This document shows positions 1 through 64,000 of a DNA stretch of 64,000 nt, piece by piece. Below the pieces are notes generated by a model. It did no database searches, was not told where the DNA came from, and worked only from the letters and a program-made list of their open reading frames with translations. This DNA is from an uncultured Sphingorhabdus sp. Its GTDB lineage: Bacteria > Pseudomonadota > Alphaproteobacteria > Sphingomonadales > Sphingomonadaceae. The translations under genes were made by a program, and so were the position numbers. Where the stretch lies: assembly GCA_947501885.1 (NCBI GenBank), contig CANMXN010000003.1, positions 54,946 to 118,945 of the forward strand. Direction: 5' to 3'. Each line of letters begins with the position of its first letter. Positions within the stretch are counted from its first letter, which is position 1.

Positions 1-1001
1 AACAGCAAGTGGCCCTGCCGCAGATGGACTTTGATTTGTCCAAAATTAAGCGCGTGACGATTGTGGCGTGCGGGACATCATATTATGCGGGGATGGTGGC
101 CAAATATTGGTTTGAGACCTTTGCCCGTGTTCCCGTCGATTTGGATTTTGCGTCTGAATTTCGCTATCGTGATCCTGTGTTGGAAGAGGGCGGCCTTGCG
201 TTGTTCATTTCGCAATCGGGCGAAACGGCGGATACTTTGGCCGCGCTTCGTCATGCCAAAGCCGAAGGACAGAAAATTGCCGTGGTGGTGAATGTGCCGA
301 CATCTTCTATGGCGCGTGAGGCAGATTTGCTGCTGCCGACCCATGCGGGGCCAGAGATTGGCGTAGCATCAACCAAGGCCTTTTCTTGTCAGCTTGCCGT
401 TTTGGCCGCATTGGCCGCGCATTTGGCGGTGGTGAAAGGTAAAATGACCCGTGACGAAGAGCGCGAGATTGTCGAGCATCTCACCGAAACGCCAGCGGCA
501 TTGAACGCGGCGCTTGCCCATGATGATGATATAGAGGGCATGGCGCATCATATCGCCCCTGCGCGCGATGTGCTCTATTTGGGGCGCGGGCCAGATTATC
601 CGCTCGCGCTAGAAGGCGCGCTTAAGCTCAAGGAAATTAGCTATATTCATGCCGAAGGTTATGCATCGGGTGAGATGAAGCATGGACCGATCGCACTGAT
701 TGACGAGGATGTGCCTGTGATCGTGCTGGCGCCCAGCGGGCCTTTGTTTGAGAAAACCGTGAGCAATATGCAAGAAGTGCGCGCACGCGGCGGCAAAATT
801 GTGCTTATATCCGATGCAGAGGGCTTGGCTGAGGCGGGCGAGGGGTGCATGGCGACGATTGAAATGCCCAAAGTGCATCCGCTCATCGCGCCGCTTGTTT
901 ATGCCGTGCCGGTGCAATTGCTCGCCTATCATGTGGCGTGTGCGAAGGGTACCGATGTCGATCAACCGCGTAACTTAGCGAAGAGCGTTACCGTTGAGTG
1001 A
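1..1001 (+). CDS. glmS: Glutamine--fructose-6-phosphate transaminase, C-terminal SIS domains (5' part lies before the window)
   Basis: ACGTSYY, SQSGETADT, GVASTKAF, EMKHGP and terminal PRNLAKSVTVE motifs. Confidence 0.98.
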   Translation, partial: QQVALPQMDFDLSKIKRVTIVACGTSYYAGMVAKYWFETFARVPVDLDFASEFRYRDPVLEEGGLALFISQSGETADTLAALRHAKAEGQKIAVVVNVPTSSMAREADLLLPTHAGPEIGVASTKAFSCQLAVLAALAAHLAVVKGKMTRDEEREIVEHLTETPAALNAALAHDDDIEGMAHHIAPARDVLYLGRGPDYPLALEGALKLKEISYIHAEGYASGEMKHGPIALIDEDVPVIVLAPSGPLFEKTVSNMQEVRARGGKIVLISDAEGLAEAGEGCMATIEMPKVHPLIAPLVYAVPVQLLAYHVACAKGTDVDQPRNLAKSVTVE

Positions 1002-1065
1002 TTTGTAAATAAGCTGACTGTACATTTTTATTAACTTCGCTACCATTGGTTGACGGGGGCAAATA

Positions 1066-2247
1066 ATGTTTCAGCGTAAATTACATAATTGGCAAAATGC
1101 GGGTCTTATTGATAGTGAAACCGCGAATAAGATTATTGAATATGAAAGTCAGAATAGCAAACCCTATGGGCTTTGGGCGGTCATTGCACTTGGTGCTTTG
1201 GCTATTGGTTTAGGGTTTATTTCACTCATTGCTGCCAATTGGGATGCTTTAGAGGGTGTAACAAAGCTGGCTATTCATTTTACTTTGCTTATCGGCATTG
1301 CTGGGTGGTTGTTTTGGCCCAATAAAAAACCATCAAAAATTCTTGATCATTTATTATTCCGTGATGCTATATTATTTATCTTTGGGGCTTTAGGCCTGAC
1401 ATTTTTTGGCCATCTCGGACAAGTATATCAAACAAGTTCTCCGCTTTGGCAACCACTGCTTTTATGGCTCATATTATTCCTACCGATATTTTTATTATTG
1501 GGGCGTGGTTGGTTATCCGCTCTCGCATGGATAATAATTATTTATGGTACATCGTCGGATTATCTACAATGGTATGAACGTGCAAATGATAATATTCCAG
1601 ATGCACTTGTTGCAGTACTATTGTCTATTTGCGCAATGATTACAGCAATTGCAGCCTTTGTTCGTGGCTTTGGTGAACGTATTAATTATTGGCGTCAGGT
1701 TGAGCAAATAGCTCTTATATCATTGGTTATTATGGTTGGTTTTTTCCACTTAGCTGCGGAAACATCAATCAATGGTTCCGAACCTTCTCTGATAAATGTT
1801 GCATTGCTACAATTTACTATATTTGGTTTTGCTTCGGCTATTATATATTTTTCTGGCCATATTGAAGATGATCGTGATGCAAAGTCGAGGCAAGGTTGTA
1901 CCATCATTGTCATAAGTGCGGCGATTTCAAATATATTAGCCGCTCTAAATGCTGGTGAATATGCTGTGTTTTCTGCTCTAATCTTTATGGGGTTTTGGGC
2001 GGTGATAGCTTTAGCGTCATTAACTGCGAATTGGCGCACCATTTTTCAATTATCAGTGGCTGTGATAGCCGTTCGATTAATTATCCTCAGTTTCCAATTG
2101 GCAAGCGATTTATTGGGAAGCGGAATTGGCCTGATCCTTTGCGGCCTATTAGCACTAGCAGTAGCATGGATTGCAGTACGTTTTAGCAAAAAATATGCGC
2201 CTGAAAAAAATATAACTGAAAAGAATATGAAGGGAGAAGAGAGATGA
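1066..2247 (+). CDS. DUF2157-family multi-pass membrane protein
   Basis: N-terminal W..AGLID...A..I pattern, then LGALAIGLGFISLIAANW and many hydrophobic helices; precedes a GDYXXLXY gene. Confidence 0.75.
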   Translation: MFQRKLHNWQNAGLIDSETANKIIEYESQNSKPYGLWAVIALGALAIGLGFISLIAANWDALEGVTKLAIHFTLLIGIAGWLFWPNKKPSKILDHLLFRDAILFIFGALGLTFFGHLGQVYQTSSPLWQPLLLWLILFLPIFLLLGRGWLSALAWIIIIYGTSSDYLQWYERANDNIPDALVAVLLSICAMITAIAAFVRGFGERINYWRQVEQIALISLVIMVGFFHLAAETSINGSEPSLINVALLQFTIFGFASAIIYFSGHIEDDRDAKSRQGCTIIVISAAISNILAALNAGEYAVFSALIFMGFWAVIALASLTANWRTIFQLSVAVIAVRLIILSFQLASDLLGSGIGLILCGLLALAVAWIAVRFSKKYAPEKNITEKNMKGEER

Positions 2248-2801
2248 GCACATCCTATTCATTTTCTTCAAAGACTCTGAACTTCATTATTGCAATATCA
2301 TTATTACTGCCATTGTTAGGACTAGCTTATAGCTGGTTTTCAAAGCATCAACAGTCAAAACTTGGTACAGATTGGGATATTGTGGTTCAAGGATATGACC
2401 CTAGAGATTTACTGCGGGGGCATTATATTCGTTATCAATATGATTGGGGGCAATATACGGATAAAGAGTTTGAAGGCAGTAATGACATTATTTGCGTAAA
2501 AGGAGTAGCGCCCATAGTCAGAGAGATTATTAGGTATAAATCGTGGAGAGAAGATGTTGAGAGCTTAATGTGTGATAGTCTGATTAGAAAAGACAAATGG
2601 AATATCGATCAAAGCAGAAATATGACACGCGATCGCCTTTATATTCCGCAGACCGCTGCCTCTGATCTTGAAAAGAAGTTACGCGATAACCGCCTTCGAG
2701 GGATTGTTACGGTTAGAATAAGAGATGATGGTAAATTGACACCACAATCCATACGGTTTGAACCAATAAGCGAGAGCGTTGATTCCCGTGAAGCTGAATA
2801 A
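2244..2801 (+). CDS. GDYXXLXY-family protein
   Basis: GYDPRDLLRGHYIRYQY motif, N-terminal TM helix, ATGA overlap with the upstream gene. Confidence 0.8.
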   Translation: MSTSYSFSSKTLNFIIAISLLLPLLGLAYSWFSKHQQSKLGTDWDIVVQGYDPRDLLRGHYIRYQYDWGQYTDKEFEGSNDIICVKGVAPIVREIIRYKSWREDVESLMCDSLIRKDKWNIDQSRNMTRDRLYIPQTAASDLEKKLRDNRLRGIVTVRIRDDGKLTPQSIRFEPISESVDSREAE

Positions 2802-2927
2802 TTATGGATAATTTTTTACTTCTTACTTAGTTGCATTCCTTGCAATTAAGATGTCTTGTTAATGATTTGCTTTTGGGCGGTAATGCGCGTCTTATACGGC
2901 CATCAAAATTATATGAGGAAATGCAAT

Positions 2928-3629
2928 ATGACCTTAGAAACCAAAAACTCTGATGCCGAGGCACGCCATTATGAAGCGCATGGCTTTTCTGATAGATTTG
3001 CGCTTGCGATCACCAAAGTCTTGCGCTGGGGTGCGGATACATTTTTTGCCAAACGCTATGGCCACCGCGCAATCGTGCTGGAAACGGTGGCCGCTGTCCC
3101 TGGTATGGTGGGAGCAACGCTTACTCATTTACGGGCGCTGCGCCGTATGGAAGACGATGGCGGTTGGATCCGCACATTAATGGATGAAGCCGAGAATGAA
3201 CGTATGCATTTGATGACCTTCATTGCCATCGCAAACCCGAGCTGGTTTGAGCGCATGGTGATTTTGATTGTCCAATGGTTTTTCTATGTCGGTTTCTTTT
3301 TTCTCTATCTGATCGCCCCTAAAACGGCGCATCGTTTGGTGGGATATTTTGAGGAAGAAGCGGTGTTGAGCTATACGCTCTATCTGGAAGAGATTGATGC
3401 TGGACGGCATCCCAATGTTCCAGCCCCAGAAGTCGCTTTGCGCTATTGGGATTTACCAGAAGATACGATGCTGCGCGAGGTGATTGAAATCATCCGTGCT
3501 GATGAAGCGCATCACCGTGATACCAACCATTATATGGCCGATAATTTGGCGGGTATTGATGCAGACCTTGCGAATATTACTCCTGCGCCCAGGCATGTAC
3601 CTTTGGATAATCATATTAAGGTAAAATGA
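2928..3629 (+). CDS. aox: Alternative oxidase (di-iron ubiquinol oxidase)
   Basis: All four iron-ligand motifs: LETVAAVPGMV, EAENERMH, EEEAV, RADEAHH. Start placed at ATG 2928 after GAGGA. Confidence 0.95.
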   Translation: MTLETKNSDAEARHYEAHGFSDRFALAITKVLRWGADTFFAKRYGHRAIVLETVAAVPGMVGATLTHLRALRRMEDDGGWIRTLMDEAENERMHLMTFIAIANPSWFERMVILIVQWFFYVGFFFLYLIAPKTAHRLVGYFEEEAVLSYTLYLEEIDAGRHPNVPAPEVALRYWDLPEDTMLREVIEIIRADEAHHRDTNHYMADNLAGIDADLANITPAPRHVPLDNHIKVK

Positions 3630-3665
3630 AATATGGTCCAGGAGGGTAGTTTTGGGTGATGAAAA

Positions 3666-3689
3666 GCGGTTCGGCAGATACCGAACCGC
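3666..3689 (-). terminator. Hairpin between convergent aox and DUF4349 genes; probable intrinsic terminator
   Basis: GCGGTTCGG-cagata-CCGAACCGC (9-bp stem), followed on the minus strand by TTTTC. Confidence 0.65.
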
Positions 3690-3695
3690 CCTTAA

Positions 3696-4619
3696 TTAAT
3701 TATCGTCTAAGCTCTCATCAGAGCTATAAGGAGACGTGCGCATATCACTTAGCTTTTGCCGCAATCTATGCATTGGTGGACTGCGCCATATAAGCAATAA
3801 TAAGAATGATAATATGAGCCAAGGCAGCATAACTCCAATAGCCAGTAAAACCAAGCTTGTCATAAATACAAAGCTGCTAAGAGCATTATCCCATGCATTA
3901 TAAAATGGGTTTCCATGTTCAAAGCCAGGTATGTTTTTACCACCATTATATGACATAGTCATAGGTGTTGTGGCTAAACTTTCCTCATTGGCGCGCTGTA
4001 AAGAAGCCTCACTGTCAAGCTGTTGGCGAAGGCGTTGGGCTTGCGATTGTAGTTGCGCTCTTTCACGATCGCCTAAGTTTCGGGCTTTGAGTTCAGTCTC
4101 GATCCGTTTTAAATCCGAATTTGTACCTGCTACTCTTTTTTGGGATGCATCAATTTTAGCACCAGCATCGATACCGCTGATTTCACTATCCACCAATATG
4201 CCCTTTGCTTTTTCGACAGAGGCGATAGCGTCTTTACCAAACTCCCTTGCAATAGCAGGATCAAGTTTAAATTCTAATGATGCACCCACTCGTTCTTCAT
4301 CATATAGGCGATAGCGCATGCCTGTTATTCGGCAGCGTGATACGCCAAGGGCTTCACAGGCTGCTGCATGTTCTTCTTGTACGCCAGCAATTTTGGCATC
4401 TGGAACGCGAAATTTATATCTATAGTTAAATGCTACACCTGGTGCTGCTGTTATATTTATGTCGGGGGCATCAGAGATCTCTTCCGCAGCATTATAAGCC
4501 GCCTCTGATGATGCTTCATGACTTTCTTCCGTAGCATCAAAAGTTGATGAGTTTTCACTTGAACAACTGCTCAATATTAACGCGCTAATGCTCAGCGAGA
4601 TTATTATAGATTTTTGCAT
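3696..4619 (-). CDS. DUF4349-family lipoprotein
   Basis: Lipobox LILSSC, APGVAFNYRYKF segment, coiled coil, C-terminal TM helix. Confidence 0.75.
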   Translation of the reverse strand: MQKSIIISLSISALILSSCSSENSSTFDATEESHEASSEAAYNAAEEISDAPDINITAAPGVAFNYRYKFRVPDAKIAGVQEEHAAACEALGVSRCRITGMRYRLYDEERVGASLEFKLDPAIAREFGKDAIASVEKAKGILVDSEISGIDAGAKIDASQKRVAGTNSDLKRIETELKARNLGDRERAQLQSQAQRLRQQLDSEASLQRANEESLATTPMTMSYNGGKNIPGFEHGNPFYNAWDNALSSFVFMTSLVLLAIGVMLPWLILSFLLLLIWRSPPMHRLRQKLSDMRTSPYSSDESLDDN

Positions 4620-5134
4620 ATATTCTCTCCTTCTACTGTGATAGTAGAATGATATAAGGTAACATGGAAAAATCTTTAGTCAACAGTTCGTCTATGAAAA
4701 AAAACATCTCACCGCTAAAATAATTGATTTTAGCTTGATATTATTGGGCCCAATAAATTTATTTAACCTAAGATTTATTGGAAATCGAGTTATCATATAT
4801 GATTATATATTGGTGTAATAGCGGCAATGTTACATTATTTTTATCTTCGTTTTTTCTTTGAAGCTTTTAATAACCAACAGAGGAATCTGTATCTTTTGCC
4901 TTGTGTTTCAATACGGCCTAGCGGAATTAATCCCGATGCTTTTTGGTAACTGGCTGGTTTATACATAGGATTATTGCTTGATAATTGCGGCATAATCTTC
5001 TCCATTTAAGGTGTTTGGAATATATGACGGAACTTCATGAATATTTCTCTGCGATTTGATTACAATTTTATGAAATGATGTTGTTTTTCTTATAGATTCA
5101 TAAATAATTAACCATGTTATATTAGCCACAATTC

Positions 5135-6310
5135 ATGAGTAAATTGCACAAATTTTTTCAAAACACTGGGTTGAAGCCCTATGATGGCGAATTGGGTGTT
5201 AATGTGCTTTGCTTGCAATATGAACATTTGCGAAAACATATCCCTTTGCTTTACTTAACCATATGTTTTTATTTTATATTGGCTGTTGTCTTTATTGCTA
5301 ATGAGGTGAATGCAGATAATTTAGGGGGTAAAATGGCATCCTATATTTTGCCAATTATTGTTATCCCTCTTGCTTTGATACGCGCTATAATATGGCATAG
5401 GCGGCGTAACGATCCTTTCGATGCTGAAAAAGCTGCTAAAATCATGATAAACCTAACCTCTGTTTCAGCATTAATTGGCGTGATGTGCGGCCTATGGGCA
5501 GTTTTTGCGTGGCAAGCAGAAAGCTCAGGACAGAAATTTTACCTTCCGCTGATTATGGCGATGGGGGGGTTCTCAGTGGCTTATTGTTTAGCAATCATCC
5601 CATTTTCAGCTATTTTGAACCTATCGCTAGCGGTTTTCCCCATTAGCTGTGTTTTGCTAGTGTCTGGAGAAACATTATTTGTCGCCATTTCTATAACTGT
5701 GATAACGGCGATGGTATATTTGATGGGTTTGTTGCGAAGGCACTTTGCCCAAATGGTGAATATGACGAAATTGCAATTGCAAATGCAAAAGCAGGCCAAT
5801 ACCGATATGCTAACGGGCTTGCTTAATCGCAGAGCTTTTAGAGATACTTTTGCAAAGTTGAAGCTGCAAGAGGGCGAAGATAATAATAGCCACATTTCTG
5901 TTGCTATGATTGATTTGGACAAGTTTAAGCCGATTAATGATCAGCATGGACATGCCACAGGTGATATTTTGCTGCAGATGATAGCAAAGCGTATGTGCGA
6001 TGAGATTCGTGACACAGGATATATCGCACGTCTTGGCGGTGATGAATTTGCTGTAATATTTAATGATAAGCCTGTGCAATATTGCCGAGAATATCTAAAG
6101 ACTCTATCACTTCAATTGTCTCAACCCTATCACATCGAAGACAATTCTTATCATGTTGGTATAAGCTATGGCATTGCACATGATATAGTCAAAGATGCAG
6201 ACTTAGGGAACCTATTGTCGCAAGCCGATGCTGCCTTGTATCGCATGAAGGCTATAAAAAAGGTAGAAAAACCTATGAAAAAAATAATGAAAAAGTTACA
6301 ATCAGTATAA
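5135..6310 (+). CDS. Membrane-bound diguanylate cyclase (GGDEF)
   Basis: About 6 TM helices, TDMLTGLLNRR, IDLDKFKPINDQHGH, RLGGDEF; no RxxD inhibitory site (RDTG). Confidence 0.9.
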   Translation: MSKLHKFFQNTGLKPYDGELGVNVLCLQYEHLRKHIPLLYLTICFYFILAVVFIANEVNADNLGGKMASYILPIIVIPLALIRAIIWHRRRNDPFDAEKAAKIMINLTSVSALIGVMCGLWAVFAWQAESSGQKFYLPLIMAMGGFSVAYCLAIIPFSAILNLSLAVFPISCVLLVSGETLFVAISITVITAMVYLMGLLRRHFAQMVNMTKLQLQMQKQANTDMLTGLLNRRAFRDTFAKLKLQEGEDNNSHISVAMIDLDKFKPINDQHGHATGDILLQMIAKRMCDEIRDTGYIARLGGDEFAVIFNDKPVQYCREYLKTLSLQLSQPYHIEDNSYHVGISYGIAHDIVKDADLGNLLSQADAALYRMKAIKKVEKPMKKIMKKLQSV

Positions 6311-6438
6311 TTTAACGCCGTAAAACAGCAACTAATAGGAATCTACTTATCAGGTCTAACTAGTGGCTTGTTTATTTGTAACTATCGTCATATTTATACC
6401 AAATCATCAATAATTATAATGTTTTGAAGGTATAGAGA

Positions 6439-7659
6439 ATGAGCGTTAAAACTGAGAAGTTTAAATTCACAAATGCAGCAGGTTTGGTATTAGACGGCCG
6501 TTTGGAAAACCCTGTGACGGGTAAGATTCGCGCTATTGCATTATTTGCTCATTGTTTCACTTGTACGAAAAGCAGCCGCGGCGCGACCAAAATTACGGCT
6601 GCTCTGGCCGCACGCGGCATAGCTACATTGCGCTTTGATTTTACGGGGCTTGGCAATAGCGATGGCGAATTTAAAGACAGTGGCTTTATTTCTAATGTAG
6701 AAGATTTGGTGTCTGCTGCGAATGCGCTGCGTGATGGACCAGGTGCACCGACCATGATAATCGGACATAGTTTGGGCGGGGCAGCGGTAATAGCGGCGGC
6801 GGAACATATTCCCGAACTCAAAGCCGTTGTAACCATTGGTGCGCCATTTGAGGTTGATCATGTGCTTGGGCAATTGGGCGATCAATTGGAAATTGTTAAA
6901 GAAAAGGGCGAGGCGGAAGTTCAAATTGGCGGACGTCCTTTTGTTGTGAACAATGAATTTATCAAGCAAACATGCGATCAACCGCAAAGCGAGCGTTTGG
7001 CCAAGCTAGGGAAATCTCTGTTGGTGATGCATGCCCCCGATGATGATATTGTCGGTTTTTACAATGCTGAGAAAATCTATGAAGCAGCATCGCAGCCCAA
7101 AAGCTTTATCGCATTAGAGAAGGCCGATCATTTGTTGATGGATGAGGCCGCTGCGGAATATGCTGCCAAAATGATTTCTGTTTGGGCTGGGCCGCATTTG
7201 GATGACAGCGAAGATGATAGCGATGCTCCTATCGAAGGCGTGGTTGTGGTGCGCAGCGTTGGGCCAAGCTTTACGCAATATGTGCGGACCAGTAATCATT
7301 ATTTCTTGGCCGATGAACCTGAGAGACTTGGCGGTTATGATCTGGGGCCTACGCCTTATGACTTGCTTCTATCGGGGCTTGGGGCTTGCACATCTATGAC
7401 GATGAAAATGTATGCACAGCGTAAAAAGATACCGCTTACTGGCGTTACTGTTGAGTTAGAACATAGCCGCGATCATGTGGAAGATTGCCAAACATGCAGT
7501 AACAATAAAAACCAAATTGATGTGATTGATCGTACAATAGAATTATCTGGTGATCTGACCGATGAGCAGCGCGCATCACTGATCCGTATAGCGGATCGTT
7601 GCCCTGTGCACCGTACGCTCGAAAACCATATTGAAATTAATACCCTAGAGATTGAATAG
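6439..7659 (+). CDS. Bifunctional alpha/beta-hydrolase / OsmC-family protein
   Basis: AHCFTC, GHSLGG nucleophile elbow; C-terminal LGACTSMT...RCPVH OsmC cysteines. Confidence 0.9.
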   Translation: MSVKTEKFKFTNAAGLVLDGRLENPVTGKIRAIALFAHCFTCTKSSRGATKITAALAARGIATLRFDFTGLGNSDGEFKDSGFISNVEDLVSAANALRDGPGAPTMIIGHSLGGAAVIAAAEHIPELKAVVTIGAPFEVDHVLGQLGDQLEIVKEKGEAEVQIGGRPFVVNNEFIKQTCDQPQSERLAKLGKSLLVMHAPDDDIVGFYNAEKIYEAASQPKSFIALEKADHLLMDEAAAEYAAKMISVWAGPHLDDSEDDSDAPIEGVVVVRSVGPSFTQYVRTSNHYFLADEPERLGGYDLGPTPYDLLLSGLGACTSMTMKMYAQRKKIPLTGVTVELEHSRDHVEDCQTCSNNKNQIDVIDRTIELSGDLTDEQRASLIRIADRCPVHRTLENHIEINTLEIE

Positions 7660-7662
7660 CTC

Positions 7663-8043
7663 TTGCCAGATACAATCATTAAGGTTGGCGGTGGATGCCA
7701 TTGCGGCGCTGTTAGGTTTGAGATTGAAAGTCCAGTTTCGGCGGATATGATAGATTGTAATTGCAGCATTTGCAGTGCTAGCGGCTATATTCATCATTTT
7801 ATACCGCATGAGAAATTTACGTTATTATCTGGGCATGATATGCTGACATCCTATCGTTTTGGAAGTGATGAGGCGGAGCATTTATTTTGTAAAAGATGCG
7901 GCGTAAAAAGCTTTTATCAACCCAAGTCGCATCCCAATGATTATTCGGTTAATTTTCGAATATTGGATGAAGGTCATGGGATTGAAGCAAATATTAAGCC
8001 CTTTGATGGCCGCAATTGGGATAGGTCTAAATTACCTATTTGA
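7663..8043 (+). CDS. GFA/CENP-V family protein
   Basis: GGCHCGAVRF, CNCSIC, FCKRCG zinc ligands. Confidence 0.9.
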   Translation: MPDTIIKVGGGCHCGAVRFEIESPVSADMIDCNCSICSASGYIHHFIPHEKFTLLSGHDMLTSYRFGSDEAEHLFCKRCGVKSFYQPKSHPNDYSVNFRILDEGHGIEANIKPFDGRNWDRSKLPI

Positions 8044-8125
8044 GCTTTGAATGCTGTAACTTCATTGCAATTATTGGCTTGGGGCTTGCTTGTTATTACT
8101 AATGGCCTTAATGCAACAATCAATC

Positions 8126-8153
8126 GGCGGCCCTATGTGCCGCCATTTTTTTT
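8126..8153 (+). terminator. Intrinsic-terminator-like hairpin in the argD leader
   Basis: GGCGGC-cctatgt-GCCGCC-A-T8, ending about 20 nt before the argD ATG. Confidence 0.55.
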
Positions 8154-8173
8154 AACACCGAAGGAGATGCCCC

Positions 8174-9364
8174 ATGACGATTAGTCCGCTTATGCCCGTA
8201 TATCCTAGGTGTGAAGTCCGACCAGTGCGCGGGGAAGGATGTTATTTATATGATGAAGCTGGCAATCAATATCTTGATTTTAACAGCGGTATTGCCGTTA
8301 ATGCTCTTGGTCATGCCCATCCTGAACTGACCAAAACCATTCAAGATCAAGCCGCAACATTAATGCATGTGTCTAATCTCTATGGCAGTCCGCAAGGCGA
8401 AAAATTAGCACAAAAATTGGTTGATATAAGCTTTGCTGATACTGTGTTTTTCACCAATAGCGGGTCAGAGGCTATCGAATGTGCCATAAAAGCAATGCGT
8501 GCTTATCATCAAGCAGTAGGTAATGATCAGTGCTTTGAGATTATTACTTTCTCTAACGCTTTTCATGGGCGAACTTTGGCCGCGATTAGCGCATCTAACC
8601 AAGAAAAAATGCATCATGGTTTTCATCCTCTACTGAACGGGTTTAAATATGTGGAATTTGATGATTTAGAAGCGGCAAAAAATGCTGTTGGTCCGCAAAC
8701 GGCTGGTTTTTTGGTTGAGCCTATTCAAGGTGAGGGCGGTATTAGGCCTGCATCGCAAGAATTTATGCAAGGCTTGCGCGCATTAGCGGATGAGCATGAT
8801 ATTTTGCTTGCATTGGACGAGGTGCAATGCGGTGTTGGGCGTACGGGCGCTTTTTATGCGTATGAACATTATGATATTGTACCTGATGTTTTGGCTAGCG
8901 CTAAAGGCCTTGGGGGAGGTTTTCCCATGGGAGCTTGCCTTGCCACAGAAAAAGCAGCACGCGGCATGACATTGGGCAGTCATGGCTCTACCTATGGCGG
9001 AAATCCGCTTGCGATGGCGGTGGGGTGTATGATGGTTGATACTGTAGGCAAGCCAGATTTTCTATCGCATGTGCGCATTATGGGGCAAAAAATAACGCAA
9101 GGTCTCGAGCAATTTATAGGCAATTATCCAACCTTATTTGAATCCGTGCGCGGGCAAGGGCTGATGCTTGGTATCAAGATGAAGGTGGATAGCCGTGCAT
9201 TTGTCGCTCATTTGCGTGATAATCATAATCTGCTTACGGTGGCTGCGGGTGATAATGTGGTGCGCTTATTGCCGCCGCTCATTATTGATGATAGCCATAT
9301 TCATGATTTTATGGAGCGTCTATCCGCTGCTGCGGCGTCTTATGATGTCGCTGTGGAGGGTTGA
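8174..9364 (+). CDS. argD: Acetylornithine aminotransferase
   Basis: FFTNSGSEA, FHGRT, EPIQGEGG, DEVQCG, AKGLGGG, HGSTYGGNP; directly upstream of argF. Confidence 0.93.
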   Translation: MTISPLMPVYPRCEVRPVRGEGCYLYDEAGNQYLDFNSGIAVNALGHAHPELTKTIQDQAATLMHVSNLYGSPQGEKLAQKLVDISFADTVFFTNSGSEAIECAIKAMRAYHQAVGNDQCFEIITFSNAFHGRTLAAISASNQEKMHHGFHPLLNGFKYVEFDDLEAAKNAVGPQTAGFLVEPIQGEGGIRPASQEFMQGLRALADEHDILLALDEVQCGVGRTGAFYAYEHYDIVPDVLASAKGLGGGFPMGACLATEKAARGMTLGSHGSTYGGNPLAMAVGCMMVDTVGKPDFLSHVRIMGQKITQGLEQFIGNYPTLFESVRGQGLMLGIKMKVDSRAFVAHLRDNHNLLTVAAGDNVVRLLPPLIIDDSHIHDFMERLSAAAASYDVAVEG

Positions 9365-9367
9365 GTT

Positions 9368-10297
9368 ATGACGCGTAATTTTTTGAATTTGAGCGATGCA
9401 GGCGGTGATGGAATTGCCGCAATATTAGACGATGCTATGAGTGCCAAAGCGGCCCGTAATGACAGGCCTAAAGGTGCATTGGATGATGATGCGTCTTTGA
9501 CTGGACATATGCTTGCGATGATATTTGAGAAAAATTCAACGCGGACGCGTTCATCCTTTGATATGGCGATTAGGCAGTTGGGCGGCAGCAGCATGATCAT
9601 GGATGCGGGTTCGATGCAGACAAAGCGCGGAGAGAGTATTGCGGATACAGCCCGCGTATTATCGCGCTATGTCGATGCGATTATGATACGTACGGCTGGG
9701 CATGATATTATTGAACAGTTGAGTCAATATGCAAGCGTACCTGTTATCAATGGACTAACTGATCTTTCACACCCTTGTCAGATATGTGCTGATCTACAAA
9801 CGATGATTGAACATGGAAAAGCTCTGCCAGGCCTTAATATAGCTTGGTTTGGTGATGGGAATAATGTTGCCAATTCAACCATTGAAGCTGCGGGCCTTTT
9901 CAAATTTAATCTGAGACTTGCACTGCCAAATGGTTATGATCCTGATGCAAATTTTTTGGATGCTTCGTGCAAATCTGGCGCATCGATTGAAATTATCCGT
10001 GACCCTCTGGCTGCGGCTAATGGTGCTGATGTCATAATGACAGATACATGGGTTTCGATGGGGCAAGAGGGTAGCAGCGCCATTATGAAGGATATGATGC
10101 CTTATCAGGTGAATGATGAGATTATGAATGCGGCTAAAGATGATGCTATTTTCATGCACTGCCTGCCAGCGCATGCGGGCGAAGAAGTTTCTCAATCAGT
10201 ATTGGATAGCAAGCATTCGGTTGTTTTTGATCAGGCAGAAAACCGTCTTCATGCACAAAAATCAATTTTGCGCTGGTGTTTTGGTTTGATAGGATAG
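9368..10297 (+). CDS. argF: Ornithine carbamoyltransferase
   Basis: STRT, HPCQ, HCLP, QAENRLH motifs. Confidence 0.95.
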
Positions 10298-10299
10298 AT

Positions 10300-11211
10300 A
10301 TGACAGAACAATCAGAAATATTTATCGATCAAACATTGCATTTCACCATTGCATCGCGCGATGTTCGCGGCCGTATTGTAAGGCTAGATAAGGCATTAGA
10401 TGCGATTATTTCAACACATAATTACCCGCCCATCATTGCGAATTTGCTGAGCGAAGCCGTTGCACTGGCTGCTGCAATTGGATCAACGCTTAAAAATGAC
10501 AATGGGCAAATGACAATGCAGGCGCAGAGCAAAAGCGGCGTGATTTCGCTGTTGGTTTGCGATTATAAAGCGGGGGCAATTCGTGGTTATGTTCAATATG
10601 ACGAACAAAAACTAGATGGCCGTGCTGATGATAGCCTCGAAACATTATTTGCGGATGGATATTTGGCGATTACCATCGATCATGACGCTGATGGCCGTTA
10701 TCAAGGAATAGTGCCGCTAGATGGTGATAGCCTTACCCAATCGGTTGAGCATTATTTTGTGCAATCCGAACAATTACCAACCAAGATTATATTTGGCCAT
10801 AAATTGTCAGATGAAAATAATGGTGTGAAGGATTCTATAGCGGCTGTTTTGTTGGTTCAGCATTTGCCCGATGGAGAAGAGGGCAAAGAACGTTTGCATG
10901 TAAGGCTTGATCATCCTGAATGGGAACATGTGAAAATATTGACGCAAAGTATGAGCGCAGAAGAACTGATTGATACTGAAATCCCATTAGAGGAGTTGGT
11001 ATGGCGATTATTTCATGAAGAGACTGTGCATATAGAAAGCGGTACAAAGATAAGCAAAGGATGCCGTTGTAACGAGGCGCATATCCGTGATGTTATAGCC
11101 AAATTTCCTAGTGAAGAGCGTGCCGAGATGGCTGAGAATGGACAAATTGTGGTTGATTGCAAATTTTGTTCTAAAGACTTTATGATTAGTCTAGCGAGTT
11201 TCTCAAATTGA
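10300..11211 (+). CDS. hslO: Hsp33 redox-regulated chaperone
   Basis: YQGIVPL, CRC...CKFC zinc centre; start placed at ATG 10300. Confidence 0.93.
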   Translation: MTEQSEIFIDQTLHFTIASRDVRGRIVRLDKALDAIISTHNYPPIIANLLSEAVALAAAIGSTLKNDNGQMTMQAQSKSGVISLLVCDYKAGAIRGYVQYDEQKLDGRADDSLETLFADGYLAITIDHDADGRYQGIVPLDGDSLTQSVEHYFVQSEQLPTKIIFGHKLSDENNGVKDSIAAVLLVQHLPDGEEGKERLHVRLDHPEWEHVKILTQSMSAEELIDTEIPLEELVWRLFHEETVHIESGTKISKGCRCNEAHIRDVIAKFPSEERAEMAENGQIVVDCKFCSKDFMISLASFSN

Positions 11212-11359
11212 TAGATTAAGAATATTTTATCTTTTGCGCCATAATTCAAGCTCAGTTAATCGACAATATGCCACATTTAGTCGACACAATGGCCATAATC
11301 TGATACTATATAGAATGATATAATATATTTATGAAAAGAAGCATATTTTTGAGGTTGCT

Positions 11360-11779
11360 ATGAAGAAACATTTGAAATCATTATATTTAGCTGCAGCAGC
11401 AGTAGCTGGTTCTGCTTTCATAGTGGCTGTGCCATCGATTGCACAACAAATTGATTCTGAAATATTGTCAACATTAACGCCGGGATTGTGGCAATTTCGA
11501 GATAAGTCCCGCAATGGGGAGCTGGTCGATGCTATCTGCGTTGGTGATGTAAAGCGTATGGTGCAAATCAAAAATAAGAATGATAGCTGTTCTCTCAAGA
11601 TGATCCGTAGCTCGGGTAATAGCGTTACCTATGATTATATGTGCGCTGGCAAAGGCAAAGGACAAACAACGATTCGCAAAGAGACCAATAAATTGGTGCA
11701 GGTCCATTCTCAAGGCATTAGTGGCGGTGAGTTCTTTAACTTTCAGTTAGAAGCACGCCATGCTGGAAGTTGCCGCTGA
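11360..11779 (+). CDS. Secreted protein, DUF3617-like
   Basis: Signal peptide, PGLWQFR, four Cys, terminal EARHAGSC. Confidence 0.6.
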   Translation: MKKHLKSLYLAAAAVAGSAFIVAVPSIAQQIDSEILSTLTPGLWQFRDKSRNGELVDAICVGDVKRMVQIKNKNDSCSLKMIRSSGNSVTYDYMCAGKGKGQTTIRKETNKLVQVHSQGISGGEFFNFQLEARHAGSCR

Positions 11780-11851
11780 TAAAATTATCGGTTGATATAT
11801 TTGCATTATATATTGATTTACAGCAAATTACAGCTTCATTAAGACTTTATT

Positions 11852-11942
11852 TACTATAAGGTCTTTATAGAGGATGGGTATCGTATGATACTTTCCTCCC
11901 TAAAGACTAATATGGGCCGCTTTTAAAGCGGCCTATTTTTTT
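11852..11942 (+). ncRNA. Candidate small RNA of the MmgR/suhB (alpha-r8) type
   Basis: Putative promoter TTTACA-N17-TAAGAC (11817-11845); long hairpin 11861-11907 containing TTTCCTCCCT (11892-11901); GC-rich terminator GGCCGCTT-tta-AAGCGGCC plus T-run. Family assignment is from memory of the conserved decamer. Confidence 0.6.
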
Positions 11943-12706
11943 GATGGGATACGGGTAAAATTACCAATATTGAGCATATTATCGCCATTATTGTTAATTT
12001 GCGCATCTACTCCAAATATTATGTTGAGATTATGTCGCGTTAATGCCTGAGAGGTTGTACCAATGGCATGGATGCAGCCACTATTCATAATGATGATATT
12101 GTCTGCTAATTGCGCTGCTTGCTGCAAATCATGCAGGATAATGATGATAGATTTGCCTTTTTGTCTTAATGTTTTTAGCAATTTGGCCATATCCAATTGA
12201 TGCGCCAAATCAAGATTGGCCATAGGCTCATCGAGTAATATCCATTCTGGTTCACCAGCCAATAGCCGAGCGAATAAAACACGGCTTAATTCACCGCCCG
12301 ATAAATGGGCTGATTTGCGGTCTGCCAAGTGGTGAACATTGACCATAAGCATTGCGTTTTGAATGGCTTTTTCATGGTCATCTTTGTGGCTGTTATGTGG
12401 TATTCGGCCAAGTGCCACAATATGACGCACTGAAATATTCCAATTCACTTCGTTGCGTTGCGGCAAATATCCTATTAATTGCGCGCGTTCCTTCATATCC
12501 ATTGCATGAATATCATTGTCACTAATTTGTATATTTCCTGTATTTATAGCTCGTAATCCTGAAAGAGCTGATAATAATGTTGATTTGCCTGCTCCATTAG
12601 GGCCGATGATTGCGGTTATTTTCCCAGCTTGTACCTGCCCAGAGATATTTGATAATATCTTCTCATGACCAATATGGACGCTGATATCATTGAAATCTAA
12701 ATTCAT
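11933..12706 (-). CDS. btuD: ABC transporter ATP-binding subunit (cobalamin/FecE type)
   Basis: GPNGAGKST, LSGGE, LLDEP; last gene of the B12-riboswitch operon. Confidence 0.85.
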   Translation of the reverse strand: MNLDFNDISVHIGHEKILSNISGQVQAGKITAIIGPNGAGKSTLLSALSGLRAINTGNIQISDNDIHAMDMKERAQLIGYLPQRNEVNWNISVRHIVALGRIPHNSHKDDHEKAIQNAMLMVNVHHLADRKSAHLSGGELSRVLFARLLAGEPEWILLDEPMANLDLAHQLDMAKLLKTLRQKGKSIIIILHDLQQAAQLADNIIIMNSGCIHAIGTTSQALTRHNLNIIFGVDAQINNNGDNMLNIGNFTRIPSKK

Positions 12707-13671
12707 ACAAGCCTCCTGCGCATATGATATAATAGGGCGAGGAAGAAAGGTGCGCCCAGTAGCGACATAGCAATACCAAGGCGCAGCTCGCTTGCCGATG
12801 GAATGATACGAATGATGCTATCGGCGACTAATATCAATATCGCTCCAGCCATTGCTGATGGGATGAGTAAGCTACTAGGTCTTTCATCGGTTAGCGGGCG
12901 CATAAGGTGCGGAACAACAAGACCAACAAAGCCAATAATACCTGTGACAGCGACGGATGCCCCGACGGTAAACCCTATGCCAAGGATAAGTAGATATTGT
13001 AGCAATGCTATATTTACGCCCAGTGATACGGCTACCTCTTGCCCCAATGTAAGGGCATCGAGCATTTTGGCGCTCAGCAATAAAGCGAGCATGCCAATGG
13101 CCACCAAGGGTGCAGTAAAATAGATGTCATTCCAGCTGCGATCGGTGATAGCACCCATGAGCCATGTGATGATTTCGGATGATGCAAAAGGATTGGGCGC
13201 CAGTGATATCAGCAATGCGGTGAGTGATCCTGTGAGGCTGGATAATATAAGCCCAGCCAATGTGAAAATGATTAAACTACCCGAGCGGCCGGCAAGTAGT
13301 GTCAACAGTCCCATGCCCAATGCTGCGCCCAAAAGAGCGAAGATAGGTAATATCCATATACTGGCGCTTAAGCCTAAAAATATTGAGAATATAGCACCTA
13401 GCGCTGCGCTTGAAGATATTCCAAATAGGCCAGGATCGGCGAGGGGGTTACGCAAAAATCCTTGCATTGCGGCTCCCGCCATGCCGAGGGCTGCCCCAAT
13501 GATGATAGCGAGCAAGGTACGCGGGAAACGCAGTTCAAAAATGATAAGAGCATTTTGCTCGCCTGATAAAAATTCAATCGGAGATATCCAGACTTTGCCT
13601 GCGAGCATTGATAATGATGCGGTTAATAATAGTGCAATGGTCAAGAAAGAGAGTAAGATTGATTTTCTCAT
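12703..13671 (-). CDS. btuC: ABC transporter permease, FecCD family
   Basis: LRFPR, RNPLADP, GIIGFVGLVVPH, GAPFF motifs. Confidence 0.85.
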   Translation of the reverse strand: MRKSILLSFLTIALLLTASLSMLAGKVWISPIEFLSGEQNALIIFELRFPRTLLAIIIGAALGMAGAAMQGFLRNPLADPGLFGISSSAALGAIFSIFLGLSASIWILPIFALLGAALGMGLLTLLAGRSGSLIIFTLAGLILSSLTGSLTALLISLAPNPFASSEIITWLMGAITDRSWNDIYFTAPLVAIGMLALLLSAKMLDALTLGQEVAVSLGVNIALLQYLLILGIGFTVGASVAVTGIIGFVGLVVPHLMRPLTDERPSSLLIPSAMAGAILILVADSIIRIIPSASELRLGIAMSLLGAPFFLALLYHMRRRLV

Positions 13672-14504
13672 GGTATAGTCTTTTTATAACTCTTACGGAC
13701 TTCTGACAATCGATCAGCGGCCTTGGCGATGGTTGGTCCTGCACACCAGATCATTGATTGCGGGAAACTGATAATTTTGCTGTCGATATTATCCAAAATA
13801 GGGTGCTGTAATATACGATCTGATCCATTGCCGCCGCGTAATATTATGTCTGGTGGAGCTGCGCTTAACCGTTCGAGACCGATTATATCCCATTGCGAGA
13901 GATTATAGTGATGAGCGATATTTGTAAAACCTGTATGCGCCAGAAGTTCATCGATTAGAGTGCCCTTGCCAGGTACAAGGCCGCCGCCCTGCCAAACAAT
14001 CGTTTTGATCATCTGATTTTCGCTTGCATCACTGCTAGGTTCTGCATTTTTTAGCACTATATCAATCTCGCTATTAAGCGCCTTTCCACGTTCTTGTTTG
14101 CCTATGGCTTCGGCAATATTGCTGATTTGCTCTTGGCTTTCGGCGATGCTGTTGGCGACAGGGTTTTGTAGCACTTTAATATCTAATGTTCGTAAGGCCT
14201 CTAATGTAGAAGCACTCACATGTCCGCCAGCCAGAACTAGACTGGGTTCAAGCGCAATAATTTCTTCTGCGCTTTGCCCTACTGCGGTAAATTTTTGAGC
14301 ATGTTTAATATCAATAGACGATGCGTTAGGGTCGTGTGAATAATGGCTAATGGCACCGATTTGATTGGGGTCCGCCAGCTCGAGCAATATAGCATCTGTG
14401 CAAGGGTTGATGGATATTATTTTGCCTTTATTCGCCTCATCCACCTTGCTGCATCCCGCAATAAGCAGAGTGCAGCAAAATAGAGAGGCAAATTTAGCAA
14501 TCAA
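13668..14504 (-). CDS. btuF: Periplasmic substrate-binding lipoprotein (cobalamin)
   Basis: Lipobox LIAGC, IISINPCTD, EEIIALEPSLV; operon context. Confidence 0.8.
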   Translation of the reverse strand: MIAKFASLFCCTLLIAGCSKVDEANKGKIISINPCTDAILLELADPNQIGAISHYSHDPNASSIDIKHAQKFTAVGQSAEEIIALEPSLVLAGGHVSASTLEALRTLDIKVLQNPVANSIAESQEQISNIAEAIGKQERGKALNSEIDIVLKNAEPSSDASENQMIKTIVWQGGGLVPGKGTLIDELLAHTGFTNIAHHYNLSQWDIIGLERLSAAPPDIILRGGNGSDRILQHPILDNIDSKIISFPQSMIWCAGPTIAKAADRLSEVRKSYKKTIP

Positions 14505-16468
14505 AATTTTGCTCTAATACCGACAAAACCGCCGAAGCCAGGTGTGGCAAAACCAGCAGCCGTTTGATATTGTTCATCAAAGATATTTTCTAAACGGCCA
14601 TAAAGTTCAAAATTATCAGTGATGTCTATGCTCGTACGCAGCGTAAAAAGCGTGTAACCATCAAGTTCCGTATTATTGGCGGCATCGTCAAAACTATCAC
14701 CCACATTGCGAATATCGAAGCCAATACCAACGGCGCGATTCGCTATTTCACCGCTCCAATCTGCGCTAAAGGTGATGGCATGTTCGGGGCGGCGGGCAAG
14801 ATCATTGCCTTCGTTCGCATTGCCAATGGATTGGTTATCTGTATCAACAAAGCTATACACCACGCTGGTTGTGAAAAAATCGGTGATATTCAGACCCAAT
14901 TGGGCATCAATGCCGCGTGCGCGCGTTTCTATAATATTATCAAAAGTACCGAAAGGGCGATCGGTGCAAATACCATCGGTAATGCCAAAACAGGATATGA
15001 AATCAATCTGATTATCGGTATCGCGCTGAAAAGCAGTTAGCTCCCAAAATAATCCACTCGTATTGCGATCGGCTGAACTGATTCCAATTTCATAGCTTTT
15101 GCTTTCTTCGGGGTTGAGCGTCTCATTGCCAAATGCGCTGAGCAATTGGAACAGGCTAGGGGCTTTAAACCCTTCATTATAAGCGGCCTTTAGATTGATG
15201 GTGTCGGTAAGGCTATAGATTGCATTTGCGCCAAATGTGACTTCGGTTCCAAATTGCTCATGGTCATCAAGACGCACGCCGCCCGCAACAATAAGACGGT
15301 CAAAATCAGCAGAGAGATAGCCATAGAGGCTATCGATACCTGATCCTGCGCTCACACCAAATGGACCAGTGGTAAAGGCACTTTCTTCATTTTCAGCGCC
15401 GATATCGAGTGTGAATTGATCGGATAAATCGATATTGGCACGCAGTTCTACGCGCTCGGTGCGACCGCGCGAAAAGAAATCAAAGCTGTTTGGATTTGTC
15501 GGATCAAAATTATCGCGATTATTATCTAATAATGAATAAGCAGCGCTTAAATTGAAACCATTGCCGTTATATTCCAATCCGCCATAGACGGATATTTCCT
15601 GCGTATCTTGAAGTTCATTGGTATCGGCAAAGGTAAAGGCAGGGGCTGGGAAACCATCGATCTCAAGCCGTCCATCGGCAAAACGTCCACGAACTTGTGC
15701 AGTTATATTGTTGGTGATGGATAGATCCACGCGGCCATTGATATAAAATTGTTCAAAACCATCATCTTCTGTTCCGCCATCAAAGCTAGAAAATCCATCA
15801 TTGTTGAAATAACCACTGCTCAGGCCAATGTTGAGCGGCCCAACATTTTGGTTGATGCTTGCGTTAAATATGCGCGTATCATCGCGGCCATATTCGGCGT
15901 TTGCAGTAATGCCATTTTCGTTCGATGATGTGGTGACATTGATAACGCCGCCAATCGCTTGGCTGCCCCAAATGATACTATTTGATCCGCGCAACACTTC
16001 AATTTTGGACAGGCCGCCGCTCAGCAAATTACCAAAATCAAATCCGCCGCCCGGCGATGATGGATCATTAACGCGAACGCCATCGACCAATACTAGCACT
16101 TGCTCGGCCTCTGATCCTCTTATGCGTACGCCCGTAAAACCGCCGATTGGGCCATTGCGCGTCGTAGTGACGCCAGGAACGCGCTCTAAGATCGTGGTAA
16201 TATCTTGGCTCTGGACGCGCTGTATCTCCTCTTCGCCAATGATCGAAATAGCGTGGCCACTATTATTTATCCTTGAATTAGTGCCACTGGCAGTAACCAC
16301 AATATTAGTTTCTTCTATTATATCGGTTAATGCGACTTTCCCATCATCTGTAAGAGTATGTTGTACGGTTCCTACTTCACTCTCTTGCGCAAAAGCTGGA
16401 ACAGACAGTGCGGGTAATGCGCAACTGCCCAATAAAGATAGGAAGCGTATATTTTTATTTTGTAACAT
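14501..16468 (-). CDS. btuB: TonB-dependent cobalamin receptor
   Basis: TonB box IVVTA, plug LVLVDGVR, barrel ending RAKF; B12 riboswitch upstream. Confidence 0.9.
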   Translation of the reverse strand: MLQNKNIRFLSLLGSCALPALSVPAFAQESEVGTVQHTLTDDGKVALTDIIEETNIVVTASGTNSRINNSGHAISIIGEEEIQRVQSQDITTILERVPGVTTTRNGPIGGFTGVRIRGSEAEQVLVLVDGVRVNDPSSPGGGFDFGNLLSGGLSKIEVLRGSNSIIWGSQAIGGVINVTTSSNENGITANAEYGRDDTRIFNASINQNVGPLNIGLSSGYFNNDGFSSFDGGTEDDGFEQFYINGRVDLSITNNITAQVRGRFADGRLEIDGFPAPAFTFADTNELQDTQEISVYGGLEYNGNGFNLSAAYSLLDNNRDNFDPTNPNSFDFFSRGRTERVELRANIDLSDQFTLDIGAENEESAFTTGPFGVSAGSGIDSLYGYLSADFDRLIVAGGVRLDDHEQFGTEVTFGANAIYSLTDTINLKAAYNEGFKAPSLFQLLSAFGNETLNPEESKSYEIGISSADRNTSGLFWELTAFQRDTDNQIDFISCFGITDGICTDRPFGTFDNIIETRARGIDAQLGLNITDFFTTSVVYSFVDTDNQSIGNANEGNDLARRPEHAITFSADWSGEIANRAVGIGFDIRNVGDSFDDAANNTELDGYTLFTLRTSIDITDNFELYGRLENIFDEQYQTAAGFATPGFGGFVGIRAKF

Positions 16469-16616
16469 TTATTTTCCTTCTGTGGGCGCATCCGCCCAAA
16501 ACGTTGTGGCAATATGCCGTCACGCGAAGGATCAATATCTGAGCGCCTCAATGAGAGAGTCAGATTATGACTTCGTCCCTTTGGTGCACCCCGCCCAAGT
16601 GGATAGACAGCCGCAT

Positions 16617-16772
16617 TAGGCAGGTTTCCTGGCTTCCGGATCATCGCTTGCGCATCCTACCTTCCCGAATTTCTTCAGTGGTATAGTGGATGCAAACTCG
16701 CCGGTTACAGTTGCGGGGGCAGCCGAGGATTTGAACCTCATTCCCTATTATTCCCATCTCTGGGCACCTTAT
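16617..16772 (-). promoter_or_regulatory. Cobalamin riboswitch
   Basis: Minus strand reads GGTGCCC...AATAGGGAATGAGG...GCTGCCCCCGCAACTGTAA...CACTG...CGGGAAGG...AGCCAGGAAACCTGCC, the canonical B12-element motifs. Confidence 0.95.
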
Positions 16773-16865
16773 ACGTGCATGCGCTATTATAGGGCGCGCG
16801 TTAGAGCTGCAAGATATTTTCGCAATTAATTGTCAGTGACCAGCAAATCGCATATGGTTTGCGCT

Positions 16866-17789
16866 ATGCCGATTGATACCAATATTTTGCTGCGCGCCTA
16901 TGCAATGGGTGTTTTCCCGATGGCGGATGCCCGTGATGATGATGAGTTATTTTGGGTGGAACCGAAAATGCGTGCGATTATTCCGCTTGATGGTTTGAAT
17001 ATATCTAAATCTTTGCGTAAAAAAATCTGCCAAGATAAGTTTGAAGTAACTTATGACACAGCGTTTGAACAGGTTATTGCGACATGCGCTCAAAGTGCAT
17101 CGGACCGTGAGAATACATGGATTAATGCTGATATTGAGGAGGCATTTATAGAGCTGCACCGTCAAGGCCATGCGCATAGCATAGAATGTTGGCAGGTAAT
17201 TGATGGGAAACATACTCTTGTCGGCGGCCTTTATGGACTAGCATTGGGAAGGGTTTTTTGCGGCGAAAGTATGTTCTCGCGTGTATCAGATGCGTCAAAG
17301 GTTGCACTGGTCTGGCTTGTAGCACGTTTGCGTATTGGCGGGTTTGATCTGCTTGATTGTCAATTTATGACGGACCATTTGGCGACTATGGGTGCAGTTG
17401 AGATACCGCAATCTGAATATCTTATATTATTAGAGCGTGCCTTGGATAGCAGTCATTCTTCATCATCACTGGCATCAGAATCCACCAAATCGTCTAATTC
17501 GATAAACTCTTCTGATTCAATAGGACCTTCTTCGATAGCTTCTTCGGGGGCTGGTTCGGTTTCTAATTCTGGTGTTTCTGGTAATGTTGGCTCTGGCGCA
17601 CTAGACTCTGGTGCACTTGACTCTGCTGATGGGGGTTCTGGGGCAGAAGGCGTACTTGGCCGCGGTCTCGCAGACTGGTTTGGGCTTGATTCGATAATCT
17701 CTTGTGTGCCGGGAAGTGATATATCTTCTTTAGGGGGCGTAGTTTCCCCAGGGAAGAGCATGATGCAGTCTTTTACCCAGACATCATAA
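16866..17789 (+). CDS. aat: Leucyl/phenylalanyl-tRNA--protein transferase with Ser/Gly-rich C-terminal extension
   Basis: AYAMGVFPMA, GHAHSIECW, GESMFSR, DASKVAL, LLDCQF; start placed at ATG 16866. Confidence 0.93.
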   Translation: MPIDTNILLRAYAMGVFPMADARDDDELFWVEPKMRAIIPLDGLNISKSLRKKICQDKFEVTYDTAFEQVIATCAQSASDRENTWINADIEEAFIELHRQGHAHSIECWQVIDGKHTLVGGLYGLALGRVFCGESMFSRVSDASKVALVWLVARLRIGGFDLLDCQFMTDHLATMGAVEIPQSEYLILLERALDSSHSSSSLASESTKSSNSINSSDSIGPSSIASSGAGSVSNSGVSGNVGSGALDSGALDSADGGSGAEGVLGRGLADWFGLDSIISCVPGSDISSLGGVVSPGKSMMQSFTQTS

Positions 17790-18325
17790 ATAGGGTGTTC
17801 CACAACATTTTGTGCGGGGTTATTTTTGTGTAACCAGCCTGAAAAAACTTTGCGCCATATTTCGCTATCATTGGTCCCTGGTGGTCGTTCTTTGACAAAT
17901 AATTGTGTAAAAGCACCTATATCAGGGTAAGTTTCCCAAGGCGCTGTGCGCTCGCAAGCTTGGACCTTAACCACAACATTACCGAAGCGAATGGATTTGT
18001 CGGGGTTAAGCTCAAATGTTCTGCTTTCTCCCGTTCTTTTGTTAAGCAAGGCCATAATAGCGACACGCTCTAACATAGGGGTAGCACCTTGATCATTGGC
18101 CGCAACGCTGCGATTGCCGCTTCCGCTAGCAATTTGATCAGGGCTGGTTTCAACCACCGCTTCTTCTTTTTCTTCGCTCTTAGGTGATTTATCACATGCG
18201 ATAAGAGATAGAGATATGCAGGCCGTGAATGCAAATTTTACTATAGTTTTAGATAAGTAATAGGAAGCTGTTGTGCTGCTTTTTAGAGTATCTGCTGGTA
18301 ATATATTTGTTTCGTTATCGAACAT
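17453..18325 (-). CDS. DUF2155-domain lipoprotein with Pro/Glu-rich tail
   Basis: Lipobox LIAC, RVAIMALLNK, ACERTAPWE, FSGWL, EHPIYDVWVKDC. Confidence 0.75.
   Translation of the reverse strand: MFDNETNILPADTLKSSTTASYYLSKTIVKFAFTACISLSLIACDKSPKSEEKEEAVVETSPDQIASGSGNRSVAANDQGATPMLERVAIMALLNKRTGESRTFELNPDKSIRFGNVVVKVQACERTAPWETYPDIGAFTQLFVKERPPGTNDSEIWRKVFSGWLHKNNPAQNVVEHPIYDVWVKDCIMLFPGETTPPKEDISLPGTQEIIESSPNQSARPRPSTPSAPEPPSAESSAPESSAPEPTLPETPELETEPAPEEAIEEGPIESEEFIELDDLVDSDASDDEE
17591..17650. repeat. Degenerate 15-bp tandem repeat (4 units) inside the aat/DUF2155 overlap
   Basis: ctctggcgcactaga / ctctggtgcacttga / ctctgctgatggggg / ttctggggcagaagg. Confidence 0.75.
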
Positions 18326-18708
18326 TATGCTTCAGGCGACCATGATTCATAATCACCCGTTGCACCAGCACGCTTGCCACCTTTTTCGAGAGCACCAGAT
18401 GGACGGTAAGCTTGTGGTGTCCCAGTTAAGTTGCCAGTAGCTTCTTTTTCCCAATCACGTTTTGGGGGCAGGGTTTCGCTGGGTAGGCCTTCATATGTAC
18501 CATGTAACCACCCATGCCACTCTGGGGGAACGCGGCTAGCATCATTACTGCCATTATATATCACCCATCGTTTACCCGTTTTCTTGGCTGTAAAATAACG
18601 GTTGCCGAAATCATCTTCGCCAACGCATGTGCCATTTCTAGCGCTAAATAAAGTGGTGCCTATTGTGGCACCATCCCACCAAGTGAATATGGATCCTAAT
18701 ATGCTCAT
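18325..18708 (-). CDS. NDUFA12 (complex I 17.2-kDa subunit) family protein
   Basis: VGEDDFGNRYF, RWVIY, SRVPPEWHGWLH, NLTGT motifs. Confidence 0.9.
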   Translation of the reverse strand: MSILGSIFTWWDGATIGTTLFSARNGTCVGEDDFGNRYFTAKKTGKRWVIYNGSNDASRVPPEWHGWLHGTYEGLPSETLPPKRDWEKEATGNLTGTPQAYRPSGALEKGGKRAGATGDYESWSPEA

Positions 18709-18802
18709 GCCATCCAATTAAAAGCTAGTGGCGCATTTCGCAATGAAAAACGGTATAATTAGTCTACATTGTTGTGAAGTTTTGCAAAATGTGCAGATAA
18801 AA

Positions 18803-19351
18803 TCATTTCCAGCGGATAATATCACCTTTTTTAATACCCAATTCTTTGGTCAAACCAGCACGAACCTCTAATACTGCAATGGCAGGATTGATAGATGAAA
18901 CTGAATCGAGTGAATAAGGTACTGTGTCACGGGCAATATTGGCAATGGTGCCATCTGGATTGATAAAGATAATATCGAGAGAGATGACCGTATTTTTCAT
19001 CCAAAAGCTTAATATCTGTGGGGCTTGATATGGAAAAATCATCCCTTTGTCATCGTCAAGATTGGTTCGAAACATTAGACCGCGTGATTGTTCAGCGGGT
19101 GTAGTTGCGACTTCGACATCAAAAGATTGTGTCGATTTTATCGAATCACCCTCTTTGATATCAATGCATAGCTGGACGATATCCAAACCTGCATCGCTTT
19201 TCCCTAATTCGCTTCCAGCGGTGCAGTTCACTGTTTTCGTGGTGATGTTGGTATTGGCTGCGCCATCTGCGGAGCATGCAGCCAATGCAATGGAAGCACT
19301 GAATATTAAAGCAATATATTTGATAGTAATATTATGAGAAAAAATTTTCAT
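18803..19351 (-). CDS. DUF192-family lipoprotein
   Basis: EVATT, GLMFR, GMIFPY, FWMKNT, LDIIFI, VLEV motifs. Confidence 0.9.
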   Translation of the reverse strand: MKIFSHNITIKYIALIFSASIALAACSADGAANTNITTKTVNCTAGSELGKSDAGLDIVQLCIDIKEGDSIKSTQSFDVEVATTPAEQSRGLMFRTNLDDDKGMIFPYQAPQILSFWMKNTVISLDIIFINPDGTIANIARDTVPYSLDSVSSINPAIAVLEVRAGLTKELGIKKGDIIRWK

Positions 19352-19365
19352 AATATATTACTATA

Positions 19366-19944
19366 TTAATCATTATCACTTGGCAATAAACGCACCGCAG
19401 TGGCGAGAGGACCTTTGCCTTTGTCTTCATATTGCACTTGGAGTTGGAAATTTTCTTGTGTTACAATAATGCCAGCTTCGCGCAGTGTTTCCATATGAAT
19501 AAATATGTCAGATTCACAATCTTCATTCACTAAGAAACCATAGCCTTTGACACGGCTGAACCATTTAAGATCGGCTATGATAAAATCTTCATCATCTGAA
19601 AATGGTGGAAGCAATTTATCATTGGAAATATTATTATTCCAATTATCGTTGAACGCATCATCCATATCAACATCGATGATTTCGATAACATGAAGACCCT
19701 TGGTCCCTTTGGCAGAGATATAACTCACGCCGCATCCTTCGGGTAGATCTCTACGTCCTATGGTTTCAATCACAGAGCTGTGTATTAATATGTCTTCATC
19801 GCCCTTATCAGGTATAATGAAGCCAAAGCCTCTTTTACGGTCAAACCATTTGACAATACCGTCTTCGACTAGTTGCGGTTTTGCATCGCAACTATCCAAT
19901 TCAACATTATCATTCATTTTTGACTGCGCACTATTATCTTGCAT
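19366..19944 (-). CDS. Tandem cold-shock-domain protein
   Basis: [13 protein letters not shown]...ILIHSS and [13 protein letters not shown]...IFIH. Confidence 0.9.
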
Positions 19945-20236
19945 TACATTTAATTTTCGTACTAATTATTACTTACCATACTGATATCATTGCAATATTC
20001 AGTACATTTAATTTTTATCCACAAAAACTAATTTGCGATAAACCCTTAACCCCCCCAAAATAACATCCTTAGCATAAACTTCGAATGACTATACGAATCA
20101 AAAGTACATTTTGAGCTACAATATAGAGAGATAATTTACAATTTAATTATCTGCCGATGATAGCTAGTTTACGCTAATTTTTATTATAATTATAATTGAG
20201 AGACAATGTTTTAAGAAGAGATTCTAAGAAGTTATT

Positions 20237-20956
20237 TTATAAATCAATGTTTTCACACAATATCGTGCCCGATCCTATTGATTTAATGATACAGTTGCCT
20301 TTGCCTAATATTTCGATGCGACCCGTTCCATTATTGGTTATATTTGCTCTATCTGTGACAGTAATGATACTGTTTGCAGGACCTTGATGCGTGATATTCA
20401 ATATTTTCGTAATTAGGCTTTTGGCATTTACTGTGCCTGGACCATTAATCTCAAGGCTAGTCTTTTGCGCATTACCACTACCAATATTCACACTTCCTCC
20501 TCCACTGATACTCATATTTAATGAGCCTATATCAGCTTTATTGAGGTTGATTACCCCAGACCCTAATATTATATATTTGCTCGCTTTGCTTTTAACCTTG
20601 TCGATTGTAACAACGCTATTTCCGTTGATGAAAATATTCTGTAAAGTTCTGGCCCCTATAAAAATTTTTAACGGTGGTTCGCGCACGTCTTTGGTACGCT
20701 TAGGGCTAATTGATTTCTGAGACTGTATCTTTAATGTCCGACCATTTCGGGTAAAGATAATATTATTTAATTGTTTTTTAGAGCCTATGGCAGAAGCCTT
20801 TGGACCAGTGCTAGTGGTGATAGTGATGTCAAGATTGCCTTCTATACGAATATGGTCAAAACTTCCTATTGGAAAGTTGCGTTCGGCAGCATGTGCATTA
20901 TGGATAGAAAAAGAACAAAGTAACAATAGTATCAATAGTTTAATAGTCTTAACCAT
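20237..20956 (-). CDS. Head GIN / DUF2807 domain secreted protein
   Basis: Signal peptide, FDHIRIEG, repeated I.G.G.V beta-solenoid turns; start placed at ATG 20956. Confidence 0.75.
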   Translation of the reverse strand: MVKTIKLLILLLLCSFSIHNAHAAERNFPIGSFDHIRIEGNLDITITTSTGPKASAIGSKKQLNNIIFTRNGRTLKIQSQKSISPKRTKDVREPPLKIFIGARTLQNIFINGNSVVTIDKVKSKASKYIILGSGVINLNKADIGSLNMSISGGGSVNIGSGNAQKTSLEINGPGTVNAKSLITKILNITHQGPANSIITVTDRANITNNGTGRIEILGKGNCIIKSIGSGTILCENIDL

Positions 20957-21064
20957 TTTAATATCTTTCAAACATAGGCAAATATGGCCCATTAATTGGG
21001 TAACCAATAACAAGCTAAGATGAATATAATGGTAATGATGGTTACATATAGCGACCAGACATAA

Positions 21065-21090
21065 AAAGAGCGCCTATAGAGACGCTCTTT
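21065..21090 (-). terminator. Intrinsic terminator after carD
   Basis: AAAGAGCG-10nt-CGCTCTTT with A/T runs on both sides. Confidence 0.65.
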
Positions 21091-21117
21091 GTTCATTTTT
21101 TTGATAGCCCACTTAAA

Positions 21118-21642
21118 TTATTCAGCTTGTTCATAATATTGAGGCGCTGCAATATTTAATATCTCTAATATTTTTTCAAGAGCTGCAGGTTCATCTGTCT
21201 TTTCCATAGCAGCCAATTCACGGGCAAGGCGACTAGATGCCGCTTCAAAAATTTGACGTTCTGAATAGCTCTGTTCGGGTTGATCGGCTGGCCGAAAGAG
21301 ATCGCGTGTTACTTCTGCGATTGCCACCAAATCTCCGCTGTTGATCTTGGCTTCATATTCTTGGGCGCGGCGTGACCACATAGTGCGCTTAACGCGTGGC
21401 TTGCCTTTTAGAGTATGCATTGCCTCTTTTAGAGTTTTATCGGAAGATAGTTTTCGCATACCAACGCCCTCGGCTTTGTTGAATGGTACACGCAATGTCA
21501 TCTTTTCTTTTTCAAATCGCAGAACATATAGTTCAAGCTGCATTCCAGCGATTTCTTCATTTTGTAATTCGATTACACGGCCAACACCATGCTTTGGATA
21601 AACTACATAATCGCCTACATCAAAAATTGCTGTTGAAGTCAT
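21118..21642 (-). CDS. carD: CarD/CdnL RNA-polymerase-binding factor
   Basis: FDVGDYVVYPKHGVG, MWSRRAQEYEAKI, QSYSERQIFE. Confidence 0.95.
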   Translation of the reverse strand: MTSTAIFDVGDYVVYPKHGVGRVIELQNEEIAGMQLELYVLRFEKEKMTLRVPFNKAEGVGMRKLSSDKTLKEAMHTLKGKPRVKRTMWSRRAQEYEAKINSGDLVAIAEVTRDLFRPADQPEQSYSERQIFEAASSRLARELAAMEKTDEPAALEKILEILNIAAPQYYEQAE

Positions 21643-21877
21643 GGATGACTCCTTTCTACTCTATTATTATTTGGGGAAACTTTAATAATCTGATTATATC
21701 ATCAGCGAATTATAAATGATAATATATCGATATTATCACCAAAATTTGACCTTTTGCTCATAAGGGCTTTCTATACTAGATTTACTGAATTTTGATGCAT
21801 TATAACAGATTCGCTGTCATTAGACAATGCCTTGTAAGAAATTGATATCATGTGTTATTTATGTTCTGCAGGTAGAG

Positions 21878-22402
21878 TTAACTGGTGCTGCCGCTAATAT
21901 TGCGAATGGCATTATTATCCTCTGCCACTTCTGCATCATCCTTACTGTCGATCCAACATAAATCTTCCCATGTTAATATTCTGTCATCATGGCTACGGAT
22001 AGTCACGGGTTTAATTGGTTTTTTGTCTCTTTGGTCTGATAAGACAGGTGTTGATGGGATGCCCGTCGCCCATTTCTCCCCCCATTGACGCAGGCCGATC
22101 ATAACTGGCAATAGATCTAAACCTTTTTGTGTAAGGCGATATTCGACTTTACGCCGATCATCGGGGCAAGGTGTTCGAACCAACACTCCACCTTCTGTGA
22201 GGCGCGCCAAACGATTAGCAAGGATATTCCGTGCTAGGCCTATTTTGTTTAAAAAACCTTCAAAGTGTCTGACATCATCAAATGCTGATCGCAATATCAT
22301 GAAAGACCATTTTTCACCCATCAGACTTAAAGCATGTGGTAATGCGCAATCACCTTCTTTAGATGCTGTGCTGTTTAAAATATCATGTTTCATTTTCACC
22401 AT
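21878..22402 (-). CDS. HxlR-family winged-helix regulator
   Basis: CALPHALSLMGEKWS, RHFE, RKVEYRLTQKG, LRQWGE. Confidence 0.9.
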   Translation of the reverse strand: MVKMKHDILNSTASKEGDCALPHALSLMGEKWSFMILRSAFDDVRHFEGFLNKIGLARNILANRLARLTEGGVLVRTPCPDDRRKVEYRLTQKGLDLLPVMIGLRQWGEKWATGIPSTPVLSDQRDKKPIKPVTIRSHDDRILTWEDLCWIDSKDDAEVAEDNNAIRNISGSTS

Positions 22403-22444
22403 AGTGACACTTAACGCCTATTTATCAAAAAAATCAAAAAAAAT

Positions 22445-22474
22445 TTAAGTTTTTAGTTGCAACTTAAAACTTAA
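22445..22474. promoter_or_regulatory. 30-bp near-perfect palindrome; probable operator of the HxlR regulator
   Basis: TTAAGTTTTTAGTTGCAACTTAAAACTTAA has one mismatched pair and lies between divergent genes. Confidence 0.6.
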
Positions 22475-22584
22475 TATTATAAGTATTGATTCGCAACTGA
22501 TTGCTAACACCATTTAGTTGCATCTCTCTCTTATGGCAAGCATGCCATGAATTTAAATATGAATATCTCTTAAAGGAAATATCA

Positions 22585-22920
22585 ATGACTCTCTCTCAAA
22601 ATTTAGTCCGCGGCTTATCATTTTTTGCAGCAGTAAACTTGGCCCTTATTGCAACTGTGGTTGCGCCTTCGGCCGAAGCAGCGAAATCAGTGCGCTATTA
22701 TAAAGTAGAATTGAATGAAACCGCTAAGAAGGACAAAAAAATCATTCGCGGTACTATGATCCGTTGTAACGACACATCATGTCGCGGAAAAAAAACAGGT
22801 GCTGCGAATAGCAGTATGTGTGCGAAAATTGCTCAAACATTTGGGCCTGTAAAATCATTTACTATTGGCGATAAGACTTTGGATGAAGAAGCTATCACCA
22901 AATGTAATCGTAAAGCATGA
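22585..22920 (+). CDS. Small secreted 4-Cys protein, CC_3452-like
   Basis: Signal peptide, YYKVEL...IRG...C..TSC...MCAK...FGPV..F...KCN; ATG 22585 after AAAGGA. Confidence 0.65.
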   Translation: MTLSQNLVRGLSFFAAVNLALIATVVAPSAEAAKSVRYYKVELNETAKKDKKIIRGTMIRCNDTSCRGKKTGAANSSMCAKIAQTFGPVKSFTIGDKTLDEEAITKCNRKA

Positions 22921-23069
22921 TCTATATTTTACGATGTAAGATAAATATATTAGGGCTAACCATACTCTTCTAATCAATATTAGTCCTTATACCTTGCGCT
23001 AGCCTATATCAAAAAAGATATAATCTAGCGCATTTTTTTGTTGCATCTTGCTGTACTTCATTCAAGCAT

Positions 23070-25163
23070 ATGAAAATGCTTAGACAGTATGAATTGGTAG
23101 AGCGTGTTAAGGAATATGCGCCTGATGTAGATGAAGATAGGCTCAATCGCGCCTATGTGTTTACTGTGCAAAAACATGGTTCTCAAAAACGTGCAAGCGG
23201 CGATCCTTATTTTAGTCATCCGATCGAAGTTGCCGGTTTGATGACCGATTTAAAATTAGATGAAGAAACGATCATCACAGCTTTATTACACGACACTGTC
23301 GAAGATACATTAGTGACGATTGAGGAAGTTGAGAATAAATTTGGTAAGAATGTTGCGAGACTAGTTGATGGCGTAACAAAATTATCGAAAATAGAAGCAC
23401 AGACTGAAGATGAACGAGCGGCAGAGAATTTACGCAAATTCTTGTTGGCAATTTCGGATGACCTTAGAGTTTTGTTGGTAAAGCTAGCGGATCGTTTGCA
23501 CAATATGCGAACGCTTCATTATATTCCTAAAGCCGAAAAACGGCGGCGTATCGCTAAGGAAACAATGGATATATACGCACCACTTGCTGAGCGTGTGGGC
23601 ATGTATGAATATATGCGTGAAATGCAACTATTGTCTTTTGAACAATTAGAACCCAGTGCCTATAAAACTATTACAAAGCGGTTAGAACAAATCCGCGGTG
23701 ATGAGGTTGGCGAGGTTACAAAAATATCCGAATATATTACAGAGGAAATGGCAAAAGGTGGTTTAGCGGTAGAGGTCTCTGGCCGAGAAAAACATCCCTA
23801 TTCTATTTGGCGTAAGATGGAAGAACGCCATATTGCCTTTGAACAATTAACTGACATTAATGCTTTTCGTATCATTACAGAAACCGAGGAAGACTGTTAT
23901 AAAGCGCTGGGTTTACTGCATAAAAAATGGAAAATGGTGCCAGGGCGTTTTAAAGATTATATTTCAACGCCCAAACGTAATGGTTATAAATCTCTACATA
24001 CTACCATAATGTATGCCGACACTATGCGCGTCGAGGTGCAAATCAGAAGCGCTGATATGCATCGTTCTTCTGAATTTGGATTGGCGGCGCATTGGGGATA
24101 TAAGCAGCAAGAGCAACCAGATGGCAAAGCAGGTTGGATTAGGGATTTAATAGAGATATTAGACACCAGCTATGATGCGGAAGATTTTTTAGAAAATACA
24201 CGTATGGCCATGTATCAAGACAGGCTATTTGCATTTTCGCCCAAAGGTGCTTTGTATCAGCTTCCAAAGGGGGCCACCGCGATTGATTTTGCTTTTGCCG
24301 TTCATACTGACCTTGGTTGCAAGACAGTAGGTGCGAAAGTGAATGGTCGTCATGTGCCATTGCGCACAACATTATCAAATGGTGATATGGTAGAAGTCCT
24401 TATTTCTGATGGCCAAGAACCGCAACCCAATTGGCTGAATTTTGCTGTTACAGGTAAAGCGAGAGCATCGATTAGGCGCTTTGTAAACAAAAGGGAAAAA
24501 AGTGAATTAATCGCTATGGGGCGGAAAATTTTTGAAGATATTATTAGCCGTGTCCCTGAAACTATCGGGGCTAAGGCAATTAAAGGAGCGATAACAAGGC
24601 TTAACCTTCATAGTGAAGAAGATATGATGTATAAAGTAGGGGCTGGCACGTTGAAGGATAGAGACCTAATTTCTGCTTTGGCTCCTGATTTATCTGAGAC
24701 ATTTGATATGGGCAATTGGCAAGCTGGAGACAATATAGTGTCTATACGTGGTCTTACCTCTGGTTTATCCTATAATTTAGGGGAGTGTTGCCACCCAGTA
24801 CCAGGAGACCGCATTGTTGGCCTTCGCATAGAAAATCAACCCGTTGAGGTGCATACTATTGATTGCCATGAATTGGTTGATGGTGTTGATAATGATTGGA
24901 TTGATTTGTCCTGGGGTGATGAGAGCGAGGGCGGAGCCGCAAAAATTAGAGCTGTTATATATAATCGCCCTGGCATGCTAGCCGAAGTAGCCAATATATT
25001 TGGGTATCAACGTGCTAATATGATGAACTTGCGCCTAACAGCGCGTGATGCAGAGTTTCATACCTTTGAAATTGATGCAGAGGTACATAATAAGCAGCAT
25101 CTTATGAAAATAATATCGTCTCTTCGAGCATCGGATTCTGTTGCTGAAGTTGAAAGAGTATAG
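23070..25163 (+). CDS. spoT: Bifunctional (p)ppGpp synthetase/hydrolase (RSH)
   Basis: RASGDPYFSHP, LHDTVED, KLADRLHNMRTL, GREKH, YKSLHT, TGS and ACT domains. Confidence 0.95.
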   Translation: MKMLRQYELVERVKEYAPDVDEDRLNRAYVFTVQKHGSQKRASGDPYFSHPIEVAGLMTDLKLDEETIITALLHDTVEDTLVTIEEVENKFGKNVARLVDGVTKLSKIEAQTEDERAAENLRKFLLAISDDLRVLLVKLADRLHNMRTLHYIPKAEKRRRIAKETMDIYAPLAERVGMYEYMREMQLLSFEQLEPSAYKTITKRLEQIRGDEVGEVTKISEYITEEMAKGGLAVEVSGREKHPYSIWRKMEERHIAFEQLTDINAFRIITETEEDCYKALGLLHKKWKMVPGRFKDYISTPKRNGYKSLHTTIMYADTMRVEVQIRSADMHRSSEFGLAAHWGYKQQEQPDGKAGWIRDLIEILDTSYDAEDFLENTRMAMYQDRLFAFSPKGALYQLPKGATAIDFAFAVHTDLGCKTVGAKVNGRHVPLRTTLSNGDMVEVLISDGQEPQPNWLNFAVTGKARASIRRFVNKREKSELIAMGRKIFEDIISRVPETIGAKAIKGAITRLNLHSEEDMMYKVGAGTLKDRDLISALAPDLSETFDMGNWQAGDNIVSIRGLTSGLSYNLGECCHPVPGDRIVGLRIENQPVEVHTIDCHELVDGVDNDWIDLSWGDESEGGAAKIRAVIYNRPGMLAEVANIFGYQRANMMNLRLTARDAEFHTFEIDAEVHNKQHLMKIISSLRASDSVAEVERV

Positions 25164-25183
25164 CTAGCTCTATAAGATTGTAA

Positions 25184-25720
25184 TCATATATCCCAATCGA
25201 TAATGTCGTCGCTATCAGCATTAACGAATTTTTGTGCTATCTTGATGTCATGGCCGGCACGCAGAAAAGCAGCGAGTTGTTTTTGCTTTTTGTCGCGTGA
25301 GGCTGCTTCCTTGGCATAGGGACCTATATGCTTTTTTCGTGCAAAATTATCAGCAGCTATTAGGCGGCTTTCTTCTATAATAGCCATAGCCTCAACTTGG
25401 TCTTCACTTTCTATCCCACCAGCGAATATTTCTTGTTCAAGGCGTTTAAGTCCATATCCCCTACTAACAAGTGACCTTGCCTTAGATGCTGCAAACCCAG
25501 CATCATCAATATATCCTAATTCTGAAAATTCATCAGCGAGTGCATCGATTTGAGGAGGCTCGCTATCATCCCATCCTTTTTCTCTGACTTTACGCGCTAA
25601 ATATTGTTTTAGTTTTTTACGGCTGGTTGCGTATTTCCCGACATAAAATAACGCCAGAGACCGCAATTTTGAGGAATTTAGAGGTATAATGGTGTTTTTT
25701 TGCGAGTATTTTTTGTTCAT
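25184..25720 (-). CDS. recX: RecX-family regulatory protein
   Basis: LALFYVGKYATS..KL..YL, GYIDDAGFA, GYG..R, AFLRAGH. Confidence 0.75.
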   Translation of the reverse strand: MNKKYSQKNTIIPLNSSKLRSLALFYVGKYATSRKKLKQYLARKVREKGWDDSEPPQIDALADEFSELGYIDDAGFAASKARSLVSRGYGLKRLEQEIFAGGIESEDQVEAMAIIEESRLIAADNFARKKHIGPYAKEAASRDKKQKQLAAFLRAGHDIKIAQKFVNADSDDIIDWDI

Positions 25721-25904
25721 GCCATTTTTGTGCCACAGTCCAGCCGAATTTATAACCGTAATGCGCCATAAAAGTGAAATAAATTATATAGATATTTGAC
25801 AAGCACCACATCTTGTGGCGTTAAGGGTTAATGATCTACAGGTTTTTTGCTAATATTGTAGAAATAGAATTGGTATTAAACCATTGATATGTTAAGGTAA
25901 AAAG

Positions 25905-27635
25905 ATGACTGAACTGACACCTACAGCCACATTTGATCCAACCACTCCCCGCATAATGTCAGACTTTAACACTTTGGGGGATGCATTAGATTATGCTGCC
26001 CAAGGGATTAAGGGTCTGAACTTTCATGATATGCGTGGCAATCTATCGCAAGTTTATACATTTGCCCAATTACGCGATGATGCGGTAAAAATGGCGTATA
26101 GGTTAGTTAATGATGGTGTGAAACCAGGAGATAGAATTGCGCTTGTTGCTGAAACGGGTAGCGATTTTGCTGCATTATTCTTTGGTTGTGTTTATGCTGG
26201 GGCTTGGCCTGTGCCGCTGCCATTACCAACATCTTTTGGCGGGAAAGAATCCTATATTGATCAACTTTCCGTGCAATTACAAAGCTGTGATCCAGTTAAA
26301 CTATTCTATCCTCAAGAAATATCAGAAATGGCTGGACAAGCAGCGGACAAATGCAAAGTTGATGGGGTAGATTGGACACAATTTCTTGATTATAATGCAG
26401 ATGTAACGATCTTACCTACAGCGACTACTGAAGATATTTGTTATCTGCAATATAGCAGTGGTTCTACCCGTTTTCCTCATGGTGTAGCGGTTACTCACAA
26501 AGCATTATTAAATAATTTATCCGCCCATTCGCATGGTATGGAGCTTGTAGATAATGATCGCTGTGTATCTTGGCTTCCTTGGTATCATGATATGGGGCTG
26601 GTGGGTTGTTTCTTATCTATTGTGGCCAATCAAGTATCCACAGATTATATGAAAACCGAAGACTTTGCTCGCCGACCATTAGCATGGCTTGATATGATCA
26701 GCCGTGCAGATGGAACCGTGATTAGCTATTCACCTACTTTTGGTTATGATATTTGTGCACGGCGTATCAGCAGTCAAACCGATGTTGCATCGCGTTTTGA
26801 TCTGTCAAACTGGCGATTGGCTGGGAATGGTGCGGATATGATCCGACCAGATGTTATGCAAAATTTTGTTGATGCATTTTCTGATGCTGGTTTTGCCGCG
26901 TCAGCATTTTTACCAAGTTATGGCTTAGCCGAAGCCACTTTAGCTGTTTCTATCATGCCTCCAGCGGAGGGGATTGTGGTTGAATTGGTCGCTGAGACTG
27001 ATCTTTCTGGCGGGGACTCTTCTGATGATAAACCAACACGTTATCGTTCTATTGTGAATTGCGGTAAAGCTGTAAAAGACATGAAGATTGAAGCACGTGA
27101 CGATATGGGTAATTTGGTGCCCGATAAAATGATCGGTAGAATATGGTGTTCAGGGCCATCGATAATGGATAGCTATTTTCGTGATCCTGAAGCAACGGCG
27201 GCCTGTTTGGTTGATGGCTGGCTAGATACTGGCGATATGGGATATTTGTCTGATGGCTATGTTTATATTGTCGGCCGTGCCAAGGATATGATTATCATCA
27301 ATGGTAAAAATCATTGGCCCCAGGATATTGAATGGGCGGTAGAACAATTGCCTGGATTTAAATCTGGGGATATTGCTGCCTTTGCAATAACTACTGAAGG
27401 TGGTGAAGAAACACCTGCTGTTTTGGTACAATGCCGGACATCGGACGATAAAGAACGCGGTATATTGCGTGAAACAATTAAAGAAAAAGTTAGATCCATT
27501 ACAGGAATGCAATGTGTTGTAGAGTTGGTACCACCAAGAACATTGCCGCGCACAAGCTCAGGTAAATTGTCTCGTGCTAAAGCAAGAAACCTATATTTAT
27601 CAGGGGAAATACAACCTTATATGGTCGCTGCATAA
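25905..27635 (+). CDS. Fatty acyl-AMP ligase
   Basis: YLQYSSGSTRFP, WLPWYHDMGL, PSYGLAEATL, TGD, GRAKD, PRTSSGK; FAAL-type insertion before IVNCG. Confidence 0.9.
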   Translation: MTELTPTATFDPTTPRIMSDFNTLGDALDYAAQGIKGLNFHDMRGNLSQVYTFAQLRDDAVKMAYRLVNDGVKPGDRIALVAETGSDFAALFFGCVYAGAWPVPLPLPTSFGGKESYIDQLSVQLQSCDPVKLFYPQEISEMAGQAADKCKVDGVDWTQFLDYNADVTILPTATTEDICYLQYSSGSTRFPHGVAVTHKALLNNLSAHSHGMELVDNDRCVSWLPWYHDMGLVGCFLSIVANQVSTDYMKTEDFARRPLAWLDMISRADGTVISYSPTFGYDICARRISSQTDVASRFDLSNWRLAGNGADMIRPDVMQNFVDAFSDAGFAASAFLPSYGLAEATLAVSIMPPAEGIVVELVAETDLSGGDSSDDKPTRYRSIVNCGKAVKDMKIEARDDMGNLVPDKMIGRIWCSGPSIMDSYFRDPEATAACLVDGWLDTGDMGYLSDGYVYIVGRAKDMIIINGKNHWPQDIEWAVEQLPGFKSGDIAAFAITTEGGEETPAVLVQCRTSDDKERGILRETIKEKVRSITGMQCVVELVPPRTLPRTSSGKLSRAKARNLYLSGEIQPYMVAA

Positions 27636-27741
27636 TATATTGAAGCGCATAAAATACGCAAAAATAACCTACGCTTTAAAAAAATCATAATAATCTGATC
27701 TTGCTTACGAATTAGTAATAAAATTCGGCTATTCAGTTTTT

Positions 27742-30105
27742 GTGAAACAAGATGATCAAAATACCGAGTTGAAACAGAAAATTTCTTTTCTAGCACTATT
27801 GGGTCTAGAAAAGCCTCAAGGCGTTTCTATTGATGACCTATCTGCAATGCAGATGATGCGTAACAATTTGTCGCATCCTATGATTCATATAATAACTGGC
27901 ATAGCAGCAGCCGTTGCCATAATGATATTGATGCAAAATGTATCAATGATTGTTCTGGGTATATGGGCTGCATTATTTGTTGTCATGCAGTTTTCTATTT
28001 TTTTACAAGCTAGAAAATATCCAACTAATATTAGAAATCATGTAAGTTCTGAAAGACCAAAGAAATTAGTTTTAATGGCAGCTGTATCTGCTGTAATATG
28101 GGCTTTACCTTATGTAGCTATGTCTATTTGGGGTAGCCCAACAGATATTATGTCATTTAGCGCCATCCTATTGGTATTGATGATAGTATCACCACAAGCA
28201 TTACCGCTTTTCCCTTCTGCAAGTTTGGTATTCCAAATTGTTTTGGGAGTTGCCGCTGCGCTATCATTTGCTATTTCGGGTTCTTATATAATTGCTGCAT
28301 TTGTATTCGGTGTAACATTATTGATTAATATCAGTTCACTACGCAGTGCGCATGCTACAATTTTGTATGAATTGGCGTCTACCGTTCTACAGGAAAAATC
28401 AGAGACTGTAAGTTTATTGCTGCGTGAGTTTGAAGATAGTGGTGCTGATTGGCTCTGGCAAACAGACACTTCACGATGTGCAATGCACGTGTCTCCGCGC
28501 TTTGCATATGCTCTTGGCATTTCCCCAAACGAAGCCAATGGCCAACCTTTGTTAAAACTTATTGCTGGTGATGCATGGGAAACAGGCAAATATCCAACGA
28601 GTTTGCATGATTTAGCAGAGCGGTTGAAGCGCCGTGAACCGTTTAGTAATTTAATATTACCAGTAGAAATTAATGGTAAAAAACGGTGGTGGGAATTGTC
28701 TGCTTCTGCAAAAATGTCAGATACTGGAGCATTTTTAGGTTTCCGTGGAGTAGGTTCGGATGTTACCGAACAACGCGAGTCAGAACAGAAAATCTCTAAA
28801 TTGGCACGTTATGATACGTTAACCAATTTACCTAATCGTCTGCAACTTACCGAGTCTCTAGGTGAAGCGCTGAGTGATGCTGATAAATGGCGTCGCCGCT
28901 GCGCATTCCTAATGATTGATTTGGATAGGTTCAAGGCAGTGAATGATACATTGGGGCACCCAGTTGGTGATAGGTTGCTTGCTCAAGTATCAAAACGATT
29001 AAGCTATATTATGACTGATAATGAGCTTTGCGGGCGACTTGGCGGTGATGAATTTGCTATAGTTATTAAAGATGCGATTGATAGCAACTATATTGATAAG
29101 CTTGCAAAGAGGATTATTGAGGCAGTTTCTGAGCCATATGAGATTGATCAACATACGATATTCATAGGTGCTAGTATTGGAAGCGCCAGAGGCCCGGTTG
29201 ATGGTAGAACTGTTGAGTTATTGATGCGTAGCTCTGACTTGGCCCTATATAGATCAAAAGATGAAGGTGGTAATATTCATAGCACTTATCATCATAAATT
29301 ACATGCTAATGCTGAACAACGCCGAACAATGGAAATTGAATTGCGCAGAGCATTAGAACGTGAAGAGTTTCATGTTGAATATCAACCTTTGGTCAGCGCA
29401 TCTGCAGAACATACTCTCAATGGTTTTGAAGCGCTTATACGGTGGAATAATGCAAAATTAGGTTCGGTTTCACCTTTTAAATTTATCTCTGTTGCAGAAG
29501 ATGCTCGTCTCATTGTGCCTATTGGTAATTGGGTGTTGAGGCAGGCTTGCCGTGATGCAATGAAATGGCCTGGTACTACAAAAGTTGCTGTAAATATTTC
29601 TGTTGATCAATTGACAAGTACTGGCTTCATAGAGAGTGTAGCAAGTGCTTTAAAAGACAGTGGTCTGCCTTCTTGGCGTTTAGAGCTAGAAGTTACTGAA
29701 GGTATCTTCCTGCGAGATGGCGGAGCGGCTACTAAAATATTAGATCAAATTCGTGATATGGGTATTAAACTGTCGTTGGATGACTTCGGTACAGGATATT
29801 CTTCGCTCGGTTATTTGAAGAATAATCGCTTTGATACAATTAAAATTGATCGAAGCTTTGTGACGGGTGCAGCTCAGAATAAAGCCGAGAGCCTAGCTAT
29901 CATCCGCGCTGTAATAGCCTTAAGTGAAAGTTTGGGTATTGCTACAACAGCTGAGGGTGTTGAAACAGAGCATGAGCTGAATATGATTCAGCAGCTCGGT
30001 TGTACTAAAATCCAAGGCTATTATTTTGGTAGGCCTATGATCCATGCCGATACTATGCTTTTGTTCGAAGGTAATAGTATAAGCGATAATATGGACGCAG
30101 CTTAG
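27742..30105 (+). CDS. Membrane PAS-GGDEF-EAL c-di-GMP enzyme
   Basis: About 5 TM helices, DWLWQTD PAS start, RLGGDEF, EALIRW, LDDFGTGYSS, AEGVE. Confidence 0.92.
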   Translation: MKQDDQNTELKQKISFLALLGLEKPQGVSIDDLSAMQMMRNNLSHPMIHIITGIAAAVAIMILMQNVSMIVLGIWAALFVVMQFSIFLQARKYPTNIRNHVSSERPKKLVLMAAVSAVIWALPYVAMSIWGSPTDIMSFSAILLVLMIVSPQALPLFPSASLVFQIVLGVAAALSFAISGSYIIAAFVFGVTLLINISSLRSAHATILYELASTVLQEKSETVSLLLREFEDSGADWLWQTDTSRCAMHVSPRFAYALGISPNEANGQPLLKLIAGDAWETGKYPTSLHDLAERLKRREPFSNLILPVEINGKKRWWELSASAKMSDTGAFLGFRGVGSDVTEQRESEQKISKLARYDTLTNLPNRLQLTESLGEALSDADKWRRRCAFLMIDLDRFKAVNDTLGHPVGDRLLAQVSKRLSYIMTDNELCGRLGGDEFAIVIKDAIDSNYIDKLAKRIIEAVSEPYEIDQHTIFIGASIGSARGPVDGRTVELLMRSSDLALYRSKDEGGNIHSTYHHKLHANAEQRRTMEIELRRALEREEFHVEYQPLVSASAEHTLNGFEALIRWNNAKLGSVSPFKFISVAEDARLIVPIGNWVLRQACRDAMKWPGTTKVAVNISVDQLTSTGFIESVASALKDSGLPSWRLELEVTEGIFLRDGGAATKILDQIRDMGIKLSLDDFGTGYSSLGYLKNNRFDTIKIDRSFVTGAAQNKAESLAIIRAVIALSESLGIATTAEGVETEHELNMIQQLGCTKIQGYYFGRPMIHADTMLLFEGNSISDNMDAA

Positions 30106-30125
30106 AATATTTACCCAAAAGCTGA

Positions 30126-30476
30126 CTATAGAATTTCGTACACTGTCTCTTGAGGGCGGCACAGGCGAACGCCTTTATCAGTCTCTACTATGGGCCTATT
30201 TACAAGCATAGAGTCTTGGCTCATTGCTTTTAAAATTGTTTCATCAGTTACATTATCATTTGTTAGACCCAATTCTTCTGCTTTTGAGCCGCGCACACGC
30301 AATGCTTCTTTCGCTGAAATACCAGCGTCCTTAAATAATTGTTCTAATTTTCCTAGTGTATATGGGACTTTTAGATATTCGATAACTTCTAAATCCACAT
30401 TTGCTGTGTCTTCTAATATTGCTAATGTTTTACGCGATGTGCCACATTTTGGGTTATGCCAAATGGTTGCTTTCAT
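30126..30476 (-). CDS. ArsC-family (arsenate-reductase-like) protein
   Basis: WHNPKCGTSRK, NRPIV, LCRP motifs. Confidence 0.85.
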   Translation of the reverse strand: MKATIWHNPKCGTSRKTLAILEDTANVDLEVIEYLKVPYTLGKLEQLFKDAGISAKEALRVRGSKAEELGLTNDNVTDETILKAMSQDSMLVNRPIVETDKGVRLCRPQETVYEIL

Positions 30477-30486
30477 CTTTTTCCTC

Positions 30487-31050
30487 TCAATCTTTTTTGT
30501 TCAATGCGGCTTTATGCAAGCGGCCATTTTCAACATAATGAGCCACGCCCATGCGCATACCCATGATGGCTTCATCGGTAAGATCACGTACATATCGAGC
30601 AGGAGAACCTGCGAACAATTGACGTGTTTCCACTTTCTTTCCTTGGGTTAGCAATGCGCCCGCTGCCAGCATAGAATCGCTCTCCATAATAGCGCCGTTC
30701 ATAATAGTAGCGGATAAACCAACGAAGGCGCGGTCATGTAAAATGCAACCATGCGCCATCACATTATGACCCACCAAAACATCTTCTCCAATGATAGTAG
30801 GAAAACCATTAGGATGAACAGGGTCAGGGCCATCGCAATGGATGACGCTACCATCTTGAATATTGCTGCGTGCTCCAATTTCTACACGATTGACTTCGGC
30901 GCGAATAACACAATTATACCATATGCTAACATCTTCACCGATTGTTACATCACCAATGATCCGACATCCAGGAGCGATAAAAGCGCTATCGTGAATCTTC
31001 GGGGTCATACCATTTATTGATAAAATCGTTATATCAGCTCTATTGGTCAT
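30487..31050 (-). CDS. Gamma carbonic anhydrase family protein
   Basis: Hexapeptide repeats, NIQDGSVIH, VGHNVMAHGC. Confidence 0.9.
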   Translation of the reverse strand: MTNRADITILSINGMTPKIHDSAFIAPGCRIIGDVTIGEDVSIWYNCVIRAEVNRVEIGARSNIQDGSVIHCDGPDPVHPNGFPTIIGEDVLVGHNVMAHGCILHDRAFVGLSATIMNGAIMESDSMLAAGALLTQGKKVETRQLFAGSPARYVRDLTDEAIMGMRMGVAHYVENGRLHKAALNKKD

Positions 31051-31134
31051 AAATTCTCACATTGTACCAGCCAATAGTGGCTGCGATCTCTAGCTATTAA
31101 TTATGCATTTAAAAAAATGCAAAATAATATGACA

Positions 31135-32148
31135 TTAGTGCTGTAATAATTTTGCAGCATATTGTGCGTGATAGGTCAAAATTGCGCTTGCGCCAGCACG
31201 CTTAAAGGCGAGTAAACTCTCCATGACTATAGCTTCGCGATCCGCAGCTCCGGTTGCAACAGCTGCCTCAATCATGGCATATTCGCCAGATACTTGATAA
31301 GCATAAACAGGGATATTTAATTCATTATGGACGCGCTTTACTATGTCTAAATAGGGCATGCCTGGTTTTACCATAACACTATCAGCGCCTTCCGAAATAT
31401 CCATAGCAACCTCTCTTATGGCTTCATCGCTATTGGCTGGGTCCATCTGATAGGTTTTTTTATCACCTTTTAATAACCCATTGGAACCGACTGCATCACG
31501 AAAAGGACCATAGAAAGCACTCGCATATTTGGCAGCATAAGACATAATTTGAACATTGTGGAACTCGTGCATTTCTAATGCTTTGCGGATTGTACCAATG
31601 CGGCCATCCATCATATCACTAGGGGCTATAATATCTGCGCCTGCTTGTGCTTGGTTTATCGCTTGATCAACCAATGCACTGACAGTTTCATCGTTGAGAA
31701 CATAGCCATTATCATCAATAATACCATCTTGTCCGTGGCTTGTGTAAGGATCAAGCGCTACATCGGTTAAAATACCTATATCATCACCACAGGCGTCTCT
31801 AATAGCACGGATAGCTTGACACATGAGATTATCAGCATTGCTAGATTCTTCACCATTGACGGTTCTTTTGTCGCTGGGTGTATTGGGGAATAGCGCAATG
31901 CAAGGGATGTTCAAATCAATAGCTTCCTTGACGCGTTCAACAATTAAATCAACGGACCAGCGCGATACATGGGGCAGGCTGGAAATTGCTTCTTCAACAT
32001 TATTGCCAGATGTAATAAATAATGGCCAGATGAGATCATGGGGTGTGAGTTTATTCTCTTGGACCATGTTGCGGCTCCACTGAGTGGCTCGTGTCCGGCG
32101 CAACCTTGTGTTTGGAAAAGATGATATATGTGATATTTGTGAGGTCAT
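31135..32148 (-). CDS. hemB: Porphobilinogen synthase
   Basis: DVALDPYTSHGQDG, APSDMMDGR, AKYASAFYGPFRDA, MVKPG. Confidence 0.97.
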   Translation of the reverse strand: MTSQISHISSFPNTRLRRTRATQWSRNMVQENKLTPHDLIWPLFITSGNNVEEAISSLPHVSRWSVDLIVERVKEAIDLNIPCIALFPNTPSDKRTVNGEESSNADNLMCQAIRAIRDACGDDIGILTDVALDPYTSHGQDGIIDDNGYVLNDETVSALVDQAINQAQAGADIIAPSDMMDGRIGTIRKALEMHEFHNVQIMSYAAKYASAFYGPFRDAVGSNGLLKGDKKTYQMDPANSDEAIREVAMDISEGADSVMVKPGMPYLDIVKRVHNELNIPVYAYQVSGEYAMIEAAVATGAADREAIVMESLLAFKRAGASAILTYHAQYAAKLLQH

Positions 32149-32219
32149 ATACGCTCAATAGCGAAGAGTGGCCCATAGCTCAATAAAACAAATGATATGC
32201 TAAAATAACTGCTCAGAGT

Positions 32220-33857
32220 TTAAGAAGTTTTGCGGCGTTTTGCTAATTTGCTTGTTAACGGGAAAGTAGCGCTAGTTTTTACATTAACCTTGGCTTTATT
32301 GCTTAATTTTTCAATCTCTCTTGTTGGAGCAGTTTCTAAATTTTTGCTAGGTAGCGGTGCTAATGCTGCTCCTGGTTCCACAGATTTTAGCTCAGATAGT
32401 TTTGTTCTAAATTTTTTTAGTTCATTGCCTGATAATTGCGCTGTTTCGGTGAATTTAACAGAGTTTGGATTGATAGGGCGGCCATTGCGATATAAAATAT
32501 AGTGAAGATGAGGTCCCGTTGATAACCCTGTTGAACCAACATAACCAATGATTTGACCGCGCCGTACATATTTACCGCGACTAACGGCGATACGGCTCAT
32601 ATGCGCATATCCAGTAGATAAGCTCTTGTTATGTTTAATCTTAACAAATTTACCAGCGCCACCATTACGCCCAGAATATGTTACTCTTCCATCACTGGCT
32701 GCACGAATAGGGGTGCCATAACTTGCTTTGAAATCTAATCCGTTGTGCATGCGCACATAGCCCAAAACAGGGTGACGTCGGCGTCCAAAACCTGATGTTA
32801 CACGCCCTGGCACAGGACGCGATAATACACCTTTTGTTTCGCCAACGCCTGATGCCTCGAACCATTGTTCTGTGCGGCCTTGCGTCCATTTAAGCATTTG
32901 TACGCGTGACTTTCCACCGCGATCGATTCCAGCATATAATAAGTCGCCTGTTTGTACTTCACCTGTTTCCGCGCGCTTATGTTCGATAATGATATCAAAT
33001 TCATCGCTGCTGCGGATTTTTGCAACCGCCATTTTCTGAGAAATAATTTTTAGGAATTGTTGGGCTTTTTTTGCATCAATCCCAGCACTCCTTGCACTTC
33101 GGTAGAGGCTGTTTCCGACCTTGCCTCTAATACGTAGCGGTGTATCATCTACTGCTATATTTTCGCGTTTAAGCGCAAGGCTATCGCCGATGCGCTCTAC
33201 TGTTAAACCTAAATCAAACCTTGCTCGAAATGAGAGATTTTCAAGTGGCCGTGTGGAATTTCGTTTATTGCGCCGCCCGAGTGTAATTTCAATTGGTGTA
33301 CCCGCTTCTATTTTACTGATAGGCGTAGCATTTGCTACGAGTTGCCTAATATTGGATGCTTCACGAGACCCAATACCAGCGCGTCTTAATACGCGGGTAA
33401 AACTATCACCTCTGCCTATCGTTGCCGTAACTTCTATACTAGGTCTTTCTGGGCTGTCTTTTAATCGTAAAACACTTCCTGTTGCGGCCGTGCGAACACC
33501 ATTATCTGCACCATAAGCAAGCGGTGTTATCATTTGTGCTCGTGCATGTTCAAATTCATTCTTTTGTGGCAGTGGGGATTGCGCCCCATAAAGTGGCCCG
33601 AAATTGGGTAAGAAAAATAATGTTGATATTAATAATAATATAAAGAGGAATAATGCGCGAAACCACTGAATAGAGCCAATGTCTTGGCTGAGGTCTGATA
33701 TCCAATTAAGCTGCGATACTGTATTGAACCACTGCTGGTCCTGCTTATTATTATTTTGATTGCGTATAGGTTTGGCAGGGGTAGGGATCGTTGAATGATC
33801 TTCCTCATCCCAATTGTGAATATCATCACTTTCATTATGTGATAGATGATCATGCAT
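32220..33857 (-). CDS. M23-family peptidase (cell-wall hydrolase or activator)
   Basis: TM anchor, HNGLD (HxxxD), STGPHLH (HxH). Confidence 0.9.
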   Translation of the reverse strand: MHDHLSHNESDDIHNWDEEDHSTIPTPAKPIRNQNNNKQDQQWFNTVSQLNWISDLSQDIGSIQWFRALFLFILLLISTLFFLPNFGPLYGAQSPLPQKNEFEHARAQMITPLAYGADNGVRTAATGSVLRLKDSPERPSIEVTATIGRGDSFTRVLRRAGIGSREASNIRQLVANATPISKIEAGTPIEITLGRRNKRNSTRPLENLSFRARFDLGLTVERIGDSLALKRENIAVDDTPLRIRGKVGNSLYRSARSAGIDAKKAQQFLKIISQKMAVAKIRSSDEFDIIIEHKRAETGEVQTGDLLYAGIDRGGKSRVQMLKWTQGRTEQWFEASGVGETKGVLSRPVPGRVTSGFGRRRHPVLGYVRMHNGLDFKASYGTPIRAASDGRVTYSGRNGGAGKFVKIKHNKSLSTGYAHMSRIAVSRGKYVRRGQIIGYVGSTGLSTGPHLHYILYRNGRPINPNSVKFTETAQLSGNELKKFRTKLSELKSVEPGAALAPLPSKNLETAPTREIEKLSNKAKVNVKTSATFPLTSKLAKRRKTS

Positions 33858-33908
33858 TATTTACACAAATGAACCTTTGATATTATTAAAACGTAATAAT
33901 GGGTTATC

Positions 33909-33927
33909 ATGGTTAATAGTAACTTAA
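33909..33927 (-). promoter_or_regulatory. CtrA-binding site upstream of the M23 peptidase
   Basis: Minus strand TTAA-GTTACTA-TTAACCAT matches TTAA-N7-TTAAC, about 50 nt before the start codon. Confidence 0.7.
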
Positions 33928-34032
33928 TATTTTACAATATTTTAGAGTTCTAAGATAGAAGGTGTATTATGATCGATCAATAGAAATAATTATATTTTAT
34001 TGGTTTCTGGTGGTTGTTAATATCTTTGTTGT

Positions 34033-35151
34033 TTAGGCGAATTTACCATTGGAAGATTTGGGTTGCCGTTCAATTGCCATAATGATGCCGACACATATCA
34101 TAATCGTCATCATGGATGATCCGCCATGGCTTAGAAAGGGTAGGGGGATGCCGACTACGGGAGCCAAACCCATGACCATCATGAGGTTGACAGCAATATA
34201 GAAAAATATTGTACAGGTGAGTCCAGCAGCTACCAATTTGCCAAAACGTGATGCGCTGTTCGTAGATACTTTTAGACCCCAACGTAAAAGCAAATAAAAG
34301 CCGAATATAGTCGCTAAACCACCTATCATACCCCATTCTTCAGCCATGGTGGCGAATACAAAATCAGTATGTCCTTCGGGTAAATAATCCAAATGGCTTT
34401 GTGTCCCATTAAGAAAGCCTTTGCCGCTAAAACCGCCAGAACCAATGGCAATAGCCGATTGATTGACGTGATAGCCAGCACCAAGTGGATCATCTTCTGG
34501 TGATAGGAATGTAGTAACGCGGCGCTGTTGATAAGGCTCTAGTGCAAAAAAATAAGCAACTGGAATGAGTGCTGCTAATATCGCACCTGAGATTGTGAAC
34601 CATTTTAATGGTAGGCCCGCTAGAAACATCACGACAATACCTCCAAAGATGATTGCTAAGGTCGTGCCCAGATCAGGTTGTAAAAGCACCAAAATTGCTG
34701 GCAATGCCATTAGAACTAAGGGGGGGATCAGTGATACCAAATCAGCCGAGCGTGATGGCGGTAAACGATCATAAAACCATGCAACGGCAATGACGACTGC
34801 AGGTTTCATTAATTCAGACGGCTGTAAACGCATAAAGCCCAAATTGAGCCAACGCTGGCTACCGCCGCCTAATGAACCAACAACTTCAACGCCCACGAGC
34901 ATCAGCAAAACGCTTAAATAGACTGGGAATGTAATGGCTTTCCAAAAATCAAGCGAAAAGCGTGACATGATGATTGCCCCTGCCAACATGATTAGAAATC
35001 TAACCATATGCGGGCCTGCCCATGGTTGTAAGTTACCATCAGCGGCTGAATATAAGATTGTTGTTCCGAAGCTTGCGAGGGCAATAAGTAAGAAAATTAT
35101 CTTCCAAGGCAAGCTGGATATTTGTGATGGGATGATTGTATAACCACTCAT
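34033..35151 (-). CDS. rodA: Rod-shape-determining SEDS protein RodA
   Basis: GSQRWL, LQPSELMK, LQPDLGT, DPLGAGYH, LPEGHTDF, PFLSHGGSS. Confidence 0.96.
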   Translation of the reverse strand: MSGYTIIPSQISSLPWKIIFLLIALASFGTTILYSAADGNLQPWAGPHMVRFLIMLAGAIIMSRFSLDFWKAITFPVYLSVLLMLVGVEVVGSLGGGSQRWLNLGFMRLQPSELMKPAVVIAVAWFYDRLPPSRSADLVSLIPPLVLMALPAILVLLQPDLGTTLAIIFGGIVVMFLAGLPLKWFTISGAILAALIPVAYFFALEPYQQRRVTTFLSPEDDPLGAGYHVNQSAIAIGSGGFSGKGFLNGTQSHLDYLPEGHTDFVFATMAEEWGMIGGLATIFGFYLLLRWGLKVSTNSASRFGKLVAAGLTCTIFFYIAVNLMMVMGLAPVVGIPLPFLSHGGSSMMTIMICVGIIMAIERQPKSSNGKFA

Positions 35152-35164
35152 ATGCCAATCTCAA

Positions 35165-37162
35165 TCATGTTTCATTCTCATTGGCCGTTGAATTTGTTTC
35201 TTCATTATCTTCGCCATTAGAATTACTTGCATCATCGATGCTAGAGCTAGCCTCATTCTCACGATTGCGATAACGTTCTAAATCCCTTGTCATGCGCTGC
35301 TCAATCGTACCGCCCCAACTTGTCTCTAGTGCATTCAGCGATTCCAAGGCTTTTTCTTGGTCATAAATATAGGTTAAGATATCACGTGCAATTGGATAGG
35401 CTGCGCCAGAACCACCGCCATGTTCGATAACAACTGACGCGGCATAGCGCGGATTATCATAAGGCGCAAAGCAGACAAATAGACCATGATCACGATATTT
35501 CCATTCGGTGGATTGGCGCTCGCCTCGCTTAATGGCTCGCACTTGAGCGGTTCCCGTTTTTCCTGCCATTTGAATATCATCGAGGGGGAGTCTTCCCCTA
35601 CCAGCCGTTCCACCTGGCGCATTAACCACGCGAAACATGCCATCTCTTGCAATAGCAAAATGTTCATCCGAATAAGGTAATTTGGGCGCTGCTTTTGTTT
35701 TCCCAGCTAGAATATTAGGATATAATTTTCTTCCCGATGCGATACGGGCGCTCATCACAGCTAGTTGAAATGGACTTGTCAGTACATAGCCTTGGCCAAT
35801 TACTGCATTTAAGGAATCTGCTGCGCTCCATCTGCGGTTGTGTTTTTTACGCAGCCATTCACTATCGGGTACTGTGCCATAATATTGCGATGTAAAGGGT
35901 AAATCAAATTCTTGGCCAAGGCCTAATTCGCGCGCAATAGGTGCAATTTTATCATAGCCAATGCGGCGGCCCATCGCATAAAAATATGTGTTGCAGCTGC
36001 GTTTTATGGCATCAGCCATGCTGATTGATCCATGATGTCCTAAACAATTAAACCGTCTGTTTCCTAACGTATAACCGCCGCTACAATAGACGGTCTCTTC
36101 GGCACTTACACCAGCTTCTAATAAAGCCAATGCAGCCAATGGTTTGAGCGTGGAACCTGGCGGATATAGTCCTTGTAGTGTCTTGTTTAAAAGGGGTATT
36201 TTTTCGCTTTCTCGTAGCCAAGCATATTCTGAAACCCCAATACCATCGGAAAAACTATTCGGATCAAAAGATGGCATAGAAGCCATGGTCAATATGTCAC
36301 CAGTGATACAATCGATAACAACTACACTGCCCGATTGCAGGCCTAATCTGCGTGCTGAATAATTTTGTAGATCAATATCAATTGTTAACTGCACAGGCTT
36401 GCCAGGCGTGTCTTCACGGCTTGACAATTCTCTTACGATTTTTCCGCGTGCGGTTACCTCAACACGTTTAGCACCAGGTTCTCCGCGTAATTCTTCTTCA
36501 AATTGCTTCTCTAAATTATCTTTGCCGATTTTAAAGCCAGGTGTAATGAGCAGGGGATTGCGCTCTTGTGCATATTCTTCTGCGGATACTGCGCCAACAT
36601 AGCCTAGCAAATGCCCAACAGCAGCACCACTTGGATAATATCGTGAAAACCCTTGCCTAGGTGATACACCTGGTAAATCGGGCAGCCTTACACTGATAAG
36701 CGCGAAATCCTCATAGTCTAATCCAGATGCGACTTGGACAGGTTGAAATCCATTAGATTGTTCTAATTCTTTATTTATCCGTGTTACTTCATCATCATCT
36801 AATGATAATAATTGAGCAAGCGTTGCTACGGTCTTGTCTTTATTGACCAATCGATCAGGAATAATATCAACGCGAAAGTCGGTGCGGTTGGTAGCAATGG
36901 GCTTGCCAGCTTTATCTATAAACCAACCTCGCCGTGGAGGAACCAGCGTTAAATTCACACGATTGCTCTCGGACAATAAGGTATATTTTTCTTTTTCAGC
37001 TACTGCAATATAAGTCATACGAGCGCCTATTGCTAAGCCAAAAACGGCTTGTACACCGCCGATGAACATAGCACGGCGAGTAAAGGAAAACTCTTGTTTT
37101 GCCGCGGATAGACCCGTTCCGCCTCCTTTGTTCTTTTTACCAATCACTGTCTTAATCGCCAT
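35165..37162 (-). CDS. mrdA: Penicillin-binding protein 2
   Basis: PRRG, YPPGSTLK (SxxK), SCN (SxN), KTGTAQ. Confidence 0.96.
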   Translation of the reverse strand: MAIKTVIGKKNKGGGTGLSAAKQEFSFTRRAMFIGGVQAVFGLAIGARMTYIAVAEKEKYTLLSESNRVNLTLVPPRRGWFIDKAGKPIATNRTDFRVDIIPDRLVNKDKTVATLAQLLSLDDDEVTRINKELEQSNGFQPVQVASGLDYEDFALISVRLPDLPGVSPRQGFSRYYPSGAAVGHLLGYVGAVSAEEYAQERNPLLITPGFKIGKDNLEKQFEEELRGEPGAKRVEVTARGKIVRELSSREDTPGKPVQLTIDIDLQNYSARRLGLQSGSVVVIDCITGDILTMASMPSFDPNSFSDGIGVSEYAWLRESEKIPLLNKTLQGLYPPGSTLKPLAALALLEAGVSAEETVYCSGGYTLGNRRFNCLGHHGSISMADAIKRSCNTYFYAMGRRIGYDKIAPIARELGLGQEFDLPFTSQYYGTVPDSEWLRKKHNRRWSAADSLNAVIGQGYVLTSPFQLAVMSARIASGRKLYPNILAGKTKAAPKLPYSDEHFAIARDGMFRVVNAPGGTAGRGRLPLDDIQMAGKTGTAQVRAIKRGERQSTEWKYRDHGLFVCFAPYDNPRYAASVVIEHGGGSGAAYPIARDILTYIYDQEKALESLNALETSWGGTIEQRMTRDLERYRNRENEASSSIDDASNSNGEDNEETNSTANENET

Positions 37163-37713
37163 GCATCAACATGCGCACAAAAACGTACGACTAGAGGATA
37201 TAATAATATGGAAAACAAAATTTGCGGTAATATTATCAGCGGGTTTGGTAAGGGCTGTATTAGGCCAATGAAGAGTAAGTTAAGAGTTAAATATATAGCT
37301 ATGAAAAGTGAAGCGATGATCCAATCGAGCAAATAATCACGCCAAATTATGCGGCTATCAATATATTCGGCGACTAACATTGCGATTGACCATATTAATA
37401 CCGCGCTACCAAATGGCGCGCCGCTAAAAATATCGTCAAATATACCGAATGGCAAACCAACCCACATTGGCCAAATGCCGGGCCGCATAAAGCGCCATGC
37501 GATGAAGATCATAAAACCAAAGGGAGGTAATAGCGGTAGATTGGTGAAAAAGGGTAATGTGGTTATTATAGAGCCTAATAATACCGTAATGATAGGACCT
37601 GCCCGCATTTTAAAAAGGGAATGTTTGCGGTTTAGCCTACTCTCATAAGTGCGTGATTTTTTTGTAAAGAGGTTGAATTTTTTTTTCCGCAAATTTTTAT
37701 GAAGGTTAGTCAT
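37144..37713 (-). CDS. mreD: Rod-shape-determining protein MreD
   Basis: Hydrophobic, G.FDD.FSG.P.GS motif, between mreC and mrdA. Confidence 0.85.
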   Translation of the reverse strand: MTNLHKNLRKKKFNLFTKKSRTYESRLNRKHSLFKMRAGPIITVLLGSIITTLPFFTNLPLLPPFGFMIFIAWRFMRPGIWPMWVGLPFGIFDDIFSGAPFGSAVLIWSIAMLVAEYIDSRIIWRDYLLDWIIASLFIAIYLTLNLLFIGLIQPLPNPLIILPQILFSILLYPLVVRFCAHVDAWRLRQ

Positions 37714-37715
37714 AA

Positions 37716-38624
37716 TTATAATGCACCTTCTTCCTCGGTATCGGCCTCTTCAACGATTTCCTGAAGTAATTCACGTGCTTCGGGCTCGTAAATTTCTAAA
37801 ACCATGGAATAATCGGTAGTAGCAGGATCAGCGATTGGCATCGCTTTTCCGCTATCATTTATTTTGTCTACTATAGTCGCAACGGGAATATTGGGAGGAT
37901 ATAAACCACCATTACCAGATGTGATCAAGATATCGCCATTTGAAAAAGGATTCTCACCCAAATTAAGAGGGCGAATGGTTAAACTACCATCAGCTTGTCC
38001 AGTAGCAAAGGCAGGTAATCCATCGGAAAGTCTGGTGACAGGAACTACATTACCAGTATCTGTGAGTAATAAGACACGGGCAGTCGTTAGACCTGTCTCT
38101 GTGATACGTCCAATTAATCCATCTTTCGAACGGACAGGTTGACCAGCTTTTAGGTTATTAGTGCTATCAACCGATAAAACAGCTATTTTGCGGCCACTGC
38201 TTGCACTAGTGCTTAAAAACCTACCAACAGTAACAATCTTAATATCATTTTCTGTGCTAATTTTCATTAATGATTTAAGACGTTCATTCTCTAATTTTGA
38301 TGCCTTAAGCGCAATAACCTCTCTTTCGAGCTGATTAACCTTAGAGTCTAAGGCTTTATTCTTAGAAGCTGCATCCCAATAATGTGACATATTTTCACTG
38401 CTATTTACTGCGGTTCTTCTGACACTGTTAAAAAAGCGACCAATTGGGGCGGTTGCCTCAGCACCGGCCATACGCAAGGCTGAAAAGCCCTTCGGATCGA
38501 GAATGGAGATAAGAAGTAATAGAGCGCCAATAATCGCCCCCGCAATTGCGAGCACATAAGTAGCGAAAATACTGTATTGCGCCTTTCTGGAAAATCCAGG
38601 GCGCCGATTTTTTGGCGGCGCCAT
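37716..38624 (-). CDS. mreC: Rod-shape-determining protein MreC
   Basis: TM, coiled coil ENERLK.L, GLIGRI, ARVLLLTD, TSGNGG.YP. Confidence 0.93.
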   Translation of the reverse strand: MAPPKNRRPGFSRKAQYSIFATYVLAIAGAIIGALLLLISILDPKGFSALRMAGAEATAPIGRFFNSVRRTAVNSSENMSHYWDAASKNKALDSKVNQLEREVIALKASKLENERLKSLMKISTENDIKIVTVGRFLSTSASSGRKIAVLSVDSTNNLKAGQPVRSKDGLIGRITETGLTTARVLLLTDTGNVVPVTRLSDGLPAFATGQADGSLTIRPLNLGENPFSNGDILITSGNGGLYPPNIPVATIVDKINDSGKAMPIADPATTDYSMVLEIYEPEARELLQEIVEEADTEEEGAL

Positions 38625-38640
38625 GCCCCATTCTCCTTTC

Positions 38641-39708
<1,068 letters not shown>

Positions 39709-39849
39709 TTAGTCTAATTGGGATGTTTATTTATTTTGCAAATCTTTATAGTCAACAGATGATGTTAAAACCAGTGATATTGAAAAAAAATCGTAAAATT
39801 TTACTATAAAGAGTCGCCTATTTTTATCGATTGGTCTAATGTTGTTAGC

Positions 39850-41751
39850 ATGTCAATAAGAAGACTACCAGATGAACTTATCAACAGGATAGCTGCCGGC
39901 GAGGTTGTGGAAAAACCAGCAAGCGCTCTTAAGGAGCTTGTGGAAAACTCTGTTGATGCAGGATCAACCCAAATTGATATAAAATTGTCCAATGGCGGAC
40001 TTGATTTGATCATTGTTGCGGACAATGGTTGCGGCATGTCTGCGCGTGAAATACCCATTGCGTTGGAACGTCATGCCACGTCTAAACTGTCTGATGATGC
40101 TATAGAGATGGTGGCTACTTTGGGCTTTCGCGGAGAGGCATTACCATCGATAGCCAGTGTTTCCAAATTCACTATAGAAAGCCGTACGCTGGAAAGTGAT
40201 GGCTATCGCATCACTACTGATCATGGCGTAAAAACCTATGAAGGACCAGCCGCTGTGCCGCCTGGTACACGGGTTAGCGTTGAAAATCTATTTGCTAAAG
40301 TTCCCGCCCGGCGTAAATTTTTGCGTAGCAAGCGATCTGAATATGCAGCTTCATTAGATGTTGTTCGCCGCCTTGCGATGGCGCGGCCCGATATTGGCTT
40401 TTCATTGGAACATGATGGACGGCGCACTCTGTCTGTGCAAGCAGGCATGAGCGCCCCTGAACGTGTATCTGCTCTCACTAGTGATGCATTGGCGCAAAAT
40501 AGCGTGGCCGTGGATTTGCAGCGCGGTAATGTAAAACTTGGCGGCATCGCAAGTCTGCCTACGTTCAATCGCGGCGTGGCCGATCATCAATTTTTGTTTG
40601 TGAATGGCCGTCCTGTGAAGGATCGTTTGCTCATTGGCGCTATTCGCGGAGCTTATGCGGAAATGCTGGCGCGAGACCGCCATGCTGTGGTCGCCCTTTT
40701 TATCGATATGCCCGCGGATGAGGTGGATGTGAATGTTCATCCAGCTAAAACAGAAGTGCGATTTAGGGATCCTACGCAAGTGCGCGGATTAATTGTATCG
40801 GGCCTGCGTCATGCGCTGGACCAAGGCGGCTTTCGTGCGGTGCAGCGCCCTGCCGAAAATGCAGCATCCAATTGGCAAGTCGAACCCATTAACAATCAAC
40901 ATAATATCTTTGATCAATCAGAGCATCATACTTCGAATAGTCCTTCTGGTCAAAATGCATTGCCAATCGATCAGCGGCAATATGGCAATAGCGGTGAGGG
41001 TGGTTTGCGTGGTGATTATGCGCCATCATCTCTAGCTGAGCGATCATCTGATTATAAACCGCAATATGACCCACTAACGGGTGAAATAACGGCTGGAGCT
41101 GGTGATATTGCACCGCTCATGGGCCGCGCCGAGGAAGCGAATGAAGCTGTACCAGAAGGTATGAAACATCCACTTGGTGTGGCGCGGGGGCAAGTCGCTA
41201 AAACCTATATCATTGCCGAAGCTGAGGATGGCCTTGTAATTGTCGATCAACATGCGGCGCATGAACGATTGGTATTGGAACGTATGCGCGCTGCGATTGA
41301 AGGGGTTGATAGTAAGGTGGCATCGCAAGCATTATTGCTGCCCGAAGTGGTAGAACTTGATGAAGTGGCTTGCGATCGTCTGGAAAGTCGTTTTGAAGAA
41401 CTTGCGCAATTTGGCATGGAGCTAGAGCGTTTTGGCCCTGCGGCTATTTTGGTGCGCAGTGTGCCTGCGGTGCTGGGCGGCGGTGCGGTGCAGGACCTCA
41501 TCACCGATTTGGCCGATGAAATTGGTGCCTATGACGAGGCGCTGTCTCTAAAAGAACGTATTGATTTGGTCGCATCAACTATGGCCTGTCATGGCAGCGT
41601 GCGCGCAGGGCGCGTGCTTAATGTGGCGGAGATGAATGCGCTGCTGCGCGAGATGGAAGTGACGCCGCATAGTGGGCAGTGCAATCATGGTCGTCCCACA
41701 TGGGTGAAGCTCGCGCTGGATGATGTCGAGAAATTATTCGGCCGCAAATAA
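39850..41751 (+). CDS. mutL: DNA mismatch repair protein MutL
   Basis: IAAGEVVE, TLGFRGEAL, VDVNVHPAK, DQHAAHER, ACH, CNHGRP. Confidence 0.97.
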   Translation: MSIRRLPDELINRIAAGEVVEKPASALKELVENSVDAGSTQIDIKLSNGGLDLIIVADNGCGMSAREIPIALERHATSKLSDDAIEMVATLGFRGEALPSIASVSKFTIESRTLESDGYRITTDHGVKTYEGPAAVPPGTRVSVENLFAKVPARRKFLRSKRSEYAASLDVVRRLAMARPDIGFSLEHDGRRTLSVQAGMSAPERVSALTSDALAQNSVAVDLQRGNVKLGGIASLPTFNRGVADHQFLFVNGRPVKDRLLIGAIRGAYAEMLARDRHAVVALFIDMPADEVDVNVHPAKTEVRFRDPTQVRGLIVSGLRHALDQGGFRAVQRPAENAASNWQVEPINNQHNIFDQSEHHTSNSPSGQNALPIDQRQYGNSGEGGLRGDYAPSSLAERSSDYKPQYDPLTGEITAGAGDIAPLMGRAEEANEAVPEGMKHPLGVARGQVAKTYIIAEAEDGLVIVDQHAAHERLVLERMRAAIEGVDSKVASQALLLPEVVELDEVACDRLESRFEELAQFGMELERFGPAAILVRSVPAVLGGGAVQDLITDLADEIGAYDEALSLKERIDLVASTMACHGSVRAGRVLNVAEMNALLREMEVTPHSGQCNHGRPTWVKLALDDVEKLFGRK

Positions 41752-41778
41752 GGTTTTCATAATCTTATAAGCTATATG

Positions 41779-43395
41779 TTAGATTAATGTTCCTTGTTTG
41801 CTGCTATCTTCGCGCTTGGCAGATTTTAGCACGGACGCATCGACCCATGGAATATCTGGCTTTTTGCCTTGCATTAATTCGGCCAAGGTCAGAATTTGGA
41901 GCCTTGGATGCTTGCGGCCCGTTACAGCGCTTTCCATTGTTCCTACTGCGGCGGCTTCTTTTTCCATTGGTCGCGTGGGCAGGGCGGCGGTGATGAAAAT
42001 ACCGATAGGGGCTTTTTCCCGCTCCATCGCGCTGTGAAGATCGCGGATCATATTTACGCTGACATTCTTACCGCCCTTCACCGATACAATGGCTTTTTCG
42101 GTTTTCTTACCATCGGGTTTGAAATAGATAATACCATCGATACCGCCATCGGCGCCTTTTTTCTTGCCCCCATAGGGCAGGGCATCCACCAGCGAGACCG
42201 CCCACCATTGGAATTGATATTTATCACGTTCGGCCAGATCAAGCGCAGCAGCGAGCGTTTGCGGACGGCCTTTGACTTCAAATGCGATAGCGGGGAAGGC
42301 GTCCTTCATGCGCTTTTCGATTAAGCTGACGGCAAGATGGGTAATATCGATACCAATCCATTGGCGGTCAAGTTTTTCGGCGGCATGAACCGCCGTGCCG
42401 CATCCACAAAATGGGTCTAATATCACATCGCCTTCATTGGATGATGCGGAAATGATACGTTCGAGCAAAGCCAATGGTTTTTGTGTGGGGTAACCGAGAG
42501 ATTCTGGTGATGATGAAGGCATAATTGGTACATCATCCCAAAAGTCATTTAGTGGAACACCAGGGTTATCAGCTAAATAATATTTAAGTTGAGGCTGACC
42601 ACCATCTTTTGTTGGCCAGTATATCAAGCCTTCTTTTTCATATTTTTCTAGCTTTTCATGTACAGTAACCCAATGCATGCCATTTCTTCCATGCACGTTT
42701 GGGTTTATTCCTCTCCAAGGTTGACCAGTTATTCCTCCTCTCTTGCCACTAACCAATAGAGGTACAAGGCGGTAATTTCCTTTATCGTCTATTTTTGAAT
42801 ATAATTTCTTTGATGCTTCGGACAATTCACGGTATTGTAGTTGGAAGAAGTAGTCACTAGATTTTGCATAACAAAATATCGTATCATGTGCTTTTCTCAT
42901 ACTTCTACTTATTGAAGAGCGTGTCTGACTTCTTTTCCAGACAATTTCGTTTACAAAATTTGTGGCCCCGAAAACACCATCGAGCAAAAGTTTCAGATAA
43001 TGGCTCGCCGTTGGGTCACAATGCAAGTAAAGGCTACCCGTGGGTTTAAGCACGCGGTGCAATTCAATCAGGCGTACCGCCATCATCGCCAAATAGGCCA
43101 TCATATCATTTTCGCCCAAGAAGCTGCGCATGGCATTGAGCAGATCAAAAGCAGCAGTATTCCCCGATTTCATAACATCATCAAAGGCTTCTTCGGCGCT
43201 GTCATTCCAATGCCATGTATCTTCAAATGCCTCTATCTGGGCATCGCTATCTTGCCCCTCGGGTGATTTGAACAATATGTTATAATTGGCATTGCTGTTA
43301 AATGGTGGATCAAGATAGACCAGATCAACGCTCTCATCCGCGATATGCTCTCGCAGTACATGCAGGTTATCACCATAATATAGGGTATTGCTCAT
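41779..43395 (-). CDS. Beta-class amino-methyltransferase (N6A/N4C) fused to a C-terminal Mrr-like PD-(D/E)xK domain
   Basis: YLDPPF (motif IV), then variable region, YPTQKP and DPFCGCGT (motif I); tail DGGIDGII...IVSVKGG. Confidence 0.85.
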   Translation of the reverse strand: MSNTLYYGDNLHVLREHIADESVDLVYLDPPFNSNANYNILFKSPEGQDSDAQIEAFEDTWHWNDSAEEAFDDVMKSGNTAAFDLLNAMRSFLGENDMMAYLAMMAVRLIELHRVLKPTGSLYLHCDPTASHYLKLLLDGVFGATNFVNEIVWKRSQTRSSISRSMRKAHDTIFCYAKSSDYFFQLQYRELSEASKKLYSKIDDKGNYRLVPLLVSGKRGGITGQPWRGINPNVHGRNGMHWVTVHEKLEKYEKEGLIYWPTKDGGQPQLKYYLADNPGVPLNDFWDDVPIMPSSSPESLGYPTQKPLALLERIISASSNEGDVILDPFCGCGTAVHAAEKLDRQWIGIDITHLAVSLIEKRMKDAFPAIAFEVKGRPQTLAAALDLAERDKYQFQWWAVSLVDALPYGGKKKGADGGIDGIIYFKPDGKKTEKAIVSVKGGKNVSVNMIRDLHSAMEREKAPIGIFITAALPTRPMEKEAAAVGTMESAVTGRKHPRLQILTLAELMQGKKPDIPWVDASVLKSAKREDSSKQGTLI

Positions 43396-43586
43396 AGCTA
43401 TCGATTACGCATATTTTGATTATATTGCAAATGATCATCTTTATGGCTGATGAGAGCCAACATTAATTGTGATAAGGCCTAATCTATATAGCTTTGGTTT
43501 TTATTTGCCTTTAAAGCAACCACGGTCATTTTCAAATTAGAATTAAACTTTTCGATAAATTTCACAAAGTATCTTGCATACCATTA

Positions 43587-43612
43587 TACATTGCACTACA
43601 TAGTAACTATGT
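43587..43612. promoter_or_regulatory. Overlapping palindromes upstream of padR; probable autoregulatory operator
   Basis: TACATTGCACTACATAGTA (TACnnTG-n5-CAnnGTA, 43587-43605) and ACATAGT-A-ACTATGT (43598-43612). Confidence 0.55.
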
Positions 43613-43627
43613 TAAGCAGAATCAATC

Positions 43628-44005
43628 ATGACAAATAATAGCAAAGACCCATCGAAATGGGATGTTCAATTGCGCAAAGGTACGCTGGAGCTTGTGATCT
43701 TAGCACTGCTTAGAGGACGTAGTCTTTATGGGTTAGAATTGCTCGGGCAGCTTCAAGAACTTGAAACCACTGCCATATCAGAGGGGACATTATATCCGCT
43801 GCTCGATCGGTTGAAGCGCGATGGCAATATTGATGCAAAATGGCATCAGGAAGGCGATACGCGGCCTAGAAAATATTATAGCCTAACCAAAATAGGCCAA
43901 GAGAAATTAACCGATTTAACAGATCGGTGGAGAAAGTCCGTCGAGGATATTGAATTTCTTTTGGAAAACCCTGGCCCCCAAACACTACCCAAGAAAGGAA
44001 AATAA
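43628..44005 (+). CDS. PadR-family transcriptional regulator
   Basis: QLRKGTLEL, YG, EGTLYPLL.RL, RPRKYYSLT. Confidence 0.93.
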   Translation: MTNNSKDPSKWDVQLRKGTLELVILALLRGRSLYGLELLGQLQELETTAISEGTLYPLLDRLKRDGNIDAKWHQEGDTRPRKYYSLTKIGQEKLTDLTDRWRKSVEDIEFLLENPGPQTLPKKGK

Positions 44006-44006
44006 A

Positions 44007-44564
44007 ATGTCAGATCGTGAAATGGTCCGCGATTATCTTAACTCTCTCATGAAATTTTTGTCTCGTTTGGATAAAGAAGATGCCGATGATGTTTTGCGCG
44101 AAATTGAATGTCACATATATGATGTGATGGAAATCCGTCAAGAAAATGGGCAGATGATCGATGCCAGCGAAATTTTAAAAGGATTTGGTCAACCGCGTGA
44201 ACTTGCGAGTCAATATGTTGATCATATATTAGAGGGCACTCCGCCGCCAATGGGGTTTCGTGCTATTCAAAAAATAAAAACAGGTACGACAAAAGGCTTA
44301 TATTGGACGACTGCTATTTTCGGATATTTTTGGTCCGCAATATTTGTTGCAATTGGTCTGTATAAATTGATTAGCCCCAATGCGGTCGGCGTTTGGGCAA
44401 ATGATATCGGAGAATCATTCATTATTGGCGGATTGTCGCAAATGCCCGCAGGAACTGAAGAAATTATGGGGTTATGGTTAGTGCCTGTTGCTATCGGATT
44501 AGGATCGGGTGCAGCATATATAACCAAACGTATTTTGAGCGTGCTGAAACCTATCGTGCGATAG
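44007..44564 (+). CDS. HAAS/DUF1700-type membrane protein paired with PadR
   Basis: YL..L...L..L...D...L.EIE.HI...FG.P.ELA pattern plus 2 TM helices; start placed at ATG 44007. Confidence 0.75.
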   Translation: MSDREMVRDYLNSLMKFLSRLDKEDADDVLREIECHIYDVMEIRQENGQMIDASEILKGFGQPRELASQYVDHILEGTPPPMGFRAIQKIKTGTTKGLYWTTAIFGYFWSAIFVAIGLYKLISPNAVGVWANDIGESFIIGGLSQMPAGTEEIMGLWLVPVAIGLGSGAAYITKRILSVLKPIVR

Positions 44565-44610
44565 TCTTAAAATGTTATAACTATGCGAGTTTTAGTTAAA
44601 AGAGATGCTT

Positions 44611-44802
44611 TTATATCTTAGTTTTTGGCAACCATTTACCTTTAGTACGGCTGGTAAGATGATAGCAATTACAACGATCGCAGCGATAAGGCCGCAATGC
44701 TATGCCAGCACGCTGAAGCGCTGCCATTGCATCAACTAGGCTCGCATAGCGCACTTTCTTTTTGCAAATGCTTAATCTTGTACGGATTTTGTGGCCTTTC
44801 AG
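44611..44802 (-). CDS. Small basic zinc-finger-like protein (63 aa, CTG start; not in the ORF track)
   Basis: Open frame MKGHKIRTRLSICKKKVRYASLVDAMAALQRAGIALRPYRCDRCNCYHLTSRTKGKWLPKTKI; start codon uncertain. Confidence 0.6.
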   Translation of the reverse strand: MKGHKIRTRLSICKKKVRYASLVDAMAALQRAGIALRPYRCDRCNCYHLTSRTKGKWLPKTKI

Positions 44803-44840
44803 ATGCTATATATGTGCATGCGGGGAAATTATAATCATGA

Positions 44841-45290
44841 CTAATCACCGCGCACCGAAATCAATCCTGTGCTTTCCATTACCATGACCAACTCATTATG
44901 TTGATTATAGGTTTTGACAATGCCATATAAAAGCCCCATTCCAGAGCGGCTTTTACTGATGCGTTTTGATAGAGTTTCCCGTTCGCAGCGCAATGTATCA
45001 CCTGGGTAAACAGGCTGCTTCCACTGTAATTTTTCAACACCAGGTGATCCTAGGCTGGCTTGTTTGTCCATATTAAGATGATCCACCATCATCCGCATCG
45101 TCATCGCAGCAGTATGCCACCCGCTCGCTGATAATCGACCAAAATATGTTTTTGCCGCAGCTTCATCATCAAGATGAAAAATTTGCGGATCATATTTTTG
45201 GGCAAATTCTATGACTTCTTCGCGGGTGACATCATAGGACCCAAATTTATGTGTGACTCCAACCTCTATATCTTCGTAATATTTCATCAT
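44841..45290 (-). CDS. MaoC-family dehydratase
   Basis: YYEDIEVG, FAQKYDPQ.FH, ASGWHT, PVYPGDTL. Confidence 0.9.
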   Translation of the reverse strand: MMKYYEDIEVGVTHKFGSYDVTREEVIEFAQKYDPQIFHLDDEAAAKTYFGRLSASGWHTAAMTMRMMVDHLNMDKQASLGSPGVEKLQWKQPVYPGDTLRCERETLSKRISKSRSGMGLLYGIVKTYNQHNELVMVMESTGLISVRGD

Positions 45291-45395
45291 TCTGTACTGC
45301 CTGATTATAACAATATTACGCAAGCATAAAATGTGTCAAATTACCTATTGAAACTCATGGCTCGTCATGATGATTGGTTTGAAAAGGAGAGCGTT

Positions 45396-47063
45396 ATGAT
45401 TCGTAATTTACCAAAATTTTCCCCCCAATCGCTAAAAAAATCTCTATTATTTGCATCATTGCCAATGCTTCTTGTGGTGGGTCAACCATCACTTGCGCAA
45501 AAATCAGATGGCAAGCAAGAAGAGCAAACCGCGCAAATTATTGATGAAGGTCTGAATCGTTCTGAAGTCATGATTAGCGCTCATGAATTGCTTGATGGCA
45601 TTGGTGCACGGCTCTCTAATTCTCCGCAGATGCGCCAAGCTGAGGCTTGGGCTGTGCAAAAATTTAATGGTTGGGGCCTCAAAAATGTTCGTAAAGAAGG
45701 CTTCGAATTTGGCCGTGGTTGGTCGATTACGTCATCTAGTGTGAAAATGGTATCGCCTCGACCGATTACATTGACTGCTATTCCTGTGGCGTGGACGCCA
45801 TCAACCAATGGAGTGATAACATCGGATATTATTGTTGCCCCTATTTCTAAAAAAGCACATTTTGATGAGTGGCGTGGTAAGTTGGCGGGTAAAATTGTCA
45901 TGATTAGCTTACCGGGGACAGGTAATGAGCCTACGAGACCTGCTTTTCGTCGTTTGCAAGGTGATGACTTTAGCCGCTTGGATGAATTTCGCCAACCAAC
46001 CCATGACCCAAAAGCGAATGATCGCCGTTTAAAGCGTGCAGAATTTGCCGAAGCTTTAGATGCCTTCTTAACCAGCGAAGGCGCTGTTGCTTGGGCGCGC
46101 CGTGCTCGCCGTGATGGCAAATTGTTGCATGGGGAGGGGTATACACATCGTGTTGGCCGTACCCCTAATTTGCCAGGGGTTGAAATTTCAGCAGAAGATT
46201 ATCGCCGCCTTGCGCGTTTGGCCAAAACTGGACCTGCTCCGACTATCTCTATCAACAGCAATGTGCAATTTCATGATGAAGATACCAAAGCTTATAATAT
46301 CATTGCCGAAATCCCCGGCAGCGACCCCAAAGCTGGTTATGTAATGGCTGGGGGTCATTTTGATAGCTGGGCTGGCGGTGATGGCGCCGTTGATAATGCC
46401 TCTGGCAGCGTTACCGTTATGGAAGCTGCGCGTATATTATCGAAAATGAAAATACGGCCCAAGCGCACCATTCGTTTTATCTTATGGGCTGCGGAAGAAC
46501 AGGGCTTGCTTGGGTCTCTGGCTTATACAGAAAAACATTTGGCGAGCCGTCCACCAGCGCCAGCCAGTGCCAATGGTCTTGCTCGTTTCTTTGGTTGGGG
46601 AAACCGTTTCCCGATCACTAAAAAACCGGGCTATAATGATATGAAGGCCTATTTTAATATGGATAATGGCTCAGGCAAATTACGCGGTATTTATGCCGAA
46701 GGAAATGCTGCGGCTAAACCAATACTTTCTAGTTGGTTATCACCCTTTAATTCAATGGGTGCCAGCCGCGTTGTTGCTGGACCAACAGGCAGTACCGATC
46801 ATGTATTTATGCAGCAAATTGGTCTTCCAGCCTATCAATTCATTCAAGACCCACTTGATTATTTTGCAAGGCTTCATCACACCAATGTCGATACGTTAGA
46901 CCATCTAAGGCCTGCTGATTTGCGCCAAGCATCGGTTGTTTTAGCAGGCATATTGTTACAAGCTGCAAATAGCGAAAAAACAATACCGCTTAGACCATTG
47001 CCGACCAAACCAACAGCAACGGATCCGTTTAAATATGACGACCCTGATGATTTGGTGGAATAA
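45396..47063 (+). CDS. Secreted M28/M20-family peptidase with PA domain
   Basis: GGHFDSW, DNASG, WAAEEQGL, NMDNG, GSTDH, HHT.VD; ATG 45396 after GGAG. Confidence 0.88.
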   Translation: MIRNLPKFSPQSLKKSLLFASLPMLLVVGQPSLAQKSDGKQEEQTAQIIDEGLNRSEVMISAHELLDGIGARLSNSPQMRQAEAWAVQKFNGWGLKNVRKEGFEFGRGWSITSSSVKMVSPRPITLTAIPVAWTPSTNGVITSDIIVAPISKKAHFDEWRGKLAGKIVMISLPGTGNEPTRPAFRRLQGDDFSRLDEFRQPTHDPKANDRRLKRAEFAEALDAFLTSEGAVAWARRARRDGKLLHGEGYTHRVGRTPNLPGVEISAEDYRRLARLAKTGPAPTISINSNVQFHDEDTKAYNIIAEIPGSDPKAGYVMAGGHFDSWAGGDGAVDNASGSVTVMEAARILSKMKIRPKRTIRFILWAAEEQGLLGSLAYTEKHLASRPPAPASANGLARFFGWGNRFPITKKPGYNDMKAYFNMDNGSGKLRGIYAEGNAAAKPILSSWLSPFNSMGASRVVAGPTGSTDHVFMQQIGLPAYQFIQDPLDYFARLHHTNVDTLDHLRPADLRQASVVLAGILLQAANSEKTIPLRPLPTKPTATDPFKYDDPDDLVE

Positions 47064-47087
47064 ATATTTGCATATATGATAAAGATG

Positions 47088-47120
47088 AAAGCGCGCTGAA
47101 ATATTGGCGCGCTTTTTTTT
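47088..47120 (+). terminator. Intrinsic terminator after the M28 peptidase
   Basis: AAAGCGCGC...GCGCGCTTT followed by a T-run. Confidence 0.75.
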
Positions 47121-47147
47121 GCGAGAATTGGTCTAAGGAGCCGTCGG

Positions 47148-47573
47148 ATGAAGGAGATTTTTAATTGGCATCGCGTTAATGAGAATATCACAACATCTGG
47201 GCAATTTACGGAAGAGCAATTTGCGCAAATTGCTAATCTAGGTGTAACGCATATTGTAAATATGGGGCTTCATGATCATAAATATGCGCTGCCTGATGAG
47301 AAAAATTTGGTAACAACAAATGGCATAGAATATATCTATCAACCCGTTGATTTTAATAATCCGACCGATGACGACTTTGCTACATTTTGTGAGGTAATGG
47401 AGAGGCTGGATGGTGAGACAATCCATATCCATTGTATCGCCAATTATCGAGTATCCGCTTTTTTGTACCGTTATTACCGCGATGTGAAAGGAGAAGGTGC
47501 ACAAAAGGCCAGAGATGAGATGCTCTCAATTTGGAAACCCGAAGGCGTTTGGGCAGATTTTATCGCCGATTAA
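47148..47573 (+). CDS. DUF442-like phosphatase/sulfurtransferase-fold protein
   Basis: TTSGQ, YIYQPVDF..PT..DF, HCIANYRVS (Cx4R). Confidence 0.7.
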   Translation: MKEIFNWHRVNENITTSGQFTEEQFAQIANLGVTHIVNMGLHDHKYALPDEKNLVTTNGIEYIYQPVDFNNPTDDDFATFCEVMERLDGETIHIHCIANYRVSAFLYRYYRDVKGEGAQKARDEMLSIWKPEGVWADFIAD

Positions 47574-47579
47574 TGCGCA

Positions 47580-48692
47580 TTATACATTGAATTTGAAATG
47601 CATGACATCGCCGTCTTGCACCACATATTCTTTACCTTCTTGGCGTAACTTGCCAGCATCACGCGCAGCGCTCTCACCGCCAAGCGTGGTATAATCATCA
47701 TAAGCAATAGTTTCAGCGCGAATGAAACCGCGTTCAAAATCGGTGTGAATTTCGCCTGCGGCTTGCGGTGCTTTTTTATTCTTGCCCAATGTCCATGCAC
47801 GGGCTTCTTTTGGGCCAACGGTGAAAAATGTAATCAAATCAAGCAAGTCATAGCCCGAACGAATGATACGCGATAGGCCAGGTTCATCAAGGCCTAGTTC
47901 GTTCAGAAATTCCATACGATCATCCATGTCCATGCCGACCAATTCGCTCTCAATGCGGGCCGATACCACCACGGCATTAGCACCTTGCTGCTTGGCCATT
48001 TCAAACACTTTAGCACTATGGGCATTGCCGCTCGCTGCGCTTTGTTCCTCTACATTACAAACATAGAGGATCGGTTTGGATGTAAGCAGCTGCGCTTGGC
48101 GGAATATTTTCTCTTCCTCTGCATCATTACGCTCTGTCATACGCGCAGGCTTGCCATCGCGCAACAATTCTAAAGCTTGCTCCAAAATCGGCAGCATGGC
48201 TTTTGCTTCTTTATCGCCACCAACGGCTCGCTTTGATAGAGCGGGAACGCGCTTTTCCAGCGATTCCAAATCGGATAGCATAAGCTCGGTTTCCACCGTT
48301 TGTGCATCGGATACAGGGTCTATGCGATCATCAACATGCTGAATTTCTTCGCCGACATCGGCATTTTCAAAACAACGCAACACATGGACGATAGCGTCAA
48401 CTTCGCGGATATTAGCCAGAAATTGATTACCCAAACCTTCGCCTTTAGATGCGCCGCGTACCAGCCCTGCAATATCAACAAAGGCAAGCTGCGTCGGGAT
48501 GATTTTGGCGCTACTGGCGATGGCGGCCAGCTTATCAATACGTGGATCGGGAACGGATACATTGCCGACATTGGGTTCAATGGTGCAAAATGGGTAATTG
48601 GCGGCTTGTGCGCTTTGCGTATCCGTAAGCGCATTAAAAAGCGTTGATTTCCCAACATTGGGAAGACCCACTATACCGCATTTAAAACCCAT
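47580..48692 (-). CDS. ychF: Redox-regulated ATPase YchF
   Basis: GLPNVGKST, NYPFCTIEPN, DIAGLV, FIRAE, YVVQDGD. Confidence 0.98.
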   Translation of the reverse strand: MGFKCGIVGLPNVGKSTLFNALTDTQSAQAANYPFCTIEPNVGNVSVPDPRIDKLAAIASSAKIIPTQLAFVDIAGLVRGASKGEGLGNQFLANIREVDAIVHVLRCFENADVGEEIQHVDDRIDPVSDAQTVETELMLSDLESLEKRVPALSKRAVGGDKEAKAMLPILEQALELLRDGKPARMTERNDAEEEKIFRQAQLLTSKPILYVCNVEEQSAASGNAHSAKVFEMAKQQGANAVVVSARIESELVGMDMDDRMEFLNELGLDEPGLSRIIRSGYDLLDLITFFTVGPKEARAWTLGKNKKAPQAAGEIHTDFERGFIRAETIAYDDYTTLGGESAARDAGKLRQEGKEYVVQDGDVMHFKFNV

Positions 48693-48767
48693 CATCTGAC
48701 TCCATTAATCGCTGCGTAAACCAGTTGCACGCGCATAGCGCTTAATAGCATATGATACTAGAGAAAC

Positions 48768-49754
48768 TTAACTATGTACCGCTTTTATCCATGGGCCAAA
48801 GGGCGATGCACCGAGCCATTGCTGCTGTGTATCCGCGGAAACTTTATTGATCGCAATTTGGGGTTTGGGACCAGGATGTACTTCTCTGCGTAAAGGGCGT
48901 TTGCCAGCGGGCATTCCAATGATTTCGGTTATTGCATGGGGTATATCCATCGGGTTCGCATCGCGCCCGCCGCCTTGTGCTGCACCCATCCGTGCGGTGA
49001 GAGCGGGATAGGCATCTAATGTGGCTTTATCGCTACGGGCCAATAAGGCTTTGTCATAGGCGTTGCGTTTTTTCCATATGTCGGTGGGATAGCCGCCAGG
49101 TTGAATGATGGTGACATCAATGCCGTGCGGAACAAGCTCATAGGCCATTTGCTCGGACATGGCTTCTAGGGCAAATTTACTGGGTGAATATTGCGCAAAA
49201 CCTGGCACCATAACGCGGCCAAGCTGTGATGATATGTTGAAAATCTGCCCTGATTTTTTGGCACGCATTGCGGGAAGAGCAGCCAATGTTACGCGCTGTA
49301 CGCCAAAAACATTAGTGTTAAAGATTAATTGAGTGGCTTCTAAATCTTGGACTTCGATAGGGCCAGCCATACCAATGCCTGCATTGTTGATTATAATATC
49401 AAGGCCGCCACCAGCGATTTTTTCGGCTTGCGCAACGCCTTTGGTAACGCTCTCATCGGATAATACATCTAATTCAACTATATGCAGGTCAAGCTTCTCG
49501 GCCTTTGCAATTTTGGCAAGCGCATCTGCTTCGGGGCGAGGCAGGTTGCGCATGGTAGCAATAACTTTTGCTCCGCCGCGCGCATAATGCAGCGCACCCA
49601 AATATCCAAAACCTGATGAAGTCCCAGTGATAAGAATGGATTTTCCATAAGTAGGAGCCACAATGACCGATTCCGCGCTTGCTGTGACAGCAGCCATTGC
49701 ACCTATAGTGCTAGCCCCTGCTAATAGCTGACGGCGGTTTACCTTTTTATCCAT
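48768..49754 (-). CDS. Short-chain dehydrogenase/reductase with twin-arginine signal peptide
   Basis: N-terminal NRRQLL plus hydrophobic stretch and ASA cleavage site; TGTSSGFG, NNAG, YSPSK. Confidence 0.85.
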   Translation of the reverse strand: MDKKVNRRQLLAGASTIGAMAAVTASAESVIVAPTYGKSILITGTSSGFGYLGALHYARGGAKVIATMRNLPRPEADALAKIAKAEKLDLHIVELDVLSDESVTKGVAQAEKIAGGGLDIIINNAGIGMAGPIEVQDLEATQLIFNTNVFGVQRVTLAALPAMRAKKSGQIFNISSQLGRVMVPGFAQYSPSKFALEAMSEQMAYELVPHGIDVTIIQPGGYPTDIWKKRNAYDKALLARSDKATLDAYPALTARMGAAQGGGRDANPMDIPHAITEIIGMPAGKRPLRREVHPGPKPQIAINKVSADTQQQWLGASPFGPWIKAVHS

Positions 49755-49764
49755 AATCTCTCTC

Positions 49765-50343
49765 CTAAACTTTCAAATTCTGCATGCGCATAGCGTAATC
49801 TGTCATAAACCTTATAGTATCATTTTGTGCAAGCCAATGGGCCTCTGCCCCAATAGAACCGAGCATATCAGCCAGATCATCTATCTCACTTTTGGCATAA
49901 TTGCCCAGCACATAACCGCTTACCCGGTCTTTGTGACCCGGATGCCCAATGCCGATGCGGATACGGCGAAAATCTTCGCCAATATGTTTGATAGTGCTTC
50001 TTATCCCATTATGTCCTGCGGCACCGCCGCCCGTTTTTATCTTAATCTTAAAGGGTGCAATGTCCAATTCATCGTAGAAAATGGTAACATCTTGCGGTGA
50101 TAATTTGTAAAAATTCATTGCTGCTCGCACGCTTCGGCCACTTTCATTCATAAAAGTAGCGGGTTTGAGAAAGAGGATTTTTTGATTGCTGATACGGCCT
50201 TCTTGCACCCATCCGAGAAATTTCTTCGATGGATCAGGCAAGTTATGGATTTCTGACAGAGCATCTATAGCCATGAAACCAACATTGTGACGGTTCATAG
50301 CATATTTTGATCCGGGATTTCCAAGGCCTACCCAAAGCTGCAT
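49765..50343 (-). CDS. pth: Peptidyl-tRNA hydrolase
   Basis: GLGNPG, RHNVGF, KP.TFMN.SG, GHNG, RIRIGI. Confidence 0.97.
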   Translation of the reverse strand: MQLWVGLGNPGSKYAMNRHNVGFMAIDALSEIHNLPDPSKKFLGWVQEGRISNQKILFLKPATFMNESGRSVRAAMNFYKLSPQDVTIFYDELDIAPFKIKIKTGGGAAGHNGIRSTIKHIGEDFRRIRIGIGHPGHKDRVSGYVLGNYAKSEIDDLADMLGSIGAEAHWLAQNDTIRFMTDYAMRMQNLKV

Positions 50344-50396
50344 TATATTCTCCTGTTAAATTAGGACATAGGATGGAAAAAGCATTTGCGCAAAAA

Positions 50397-50420
50397 AAAT
50401 GACCATCGCAATGGCCATTT
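50397..50420 (-). terminator. Intrinsic terminator after rplY
   Basis: Minus strand AAATGGCCA-ttgcga-TGGTCATTT followed by a T-run. Confidence 0.65.
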
Positions 50421-50461
50421 CTTTCATTATAATATTGAGCAGCCATAAGAGCTGTTTATAT

Positions 50462-51124
50462 TTAACCTTCTGAAGCTTCACCTTCACTAGCTTCTTCTGC
50501 TCCTTCAGCACCTTCTTCGCCTTCGGTTGCTTCTTCTTCATCGTCTGATTGTTTCAGAGCAGATGGAGCAACAACGGTAGCAATAGTGAAGTCACGATCT
50601 GTAATCGAACTCTCGCTGCCATCTGGTAATTTAACGCTACTGATGTGGATGCTATCACCAATTTCTAGGCCAGTTACATCAATTTCGATTGTGTCTGGGA
50701 TACGGGCTGCATCACAAACCAATTCGAGTTCGTGACGAACAACGTTTAGAACGCCGCCACGTTTCAGACCAGGCGAGTCATCTTCGTTAACGAAGAGTAC
50801 AGGAACAGAAACGTCAACCGTTGCGTCCTTGGCAAGGCGCAAGAAGTCAACATGTAATGGACGATCAGTCACGGGATGGAAGGCCACATCTTTGGGAAGG
50901 GTACGCAATGATTCTTTATCAACATTCACTTGTACCAAGCTGTTGGTAAAGCTTCCTGTCATAAGCAATTTAATCAATGCTTTTTCTTCGATATGAATAG
51001 ATAGTGGTTCTTGCTTGTCACCATAAATAACGGCGGGTACTCGGCCTTCTCTGCGTAATGCTCGGGAGGCTCCCTTGCCAACCCCATCGCGCTTTTCGGC
51101 TGAGATTGTCAGCTGATCGCTCAT
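50462..51124 (-). CDS. rplY: 50S ribosomal protein L25/Ctc
   Basis: [30 protein letters not shown], acidic tail. Confidence 0.97.
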
Positions 51125-51279
51125 AATGTTTCTCCAAATAGAATTTTGTTTCTCCGCTTATCGCTCCTCCAGGGATGAATGCGACAGCGAAGCAAGGCCT
51201 TTAGCGGTGAATATGATATAAAGCAAGCATAGCATATGATGTAGCTAAGAAATATAGCCATCATATTGCTTTATAATAT

Positions 51280-51570
51280 TTATTCGTCCAAATTTTTATA
51301 GCGAGATTTTATCAAACTAATGACTATATAGGCAACAAAAGCTCCTATAGAAGGCCATAATGGAACAAAGACATAAGCAAGGGCGCTTGTTGATGATGTG
51401 TTTTCTGGTGTATTTTTGAGCCACCAATTAACGAAAATTATTGCTGTAATTGGAATACTAATTAATGCTATACATCCTATTCTTTGGGATAGAAAATAAC
51501 TTATTAATCCGCCGACAACAAAGCCTAACATTAATAAGCCTTCAATCGTAAATAGAAAATCTGTAATCAT
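51280..51570 (-). CDS. Small membrane protein of unknown function (3 TM)
   Basis: ATGA overlap with the upstream TraB stop; hydrophobic. Confidence 0.6.
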   Translation of the reverse strand: MITDFLFTIEGLLMLGFVVGGLISYFLSQRIGCIALISIPITAIIFVNWWLKNTPENTSSTSALAYVFVPLWPSIGAFVAYIVISLIKSRYKNLDE

Positions 51571-52541
51571 TGTATGCGCTCTACTTTATATCCAGCATTT
51601 TGGAGCAAATTTGGTACGCTATTCTTGCCCACCAAATGTGCGGCGCCAACAGCAACAAAATAGACTATATCGTCTATATTTTTTGACTTTTCCTGCAGTT
51701 TGATCACCCATTTACGGTTACGATTATCTAATAATGCCTCGCGCATAGTGAGAGACGTCATAATTCCAGTGTTTGTTTCTTGTAGCAGCGCATCGCTATC
51801 GCCATCAAGCCATGCATCTACGATATTGAGTAAGCTGTCTTTGCTGTTTTCGCCATTATCTATGATGGATTCGAGCATGGCGCGTTGATGATTTTCATTC
51901 AAATCATCAAAAACTGCAAATTGTGATGCGATGCTCTCTAACCCTTCATTAGGCTTTTCTGCTTCATCAAATATATCTTTCAATATGGTCTCAACGCCAA
52001 ATGTTCTTTTATAACCTAGATCGCTGGTAATTGCATTGGATATTGCAAGTGCGGCAGCCCATGTTTCCATATTATTTAATGCTTGTTGAGAGAGGCCTTG
52101 TTCCTTGATAATGTTTTTTAGCAGATTGCGCTGAGAAGGCCGCACTCGCTTATCAATATCATTTACGGGTTCATCGCGTGACATGGTCGTGAAAATTTTA
52201 CTCACATTAGCTGTATCTTCTAAACCTATGGTTTCGGTGATTAATATATCTGATTGCGTAATGGCCTGACTTAGGGCTTCGCTTTGCCATTGCGCACCTT
52301 CTGGCAAAAGATGTACCGTACCGAACAGATAAAATTCTATATTAGCCTTTTTGCCGATGTCTGTTTGGTTATTATCATGTTGAATATCATCTGTGTTGTT
52401 TTCATCATCTATGTGACTGTCAATCTTTGCGCTAACTTTCCAAAGAGCTGGCGCGCCTTGTTTTTCTATGACTATTTCATCATTATTAGAACAAGCATTT
52501 GTGAAAAACAGGCATAATAAGATTATATAGATATATCGCAT
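51567..52541 (-). CDS. TraB/GumN-family lipoprotein (paralog 1)
   Basis: PALWKV, LFGTVH, GVE, GLES, NRN..W, AVGAAHL. Confidence 0.88.
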   Translation of the reverse strand: MRYIYIILLCLFFTNACSNNDEIVIEKQGAPALWKVSAKIDSHIDDENNTDDIQHDNNQTDIGKKANIEFYLFGTVHLLPEGAQWQSEALSQAITQSDILITETIGLEDTANVSKIFTTMSRDEPVNDIDKRVRPSQRNLLKNIIKEQGLSQQALNNMETWAAALAISNAITSDLGYKRTFGVETILKDIFDEAEKPNEGLESIASQFAVFDDLNENHQRAMLESIIDNGENSKDSLLNIVDAWLDGDSDALLQETNTGIMTSLTMREALLDNRNRKWVIKLQEKSKNIDDIVYFVAVGAAHLVGKNSVPNLLQNAGYKVERIQ

Positions 52542-52566
52542 ATGCTCTTATTAGGGTAAGTTAGAC

Positions 52567-52600
52567 AAAATAAAAGGGCCAAAGCATTGCTCCAGCCCTT
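52567..52600 (-). terminator. Intrinsic terminator after TraB paralog 2
   Basis: Minus strand AAGGGCTGGAGC-aat-GCTTTGGCCCTT (12 pairs including G-U) then TTATTTT. Confidence 0.6.
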
Positions 52601-52628
52601 ATCTAAAATTTTGATCATCGCTTGAAGA

Positions 52629-53591
52629 TTAATAGTTGATACGCTCAGCATTAAGAGCATAAGCCCCTAATAAGCTCTGTACGTCACCAGCACCAGCAAG
52701 ATGCCCCGCGCCAACCGCCATGAACACAGTACCTGGCTTATCCATACGTTCATTAATCCATTTGGCCCAATTGGCATTACGGTTTATAAGCAGTTTTTGT
52801 TTCATTTCAGGCTGGCTTAGATCTTGATGCAGCAATTCACCCAATGCTTCGGGATTACCTGCTGCCCATTTGTCAACCAAAGCATCAAGGACTGTTTCAA
52901 TTTCATCTATACTTTCAATGGTCTGCGCCAAGAATTCTTTTTGTGTTTTTTCTGAAAAACTATCGAATATACCAAATTGTAACTCAGCAGTTTCTAAGCC
53001 AAATATCTCTTTACCATTGGCTTTTGCTGCATTTTCTAATATTTTTTCAACGCCGCTATTTGGATCAAACCCAACTTTTTGTAGCGCCGTAATTTGCATA
53101 ACCAAACCTGCGGCCCATGGTTTAAATGGATCAAGCGCTGCGACAGGCAATCCCAATGATGTCATTGCTGTTTCATAGGATTTTTTTTCTGCATCGGTCA
53201 GGCTTGAACGTACGCCTTTGCCGCTTTGATCAACTGCGAATTTGGCAAATGTCTGTTGATCGGCTGCTGGATTTTCATTGGGTTTAATTTCTAAGACAAT
53301 GCTATCAGATTTATCGAACGCTTCTTTTACGGCTTCGTCAAACCATGTCATGCCAGGTTTTAAGAAATGCACCGTGCCCAGCATATAGATGGTGGTGTCT
53401 TCATCTTTTACCACCCAAAGCGCTGGATCAGCGTCAACGGTTTTAGGCGCGGCTGCTTGTGCTGCTGCTTCTACGGCTTGTGCAGCAGTTTCTACGGCTT
53501 GCGTCGCTGCATCACTGTCTTGGGCTTGTGCAAGAGGTGTGATGGCTAATGCGATGGCTGCTGTAGTAATTCTTAATATTGTCTTTTTCAT
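52629..53591 (-). CDS. TraB/GumN-family secreted protein (paralog 2)
   Basis: PALWVV, MLGTVH, GVE, GLET, NRNANW, AVGAGHL. Confidence 0.9.
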   Translation of the reverse strand: MKKTILRITTAAIALAITPLAQAQDSDAATQAVETAAQAVEAAAQAAAPKTVDADPALWVVKDEDTTIYMLGTVHFLKPGMTWFDEAVKEAFDKSDSIVLEIKPNENPAADQQTFAKFAVDQSGKGVRSSLTDAEKKSYETAMTSLGLPVAALDPFKPWAAGLVMQITALQKVGFDPNSGVEKILENAAKANGKEIFGLETAELQFGIFDSFSEKTQKEFLAQTIESIDEIETVLDALVDKWAAGNPEALGELLHQDLSQPEMKQKLLINRNANWAKWINERMDKPGTVFMAVGAGHLAGAGDVQSLLGAYALNAERINY

Positions 53592-53653
53592 AATATGTTC
53601 CTTTGTTAAATGTTGATGATATTTTAGTTTTTAATTTTGATGATTATAGATGC

Positions 53654-54085
53654 TTATCCGTTGCGTTTTTTCCACATCCAAATAATACCAAATGCAGCGA
53701 TGGTAATGATATATATGATTATACCATTTGGTTCGGGTGCCAGTCCACCGCGCCATAAAATCCACCATGTTGGCGCGCCAATCATATAGATATATAATGC
53801 ATAAAAAGCTCCAACCCTTGTGGCATGCATTTCTTGTTCATCGACATATTTATACCAATAGTGGCAAATGATTGGCATTATGATGGCCCAAAAAATAGCG
53901 AATATTACAGCGACCATAGTTGGGATAGGGCTGTTGCCAAATATGGCATGACTATCATCATTAACAGCAGCATAATGACCTAAAAACCCGCCCATTAATC
54001 CGCCTGCTATACCGCAACCAATTAGGATATTACTGCGGATTTTCTCTTTCTTCTCTAATCTTGCTTGCGCTTCACTCATGCTCAT
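53654..54085 (-). CDS. Membrane protein of unknown function (4 TM, DE-E motif)
   Basis: ATGA overlap with the XRE gene; VDEQE between helices. Confidence 0.7.
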   Translation of the reverse strand: MSMSEAQARLEKKEKIRSNILIGCGIAGGLMGGFLGHYAAVNDDSHAIFGNSPIPTMVAVIFAIFWAIIMPIICHYWYKYVDEQEMHATRVGAFYALYIYMIGAPTWWILWRGGLAPEPNGIIIYIITIAAFGIIWMWKKRNG

Positions 54086-54285
54086 CCTCCTGCAAATTCA
54101 TCATCGAATATCTCTTCGATATTCTGTTCAAATAGGCGCGCTATTTTAAACGCTAGCGGTAATGAAGGATCATATTTGCCCGTTTCAATCGCGTTGATGG
54201 CTTGGCGTGATACATCCAAATGGCCGGCCAGTTCGGCCTGTGACCAATCACGCATTGCCCGTAATACTTTGAGATTATTTTTCAT
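54082..54285 (-). CDS. XRE/Cro-C1 helix-turn-helix regulator
   Basis: NNLKVLR...WSQAELA...VSRQAINAIETGKYDPSLPLAFKIARLF. Confidence 0.93.
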   Translation of the reverse strand: MKNNLKVLRAMRDWSQAELAGHLDVSRQAINAIETGKYDPSLPLAFKIARLFEQNIEEIFDDEFAGG

Positions 54286-54716
54286 GGGCGAAGACTTTTA
54301 AATATTACGCCTGCATAAAATGCAAAACATGCCATTTTGGCCATCAATACTGCATCTATTATCAGCGTAATACCATTGATTTCAGAATTGTTTGTAGTAG
54401 CTAGCATTAACCCTAATTTATCGGATAAGCTTCCCACAGATAAAAGAGCGGAAATTAATAATGGGACTATAATTGCTGCCATTGCCCATTTGCACCCCTC
54501 GTTACGAAGATTGTAATAATGCTCATCAAAACGAGAGGAGAATATAGATGTTAATAAAATAGAAGATGTCATTGCCATCAATATTTTTTCAGTACCAGCT
54601 GATACTGGAAAGAAATAACTGGTTAGAAAAAAGAAGCTTGCGAGAAATCCTATATATTTTAAGAAATGAGCAAAGCTGCGATCTTCCTCTGTGGGCACTA
54701 TTGGATTATAGGGCAT
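54282..54716 (-). CDS. Membrane protein of unknown function (4 TM)
   Basis: RFDEHYY motif; ATGA overlap with the XRE gene. Confidence 0.7.
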   Translation of the reverse strand: MPYNPIVPTEEDRSFAHFLKYIGFLASFFFLTSYFFPVSAGTEKILMAMTSSILLTSIFSSRFDEHYYNLRNEGCKWAMAAIIVPLLISALLSVGSLSDKLGLMLATTNNSEINGITLIIDAVLMAKMACFAFYAGVIFKSLRP

Positions 54717-54770
54717 AATCTATCCTTAAATTTATTAAATATAGTGAGTATTTAGAAGTGGCATTTGATT

Positions 54771-55163
54771 TCACGTGGTGATCCCTCTGATGCGGAACCA
54801 AAAATATCCAATTATAAAGCCAAATAAAGTGATGCCAGCCATATTTTGCCCTGATAATTCAGGCAGTCCCCAAATGCTGCTACCCAATAACCAAACCACA
54901 TTAATCAACAAAGCAGTGGAAATACCAACTAGGCTTGCATTGGATATTATCTGATGGAGATAATCCTCTGTACATTTGCGATCTATGGCGCTGACAAAGA
55001 CAATGAAGGATGCCATTAGCGATCCAATTAATGCTAATATCATGACCTGTGGAACAGGAGATAATATTATTAATGGTTCGCTTTTGCTAGGTCCATCAGC
55101 CATCATTACCAAAGAAGCTATGCTACCGCAGATAAAGAGTATATCAAGTCTTCCTACATTCAT
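54771..55163 (-). CDS. Membrane protein of unknown function; paralog of 55160-55594
   Basis: DRKCTEDYLHQIISNA...GYFWFRIRG. Confidence 0.7.
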   Translation of the reverse strand: MNVGRLDILFICGSIASLVMMADGPSKSEPLIILSPVPQVMILALIGSLMASFIVFVSAIDRKCTEDYLHQIISNASLVGISTALLINVVWLLGSSIWGLPELSGQNMAGITLFGFIIGYFWFRIRGITT

Positions 55164-55594
55164 GCGTTAAATCCTTTCATGCGGTAGAATGCGTATCCCA
55201 TGGCCCAACTTAAGATCATCACGCCGAGCATGTCGCCCGAAGTAGGTTTGGGCAGGCCGCGTTCATTAAGAAAGCTCATATCCCAAATGGCATGTGACAT
55301 AATGGATGTTATCACGGCGATTAAGGCGGCATTAGTGACCAATTGAAAAACATAATCATCGGCGCAGTGACGATCCAATTTCGCGCCCCATACTGCATAG
55401 CTCGCCATGATTATGGTGAGGATGAAGGCACAGCCTAATTCCAACCAAGGGTTCCAGTTATCTACGGCTATTGTAGCGCTGCTAGGTTCTTTGAATATTA
55501 AATATGCACCAGCCAGCGCCAGCATAGAAAAGCTAGTATCGGCAAATCGGGTAGATATTATCATTTCATACTCCAAGTTAGGTTTTGATGACAC
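55160..55594 (-). CDS. Membrane protein of unknown function; paralog of 54771-55163
   Basis: DRHCADDYVFQLVTNA...GYAFYRMKG; start could be GTG 55594 or ATG 55564. Confidence 0.7.
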   Translation of the reverse strand: MSSKPNLEYEMIISTRFADTSFSMLALAGAYLIFKEPSSATIAVDNWNPWLELGCAFILTIIMASYAVWGAKLDRHCADDYVFQLVTNAALIAVITSIMSHAIWDMSFLNERGLPKPTSGDMLGVMILSWAMGYAFYRMKGFNA

Positions 55595-55635
55595 AATGTC
55601 ATGCTTCCCTTACTTTATGTACTGATTCGCTGACT

Positions 55636-55655
55636 ATGTCAAGTGAGCATTACAT
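55636..55655 (-). promoter_or_regulatory. Imperfect palindrome overlapping a TTGACA -35; probable XRE operator and promoter
   Basis: ATGTCAAG-TGAG-CATTACAT; minus strand TTGACA-N17-CATAAA. Confidence 0.55.
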
Positions 55656-55833
55656 AATGACATGTTTTATAGTCATTATGCTAGCTATAGTTGCGAAAGT
55701 TCACACTATTTTATTTTGGTAATTTTGAGAGGTTTTCTTGTTATAAATTAAGTTACTTAGCACCAAAACCATGACCAAATCAGTCAAGAATGCATAAAAT
55801 ATAATGGATTAGTCGAGCAAAGCAGACATGTGC

Positions 55834-57006
55834 TTAGTGAATACGCTCTACCTTATATCCTTTAGCAGCCAATAATGTTTGCAAACTATTCTCACCCAGA
55901 AGATGTCCAATTTCTATCGCAACTAAGAAAGAACCTGGCTTATCTAACATATTGATTATTTTGGGAGTCCAATTAATATTACGTTGATTAATAATTATAT
56001 TTGATATCTCTCTATGCACGGGGGTATGCCGTTTCAAAAGGTCTTCAAGTTTATCAGCATCGATTTTTCTATCTAAGCTACCCTTTGCCCATTTTATCGA
56101 ATATTCAAGAACGTCTTGCTCTTGTTGTTTTCTAAAATTAATTCTTCCCTCTCTGTCAAAACCTCCATTTTTTGTGCGAAACTTAGATCTTATAGAATCA
56201 ATTTCTACTAATAATCCATTTAACCACCGCACTTGTTCCTCCTCGGGAATATTGTTTAGAATATCGTATCGACCATATTTTTGTTCTAAACCTCTCTTTA
56301 GAATGCCAGTTTTCGATATCAGTTTTGAGAGCATAGTTTCAGTCTCTGATTGATAGGCGGTTTGAATGAAGGTATCTGAAGTTGGCCATAAATTTAATGC
56401 AATGAACCATGCAGGCGAATTATCGATATAGATAATATTATCACCTCCAGTTCGCTTCCAAAGTATAGGCAATAATTCAGAAGGCACACGATCTTCAATC
56501 GGCGGATTCTTGCTATCAATAATCTTATTTATCAAATTTCGTCTTTGCAGAATTAATTGGGTATTACTATTCAGAAAGGGATTGGAATCTGCGACATCAA
56601 AATATATTAAATCGGCACTGCAAGTAATTTTCAATAACTCAGGACTAATCCATTTTAAGTCATTTGGGATATTATGAACAGTTCCCATAAAATGGATTTC
56701 TGTATCTTCATCGGACAATCTCCAAATGGCAGGAGATGGAACAAAATTTAATTTTGCTTCTCGTTCTTTTTGAGCTGAATTTACACTGTTATTTATTGGT
56801 TCACTGGCTGTGCTTTTTTCCTTGCTAGCTAATCTCGTTCGATTTGGACTTTCAATTACAGGCTGGGGTGTAGGAGCAGCATAAGGAGGAGGATCAAACT
56901 TTCTTAATGAAGGATCGCACATCTGCGGACTAATTTGCGCAAATGAAGGACTAGAAATAGTGTAAATAATGACCAATATGGAAGTTATAAATTTTATAGA
57001 AATCAT
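55834..57006 (-). CDS. Divergent TraB/GumN-family secreted protein (paralog 3)
   Basis: PAIWRL, FMGTVH, GLE, QRNINW, AIEIGHL, GYKVERI. Confidence 0.75.
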   Translation of the reverse strand: MISIKFITSILVIIYTISSPSFAQISPQMCDPSLRKFDPPPYAAPTPQPVIESPNRTRLASKEKSTASEPINNSVNSAQKEREAKLNFVPSPAIWRLSDEDTEIHFMGTVHNIPNDLKWISPELLKITCSADLIYFDVADSNPFLNSNTQLILQRRNLINKIIDSKNPPIEDRVPSELLPILWKRTGGDNIIYIDNSPAWFIALNLWPTSDTFIQTAYQSETETMLSKLISKTGILKRGLEQKYGRYDILNNIPEEEQVRWLNGLLVEIDSIRSKFRTKNGGFDREGRINFRKQQEQDVLEYSIKWAKGSLDRKIDADKLEDLLKRHTPVHREISNIIINQRNINWTPKIINMLDKPGSFLVAIEIGHLLGENSLQTLLAAKGYKVERIH

Positions 57007-57151
57007 AAAAAATTACACTAAATGCGATATACTTTTAGTCAAGTTTATATCCGTGAATATTTGGTAAAGTAAGAATCTGTGCTTCACCTACGATTGAATG
57101 ATTAAAGCACAGATGCTAGAAATGGATATAAAAGAGTTTGAGGAGAGAATC

Positions 57152-59266
57152 ATGCCAACCCTGCACAAACGGACATGCCATATTTGCGAAGCCAATTGCG
57201 GTATCATTGTTGAAATGGAGGGACGCAAAACGCTCTCTATTCGTGGTAATCCTGACCATGTGCTAAGCCGTGGTCATATTTGTCCAAAGGCCACAGCCAT
57301 AGCCGATTTGCAGGATGATCCCGATCGTTTGCGTAACCCCCTTAAAAAAGTGGATGGTGCTTGGCAGGAAATTGAGTGGGATACAGCCTTTGAAGAAATT
57401 GCCATGAAATTGGCGCGCCTCAAAGCCGATGGTAAACGCAATGCGCTTTATATGGGCAATCCCAATGCGCATGATTATGCTGTGACGACAAGCGTGGGGC
57501 AATTCCGCCGTGTGCTGGGGCTGCGCGATATATATAGTGCGACGACATTGGATCAAATCCCGCATCATCTATCGCAATTGCTCATGTATGGGCATGTATC
57601 ATTAGCCGCCGTACCCGACATTGATCGCTGTATGAATTTGGTGATATTGGGCGGCAATCCTGCGGCCTCTAATGGCAGCCTATGGACCGTTCCCGATTTC
57701 AAAAAGCGCGTCAAAGAGCTGCAAGCGCGCGGCGGCACTATGAGCGTGGTTGATCCGCGCCGCAGCGAGACCGCACAGCTTGCCGATCATCATTATTTTG
57801 TGAAACCTGGCAGTGATACTGCTTTGCTGATTGCTATATTTAAAGCGCTCGAAAATGGCGATATGATTAACCCCGATGCGCATCAGAATTTAAGCGCTCA
57901 TCTTGATGATGGGCTTGATACAGCGCGCCATGCTCTGGCTGATTTTGATATGGAGCAATTGTCCGAATATTGCGGTATTGCAAAAGAGGATATTGTGGCG
58001 ATTGCACAGCGTTTGGGCGGCGGTGCGCCATCAGCACTCTATGGCCGAATGGGTGTTTCCGTTTGTGCTTTTGGTAGCCTTAATCATTGGCTCATTCAGC
58101 TTATCAATATCACAACGGGCAATTTAAATCGTGTCGGCGGCACCATGTTTGCGCAGCCAGGTTTGGATGCCGTTAGCCTCATTGGCAGCGGTTCTTATCG
58201 CAAAGTGCAGGGCAAAGATGGTGAGAAAAATATATTAATGGGTGAGCTGCATACCGCAGGCCTTGCCGATGATATATTGGACCCAGCGCCAGATCAGATA
58301 AGATCATTATTTGTGATTAGCGGTAATCCTGTGCTTTCTAGTCCGCATGGGCGACGTCTGGATGAGGCGCTGGAATCGCTTGAACTGATGGTATCGCAGG
58401 ACATGTATATCACCGAAACATCGCGTCATGCCGATTATATATTACCACCGTGTGGGCCGCTCGAAAAAGACCATTATCCGATTTTCTTTGGACCGCTCTC
58501 TGTGCGCAATGTCGCCAGCTATTCGCCGGCCACTTTGCCAATGGAGGACGGCACAAAGAGCGATGGCGAGATTATCATGGGCTTAAGCCGTGCTATTGCC
58601 CATGCTTTTGATATTGATGTTCCCAATTTCCGTACCCCGCGTGAAACGCTCGATTCTATGCTGCAAAGATCGCCCGCTGGTTTAACGCTGGAACAGGTTG
58701 AGGCCGCCCCTGACGGCATTGATTTAGGGCCGCTAAAGCCTTGTTTGCCCGATCGTTTATGCACCGATGACAAAAAAATCTGTGTGGCGCCAGAGGTTTT
58801 GGTGAATGATGTGAAGCGTTTTAAAGAAGCGCTAAATGCTGCACAGAATATGGATGGCGCATTGAGCCTTATCGGCCGCCGTCATGTGCGCAACAATAAT
58901 AGCTGGCTGCACAATTCAAAACGTCTGCTGAAAGGGCCTAATCGCTGTACATTGATGATCCACCCCGATGATGCAGCAAAGCGCGGCATCAGAAATGAGG
59001 ATATGGTCATTGTGCAAAGCCGCGTTGGCCGAGTGGAACTGCCAGCTGAAATTACCGATGCTATGATGGTGGGTACTGTTTCTATTCCGCATGGTTTTGG
59101 CCATGATCGTAATGGGGTTAAGCTATCTGTGGCGGGCAGCAAACCAGGTGTATCGATCAATGATCTCACCGATCCTGCGCATATTGATCCGCTTACGGGT
59201 AATGCAGTGCTCAATGCAACGCCCGTGAGCGTAGAATTATGCAATCATAGTGTTGCTGCGGAATGA
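57152..59266 (+). CDS. Molybdopterin-dependent oxidoreductase, stand-alone catalytic subunit
   Basis: TCHICEANC...ICPKA Fe-S motif, DPRR..TA, GNP, molydop-binding HPDDA domain; ATG 57152 after GAGGAG; no Tat signal. Confidence 0.88.
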   Translation: MPTLHKRTCHICEANCGIIVEMEGRKTLSIRGNPDHVLSRGHICPKATAIADLQDDPDRLRNPLKKVDGAWQEIEWDTAFEEIAMKLARLKADGKRNALYMGNPNAHDYAVTTSVGQFRRVLGLRDIYSATTLDQIPHHLSQLLMYGHVSLAAVPDIDRCMNLVILGGNPAASNGSLWTVPDFKKRVKELQARGGTMSVVDPRRSETAQLADHHYFVKPGSDTALLIAIFKALENGDMINPDAHQNLSAHLDDGLDTARHALADFDMEQLSEYCGIAKEDIVAIAQRLGGGAPSALYGRMGVSVCAFGSLNHWLIQLINITTGNLNRVGGTMFAQPGLDAVSLIGSGSYRKVQGKDGEKNILMGELHTAGLADDILDPAPDQIRSLFVISGNPVLSSPHGRRLDEALESLELMVSQDMYITETSRHADYILPPCGPLEKDHYPIFFGPLSVRNVASYSPATLPMEDGTKSDGEIIMGLSRAIAHAFDIDVPNFRTPRETLDSMLQRSPAGLTLEQVEAAPDGIDLGPLKPCLPDRLCTDDKKICVAPEVLVNDVKRFKEALNAAQNMDGALSLIGRRHVRNNNSWLHNSKRLLKGPNRCTLMIHPDDAAKRGIRNEDMVIVQSRVGRVELPAEITDAMMVGTVSIPHGFGHDRNGVKLSVAGSKPGVSINDLTDPAHIDPLTGNAVLNATPVSVELCNHSVAAE

Positions 59267-59477
59267 CTTTCGTTATCATATAGCAATATATGGCCTTACT
59301 TTCTATGGCCAGTTGACCTTATGATAATGGTTGGCGATTTCGGTCATTCAGATATAAGATTATATTCACATATTTATGCATCATTCACCTTGACGATTTG
59401 ACTCTATTTCGCCAAAGCCTCACCCAAGTTTAACGCAATTTCATTGTCGTAAATTTGCGAATTTAAAGGAAAGCGGA

Positions 59478-60377
59478 TTGGCGGACCAAAAACCCCTAAA
59501 TTTTCAGGACATGATCCTGCGTTTACATAGCTTTTGGTCTTCAAAAGGTTGCGCAATATTACAGCCTTATGACATGGAAATGGGCGCAGGAACATTTCAC
59601 AGCGCGACCACATTGCGCGCGCTTGGCCCTGTTCCTTGGAACGCAGCCTTTGTGCAGCCGTGCCGCCGCCCAACCGATGGCCGTTATGGCGAAAACCCCA
59701 ATCGATTGCAGCATTATTACCAATATCAAGTCATCCTCAAACCATCGCCCTCCGATATTCAGCAGCTCTATTTGGATAGTTTGCGCGAAATTGGCATCGA
59801 TCCGATGCTGCACGACATAAGATTTGTTGAGGATGATTGGGAAAGCCCAACGCTTGGCGCATGGGGGCTTGGCTGGGAAGTATGGTGCGATGGCATGGAA
59901 GTCACGCAATTTACATATTTCCAGCAAATGGGTGGTTTTGATTGCAAGCCCGTTGCGGGTGAACTGACCTATGGTTTGGAACGGCTGGCCATGTATATCC
60001 AAGGCAAAGATAGTGTCTTTGATCTGGATTATAATGGTAGTGGCGTAACTTACGGCGATATATTCCATGAAAATGAAGTGCAAATGAGCACATGGAATTT
60101 TGAAATAGCGGACACCGAAACATTGTTCAAACAATTTGAAATGGCGACAGCCGAATGCGAAAATTGCTTGGAAAAATCTCTGCCTATTCCCGCCTATGAA
60201 CAAGCGATTAAGGCTAGCCATACGTTCAATCTATTGCAAGCACGCGGCGTGATTAGCGTACAAGAACGGGCATCCTATATGGGCAAGGTGCGCGATCTGG
60301 CAAAAGGCGCGTGCGAAAAATGGATAGAGATTAACAAAGAAGAATGGGCGCAAAAATTCCCCCAATGGAGTTTGTGA
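59478..60377 (+). CDS. glyQ: Glycine--tRNA ligase alpha subunit
   Basis: [31 protein letters not shown]-type ELTYGLERL. Confidence 0.98.
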
Positions 60378-60976
60378 TGATGGAGATTGTAAGCAATTTT
60401 ATGAACAGTGTTCATCTTGAGTCTGTCGCCAAAAGCACCACTCGCAACCGTAATAACACTCGTTACCCCACCGCCACTCGTAACCGCACCACTCTCCGTC
60501 ACGGCACTGCCACTTGTAACCGCAGCACTCTTCGTCGCCCCACCACCGTTCGTCACGCCGCCGCTACACGTCATTCTACCACCACTCGTCACCCTGAATT
60601 TATTTCAGGGTCTATTAGTGCTGGTAAGATACTGAACCAAGTTCAGCATGACGAAGGTGTTATACTGAAACAAGTTCAGCATGACGAATGCGGTGAAATC
60701 ATGTATGATTTAGTGAACACCGTTCGTCCTGAGCCTGTCGAAGGACAAGGTAGTGTGGTTCATGCTTCGACAAGCTCAGCACGAACGGCAAAGCTACTAG
60801 ATCAAAAGAGGTTCACCGATCTTGTCGAAGGACAGGTGATGCGCTCTTATCATGATTCACTCGGCGTGATACTGAAACAAGTTCAGCATGACGAAGATGT
60901 TATACTGAACCAAGTTCCGCATGACAGTAATCGATTGCCGAACCAAGTCCCACATGACGGGGGTGACAGGTCATGA
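60377..60976 (+). CDS. Repeat-derived 199-aa ORF filling the glyQ-glyS gap (coding status uncertain)
   Basis: ATG overlaps the glyQ stop (TGATG), TGA overlaps the glyS start (ATGA), no internal stop; built largely from repeats. Confidence 0.45.
   Translation: MMEIVSNFMNSVHLESVAKSTTRNRNNTRYPTATRNRTTLRHGTATCNRSTLRRPTTVRHAAATRHSTTTRHPEFISGSISAGKILNQVQHDEGVILKQVQHDECGEIMYDLVNTVRPEPVEGQGSVVHASTSSARTAKLLDQKRFTDLVEGQVMRSYHDSLGVILKQVQHDEDVILNQVPHDSNRLPNQVPHDGGDRS
60439..60600. repeat. Degenerate 18-bp tandem array, 9 units
   Basis: Units begin at 60439, 60457, 60475, 60493, 60511, 60529, 60547, 60565 and 60583; consensus about CACTCGTCACC-n7. Confidence 0.85.
60587..60959. repeat. Palindromic repeat family B (CGTC-tagged): one left arm and five right arms
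   Basis: Left CGTCACCCTGAATTTATTTCAGGGTC at 60587-60612; right arms like GATACTGAAMCAAGTTCAGCATGACG at 60628, 60661, 60868, 60901 and 60934. Confidence 0.85.
60720..60788. repeat. Palindromic repeat family A, copy 1
   Basis: CCGTTCGTCCTGAGCCTGTCGAAGG...CTTCGACAAGCTCAGCACGAACGG; decayed half-copy at 60811-60835. Confidence 0.9.
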
Positions 60977-63417
60977 GCGATTTTCTACTCGAATTACGAT
61001 GCGAAGAAATCCCCGCCCGCATGCAGGCCAAGGCCCGCGCCGATTTGGAGAAATTATTCACAGCCCAGCTTAAAGATGCTGGATTAGAAGTCCAAAGCAT
61101 CACCACTTATAGCACGCCGCGCCGTTTAGCATTGATAGCGCGCGGTCTGCCCAAGCAAACCGAAGCCGTGCGCGAAGAACGCAAAGGCCCAGCAGCAAAT
61201 GCGCCCGAACAAGCGCTAGCAGGATTCTTACGCAGTACAGGATTAAAGCGCGAAGATTTGGTGGAACGCGACGTCAAAGGCAAAGCGGTATTGTTCGCAA
61301 TCATCGAAAAACCAGGTCAACCCACGACGGATATATTGTCGGCTGCTATACCCGCGATTATAGCGGCATTCCCATGGCCCAAGTCACAGCGTTGGGGCGA
61401 GGCTAGCATTAGCAGTGAGAGTTTACGTTGGGTGCGGCCTTTGTCGAGTATCATTGCATTATTCGATGGCGAAGTGGTTGATTGCGAAGTGCATGGAATT
61501 GCTTCTGGCCGTACCACTATGGGCCATCGTTTTATGGCGAATAGTGCCGTTCGTGCTGAGCCTGTCGAAGCACGGGAAACCAGCTCTAGCACCCTTCGAC
61601 AAGCTCAGGGCGAACGGACTTCTAACACCGCGATAAGCATCGAAACGGTTGATGAATATCTGCCCAAATTGCGCGCCGCTCATGTGATAGTTGATCATGA
61701 AGAACGGCAAAATATTGTGCGAGATGGTGCAGCAAAAGCGGCTAGCGATGCAGGGCTATCTCTTGTCGAAGACGAAGGCCTAGTGATTGAAAATGCAGGT
61801 CTGACCGAATGGCCCGTGCCGCTGTTGGGCCGTTTTGACGAGGCTTTTTTGGATGTTCCCGAAGAGGTTATTCAGCTTACCACGCGCATTAATCAGAAAT
61901 ATTTTGTTGCCAGAGAGAAACAGGGCGATAGTGGTGGTAAATTGACCAACGCCTTTGTCTGTACCGCGAACATACATGCGATTGACGGCGGCAGCGCGAT
62001 TGTCGCGGGCAATGAAAAAGTATTGGCGGCGCGACTGGGCGATGCGAAATTCTTTTGGGAATTGGATCAGAAAACGCTGCTTAAAGAGCATGCCGAAAAA
62101 TTATCGAATATCGTGTTTCATGAAAAGCTTGGAACGGTGGCTGATAAGGTGGAACGCGTTGCGAAATTGGCGCGCTGGCTCTGCGAAGAAGGCATTGTTA
62201 AGCCTATCGCCAAAAACACCGTTCGTCCTGAGCCTGTCGAAGGACAGGGTGTTCATACTTCGACAAGCTCAGCACGAACGGCTGAAGAACTTGCTGATCT
62301 CGCCGAGCAAGCAGCGCGCTTATGCAAGGCTGATTTGGTCACCGAAATGGTGGGTGAATTTCCCGAATTACAAGGGCTCATGGGCGGATATTATGCCGCC
62401 AAAGAAGGATTACCAATCGAAGTATCCGAAGCAATCCGCGACCATTATAAACCCGTGGGCCAAAACGATGATGTACCGACAGATCCCGTCACCGTTGCAG
62501 TGTCGCTGGCTGATAAGTTGGATACGTTGGTAAGTTTTTTCTGGGAAGAAATGATGCCCACTGGATCGAAAGACCCCTTCGCACTCAGAAGAGCCACTAT
62601 TGGCATTATCGAATTAATTACAGCAAACAATCTCAGGATTAGAATGAATTTAGCTTGTGCGCAGACATTCCTTCCGTTGGCAAACAGAGACGCAATAGCA
62701 ATCTTCAATGAAGGTGCAATATCGCGAGTCCAAGAGATATCAAAACCACAATATGATCCAATAAGCGGCATATTTACTGTTATTAACCAAGACAGTCTTA
62801 AAGGATTGAATAAGGAAGTTTGGGATCAGCTAAATGAAAAGAATAAAGCCATCAGAACTAAGCTTAACGTCTTCTTCGCTGACCGTCTCAAGGTTCAGCA
62901 AAAAGAGGCTGGTGTTCGTCATGATTTGATTGATGCTGTGTTTGCGCTTGGCCAAGAAACAAATGAGCGCGAGGATGATTTGGTCCGTTTGCTGGCTCGC
63001 GTTCATGCTTTGCAGGATTTTGTCACCACCGATGATGGTGTGAATTTATTGGCGGGCTATAAACGCGCATCGAATATCCTCAAAAAAGAAGCACCAGATA
63101 CGCTTGATAACAGCAATGATATGAACAATAGCGAAATTGTTATTTTTGAAGCACCATCGGATGAACCCGATCAATCCACGGCTTTGCAAAATGCCTTAAA
63201 CGCAGCCGAGCCAAAGGCAGCCGAAGCCATTGAAAGCGAAGATTTCGAAGGCGCGATGAGCGCGCTGGCATCGCTGCGCACGCCCATCGATGCATTTTTC
63301 GACAATGTCATGGTCAATGATGAAGATGCAGCAAAGAAAAAATATAGATTAGGATTATTATCACGTTTCCGTGATGCTGTGCATCGCGTTGCTGATTTTT
63401 CCAAAATAGAAGGTTGA
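60973..63417 (+). CDS. glyS: Glycine--tRNA ligase beta subunit, with in-frame insertions
   Basis: LLELRCEEIP, TPRRL, WVRPL, GNEKVLAARL.DA.FF, EFPELQG, GSKDPFALRR, FFDNVMVN. Confidence 0.97.
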   Translation: MSDFLLELRCEEIPARMQAKARADLEKLFTAQLKDAGLEVQSITTYSTPRRLALIARGLPKQTEAVREERKGPAANAPEQALAGFLRSTGLKREDLVERDVKGKAVLFAIIEKPGQPTTDILSAAIPAIIAAFPWPKSQRWGEASISSESLRWVRPLSSIIALFDGEVVDCEVHGIASGRTTMGHRFMANSAVRAEPVEARETSSSTLRQAQGERTSNTAISIETVDEYLPKLRAAHVIVDHEERQNIVRDGAAKAASDAGLSLVEDEGLVIENAGLTEWPVPLLGRFDEAFLDVPEEVIQLTTRINQKYFVAREKQGDSGGKLTNAFVCTANIHAIDGGSAIVAGNEKVLAARLGDAKFFWELDQKTLLKEHAEKLSNIVFHEKLGTVADKVERVAKLARWLCEEGIVKPIAKNTVRPEPVEGQGVHTSTSSARTAEELADLAEQAARLCKADLVTEMVGEFPELQGLMGGYYAAKEGLPIEVSEAIRDHYKPVGQNDDVPTDPVTVAVSLADKLDTLVSFFWEEMMPTGSKDPFALRRATIGIIELITANNLRIRMNLACAQTFLPLANRDAIAIFNEGAISRVQEISKPQYDPISGIFTVINQDSLKGLNKEVWDQLNEKNKAIRTKLNVFFADRLKVQQKEAGVRHDLIDAVFALGQETNEREDDLVRLLARVHALQDFVTTDDGVNLLAGYKRASNILKKEAPDTLDNSNDMNNSEIVIFEAPSDEPDQSTALQNALNAAEPKAAEAIESEDFEGAMSALASLRTPIDAFFDNVMVNDEDAAKKKYRLGLLSRFRDAVHRVADFSKIEG
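61547..61617. repeat. Palindromic repeat family A, copy 2, inside glyS
   Basis: CCGTTCGTGCTGAGCCTGTCGAAGC...CTTCGACAAGCTCAGGGCGAACGG; read as VRAEPVEARETSSSTLRQAQGER. Confidence 0.92.
62219..62281. repeat. Palindromic repeat family A, copy 3, inside glyS
   Basis: CCGTTCGTCCTGAGCCTGTCGAAGGACAGGGTGTTCATACTTCGACAAGCTCAGCACGAACGG; read as VRPEPVEGQGVHTSTSSART. Confidence 0.92.
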
Positions 63418-63521
63418 TAAGTTTTTTATTAGAACAGACGTATTACCATAATCACATGAAGTTAGTTTATAATGATGTTTCTCCCCAAGAAATACCATCA
63501 TCAATATGAGGGCTAAGAAAG

Positions 63522-64000
63522 ATGACCCAGAATAAACACTATGTATTTCGATTTGGCGGCGGCGTGGCCGAAGGCAATGCGGGCGATAAAAACCTGCTTG
63601 GCGGTAAAGGTGCGAACCTAGCCGAAATGGCGAGCATTGGTTTGCCAGTGCCTCCTGGATTTACGGTCAGCACCGAAATGTGCACCCGCTATTATGATGA
63701 TGGCGAGGTCTATCCCGATAGCCTACGCGAAGAAATTGCCAATGGCATTGCCCATATTGAAAAAATTACGGGCAAAAGCTTTGGTGATACCTCTGATCCG
63801 CTGCTGGTTTCGGTGCGCTCTGGTGCGCGCGTTTCTATGCCGGGTATGATGGACACCGTGCTGAATTTGGGCTTGAATGATGAAACCGTGGCTGGCCTTG
63901 CTCAGACGTCGGGCGATGATCGCTTTGCATGGGATAGTTATCGCCGCTTTGTCCAAATGTATGCCGATGTGGTGCTAGGTGTCGATCATGGATTATTCGA
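63522..64000 (+). CDS. ppdK: Pyruvate, phosphate dikinase (5' part, runs off the window)
   Basis: Translated by hand: [14 protein letters not shown]...[13 protein letters not shown]...GLPVPPGFT...[25 protein letters not shown]. Confidence 0.96.

Follow-up and report, generated by a model that had tools for sequence, protein, structure and literature searches.

In a 64,000-nucleotide stretch of DNA from an uncultured Sphingorhabdus sp. (hereafter the window; positions are counted from its first letter), the genes for the two subunits of glycyl-tRNA synthetase, glyQ and glyS, are separated by a gap of 595 nt that is filled mostly with repeat DNA. We consider it likely, from sequence comparison, that these are selfish repeats kept as one stop-free frame, here termed the relay ORF, and that this frame is selected for ribosome transit and for the coupling of glyQ to glyS. 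If so, 600 bases of selfish DNA can be accommodated in the essential operon of a two-subunit enzyme as long as one frame stays open and leads from the old start to the new start.

Geometry of the junction

According to the ORF list, glyQ (alpha subunit) occupies positions 59478–60377 on the + strand and ends with a TGA stop at 60375–60377; its product is 70–94% identical to the GlyQ of relatives. The gene for the beta subunit, glyS, follows on the same strand at 60973–63417 (Pfam tRNA_synt_2f, E = 8.6e-177). GlyS begins with MSDFLLELR and can be aligned with the GlyS of relatives starting at residue 1. The gap between the two genes is open in one frame only, within a stop-free stretch that extends from 60344 to 60976. 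The relay ORF (60374–60976, + strand) offers three in-frame start codons, GTG at 60374 and ATG at 60377 and 60380, and terminates at a TGA at 60974–60976; counted from ATG 60377, it comprises 199 codons. At the upstream join, GTG 60374 forms GTGA with the glyQ stop, and ATG 60377 uses the A of the same TGA (TGATG). At the downstream join, the relay TGA overlaps the glyS ATG at 60973 as ATGA. This confirms the geometry reported in the first-pass annotation, namely one open frame at 60377–60976 whose ATG shares a base with the glyQ TGA and whose TGA overlaps the glyS ATG. Translational coupling is reported to be most efficient at stop/start spacings of −4 to +3 and to fall off within tens of nucleotides (PMC12548453). 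The relay ORF has spacings within about −4 to +3 nt at its upstream and its downstream join.

A Shine–Dalgarno-like GGAG motif (60367–60370, + strand) lies 6 nt before ATG 60377, and in relatives that lack an insertion the same TGGA/TGGG motif stands ahead of the glyS start that overlaps glyQ. The GGAG reads as the ancestral glyS ribosome-binding site, which would now serve the relay ORF. A second Shine–Dalgarno-like motif, GGGGGTGA (60959–60966, + strand), is located 6–9 nt before the glyS ATG, and most gapped relatives carry purine-rich motifs at the equivalent position. Folding of the gap RNA gave −204.7 kcal/mol (z = −5.5 versus shuffles), indicating a strongly structured spacer. A promoter and terminator scan returned matches at chance level, with no intrinsic terminator-like site on the + strand of the gap, and an Rfam search of 59300–61200 yielded only sub-threshold hairpin matches, far below gathering scores. 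Searching sequencing runs with the stretch matched no RNA run and only three marine or aquatic DNA metagenomes (5–7% of words). An antisense ORF at 60275–60592 (105 aa) was dropped as a reverse reading of the 18-nt array described below, overlapping the end of glyQ.

Repeat composition of the gap

The gap is composed of an 18-nt tandem array and two dispersed palindrome families, B and C; all elements are given here on the + strand. A degenerate half copy of the family C palindrome stands first (60407–60429; GTTCATCTTGAGTCTGTCGCCAA, read as VHLESVA). It matches the family C left arm at 17 of 23 bases, counted by eye, and shares homology with the AVRLEPVARN copies that make up part of relay 1 in the closest relative, genome G128. 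The array follows at 60440–60593, where a repeat search detected eight units of 18 nt (~8.5 over the whole interval) encoding TRHxxT-type hexapeptides; no copy of the 18-nt unit was found outside the glyQ–glyS locus when its own genome was searched. A family B left arm (60587–60611; CGTCACCCTGAATTTATTTCAGGGT, read as RHPEFISG) precedes two family B right arms with a 33-nt period (60628–60693; ILNQVQHDE and ILKQVQHDE). Next is a complete family C palindrome at 60720–60788, with 24-nt arms that are 92% complementary and a translation of VRPEPVEG...STSSART. A partial family C arm (GATCTTGTCGAAGGACA, 60818–60834) follows the palindrome at an offset of 87 nt, and the repeat search placed three further family B right arms, again with a 33-nt period and the third degenerate, at 60868–60958. 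In total, the gap contains five to six family B right arms with this period. The block at ~60716–60867 is roughly 88% identical to G128, as read by eye from the alignment.

The 33-nt units start at 60628, 60661, 60868 and 60901, with start-to-start spacings of 33, 174, 33 and 33 nt, and every repeat offset inside the gap is a multiple of 3. Here the repeat search agrees with the first-pass annotation, which had described the gap as mostly repeat DNA with all offsets (18, 33, 33, 33 and 240 nt) divisible by 3; the distance from 60628 to 60868 is 240 nt. The peptides that it had listed (TRHxxT, ILxQVQHD and VRPEPVEG) are likewise present in the translation, as TRHxxT-like hexapeptides, IL(N/K)QVQHDE and VRPEPVEG. 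Tandem Repeats Finder reported no array in the gap because the units are too diverged; the other repeat search detected them. Family B arms read (C)GTCAYSCTGAAC..GTTCAG. The window's own genome (2.65 Mb, 43% G+C) holds ~60–90 copies of family B at ≤3 mismatches and ~20 copies of family C.

Insertions at the junction across Sphingomonadales

Our comparative sample consisted of 70 Sphingomonadales glyQ–glyS loci, in which >30 nt at the junction was counted as an insertion. At most loci the two genes are spaced by −8 to +5, mostly −4, usually as (A/G)TGA. On this comparison, the ancestral glyQ–glyS state in Sphingomonadales is a 4-nt (A/G)TGA stop/start overlap. Loci with a gap are spread over a GlyQ tree, mostly next to an ungapped sister, which implies at least 15–20 independent insertions. 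Insertions were found at 32 of the 70 loci, and all 32 are bridged by a stop-free frame running from the glyQ stop to the glyS start. The comparison of gaps across Sphingomonadales that the first-pass annotation had proposed thus bore out its expectation, with every gap >30 nt stop-free despite differing repeats.

The inserts are drawn from at least six unrelated repeat families. They include B-like and C/GTAG-like elements, GTCAYCCCCGCGAAGGCGGGG..CCCGC..GCGGGAATGAC and CTCTCCC..GGGAGAGGG elements, CGCGAAGGCGCG arrays, GTCGAGCGAAGTCGAGAC elements and a TIR-flanked DUF559 gene (Pfam), which travels with a family other than B and C; the elements in loci L015 and L018 begin with GTAG. Cultured relatives with such an insertion are Sphingobium quisquiliarum P25, Sphingobium xenophagum, Sphingomonas mollis BT553 and Sphingomonas sp. 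YR710.

We defined a relay ORF geometrically, with a start at −12 to +9 of the glyQ stop and a stop at −15 to +8 of the glyS start, in gaps of 31–700 nt. By this definition, 29 of 30 gaps contain a relay ORF, compared with 8.2 expected from shuffles (~27%; Poisson-binomial P ~2e-22 with loci treated as independent, a value that is too small because some insertions, such as those of L008/L010 and L045/L047, are shared by descent). The thirtieth gap is also bridged once its glyS start is correctly assigned, and two further bridged gaps, in G128 and G116, bring the count to 32. If an open frame is demanded all the way to the glyS ATG, eight loci come out as unbridged; in these the relay stops 2–10 nt before the ATG or, in one case, the glyS start is mis-assigned. 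For (A/G/T)TGA starts, nearly all gap lengths equal 1 mod 3, so that the old start and the TGA of the new ATGA share a frame. The frame in which a given element family is read varies from locus to locus (FVTPAKAGVH versus SSPRRRGS; LSLSK versus PEPVEG), and it is therefore the frame of the junction that is preserved, not an ORF borne by the element.

The relay stop lies at +1 relative to the glyS start in most loci and otherwise at +5, −2, −4, −5, −6 or −10. These positions bear on a rival explanation in which the open frame acts against polarity only. Ribosomes would cover and unfold 600 nt of structured RNA, blocking Rho-dependent termination and nuclease attack, and glyS would initiate independently, with no hand-over. 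The strong structure of the gap RNA (z = −5.5) and the lack of an intrinsic terminator-like site on its + strand fit this idea, as does the position of GGGGGTGA 6–9 nt before the glyS ATG, with similar purine-rich motifs in gapped relatives. However, coverage alone would not need relay stops that cluster tightly at the glyS start, mostly at +1, and the spacings fall mostly in or near the range of −4 to +3 at which coupling is most efficient (PMC12548453). The first of these objections is weakened in that the clustering partly follows from the frame, because ATGA is inherent to the glyS start. We regard protection from polarity as the sole function to be unlikely, if by no means far-fetched, and favour a frame that would serve coupling as well as transit. 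Under this favoured reading, initiation at glyS may not depend strictly on the relay, as glyS and most gapped relatives have a Shine–Dalgarno-like motif of their own.

Origin of the relay ORF

Empty and filled sites in sister lineages revealed target duplications of ~20 nt (L004/L005), ~17 nt (L020/L018) and 6 nt (L009/L008). These duplications take in the start codon and sometimes the Shine–Dalgarno region. No clear target duplication is left in the window's own gap. In the closest relative, G128, whose GlyQ is 94% identical, the gap measures 417 nt and is spanned by two successive relay ORFs, with an ATGA at each join. Relay 1, made of family C, opens with GTGATGATG at the glyQ stop and ends in a TGA that overlaps the ATG of a duplicated piece of glyS. 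The start of relay 2 is formed by the duplicated first 15 nt of glyS (ATGAGCGATTTTCTA); it continues with a short array of one to two 18-nt units, passes through a B element and closes with a TGA that overlaps the present glyS ATG. The duplicated glyS start means that target duplication can create a relay. By comparison with G128, the window relay appears to be two relays fused into one frame, with the array grown from 1–2 to ~8.5 units. The two gaps were compared by ORF lists and tblastn; a MAFFT alignment mis-anchored the 5′ end.

Further variants were recovered from metagenomes. In one of two marine or aquatic contigs that are ~90% identical, the array is shorter by exactly 126 nt (7 × 18), in frame and open. 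In the other, 125 nt are replaced by 35 nt (net −90), and the sequence is likewise in frame and stop-free to the ATGA. Metagenome contigs are short and possibly chimeric in repeats, and we used only these two joints, which are anchored in unique flanks. The variant with a net loss of 90 nt resembles relay 1 joined straight to glyS.

The relay frame is not wholly de novo, as it begins at the old glyS start and ribosome-binding site left by the insertion. The first-pass annotation had proposed a selected de novo spacer ORF. Selection on the frame is supported by the 32 bridged gaps out of 32, while an entirely de novo origin is at odds with a frame that starts at the old glyS start and ribosome-binding site.

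Coding status of the relay ORF

A Pfam search assigned the relay ORF product to no family. With tblastn, no match was found in the 29 relatives of our first sample, and a later search gave partial similarity only, to G128, the closest relative. A search of 5.8 billion proteins returned the relay ORF itself and nothing else. It is best read as a frame without a protein function of its own and not as a gene in its own right; the label "gene" in the first-pass annotation does not stand, given the empty Pfam search and the lack of a homologue in the 5.8 billion proteins.

We think it very unlikely that the relay ORF is a real protein-coding gene, either a small old gene overwritten by repeats or a de novo gene with a functional Thr/Arg/His-rich product. 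Its start context is good, its 199 codons make it far longer than the other gene-free relays in our sample, and its product would be made in amounts like those of GlyS. Against this stand the Pfam and protein searches, as well as sister lineages that show a 4-nt overlap in place of a gene. Moreover, the closest relative, G128, has the region as two ORFs of different composition, the repeat copy number differs among close relatives, and the sequence is dispersed repeat DNA with stops elsewhere in the genome. The ancestral small gene, offered as an alternative by the first-pass annotation, is rejected, as in sisters and outgroups glyQ and glyS overlap by 4 nt with no gene between them. A leader-peptide or attenuator role of the Thr/Arg/His-rich repeats was considered and dropped, as the relay peptides of relatives share no common amino-acid pattern.

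Controls for chance

The probability that 199 random codons are free of stops, (61/64)^199, is ~7e-5, in agreement with the value given in the first-pass annotation. Dinucleotide shuffling of the gap left the relay frame open in 0 of 500 shuffles, and any relay geometry arose in 2 of 1,000. The remaining five frames of the gap contain 12, 19, 13, 10 and 6 stops; this control leaves the palindromes intact, whereas shuffling breaks them. Copies of the repeats elsewhere in the same genome carry many stops, and the repeats are therefore not intrinsically open. Other B-only arrays (≥130 nt, no family C element) are closed in all six frames in 10 of 11 cases, and the RH..QVQHD frame of the + strand is stop-free in only 4 of 31 full B elements. 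Outside the relay ORF, the spacings of like arms in this genome show no preference modulo 3 (7 of 21), nor does the 33-nt same-arm period recur.

Among the relatives, reading on in frame from the old glyS start meets 0 stops across 29 of 29 gaps; the five other frames of these gaps contain 62, 73, 57, 48 and 40 stops and are stop-free in only 5–10 gaps. That chance or composition alone, without selection, left the frame open because these repeats happen to be free of stops is hardly credible: the 18-nt and 33-nt tandem units do carry an open frame forward automatically, the GC-rich palindromes of relatives are poor in stops and short gaps are open in 20–60% of shuffles, but none of the 500 shuffles opened the window's gap, the relatives' relay frame has 0 stops against 40–73 in each other frame, nearly all gaps fall into the length class that joins the old start to the new stop, and other B arrays of this 43% G+C genome are mostly closed in all six frames (10 of 11).

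Other junctions and in-frame insertions

In the window's own genome, six co-directional gaps with B or C elements have the exact −4/+1 relay geometry; they measure 103, 106, 121, 121, 136 and 595 nt. The 20 unbridged co-directional gaps with B or C elements are mostly ≥188 nt and resemble ordinary intergenic regions. The sufD–sufS relay of this genome consists of TTGA, 46 codons with a B element and then ATGA, and the ancestral state of this junction in relatives is an overlap. Where sufD–sufS loci carry insertions of ≥20 extra codons, all 10 keep continuity from the old start: six have in-frame SufS N-terminal extensions, two have relay ORFs and two have lipoprotein genes coupled at both ends. 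At glyS, no in-frame N-terminal extension was seen among the relatives compared, and the first residues, M-T/S-D-F-L-L-E-L-R, are alike in all relatives aligned. A GlyS N-terminus intolerant of extension would explain why only relay solutions occur at this gene.

Family C palindromes also lie in frame inside glyS itself, at two sites on the + strand. The first (61547–61617) corresponds to residues ~193–220 and the second (62215–62282) to residues ~414–443, both of which are absent from the GlyS of relatives. In addition, family C is found in frame inside sufC and several large proteins of the same genome.

Discussion

Our preferred model for the glyQ–glyS gap is as follows. Selfish repeat DNA has piled up at a former 4-base (A/G)TGA overlap of glyQ and glyS, leaving the old glyS ribosome-binding site and start codon beside the glyQ stop, where they now open a 199-codon frame. 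Ribosomes that finish glyQ, or that load at GGAG 60367–60370, would translate the relay frame and melt its hairpins, terminate at the ATGA and restart on glyS, with the relay peptide as a by-product that has no function of its own. Through this hand-over, the synthetase subunits would stay translationally linked and the structured spacer would never be naked. An untranslated spacer of 595 nt would uncouple the subunits, because coupling is reported to fall off within tens of nucleotides (PMC12548453). Any later change, be it an insertion, a tandem expansion by 18-nt or 33-nt units or the merging of two relay ORFs, would have had to keep the frame in order to survive. Translation of the relay frame, and lower GlyS upon its loss, are predictions from sequence. 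The benefit under selection may be reinitiation, polarity protection or both, and the frame may have been maintained by survivorship at insertion, by later purifying selection or by the two together.

A broader reading, which we put forward tentatively and hold to be possible rather than probable, is that coupled (A/G)TGA junctions are a preferred, self-repairing landing niche for unrelated palindromic families. The 6–20-nt duplication would copy the ribosome-binding-site/start/stop module, so that an element is born with its relay ORF or, in 3n cases, as an in-frame N-terminal extension. Elements might then pile up to hundreds of bases in essential operons, with glyQ|glyS (32 of 70 loci) as a hot spot. 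If this reading is true, it would be a general rule of bacterial operon evolution that insertions at coupled junctions stay translated from the old start.

The glyQ|glyS junction amounts to a replicated natural experiment, with >15 independent insertions from at least six families, all bridged, in which the selective value of coupling and of ribosome transit can be measured directly. It also matters for annotation. "Hypothetical proteins" of this kind are relay frames and not genes; gene callers can be expected to predict them, and screens for de novo genes to be misled.

Several known systems share features with the relay ORF. Short upstream ORFs deliver ribosomes by termination–reinitiation (Brown and Wade 2025, PMC12548453), and the proposed role of the relay ORF is likewise ribosome delivery and not a protein. 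Unlike such ORFs, the relay consists of repeat DNA, is 199 codons long, stands between two essential cistrons and is coupled in its turn to glyQ. RPEs (Ogata et al. 2000) are palindromic repeats that are translated as part of a functional host protein, according to the passages on them in PMC3733652 and PMC3184786. The family C copies in frame inside the conserved glyS, absent from its orthologues, resemble them; by contrast, the relay ORF is a separate cistron, outside any conserved protein, and what it encodes is probably waste.

REPs with CGTC or GTAG heads are short palindromes with many dispersed copies, some of them inside ORFs (Di Nocera et al. 2013, PMC3733652). Families B and C are also dispersed short palindromes, and the arms of family B begin with CGTCA. 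A search for RAYT (Y1 transposase, PF01797) gave no match in the window's own, 100%-complete genome, while control genomes were positive. The REPs of Di Nocera et al. 2013 differ in being described without relay ORFs or coupling (PMC3733652), and our literature search found no paper tying REP-type palindromes to relay ORFs.

The closest parallel is with MIRUs (Supply et al. 1997). In the passages that PMC12548453 and PMC3184786 devote to them, MIRUs insert at start codons, an ORF inside the repeat is coupled with a −4 spacing, and this arrangement is proposed to keep the impact of an insertion on expression minimal; both empty and filled sites are described, with flanking direct repeats. The units given there are 40–100 bp long and the direct repeats are tetranucleotides (PMC3184786, PMC12548453). 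Similarly, the window repeats sit between two co-oriented genes that overlap by 4 nt in relatives, the ORF overlaps both the upstream stop and the downstream start (GTGA/TGATG at 60374–60379; ATGA at 60973–60976), and the Sphingomonadales have empty and filled sites with a direct target repeat, including ATGAGCGATTTTCTA in G128. In contrast to the tetranucleotide of MIRUs in those passages, the Sphingomonadales duplications span 6–20 nt. The phylum also differs, and the sequences are unrelated, the window units being 18 nt, 33 nt and palindromes of ~69 nt. Furthermore, at least six palindromic families are read here in different frames, with the ORF imposed by the junction and not by the element, and the window relay is a composite of 199 codons that appears to have lengthened through in-frame tandem expansion and through the merging of two relays. 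By analogy, the window repeats would work like MIRUs, and we set them apart by description instead of filing them as members of the MIRU family. The relay principle is already known from MIRUs, and the Sphingomonadales junction shows an unusually clear case of it.

Relay ORFs beyond the glyQ-glyS gap of the window

The relay ORF between glyQ and glyS, a frame of 199 codons that runs stop-free over inserted repeats from the upstream stop to the downstream start, is accompanied in the same genome (G000) by five further relay ORFs of 36-47 codons, which span elements of the dispersed palindromic families B or C and show exact -4/+1 overlaps. Two lie on contig C2, at 322541-322681 (+) and ~256.48-256.62 kb (-), and three on contig C1, in gaps with repeat clusters at C1:286443-286466, C1:555502-555522 and C1:1404965-1404985. 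One of the five occupies the sufD-sufS gap; another has a 137-aa ORF on one side and, on the other, a gene that by eye is carboxyltransferase-like. A 163-aa ORF (C2:255577-256095, (-)) has family B arms at each end of an unrelated core of ~300 nt, is coupled to the upstream ORF through TGATG and shares 14 nt with the ORF that follows. It matched no Pfam family, and could represent a B-flanked element of larger size that is read as a relay.

In the closest relative, G128, the glyQ-glyS gap contains two serial relay ORFs joined by ATGA (locus L141, 2394-2818), the second of which opens with a duplicate of glyS codons 1-5. On the opposite strand of the window, a 105-aa antisense ORF (60275-60592, (-)) spans the local 18-nt tandem array and the end of glyQ, and is most simply explained as a by-product of the 18-nt periodicity.

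Insertion of genes at coupled junctions

At four loci of relatives (L055, L040, L046 and L069; gaps of 451-603 nt), the glyQ-glyS junction houses a DUF559 gene, encoding a Vsr-like nuclease (Pfam E 7e-30 in L055), flanked by the inverted repeats CCTCCCCGG..GGGGAGGGGGACC..GGTGGAGGGGG. Its reading frame is the relay frame, beginning at the old start, the ancestral glyS start codon that overlaps the glyQ stop. L070 carries a derivative of this element without the gene, and in L117 the element's repeat forms an in-frame extension of SufS.

In two Alphaproteobacteria outside Sphingomonadales, real genes have likewise entered the glyQ-glyS junction, with the old ATGA or GTGA as their start. By eye, the insert in L098 is a CDGSH-type iron-sulfur protein gene, and that in L090 is a two-gene cassette resembling a VapBC-type toxin-antitoxin pair. 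The sufD-sufS gaps of G128 (L112) and L123 hold a small gene that is coupled at both ends and encodes a signal peptide resembling those of lipoproteins (LNRTFILCALLALPAC, MTRASALALAALVLASC).

Comparison of locus pairs (L004/L005, L020/L018, L016/L017 and L009/L008) and, within L141, of 2648-2665 with 2812-2829 revealed junction insertions with target duplications of 6 to ~20 nt, which copy the start codon along with a portion of the ribosome-binding site. Typical short transposon target-site duplications are not known to reach such length.

Family C palindromes within protein-coding genes

Two family C palindromes lie in frame within glyS of the window, at 61547-61617 (VRAEPVEA...LRQAQGER) and 62215-62282 (VRPEPVEGQG...TSSART), each adding ~27-28 residues; GlyS of relatives lacks both blocks. 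A further in-frame copy, reading TSVHAEPVEVQADDPSTSSGRTD, lies in sufC (C2:321176-321238). The majority of family C copies in G000 are in frame within long ORFs of 270-1046 aa, including, besides the sufC copy, those at C1:471335-471479, C1:711106-711313, C1:1467272-1467343, C1:1556821-1556886 and C1:1604826-1604891, and in this respect they resemble the Rickettsia palindromic elements.

Follow-up and report, generated by a model that had tools for sequence, protein, structure and literature searches.

The glyS Locus and Its Palindromic Insert

The 64,000-nt stretch of DNA analysed here (the window) comes from a free-living marine sphingomonad with a genome of 2.65 Mb that is 100% complete. 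On its + strand lie the genes for both subunits of glycyl-tRNA synthetase (GlyRS): glyQ for the α subunit (59478–60377; Pfam tRNA-synt_2e, 3.4e-146) and glyS, an 814-aa ORF for the β subunit (60973–63417; Pfam tRNA_synt_2f, 8.6e-177). A search of the genome found no dimeric GlyRS, and glyS is the only copy of the β subunit. Within this gene, at site 1, an imperfect palindrome of 71 nt occupies positions 61547–61617 (+ strand) and consists of CC, two inverted REP-like units and GG, its letters being CC-GTTCGTGCTGAGCCTGTCGAAGCAC-(17 nt)-ACCCTTCGACAAGCTCAGGGCGAAC-GG. Folded as RNA, the segment forms a single long imperfect hairpin of −41.9 kcal/mol, in comparison with −25.0 ± 3.0 for shuffled sequences (z −5.7), and none of 200 shuffles folded equally well. 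The element is in frame, with the translation VRAEPVEARETSSSTLRQAQGER, and is preceded by GHRFMANSA. A previous sequence-only reading had described it as a 71-bp hairpin in frame in glyS, which sequence, fold and ORF confirmed; its description can now be refined to an inverted dimer of two REP-like hairpins within a net insertion of 84 nt, or 28 codons (61544–61627, + strand), which reads AVRAEPVEARETSSSTLRQAQGERTSNT; divergence of the neighbouring codons leaves its boundaries uncertain to within a few nt.

Two further copies of the repeat, hereafter family A, are found nearby. One lies at site 2 of glyS, in the HD domain (62219–62282, + strand), where it is in frame, reads VRPEPVEGQGVHTSTSSART and represents a net gain of 84 nt relative to the empty allele, and the other in the glyQ–glyS spacer (60720–60790, + strand), which is ~97% identical to the site-2 copy over both arms and 6 nt of flank. 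The 13-mer GAGCCTGTCGAAG, allowing up to 2 mismatches, gave 8 matches for 0.49 expected. The core lengths of the three window copies (GTTCG to CGAAC) are 65, 67 and 59 nt, so that site 1 is off by 2 modulo 3 and reads LRQAQGER where the other two copies read STSSART, a shift of phase that had been correctly attributed to spacer length. In the same spacer, a second family, B (CGTCATGCTGAACTTGKTTCAGYATM), is represented by four canonical CGTC-tagged REPs on the − strand between 60628 and 60926 (60628–53, 60661–86, 60868–93 and 60901–26), out of 88 such units genome-wide.

Anatomy of the Family A Repeat

In family A, two REP-like hairpins are arranged head to head as an inverted dimer. The units have the consensus G-YSYT-GAGCYTGTCGA-ARSR-Y, each comprising a stem of 5–6 bp (G-YSYT/ARSR-Y) and the 11-nt loop GAGCYTGTCGA. 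At site 1, the left unit GTTCG-TGCT-GAGCCTGTCGA-AGCA-C (61549–61573, + strand) has its own stem of 5–6 bp around an 11-nt loop and translates as VRAEPVEA. It is followed by a variable spacer (61574–61590, + strand), which diverges fast in relatives, and by the right unit GTTCG-CCCT-GAGCTTGTCGA-AGGG-T on the − strand (61591–61615), translated on the + strand as (T)LRQAQGE. The stems occur in four covarying versions (TGCT/AGCA, TGTT/AACA, CCCT/AGGG and TCCT/AGGA), and intra-arm pairing is kept in 20 of 23 arms. Searches of Rfam returned sub-threshold matches only, the AaHKsRNA41 model reaching 32 bits for a gathering score of 97 and the others being spurious miRNA models. What AaHKsRNA41 shares with the repeat is a similar CUGAGCUUGYCGAAG hairpin.

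An Insertion into the Sole GlyRS Gene

Far from being present in all GlyS orthologs, the site-1 segment is absent from 98 of the 104 Sphingomonadales sequences aligned, and site 1 is filled in six. The empty site defined by this alignment agrees with the allele of a close marine relative, ~5–7% diverged in the flanks, which is exactly 84 nt shorter, and other relatives, 4–11% diverged, carry the insert. In metagenomes of relatives, an X2 contig has 61528 and 61666 separated by 53 nt, and X1 loose ends read GHRF-HASG-AITIET, both corresponding to an empty site 1; an X4 contig, in which 9 nt separate 62198 from 62292, represents an empty site 2. For both sites, marine metagenomes contain close relatives with the insert and close relatives without it, as seen in a few short contigs. 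Site 2 is filled in about 42 of the 104 sequences, by different repeat families. No target-site duplication was seen between filled and empty alleles at either site, where the adjoining codons are so heavily diverged that neither a duplication nor the junctions can be defined.

The 98 empty orthologs and the 84-nt-shorter allele support the conclusion that a dispersed palindromic repeat was inserted into the only GlyRS gene of the genome. The general length variability of GlyS (673–896 aa across Sphingomonadales) is all that would favour an old lineage-specific loop merely resembling the repeat, or an assembly artefact, and we give practically no credence to either. About 23 arms of near-identical DNA are found elsewhere in the genome and hundreds in other genomes, in comparison with 0 or 1 per genome for reversed-pattern controls; moreover, independent metagenome contigs of relatives cover the insert without gaps, which rules out an artefact. 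The dispersed arms, the empty allele and these spanning contigs refute both readings. Intein, intron or bypass readings were also dropped, since nothing of the kind is seen in the 84 nt, whose frame is simply open.

A Probably Tolerated Loop in the B1 Domain

Site 1 corresponds to the gap between residues 194 and 197 of the E. coli β subunit, a β-hairpin turn in the B1 domain, which comprises residues 125–215 of GlyRS β (PMC8464048). The AF2 model of GlyS has a mean pLDDT of 82, with values of 45–53 at residues 189–220 and 51–66 at residues 406–436, and both low-confidence stretches sit between confident strands and helices. Site 1 is modelled in the B1 turn as a low-confidence loop. With 84 nt divisible by three, no stop in the frame that is read and a hydrophilic translation in a loop, the insert leaves the essential gene open, and it is most likely translated as a disordered surface loop of 28 residues that is tolerated rather than useful.

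Copies in Housekeeping Genes and Their Reading Frames

A census of the genome found about 10 of roughly 13 family A copies in frame in housekeeping genes, including GlyS (two copies), methylmalonyl-CoA mutase (two copies), ValS, IleS, PheT, TruB and SufC; beyond GlyS, the mutase, TruB, SufC, ValRS, IleRS and PheRS-β were confirmed as hosts. The proportion of intragenic copies (10/13) is well above that of copy-rich relatives (2/20; Fisher p 1.6e-4), where methylmalonyl-CoA mutase and CcmF were the only intragenic cases counted in two GC-rich genomes (G084 and G228), most long ORFs spanning elements there being called spurious for their Arg-rich nonsense translations. Across genomes the distribution of family A is patchy, with near-identical arms.

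All ten in-gene copies use the same left-arm frame (VRPEPVE-type) and nine of ten the same right-arm frame. Both used frames are hydrophilic, in contrast to the hydrophobic alternative open frame, FVLSLSKG. The element had previously been regarded as stop-free in several frames and hence pre-adapted to life inside proteins. In this regard, three of the six frames of each window copy are indeed free of stops, with a TGA in one sense frame, but the near-uniform use of hydrophilic frames is explained by a selection filter no less well than by pre-adaptation. No paper on the peptides VRPEPVEG, LSLSKG, FDKLRANG and LRQAQGER was found in the literature searched.

A GIY-YIG Nuclease as Candidate Mobiliser

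In copy-rich relatives, a gene of 91–94 aa for an Ssn-like GIY-YIG protein is flanked by family A arms, with G228, G018 and G038 among the carriers. Such an ORF lies between the arms in four loci (L132, L135, L141 and L140), with variants in two others (L138 and L139), and inverted REP-like arms flank all ten close homologues of this nuclease, proteins being scored by Pfam PF01541. Of the 11 genomes with 10 arms or more, 8 encode a close homologue, versus 1 of the 30 others (Fisher p 1.4e-5). For the GIY-YIG proteins, searches retrieved neither a specific model from NCBIfam nor a relative from PDB. The present genome contains no close homologue of the family A-associated nuclease, its hairpin-flanked GIY-YIG gene (C2:255686–255990) being accompanied by family B only (C2:255632–256036).

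Ssn nucleases are known to cleave ssDNA beside hairpins of this kind, and their own genes are hairpin-flanked (Chenal et al. 2025, Nat Commun 16:2388; PMC11893778). The demonstrated activity is cleavage of ssDNA, not transposition of repeats. A GIY-YIG nuclease of the Ssn type is most likely the generator or mover of family A. As in the Ssn system with its SRM/NTS hairpin repeats, a single-domain GIY-YIG gene of ~95–100 aa has inverted hairpins on both sides, repeat abundance is tracked by presence of the gene, different nuclease lineages are paired with different arm sequences, and the hosts include sphingomonads and Wolbachia. On the other hand, 2% of NTS are intragenic in Neisseria, versus ~77% of family A copies here. 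The degenerate SRM motif HGTCWYN(0-2)YYVSBRHN(0-5)WNVSBRGN(0-2)RNCYNB has no match in 60300–62400 or beside the GIY-YIG gene; its 13 matches are counted over the whole genome, and it fits neither family A nor family B.

REPIN-RAYT systems (Bertels & Rainey 2011; PMC3116915) resemble family A in that two inverted REP units form a ~70-nt hairpin acting as one replicating unit. However, PF01797 (Y1_Tnp) has no match in this 100%-complete genome and family A lacks the GTAG tag. No RAYT was found in three copy-rich relatives either (G019, G005 and G023), and among relatives there is no correlation with copy number, so a RAYT/IS200 mobiliser was rejected. With regard to MITEs, no duplication is visible between the diverged flanks, and the one "parent" identified codes for a GIY-YIG nuclease rather than a transposase.

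Proposed History of the Insert and the Conservation of Its Arms

We consider it probable that a non-autonomous palindromic repeat, moved by an Ssn-type nuclease, entered the B1 turn, where it is translated as a tolerated loop, and that the copies seen today are survivors. According to this model, a copy of the inverted dimer would have inserted into the β-hairpin turn of GlyRS-β, and we infer that the insert is a neutral passenger. A small GIY-YIG nuclease with a single domain would have produced or mobilised family A by way of hairpins in single-stranded DNA. Given the absence of the cognate nuclease gene, presumably lost, the ~13 copies may be read as survivors, concentrated in essential genes, where removal would need a precise, frame-preserving deletion. 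Several observations run counter to parts of this proposal, among them the missing target-site duplication, the known activity of Ssn nucleases on ssDNA only and the misfit to the SRM motif. In addition, substitutions in the arms are fewer than neutral loop-coding DNA should show, which neutrality leaves unexplained and which hints at constraint or a homogenising process, and the ~97% identity of the spacer and site-2 copies, despite the missing nuclease, suggests recent copying by another route.

Among orthologous copies in relatives ~10% diverged, there are 0 differences in 2 × 23 nt of arms, in comparison with ~5 in the 17–20 nt of spacer and 10–13 in the 39 nt after the element; the one substitution located at the edge of an arm (61572 A>G) still leaves a T-G pair. 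When the window is compared with a more distant GlyS (L031), the arms are identical at 22/25 and 27/27 positions, with 41% third-codon identity over glyS. Third positions within the arms are identical in 15 of 15 cases, for which P is ~1.6e-6 if the copies were orthologous and neutral.

Such invariance beside changing spacer and flanks, together with the L031 comparison and the strand and hairpin specificity of Ssn enzymes (PMC11893778), would fit in-gene arms that are functional cis-elements under selection on nucleotides, either as Ssn-type recognition sites on incoming or replicating ssDNA or as mRNA structure pacing translation between sub-structures of GlyS, the insert then being domesticated rather than a passenger. 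We regard this as unlikely, given that the genome lacks a close homologue of the associated nuclease, empty alleles at both sites in close relatives indicate that the insert is dispensable, and many unrelated repeat families are accommodated in these loops. An appearance of conservation could also arise from recent insertions made independently, or from local recombination, and the metagenome data consist of a few short contigs. The narrower proposal that arms in essential genes are kept letter-for-letter as Ssn-type ssDNA recognition sites is a little more doubtful still. Should it hold, synthetases and other core genes would be tagged for ssDNA restriction or recombination control during transformation or replication, and both the arm invariance beside fast-evolving spacer and codons and the re-occupation of the same loops by different families across Sphingomonadales would be explained.

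A less remote alternative, possible yet still clearly the weaker reading, attributes the arm invariance and the site shared with L031 to repeated recent insertion or gene conversion at a hotspot, the element being young in each lineage. In this line, site 1 is occupied by family A, though in another register, in two GlyS genes (L033 and L052) and by other families in two more (L045 and L037), presence does not track divergence among metagenome relatives, and the near-identity of the spacer and site-2 copies is also in keeping with it. Whether the window and L031 inserts are orthologous is answered in two ways: the GlyS tree groups L031 with empty-site genes (L017 and L011), apart from the window, but GHRFM, the rare LRQAQGER frame and one hetero-dimer orientation (TGC left, CCC right) are common to the window and L031, which makes independent events unlikely. 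Moreover, conversion from other copies would shuffle stem variants, which relatives retain.

Relation to Known Elements and Significance

The insert had been likened to the Rickettsia palindromic elements (RPE; Ogata et al. 2000/2002, in the part summarised in PMC3733652 and PMC10969869). The likeness holds for behaviour, a dispersed palindrome lying in frame in essential, otherwise conserved ORFs and absent from orthologs; according to those summaries, the gene also stays open with the peptide in a loop, TruB and synthetases being among the hosts. The present host, however, is a free-living marine sphingomonad rather than an obligate intracellular bacterium, and the element belongs to another sequence family and, at 59–71 nt, is shorter than RPE-1 as summarised there.

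A nearer precedent was already in print in the intragenic CGTC-tagged REP dimers of Di Nocera, De Gregorio & Rocco (2013, BMC Genomics 14:522; PMC3733652), whose Additional file 3 includes GlyRS-β of E. litoralis (ELI_05865, residues 398–423, VVPAKAGTS...IPASAGMT), IleRS and TruB. Like family A, these are alphaproteobacterial hairpin repeats, mostly head-to-head dimers with no associated or flanking tyrosine transposase, and provide in-frame inserts of 20–30 aa in synthetases and TruB of sphingomonads, the E. litoralis GlyS site being site 2 here. Family B, with CGTC, an 8-bp AT-initial stem and a 5-nt loop, conforms to the published definition. Family A, by contrast, does not have the 8–9 bp A-T-initial stem and 4–5 nt loop and fits none of CGTC-1 to -4. 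The published tag, at one end of each unit, is an unpaired CGTC (or TGTC/CCTC). Family A arms read GTT-CGTC-CT, GTT-CGTG-CT or GTT-CGCC-CT; CGTC itself is present in only some of them, and the final letter or two at the tag position pair within the unit stem. Neither the family A peptides nor site 1 in the B1 domain appear in the intragenic table of that work (PMC3733652).

The kind of phenomenon is known already from RPE, from intragenic CGTC REP dimers, including that of Erythrobacter GlyS-β (2013), and from Ssn nucleases (2025); no published description was found of family A, of the site-1 insertion or of arm invariance inside coding DNA. The case extends the known palindromes translated inside essential genes to a marine sphingomonad that is free-living, with a repeat family and a permissive site that are both new. 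More useful than the single insert are its by-products. The loops of GlyRS-β, filled by differing families, amount to a natural map of tolerance for 20–50 extra residues, and the coexistence of filled and empty alleles allows gain or loss to be studied at population scale. In addition, a non-canonical family around Ssn-like GIY-YIG genes widens the range of hairpins that these nucleases may recognise and offers concrete enzyme-substrate pairs.

The palindromic element in glyS

The palindromic element at 61547-61617 (site 1), which reads CC-GTTCGTGCTGAGCCTGTCGAAGCAC-GGGAAACCAGCTCTAGC-ACCCTTCGACAAGCTCAGGGCGAAC-GG, lies within the 814-aa open reading frame of glyS (60973-63417; GlyRS-beta, Pfam tRNA_synt_2f 8.6e-177 plus DALR_1), downstream of glyQ (59478-60377), and is translated in frame as VRAEPVEARETSSSTLRQAQGER, as the sequence-only reading had proposed. 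Folded as RNA, it forms a single long imperfect hairpin of -41.9 kcal/mol, a stability equalled by none of 200 dinucleotide shuffles (-25.0 +/- 3.0; z = -5.7). The initial description as a 71-bp hairpin holds to that extent, two inverted REP-like units being the better one. Each arm of this repeat, here family A, has the form GTTCG-[YSYT]-GAGCYTGTCGA-[ARSR]-Y, where the bracketed tetrads pair inside one arm. Across the genome's 23 arms the stem comes in four covarying versions (TGCT/AGCA, TGTT/AACA, CCCT/AGGG and TCCT/AGGA), with complete pairing in 20 arms, and the majority of elements are hetero-dimers of two different versions, which accounts for the mismatches within the long hairpin. Elements of GC-rich relatives are longer (81-94 nt) and carry an additional inner palindrome.

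Two other family-A copies were located at 60720-60790, in the glyQ-glyS spacer, and at 62219-62282, further along glyS (site 2). The cores of the three copies measure 65, 67 and 59 nt, so that the right arm at site 1 reads LRQAQGER and not STSSART, in agreement with the phase shift through spacer length noticed earlier. The spacer itself (60377-60973, 596 nt) consists of repeats almost throughout: an 18/36-nt tandem array, four units of the CGTC-tagged REP family B and one family-A element. It forms a single 210-aa open frame (60344-60976) that overlaps both genes and gave no Pfam match, and the many alternative joints in contigs of relatives indicate that it is highly variable.

Filled and empty alleles

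The host genome (2.65 Mb, 43% GC, Sphingomonadales), whose closest GlyS sequences belong to Sphingorhabdus and Parasphingorhabdus, contains one glyS and no match to the dimeric GlyRS profile TIGR00389, for which positive controls worked; glyS is essential in this genome. Alignments of 26 and 104 GlyS sequences showed GHRFHxxG-xITIGNA without intervening residues in all but six, the window protein having 28 extra residues at site 1, and thus the segment is not universal. Marine metagenome contigs of relatives 4-11% diverged carry the site-1 insert ungapped, while in one metagenome set (X2) a contig joins 61528 to 61666 via 53 nt, exactly 84 nt shorter, and loose ends in another (X1) give the empty allele GHRF-HASG-AITIET. 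Site 2 is filled in relatives from X1 and X5 and empty in an X4 contig, 84 nt shorter, which reads GIVKGDADLA. The coexistence of filled and empty alleles means that both glyS inserts are genuine, that the gene can do without them and that their presence varies between close relatives.

Permissive sites in GlyRS-beta

Aligned to E. coli GlyRS-beta (7YSE/7EIV), site 1 falls between residues 194 and 197, a position that maps to the B1 domain (residues 1-65 and 125-215; PMC8464048). An AlphaFold2 model built from 42 sphingomonad sequences (mean pLDDT 82) sets the insert between short strands at 181-183 and 220-222, with pLDDT 45-53 over 189-220. For the insert at site 2 in the HD domain (residues 406-436), the model shows no secondary structure and a pLDDT of 51-66. 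Both are best read as predicted loops, the one at site 1 being probably a surface loop, as first proposed.

Site 1 is filled in five further genomes: by family A in frames identical to the window's (L031), by family A in the STSSART register, 69 nt long (L033 and L052), and by repeat families other than A (L045 and L037). About 42 of 104 GlyS have an insert at site 2, drawn from at least six families (VRPEPVEG/STSSART, TPAKAGV/PASAGMT, PAQAG/LDPGLRRG, PLPFRGGVGVG/PNPSPEGEG, SPERGGGP/PLHHPSDGPPPRAGE and others), and GlyS length in this set ranges from 673 to 896 aa. The presence of such varied families in identical loops would fit a filter of tolerance, and an insertion preference for the two sites is a possible alternative. 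Further along the gene, the order-wide alignment varies most over an AT-rich stretch at 62474-62872 (residues ~500-633). Close relatives have other sequence in its place, with 354-396 nt passed over by metagenome contigs, and model confidence is low between residues 586 and 606. The stretch resembles a third hypervariable insert, non-palindromic, near the HD/anticodon-binding junction.

Invariance of the arms

Orthologous copies in relatives about 10% diverged show no differences in the site-1 arms, about five in the spacer and 10-13 in the 39 nt of codons directly 3' of the element, and the sole arm-edge change (61572 A>G) preserves a T-G pair. Between the window and L031 the arms are identical at 22 of 25 and 27 of 27 positions, with a third-codon identity in glyS of 41%. 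A functional constraint on the arms at the nucleotide level is ranked low, since the comparison among metagenome relatives comprises a few short contigs; recent insertion on several occasions, or some process that homogenises the copies, could produce the same pattern.

Comparison with known repeats

The behaviour of the site-1 repeat resembles that of Rickettsia palindromic elements, as first suggested, but intragenic CGTC REP dimers are the closer match (Di Nocera et al. 2013, PMC3733652). The table of that work lists dimers in IleRS, TruB and Erythrobacter litoralis GlyRS-beta at 398-423, which corresponds to site 2 here. Family A, whose stem is 5-6 bp and whose loop is 11 nt long, departs from the structural definition given there, and family-A peptides are not in that intragenic table. 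On the minus strand of 62083-62287 and 60655-60792, Rfam hits below threshold point to AaHKsRNA41, an sRNA of Aggregatibacter whose consensus has a similar CUGAGCUUGCCGAAGC...GGUUCGGCAAGCUCAG hairpin, which suggests related repeats in Pasteurellaceae, there annotated as sRNA.

Distribution and a candidate enzyme

Family A is patchy, from 0 to about 53 elements among genomes labelled one genus. Its arm pattern extends to other families of Sphingomonadales; among 301 Pseudomonadota sampled, 8 have it, one of them from another class and holding ~49 elements (reversed-pattern controls, 0 or 1 match per genome). REP-associated tyrosine (Y1) transposases (RAYT) were discarded as mobilisers, as none was found in this genome and their presence in relatives does not track copy number. 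At one locus (L132), the arms lie 330 nt apart and enclose a 94-aa GIY-YIG ORF (Pfam 2.2e-15). Of the 11 relatives with 10 or more arms, 8 carry a close homologue (E below 1e-25), against 1 of the 30 that have fewer arms (p 1.4e-5). All ten close homologues examined lie between inverted REP-like arms at a distance of 20-60 nt; the arms belong to family A or a close variant of it in six cases, to a sister family (CCGTTCGTGTCGAGC..GTCGAGAC) in two cases and to others in the remaining two. The ORF of L132 continues through its own left arm (GPSTSSRRTG) into a Prok-JAB domain gene (L132:768-1469, relative G228), which gives a 233-aa fusion frame and suggests that the cassette inserted at the gene's 5' end.

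The one homologue in the host genome is distant (37% identity; C2:255686-255990) and is bracketed by near-perfect inverted units of family B, CGTCATGCTGAACTTGTTTCAGCATC, a family of 88 units genome-wide that also fills the glyQ-glyS spacer; the whole Ssn-like arrangement, a 101-aa gene plus two CGTC-tagged units, spans C2:255632-256036. Such an architecture is already published: single-domain GIY-YIG proteins (Ssn) cleave ssDNA beside their cognate hairpin, their genes are repeat-flanked, and the layout was likened to an insertion sequence (Chenal et al. 2025, PMC11893778). Family A does not match the published repeat motif (SRM), and mobilisation by Ssn is a hypothesis both there and here.

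Genome census and reading frames

Only about 13 family-A elements exist in the whole genome, of which about 10 are in frame in long ORFs, identified by profile search as GlyS (two), ValRS, IleRS, PheRS-beta, TruB, SufC and methylmalonyl-CoA mutase (two, in tandem). The left arm is read as VRPEPVE-type in 10 of 10 in-gene copies and the right arm as STSSxRT in nine, LRQAQGER being restricted to site 1, the one in-gene copy whose CC+core+GG length is not divisible by three. FVLSLSKG, the open frame left unused, is hydrophobic (Kyte-Doolittle +1.1 vs -0.8 to -2.1 in used frames).

Several hosts showed peculiarities of their own. TruB (C1:710685-712079) has ~460 aa instead of ~300, the excess being an in-frame composite insert made up of tandem repeats of HPEAT type, several units of the CGTC REP kind (translated as HPEFISGS / ILNQVQHDE) and one half of a family-A element. 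The tandem elements of methylmalonyl-CoA mutase (C1:470709-473021) occupy the linker ahead of the B12-binding domain, and G228 has a rearranged family-A copy in the matching linker (L128), which marks it as another recurrent permissive site. Besides its family-A insert, IleRS (C1:1555203-1558343) contains PLPDGERLGEGNKPSDEHPTLSLKGED, which looks like an in-frame copy of a palindromic family of PLP..GEG / PSP..GE type, frequent at GlyS site 2 of other genera.

Of 20 elements sampled in G084 and G228, two relatives rich in copies, only 2 lie inside genes, in methylmalonyl-CoA mutase (identical linker) and CcmF, a share different from that of this genome (Fisher p 1.6e-4). The low-GC host genome may have lost most of its intergenic family-A copies, and those retained would be the ones removable by precise deletion alone.

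Follow-up and report, generated by a model that had tools for sequence, protein, structure and literature searches.

The glyS gene of an uncultured Sphingorhabdus sp. (the source genome, G000) carries in frame a short palindromic element that is nearly identical to a copy in the spacer ORF upstream, raising the question of how and when two such elements came to share one operon. An earlier note on this DNA read the pair as the outcome of recent local copying or gene conversion, and took the operon to be a hotspot for a family that is or was recently active. Based on the window (the whole 64,000-nucleotide stretch of DNA that was analyzed) and on related genomes, we consider a different joint reading probable: that the glyS copy (e2) is a non-autonomous REP-doublet, tolerated in frame, an old local twin of the spacer copy (e1) with constrained arms, and orphaned from a GIY-YIG gene. 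The features involved are:

59478..60377, + strand: glyQ (alpha subunit), the operon gene 5' of glyS (PF02091 is found in relatives' orthologues)
60344..60976, + strand: spacer ORF, a repeat-filled glyQ-glyS spacer that overlaps the glyQ 3' end and the glyS 5' end
60422..60437, + strand: remnant of a 16-nt flank in the spacer of G000, TCTGTCGCCAAAAGCA (repeat D7)
60720..60788, + strand: e1, the paralogous doublet in the spacer ORF, 69-nt core
60973..63417, + strand: glyS, glycine-tRNA ligase beta subunit, 814 aa (PF02092, 8.6e-177; top PDB match 7yse_C)
61547..61617, + strand: e3, third family copy, at glyS site A
62200..62292, + strand: glyS segment unlike the empty allele, K410-L440
62203..62218, + strand: 16-nt non-palindromic flank of e2, CCTATCGCCAAAAACA
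62219..62281, + strand: e2, palindromic doublet core in glyS (site B), 63 nt, made up of left arm (62219-62243), loop (62244-62256) and right arm (62257-62281)

The identities claimed for the pair are exact: the 32-nt left part AACACCGTTCGTCCTGAGCCTGTCGAAGGACA is the same at 60716-60747 and 62215-62246, as is the 25-nt right arm CTTCGACAAGCTCAGCACGAACGGC at 60765-60789 and 62258-62282, and the translations read as described: GlyS residues 415-437 are NTVRPEPVEGQGVHTSTSSARTA, and the spacer ORF gives NTVRPEPVEGQGSVVHASTSSARTA. The span originally given for the glyS element, 62215-62282, takes in, besides the e2 core, 4 bases of flank at its left end and 1 at its right. Between e1 and e2 the loops show a 6-nt indel and 2 substitutions, and identity across the whole core is 88%. 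e2 is a doublet of two inverted REP-like hairpins—each copy being two inverted 25-nt units with a short loop—whose RNA would form a long hairpin (-37.2 kcal/mol, z = -6.0); each arm also holds a covarying 5-bp stem with an 11-nt loop, and both arm orders exist among copies. The arm 25-mer, allowing up to 3 mismatches, has 3 matches in the 64-kb window vs. 0 in 100 shuffles, the third being e3, which is more diverged than e1 and e2, with its arm order reversed and its right arm in a different frame, encoding LRQAQGER. The description of the operon as a hotspot stands, with 3 of about 13 genomic loci falling within 1.6 kb and GlyS sites A and B refilled repeatedly across the bacterial family.

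In GlyS, e2 is read in frame as residues 417-436, the core reaching over residues about 416-437. In an AF2 model of the protein (pLDDT 85.4), residues 415-429 have pLDDT below 50 and the insert is flanked by predicted helices at 389-405 and 437-450; in E. coli beta-subunit numbering, residues 378 and 386 bracket the position. On this model the insert is predicted to occupy a disordered inter-domain loop directly N-terminal of the HD domain, and translation most likely runs through e2 and adds about 21 hydrophilic, tolerated residues to the enzyme, with NTVRPEPVEGQGVHTSTSSAR and TAEELADLAEQAAR as the predicted tryptic peptides across it. Among 120 Sphingomonadaceae homologues, 84 carry an insert in this loop, drawn from many repeat families, and the remaining 36 have none. 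Filled alleles from distant clades have flanking K-P and E-E-L residues in common with the G000 allele, a sharing that a purely local origin of e2 leaves unexplained. A P0016-like donor was rejected as the source of the site-B segment, as sliding windows carried no signal; GlyS residues 503-613 have low identity, but are variable in every comparison.

We compared the element with several described classes of palindromic repeats. GTAG-/CGTC-tagged REPs, which include intragenic REPs (Di Nocera et al. 2013, PMC3733652) and whose CGTC families are common in Sphingomonads (PMC3733652), similarly occur as short hairpins in head-to-head heterodimers with 20-100-nt spacers, some wholly within ORFs. 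Identity with them was rejected on tag, stem and loop alike: here no CGTC or GTAG tag is fixed at the terminus, where the corresponding positions covary instead, and the stem is 5 bp rather than 8-9 and the loop 11 nt rather than 4-5 (PMC3733652). REPIN-RAYT systems (Bertels and Rainey 2011, PMC3116915) likewise combine two inverted REPs and a spacer into a long hairpin and persist for long periods at orthologous places, but REPINs are mostly extragenic whereas 10 of the 13 genomic loci here lie inside open frames, and the Y1 transposase is absent from G000. A RAYT was also discarded as the mobilizer: PF01797 is absent from G000 and present in 11 of 41 relatives with no relation to copy number, none of these genes being adjacent to arms. 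The inverted arms would suit a MITE, yet no target-site duplication is present at 10 copies or in two empty/filled pairs, and this identity was rejected as well. Rickettsia palindromic elements (Ogata et al. 2000, 2002), as PMC10969869 summarizes them, offer the parallel of in-frame palindromic selfish DNA in housekeeping genes with insert-free orthologues, of a hydrophilic peptide at a tolerated surface or loop site (predicted here from the AF2 model), and of old copies common to several species; they are probably an unrelated sequence family, of about 100-150 nt vs. 63-72 nt here, and are genus-specific, whereas the present family crosses phyla and this host is free-living and marine. Rfam at a permissive threshold returned only sub-threshold chance matches to microRNA and sRNA models, and no paper was found in the literature searched for the signature strings VRPEPVEG, STSSART, LRQAQGER and FDKLRANG, family peptides that occur in many annotations.

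A candidate mobilizer emerged from other genomes, in which a GIY-YIG gene lies between the same arms. Such arm-GIY-YIG-arm units are present in G041 (L181, 686-1135), G018 (L204) and G038 (L212), and also in L060, L081, L126 and L095, which represent four other lineages, including other phyla. The encoded protein is 94 aa long with a single domain (PF01541, 7e-18) and has no NCBIfam match. A close nuclease homologue occurs in 7 of the 10 genomes with at least 10 arms vs. 2 of the 31 others (Fisher p = 1.6e-4), and we infer that this putative nuclease is the likely mobilizer of the repeats. The gene is absent from the G000 assembly, for which completeness is given as 100%, although with 21 contigs a small chance remains that it was missed; since it is missing, the copies in G000 look like orphans, and probably are. 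This arrangement recalls the Ssn nucleases and their SRM/NTS hairpin repeats (Chenal et al. 2025, PMC11893778), in which Ssn proteins (cd10448) cut single-stranded DNA beside their own repeat (PMC11893778). Both systems pair a small single-domain GIY-YIG gene with inverted repeat copies around it (here in other genomes, G000 being without the gene), both have a hairpin repeat with a conserved unpaired 5' part and a copy number that tracks gene presence, and both span several phyla with Sphingomonads among the rich hosts. Unlike SRMs, neither e1, e2, e3 nor the interval 60300-62400 contains a match to HGTCWYN(0-2)YYVSBRHN(0-5)WNVSBRGN(0-2)RNCYNB on either strand, and the stem of 5 bp, the loop of 11 nt and the predominance of intragenic doublets in G000 also differ from the Ssn/SRM case. 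We regard the family as a very widespread repeat, unnamed in the literature searched, that is now tied to a small GIY-YIG gene.

The arms are strongly conserved. Their divergence is 11/364 (3.0%) vs. 760/5261 (14.4%) in flanking coding DNA (p = 1.5e-12) and 0.317 at fourfold sites, so that arms change about five times more slowly than the coding DNA around them, and locus-specific arm variants are common to both species compared. This constraint persists in G000, a genome without the nuclease gene, an observation that counts against our joint reading. One alternative, which we regard as unlikely though compatible with the joint reading, is that the hairpin is kept for the host, in order to tune glyQS expression, to pause translation at the domain border, or to serve as a recombination-limiting single-stranded-DNA site, as the NTS does in Neisseria; Ssn/NTS modulates transformation (PMC11893778). 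Such a role would fit with arm conservation that exceeds that of coding or fourfold sites 5- to 10-fold, in contrast to drifting loops and immediate flanks, with the covarying stem in each arm, and with the location of 6 of 10 independent loci in genes of tRNA charging or modification. However, the closest outgroup and the 36 homologues without an insert manage without it, the same loop is taken by unrelated repeat families, the arms are found in either order, and the synthetase enrichment may arise because copies survive in essential genes that are large and have tolerant linkers.

Arm conservation also bears on the relation between e1 and e2. They are the most alike pair in G000 (0.884), as the nearest-neighbor comparison suggested in the earlier note brings out, but an unrelated MAG holds a copy that is closer to e2 (0.91) than e1 is (0.88). 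Because an unrelated genome holds an equally similar copy, core identity is uninformative about local copying, and e1 and e2 could instead be independent insertions from the same master, their identity simply being the family consensus. The left-arm exact 28-mer occurs at more than 120 loci in many phyla and arms evolve slowly everywhere, both of which favor such an origin. Against it stands the sequence outside the palindrome: the 16 nt 5' of the e1 and e2 cores are identical at 12-14 of 16 positions at an anchored position, a flank that is the sole match in the whole genome at up to 2 mismatches, is absent beside other family copies, and is restricted to the glyQS copies in the four genomes examined. 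Its e1-side version in relatives' spacers is CCTGTCGCCAGAAACA, and in G000 the remnant at 60422..60437 has been parted from e1 by repeats inserted later. Since this flank is non-palindromic and unique in the genome, it supports local copying between e1 and e2, as originally proposed, and makes independent insertion improbable. Homology 3' of the two cores is weak and inconsistent (p = 0.02 to 0.57).

What does not survive is the recent date. All three elements occupy the same sites in four relatives, G041, P0003 and P0006 among them, at a fourfold-site divergence of 0.317, while in P0005, the next outgroup, the sites are cleanly empty and the empty allele is colinear with other outgroups; in glyS, the 94 nt at 62199-62292 replace 10 nt of P0005 (I-V-D-G-D-A-D). 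A tree places P0005 as outgroup (support 95/91), whereas FastTree on full-length GlyS makes it the sister of G000 (support 96), a placement under which either P0005 would have lost all three elements or their origin would be lateral. Comparison of these sequences indicates that the copies are old and fixed and that the local copying is not recent, given that orthologous sites are filled in four relatives at about 32% fourfold divergence. Intergenic regions gave no clean empty/filled pairs between G000 and G041, being scrambled by other repeats, and among public runs none contained more than 0.30 of the words for strain-level presence or absence, the matching relatives having about 90% identity.

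A recent copy or ongoing conversion in G000, with a currently active family, is therefore largely refuted and very unlikely. In its favor, beyond the top-ranked similarity of the pair, are the arms, which are identical between e1 and e2 in G000 and differ at 2 sites in G041, and the fact that conversion does happen: P0006 has a conversion patch in the e1 loop, with 6 changes in 21 nt, all toward e2. However, the arm states in G000 match the family consensus and so appear retained rather than newly homogenized, the e1 and e2 loops differ in G000, and there are no G000-specific intragenic copies, all being common to G041, nor a cognate nuclease gene. The suggested gene conversion is thus borne out in a relative but not as an ongoing process in G000. 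Finally, an assembly or binning artefact has a negligible probability, as nothing was found to favor it and in four independent assemblies all three elements recur at these sites, as they also do on metagenome contigs matching the region.

Under the joint reading we prefer, e1 and e2 would be true paralogues derived from a single event of local copying that spanned 1.5 kb and took the 16-nt flank along, possibly when a break or stall at the hairpin was repaired ectopically. This copying and the insertion of e3 would have taken place in the common ancestor of the source species and its sister clade, after the split of the P0005 lineage. The present identity would then reflect arms strongly constrained at the nucleotide level, with nearby copies occasionally converting each other, and the full-length form of the family would be one in which the same arms enclose a small gene for a GIY-YIG nuclease, in the manner of Ssn/SRM.

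These findings indicate that near-identity of hairpin repeats is no clock, with arms here unchanged where one-third of the surrounding synonymous sites have changed, and that in one loop of an essential enzyme selfish DNA has become protein sequence at least 22 times within one bacterial family. They also identify the GIY-YIG gene as a candidate for the spread of the repeats, possibly with a new specificity among Ssn-family single-strand nucleases. More tentatively, the gene and the repeat may constitute an undescribed Ssn-type pair, in which the nuclease acts on a hairpin target outside the SRM motif and its cuts drive homing-like copying and conversion. If true, such a pair would explain the glyQS twins, why the GlyS loop has been refilled repeatedly in Sphingomonadaceae and why the arms are nearly invariant across phyla, and the in-frame copies in synthetase genes would be maintained sites rather than decaying junk.

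Three doublets of one hairpin family, each made of 25-nt arms inverted around a short loop, lie inside 1.6 kb at glyQS, and a search of the window with an arm 25-mer, allowing up to 3 mismatches, gives 3 matches compared with 0 in 100 shuffles:

60720-60788: e1, doublet in the glyQ-glyS spacer
61547-61617: e3, the third and more diverged arm match, in glyS (site A)
62219-62281: e2 core in glyS (site B), 25-nt left arm, 13-nt loop and 25-nt right arm

The identities between e1 and e2 described in an earlier note hold both for 32 nt on the left (60716-60747 and 62215-62246) and for the 25 nt of the right arm (60765-60789 and 62258-62282), and its translations of the two elements agree with both reading frames. 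Between the e1 and e2 loops there are two substitutions and an indel of 6 nt, and the e2 loop of this genome (G000) lacks 6 nt relative to e2 of other carriers. On the gene-sense strand, e2 is predicted to fold as RNA at -37.2 kcal/mol (z = -6.0), with two internal mismatches in the long hairpin at positions common to all three glyQS copies. A single arm also forms a small hairpin (positions 7-11 paired with 23-27); among 63 distinct arms, compensatory changes occur in 3 of 5 pairs (T-A/C-G, C-G/G-C, C-G/T-A), and Watson-Crick pairing reaches 80% vs. 16-37% with the partner slid. Because the arms each fold as their own small hairpin, we describe the element as a doublet of two REP-like units, which in short copies are of the types GYCCT..AGGRC and GTGYT..AGCAY.

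We next consider the relationship between e1 and e2. No other pair in G000 is more similar (0.884), but the margin is thin, with the tandem pair in methylmalonyl-CoA mutase at 0.883. Since identity to unrelated copies is equal or higher (e2 scores 0.91 against a copy from an unrelated Sphingomonadales MAG, e1 0.89 against another copy), core identity reflects the family's master sequence and is uninformative on local copying. Local copying is instead supported by the 16 nt preceding the cores, which before e2 read CCTATCGCCAAAAACA in G000 and CCTGTCGACAGGAACA in P0006, a relative with all three copies, while relatives carry CCTGTCGCCAGAAACA before e1, identical to the e2 flank at 12-14 of 16 positions in the anchored place. 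A whole-genome search with this flank at up to 2 mismatches returned the e2 flank as sole match, a spacer remnant with 3 mismatches lies at 60422-60437, and the flank is absent beside family copies in other genes and in the other genomes compared. Sharing of this unique flank therefore indicates that one event, in one direction or the other, carried the core together with its flank across 1.5 kb; homology downstream of the two cores is weak.

Gene conversion, also suggested earlier, is found as one event, in P0006. The e1 loop is AAGRTRGYGTSG in G041 and P0003 (close kin of P0006) and in G000, whereas in P0006 it is GGATTATACCGTTCATGC, two differences away from the e2 loop; the six changes in 21 nt that set it apart from its kin all run towards e2, in surroundings only 1-2% diverged, marking the loop as a gene-conversion patch. 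Upstream of e1, the spacers (L179, L193, L194) contain a 30-nt unit, consisting of a truncated left arm and CCAGAAACA, in one copy in P0006, two in G041 and three in P0003. The spacer of P0005, a relative with empty sites, holds only an older degenerate element, and the e1 module of the other genomes appears to have inserted into the left arm of such an element.

The copying was nevertheless not recent, contrary to the earlier reading, as all three glyQS copies stand at the same positions in G041 (~88% nucleotide identity), P0003 and P0006, and G000 and G041 diverge by 0.317 at fourfold sites (0.120 at all coding sites). P0005 has none of the three: its empty site A reads GGCCATCACTTC followed directly by CATTCATCGGGC, and its empty site B reads ATTGT, CGATGGCGAT and GCTGAT in succession, colinear with more distant empty alleles. 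In a tree built on GlyS residues 1-556, P0005 branches off outside the four carriers (support 95/91), so that all three gains would fall on one short branch. FastTree on full-length GlyS contradicts this, joining P0005 to G000 (support 96); we trust the former more because the C-terminal part of these glyS genes is mosaic, but the conflict stands. Window 62600-62870 (GlyS residues about 543-633) is a third variable region, of varying length and with no recognisable repeat, at 27-48% nucleotide identity even between relatives ~90% identical elsewhere. The last third of P0006 glyS (L194) is ~53% identical to close kin, vs. 95% for the first two thirds, and looks like a replaced segment.

GlyS has tRNA_synt_2f and DALR_1 Pfam domains, and its alignment to the E. 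coli beta subunit (7yse_C) is interrupted exactly at the two inserts, between residues 194 and 197 (site A) and between residues 378 and 386 (site B). In an AlphaFold2 model (81 homologues, mean pLDDT 85.4), residues 192-210 and 415-429 fall below a pLDDT of 50, and site B is predicted to lie between helices 389-405 and 437-450; GlyS is probably translated through the e2 insert. Among 120 Sphingomonadaceae GlyS homologues, whose counts are not independent as the sequences are related, site A is filled by this family in 27 and by other repeat families in 10 and is empty in 83, while site B is filled in 28 and 56, respectively, and empty in 36. These patterns imply at least 18 and 22 changes on the tree, so the operon is indeed a hotspot, filled repeatedly. 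Filled site-B alleles in this set all read VK-P...(E)L-AD, whichever the repeat family, and empty ones all VK(G/C)D-AD; a sliding-window comparison gave no signal of import of the segment from a P0016-like donor.

Across G000 (2.65 Mb, 43% G+C, 21 contigs), the family numbers 24 arms in the census, comprising 10 doublets and 3 single arms. Besides glyQS, copies occur in methylmalonyl-CoA mutase (two in tandem, in the linker that precedes the B12 domain), in valS, ileS, pheT, truB and a SufC-type ATPase gene, in the gatC-gatA spacer and at one intergenic site; 6 of 10 independent loci (glyQS, valS, ileS, pheT, truB, gatC-gatA) involve tRNA charging or modification, and a Methylophilus MAG (L062) carries an element in frame within tgt. 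The first arm reads V-R-x-E-x-V-E in all open frames of G000, with no intragenic use there of the alternative PFVLSLSK, and the second reads (P)STSSxRT, the one exception being the site-A copy (LRQAQGER). In the mutase (genome C1:471335-471481), element and flank are tandemly duplicated in frame with an 87-nt period, and the orthologous place (L188) has 5 arms in G041 vs. 4 in G000. The truB gene (genome C1:710688-712079) has an in-frame insert of ~175 aa between its two domains that matches the glyQ-glyS spacer (window 60380-60976) in ingredients and order: truncated hairpin ends in an 18-nt array come first, followed by a CGTC-type palindrome, a pair of 'ILNQVQHD' repeats and lastly a single VRPEPVEG arm. 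Among 40 relatives, individual genomes hold between 0 and about 100 arms, and the exact left-arm 28-mer occurs at more than 120 loci in Alpha-, Beta- and Gammaproteobacteria, Chloroflexota, Omnitrophota, Acidobacteriota and others.

The arms evolve slowly. In seven orthologous intragenic copies compared between G000 and G041, arms differ at 11/364 positions (3.0%), compared with 17/106 (16%) in loops and 760/5261 (14.4%) in flanking coding DNA (arms vs. flanking, Fisher p = 1.5e-12). Peptide-level selection is insufficient to explain this, because each copy has ~13 fourfold-degenerate sites in its reading frame, and general homogenisation between loci is ruled out by locus-specific variants kept in both species, such as CAGCAGGAACGG in ileS. 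The arms are thus, on these comparisons, under nucleotide-level constraint.

As to what moves the family, G000 has no Y1 transposase, and in relatives its presence is unrelated to copy number. A 1.1-kb stretch found in G041 and not G000 holds a 94-aa GIY-YIG-domain gene (7e-18) between two inverted arms (L181 686-1135; G041:C1:317885-318334) and is a candidate for the element in its full-length form. The same unit occurs in G018 (L204) and G038 (L212) and, at loci chosen by the 28-mer alone (L060, L081, L126 and L095), in a Parerythrobacter, a Methyloglobulus, a betaproteobacterial MAG and a Dehalococcoidia MAG, spanning Alpha-, Beta- and Gammaproteobacteria and Chloroflexota. Of the 10 genomes that have 10 arms or more, 7 carry a close homologue of the nuclease gene, vs. 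2 of the 31 others (p = 1.6e-4, related genomes that are not independent), an association between the gene and arm number. The GIY-YIG genes of G000 are UvrC and one other small gene with no arms nearby. The suggestion of recent activity in G000 is not upheld, as the arm-flanked gene is absent and all intragenic copies are shared with G041; the differences between the two genomes (22 vs. 33 arms) lie in fast-changing intergenic repeat clusters.

The arm-gene-arm architecture is that published for Ssn nucleases and SRM/NTS repeats (PMC11893778), although the family's arms fall outside the published SRM pattern, as well as outside the definitions of CGTC- and GTAG-tagged REPs; a limited literature search for its signature strings found no paper. 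The family resembles an Ssn/SRM pair whose motif is new, and e2 works like an RPE or intragenic REP. The GIY-YIG nuclease, or stalling at the hairpin, may break DNA, and repair of the break would copy or convert nearby units, yielding the e1/e2 twin; selection would retain only those readings that are in frame and hydrophilic and that fall in tolerant linkers within long essential genes.
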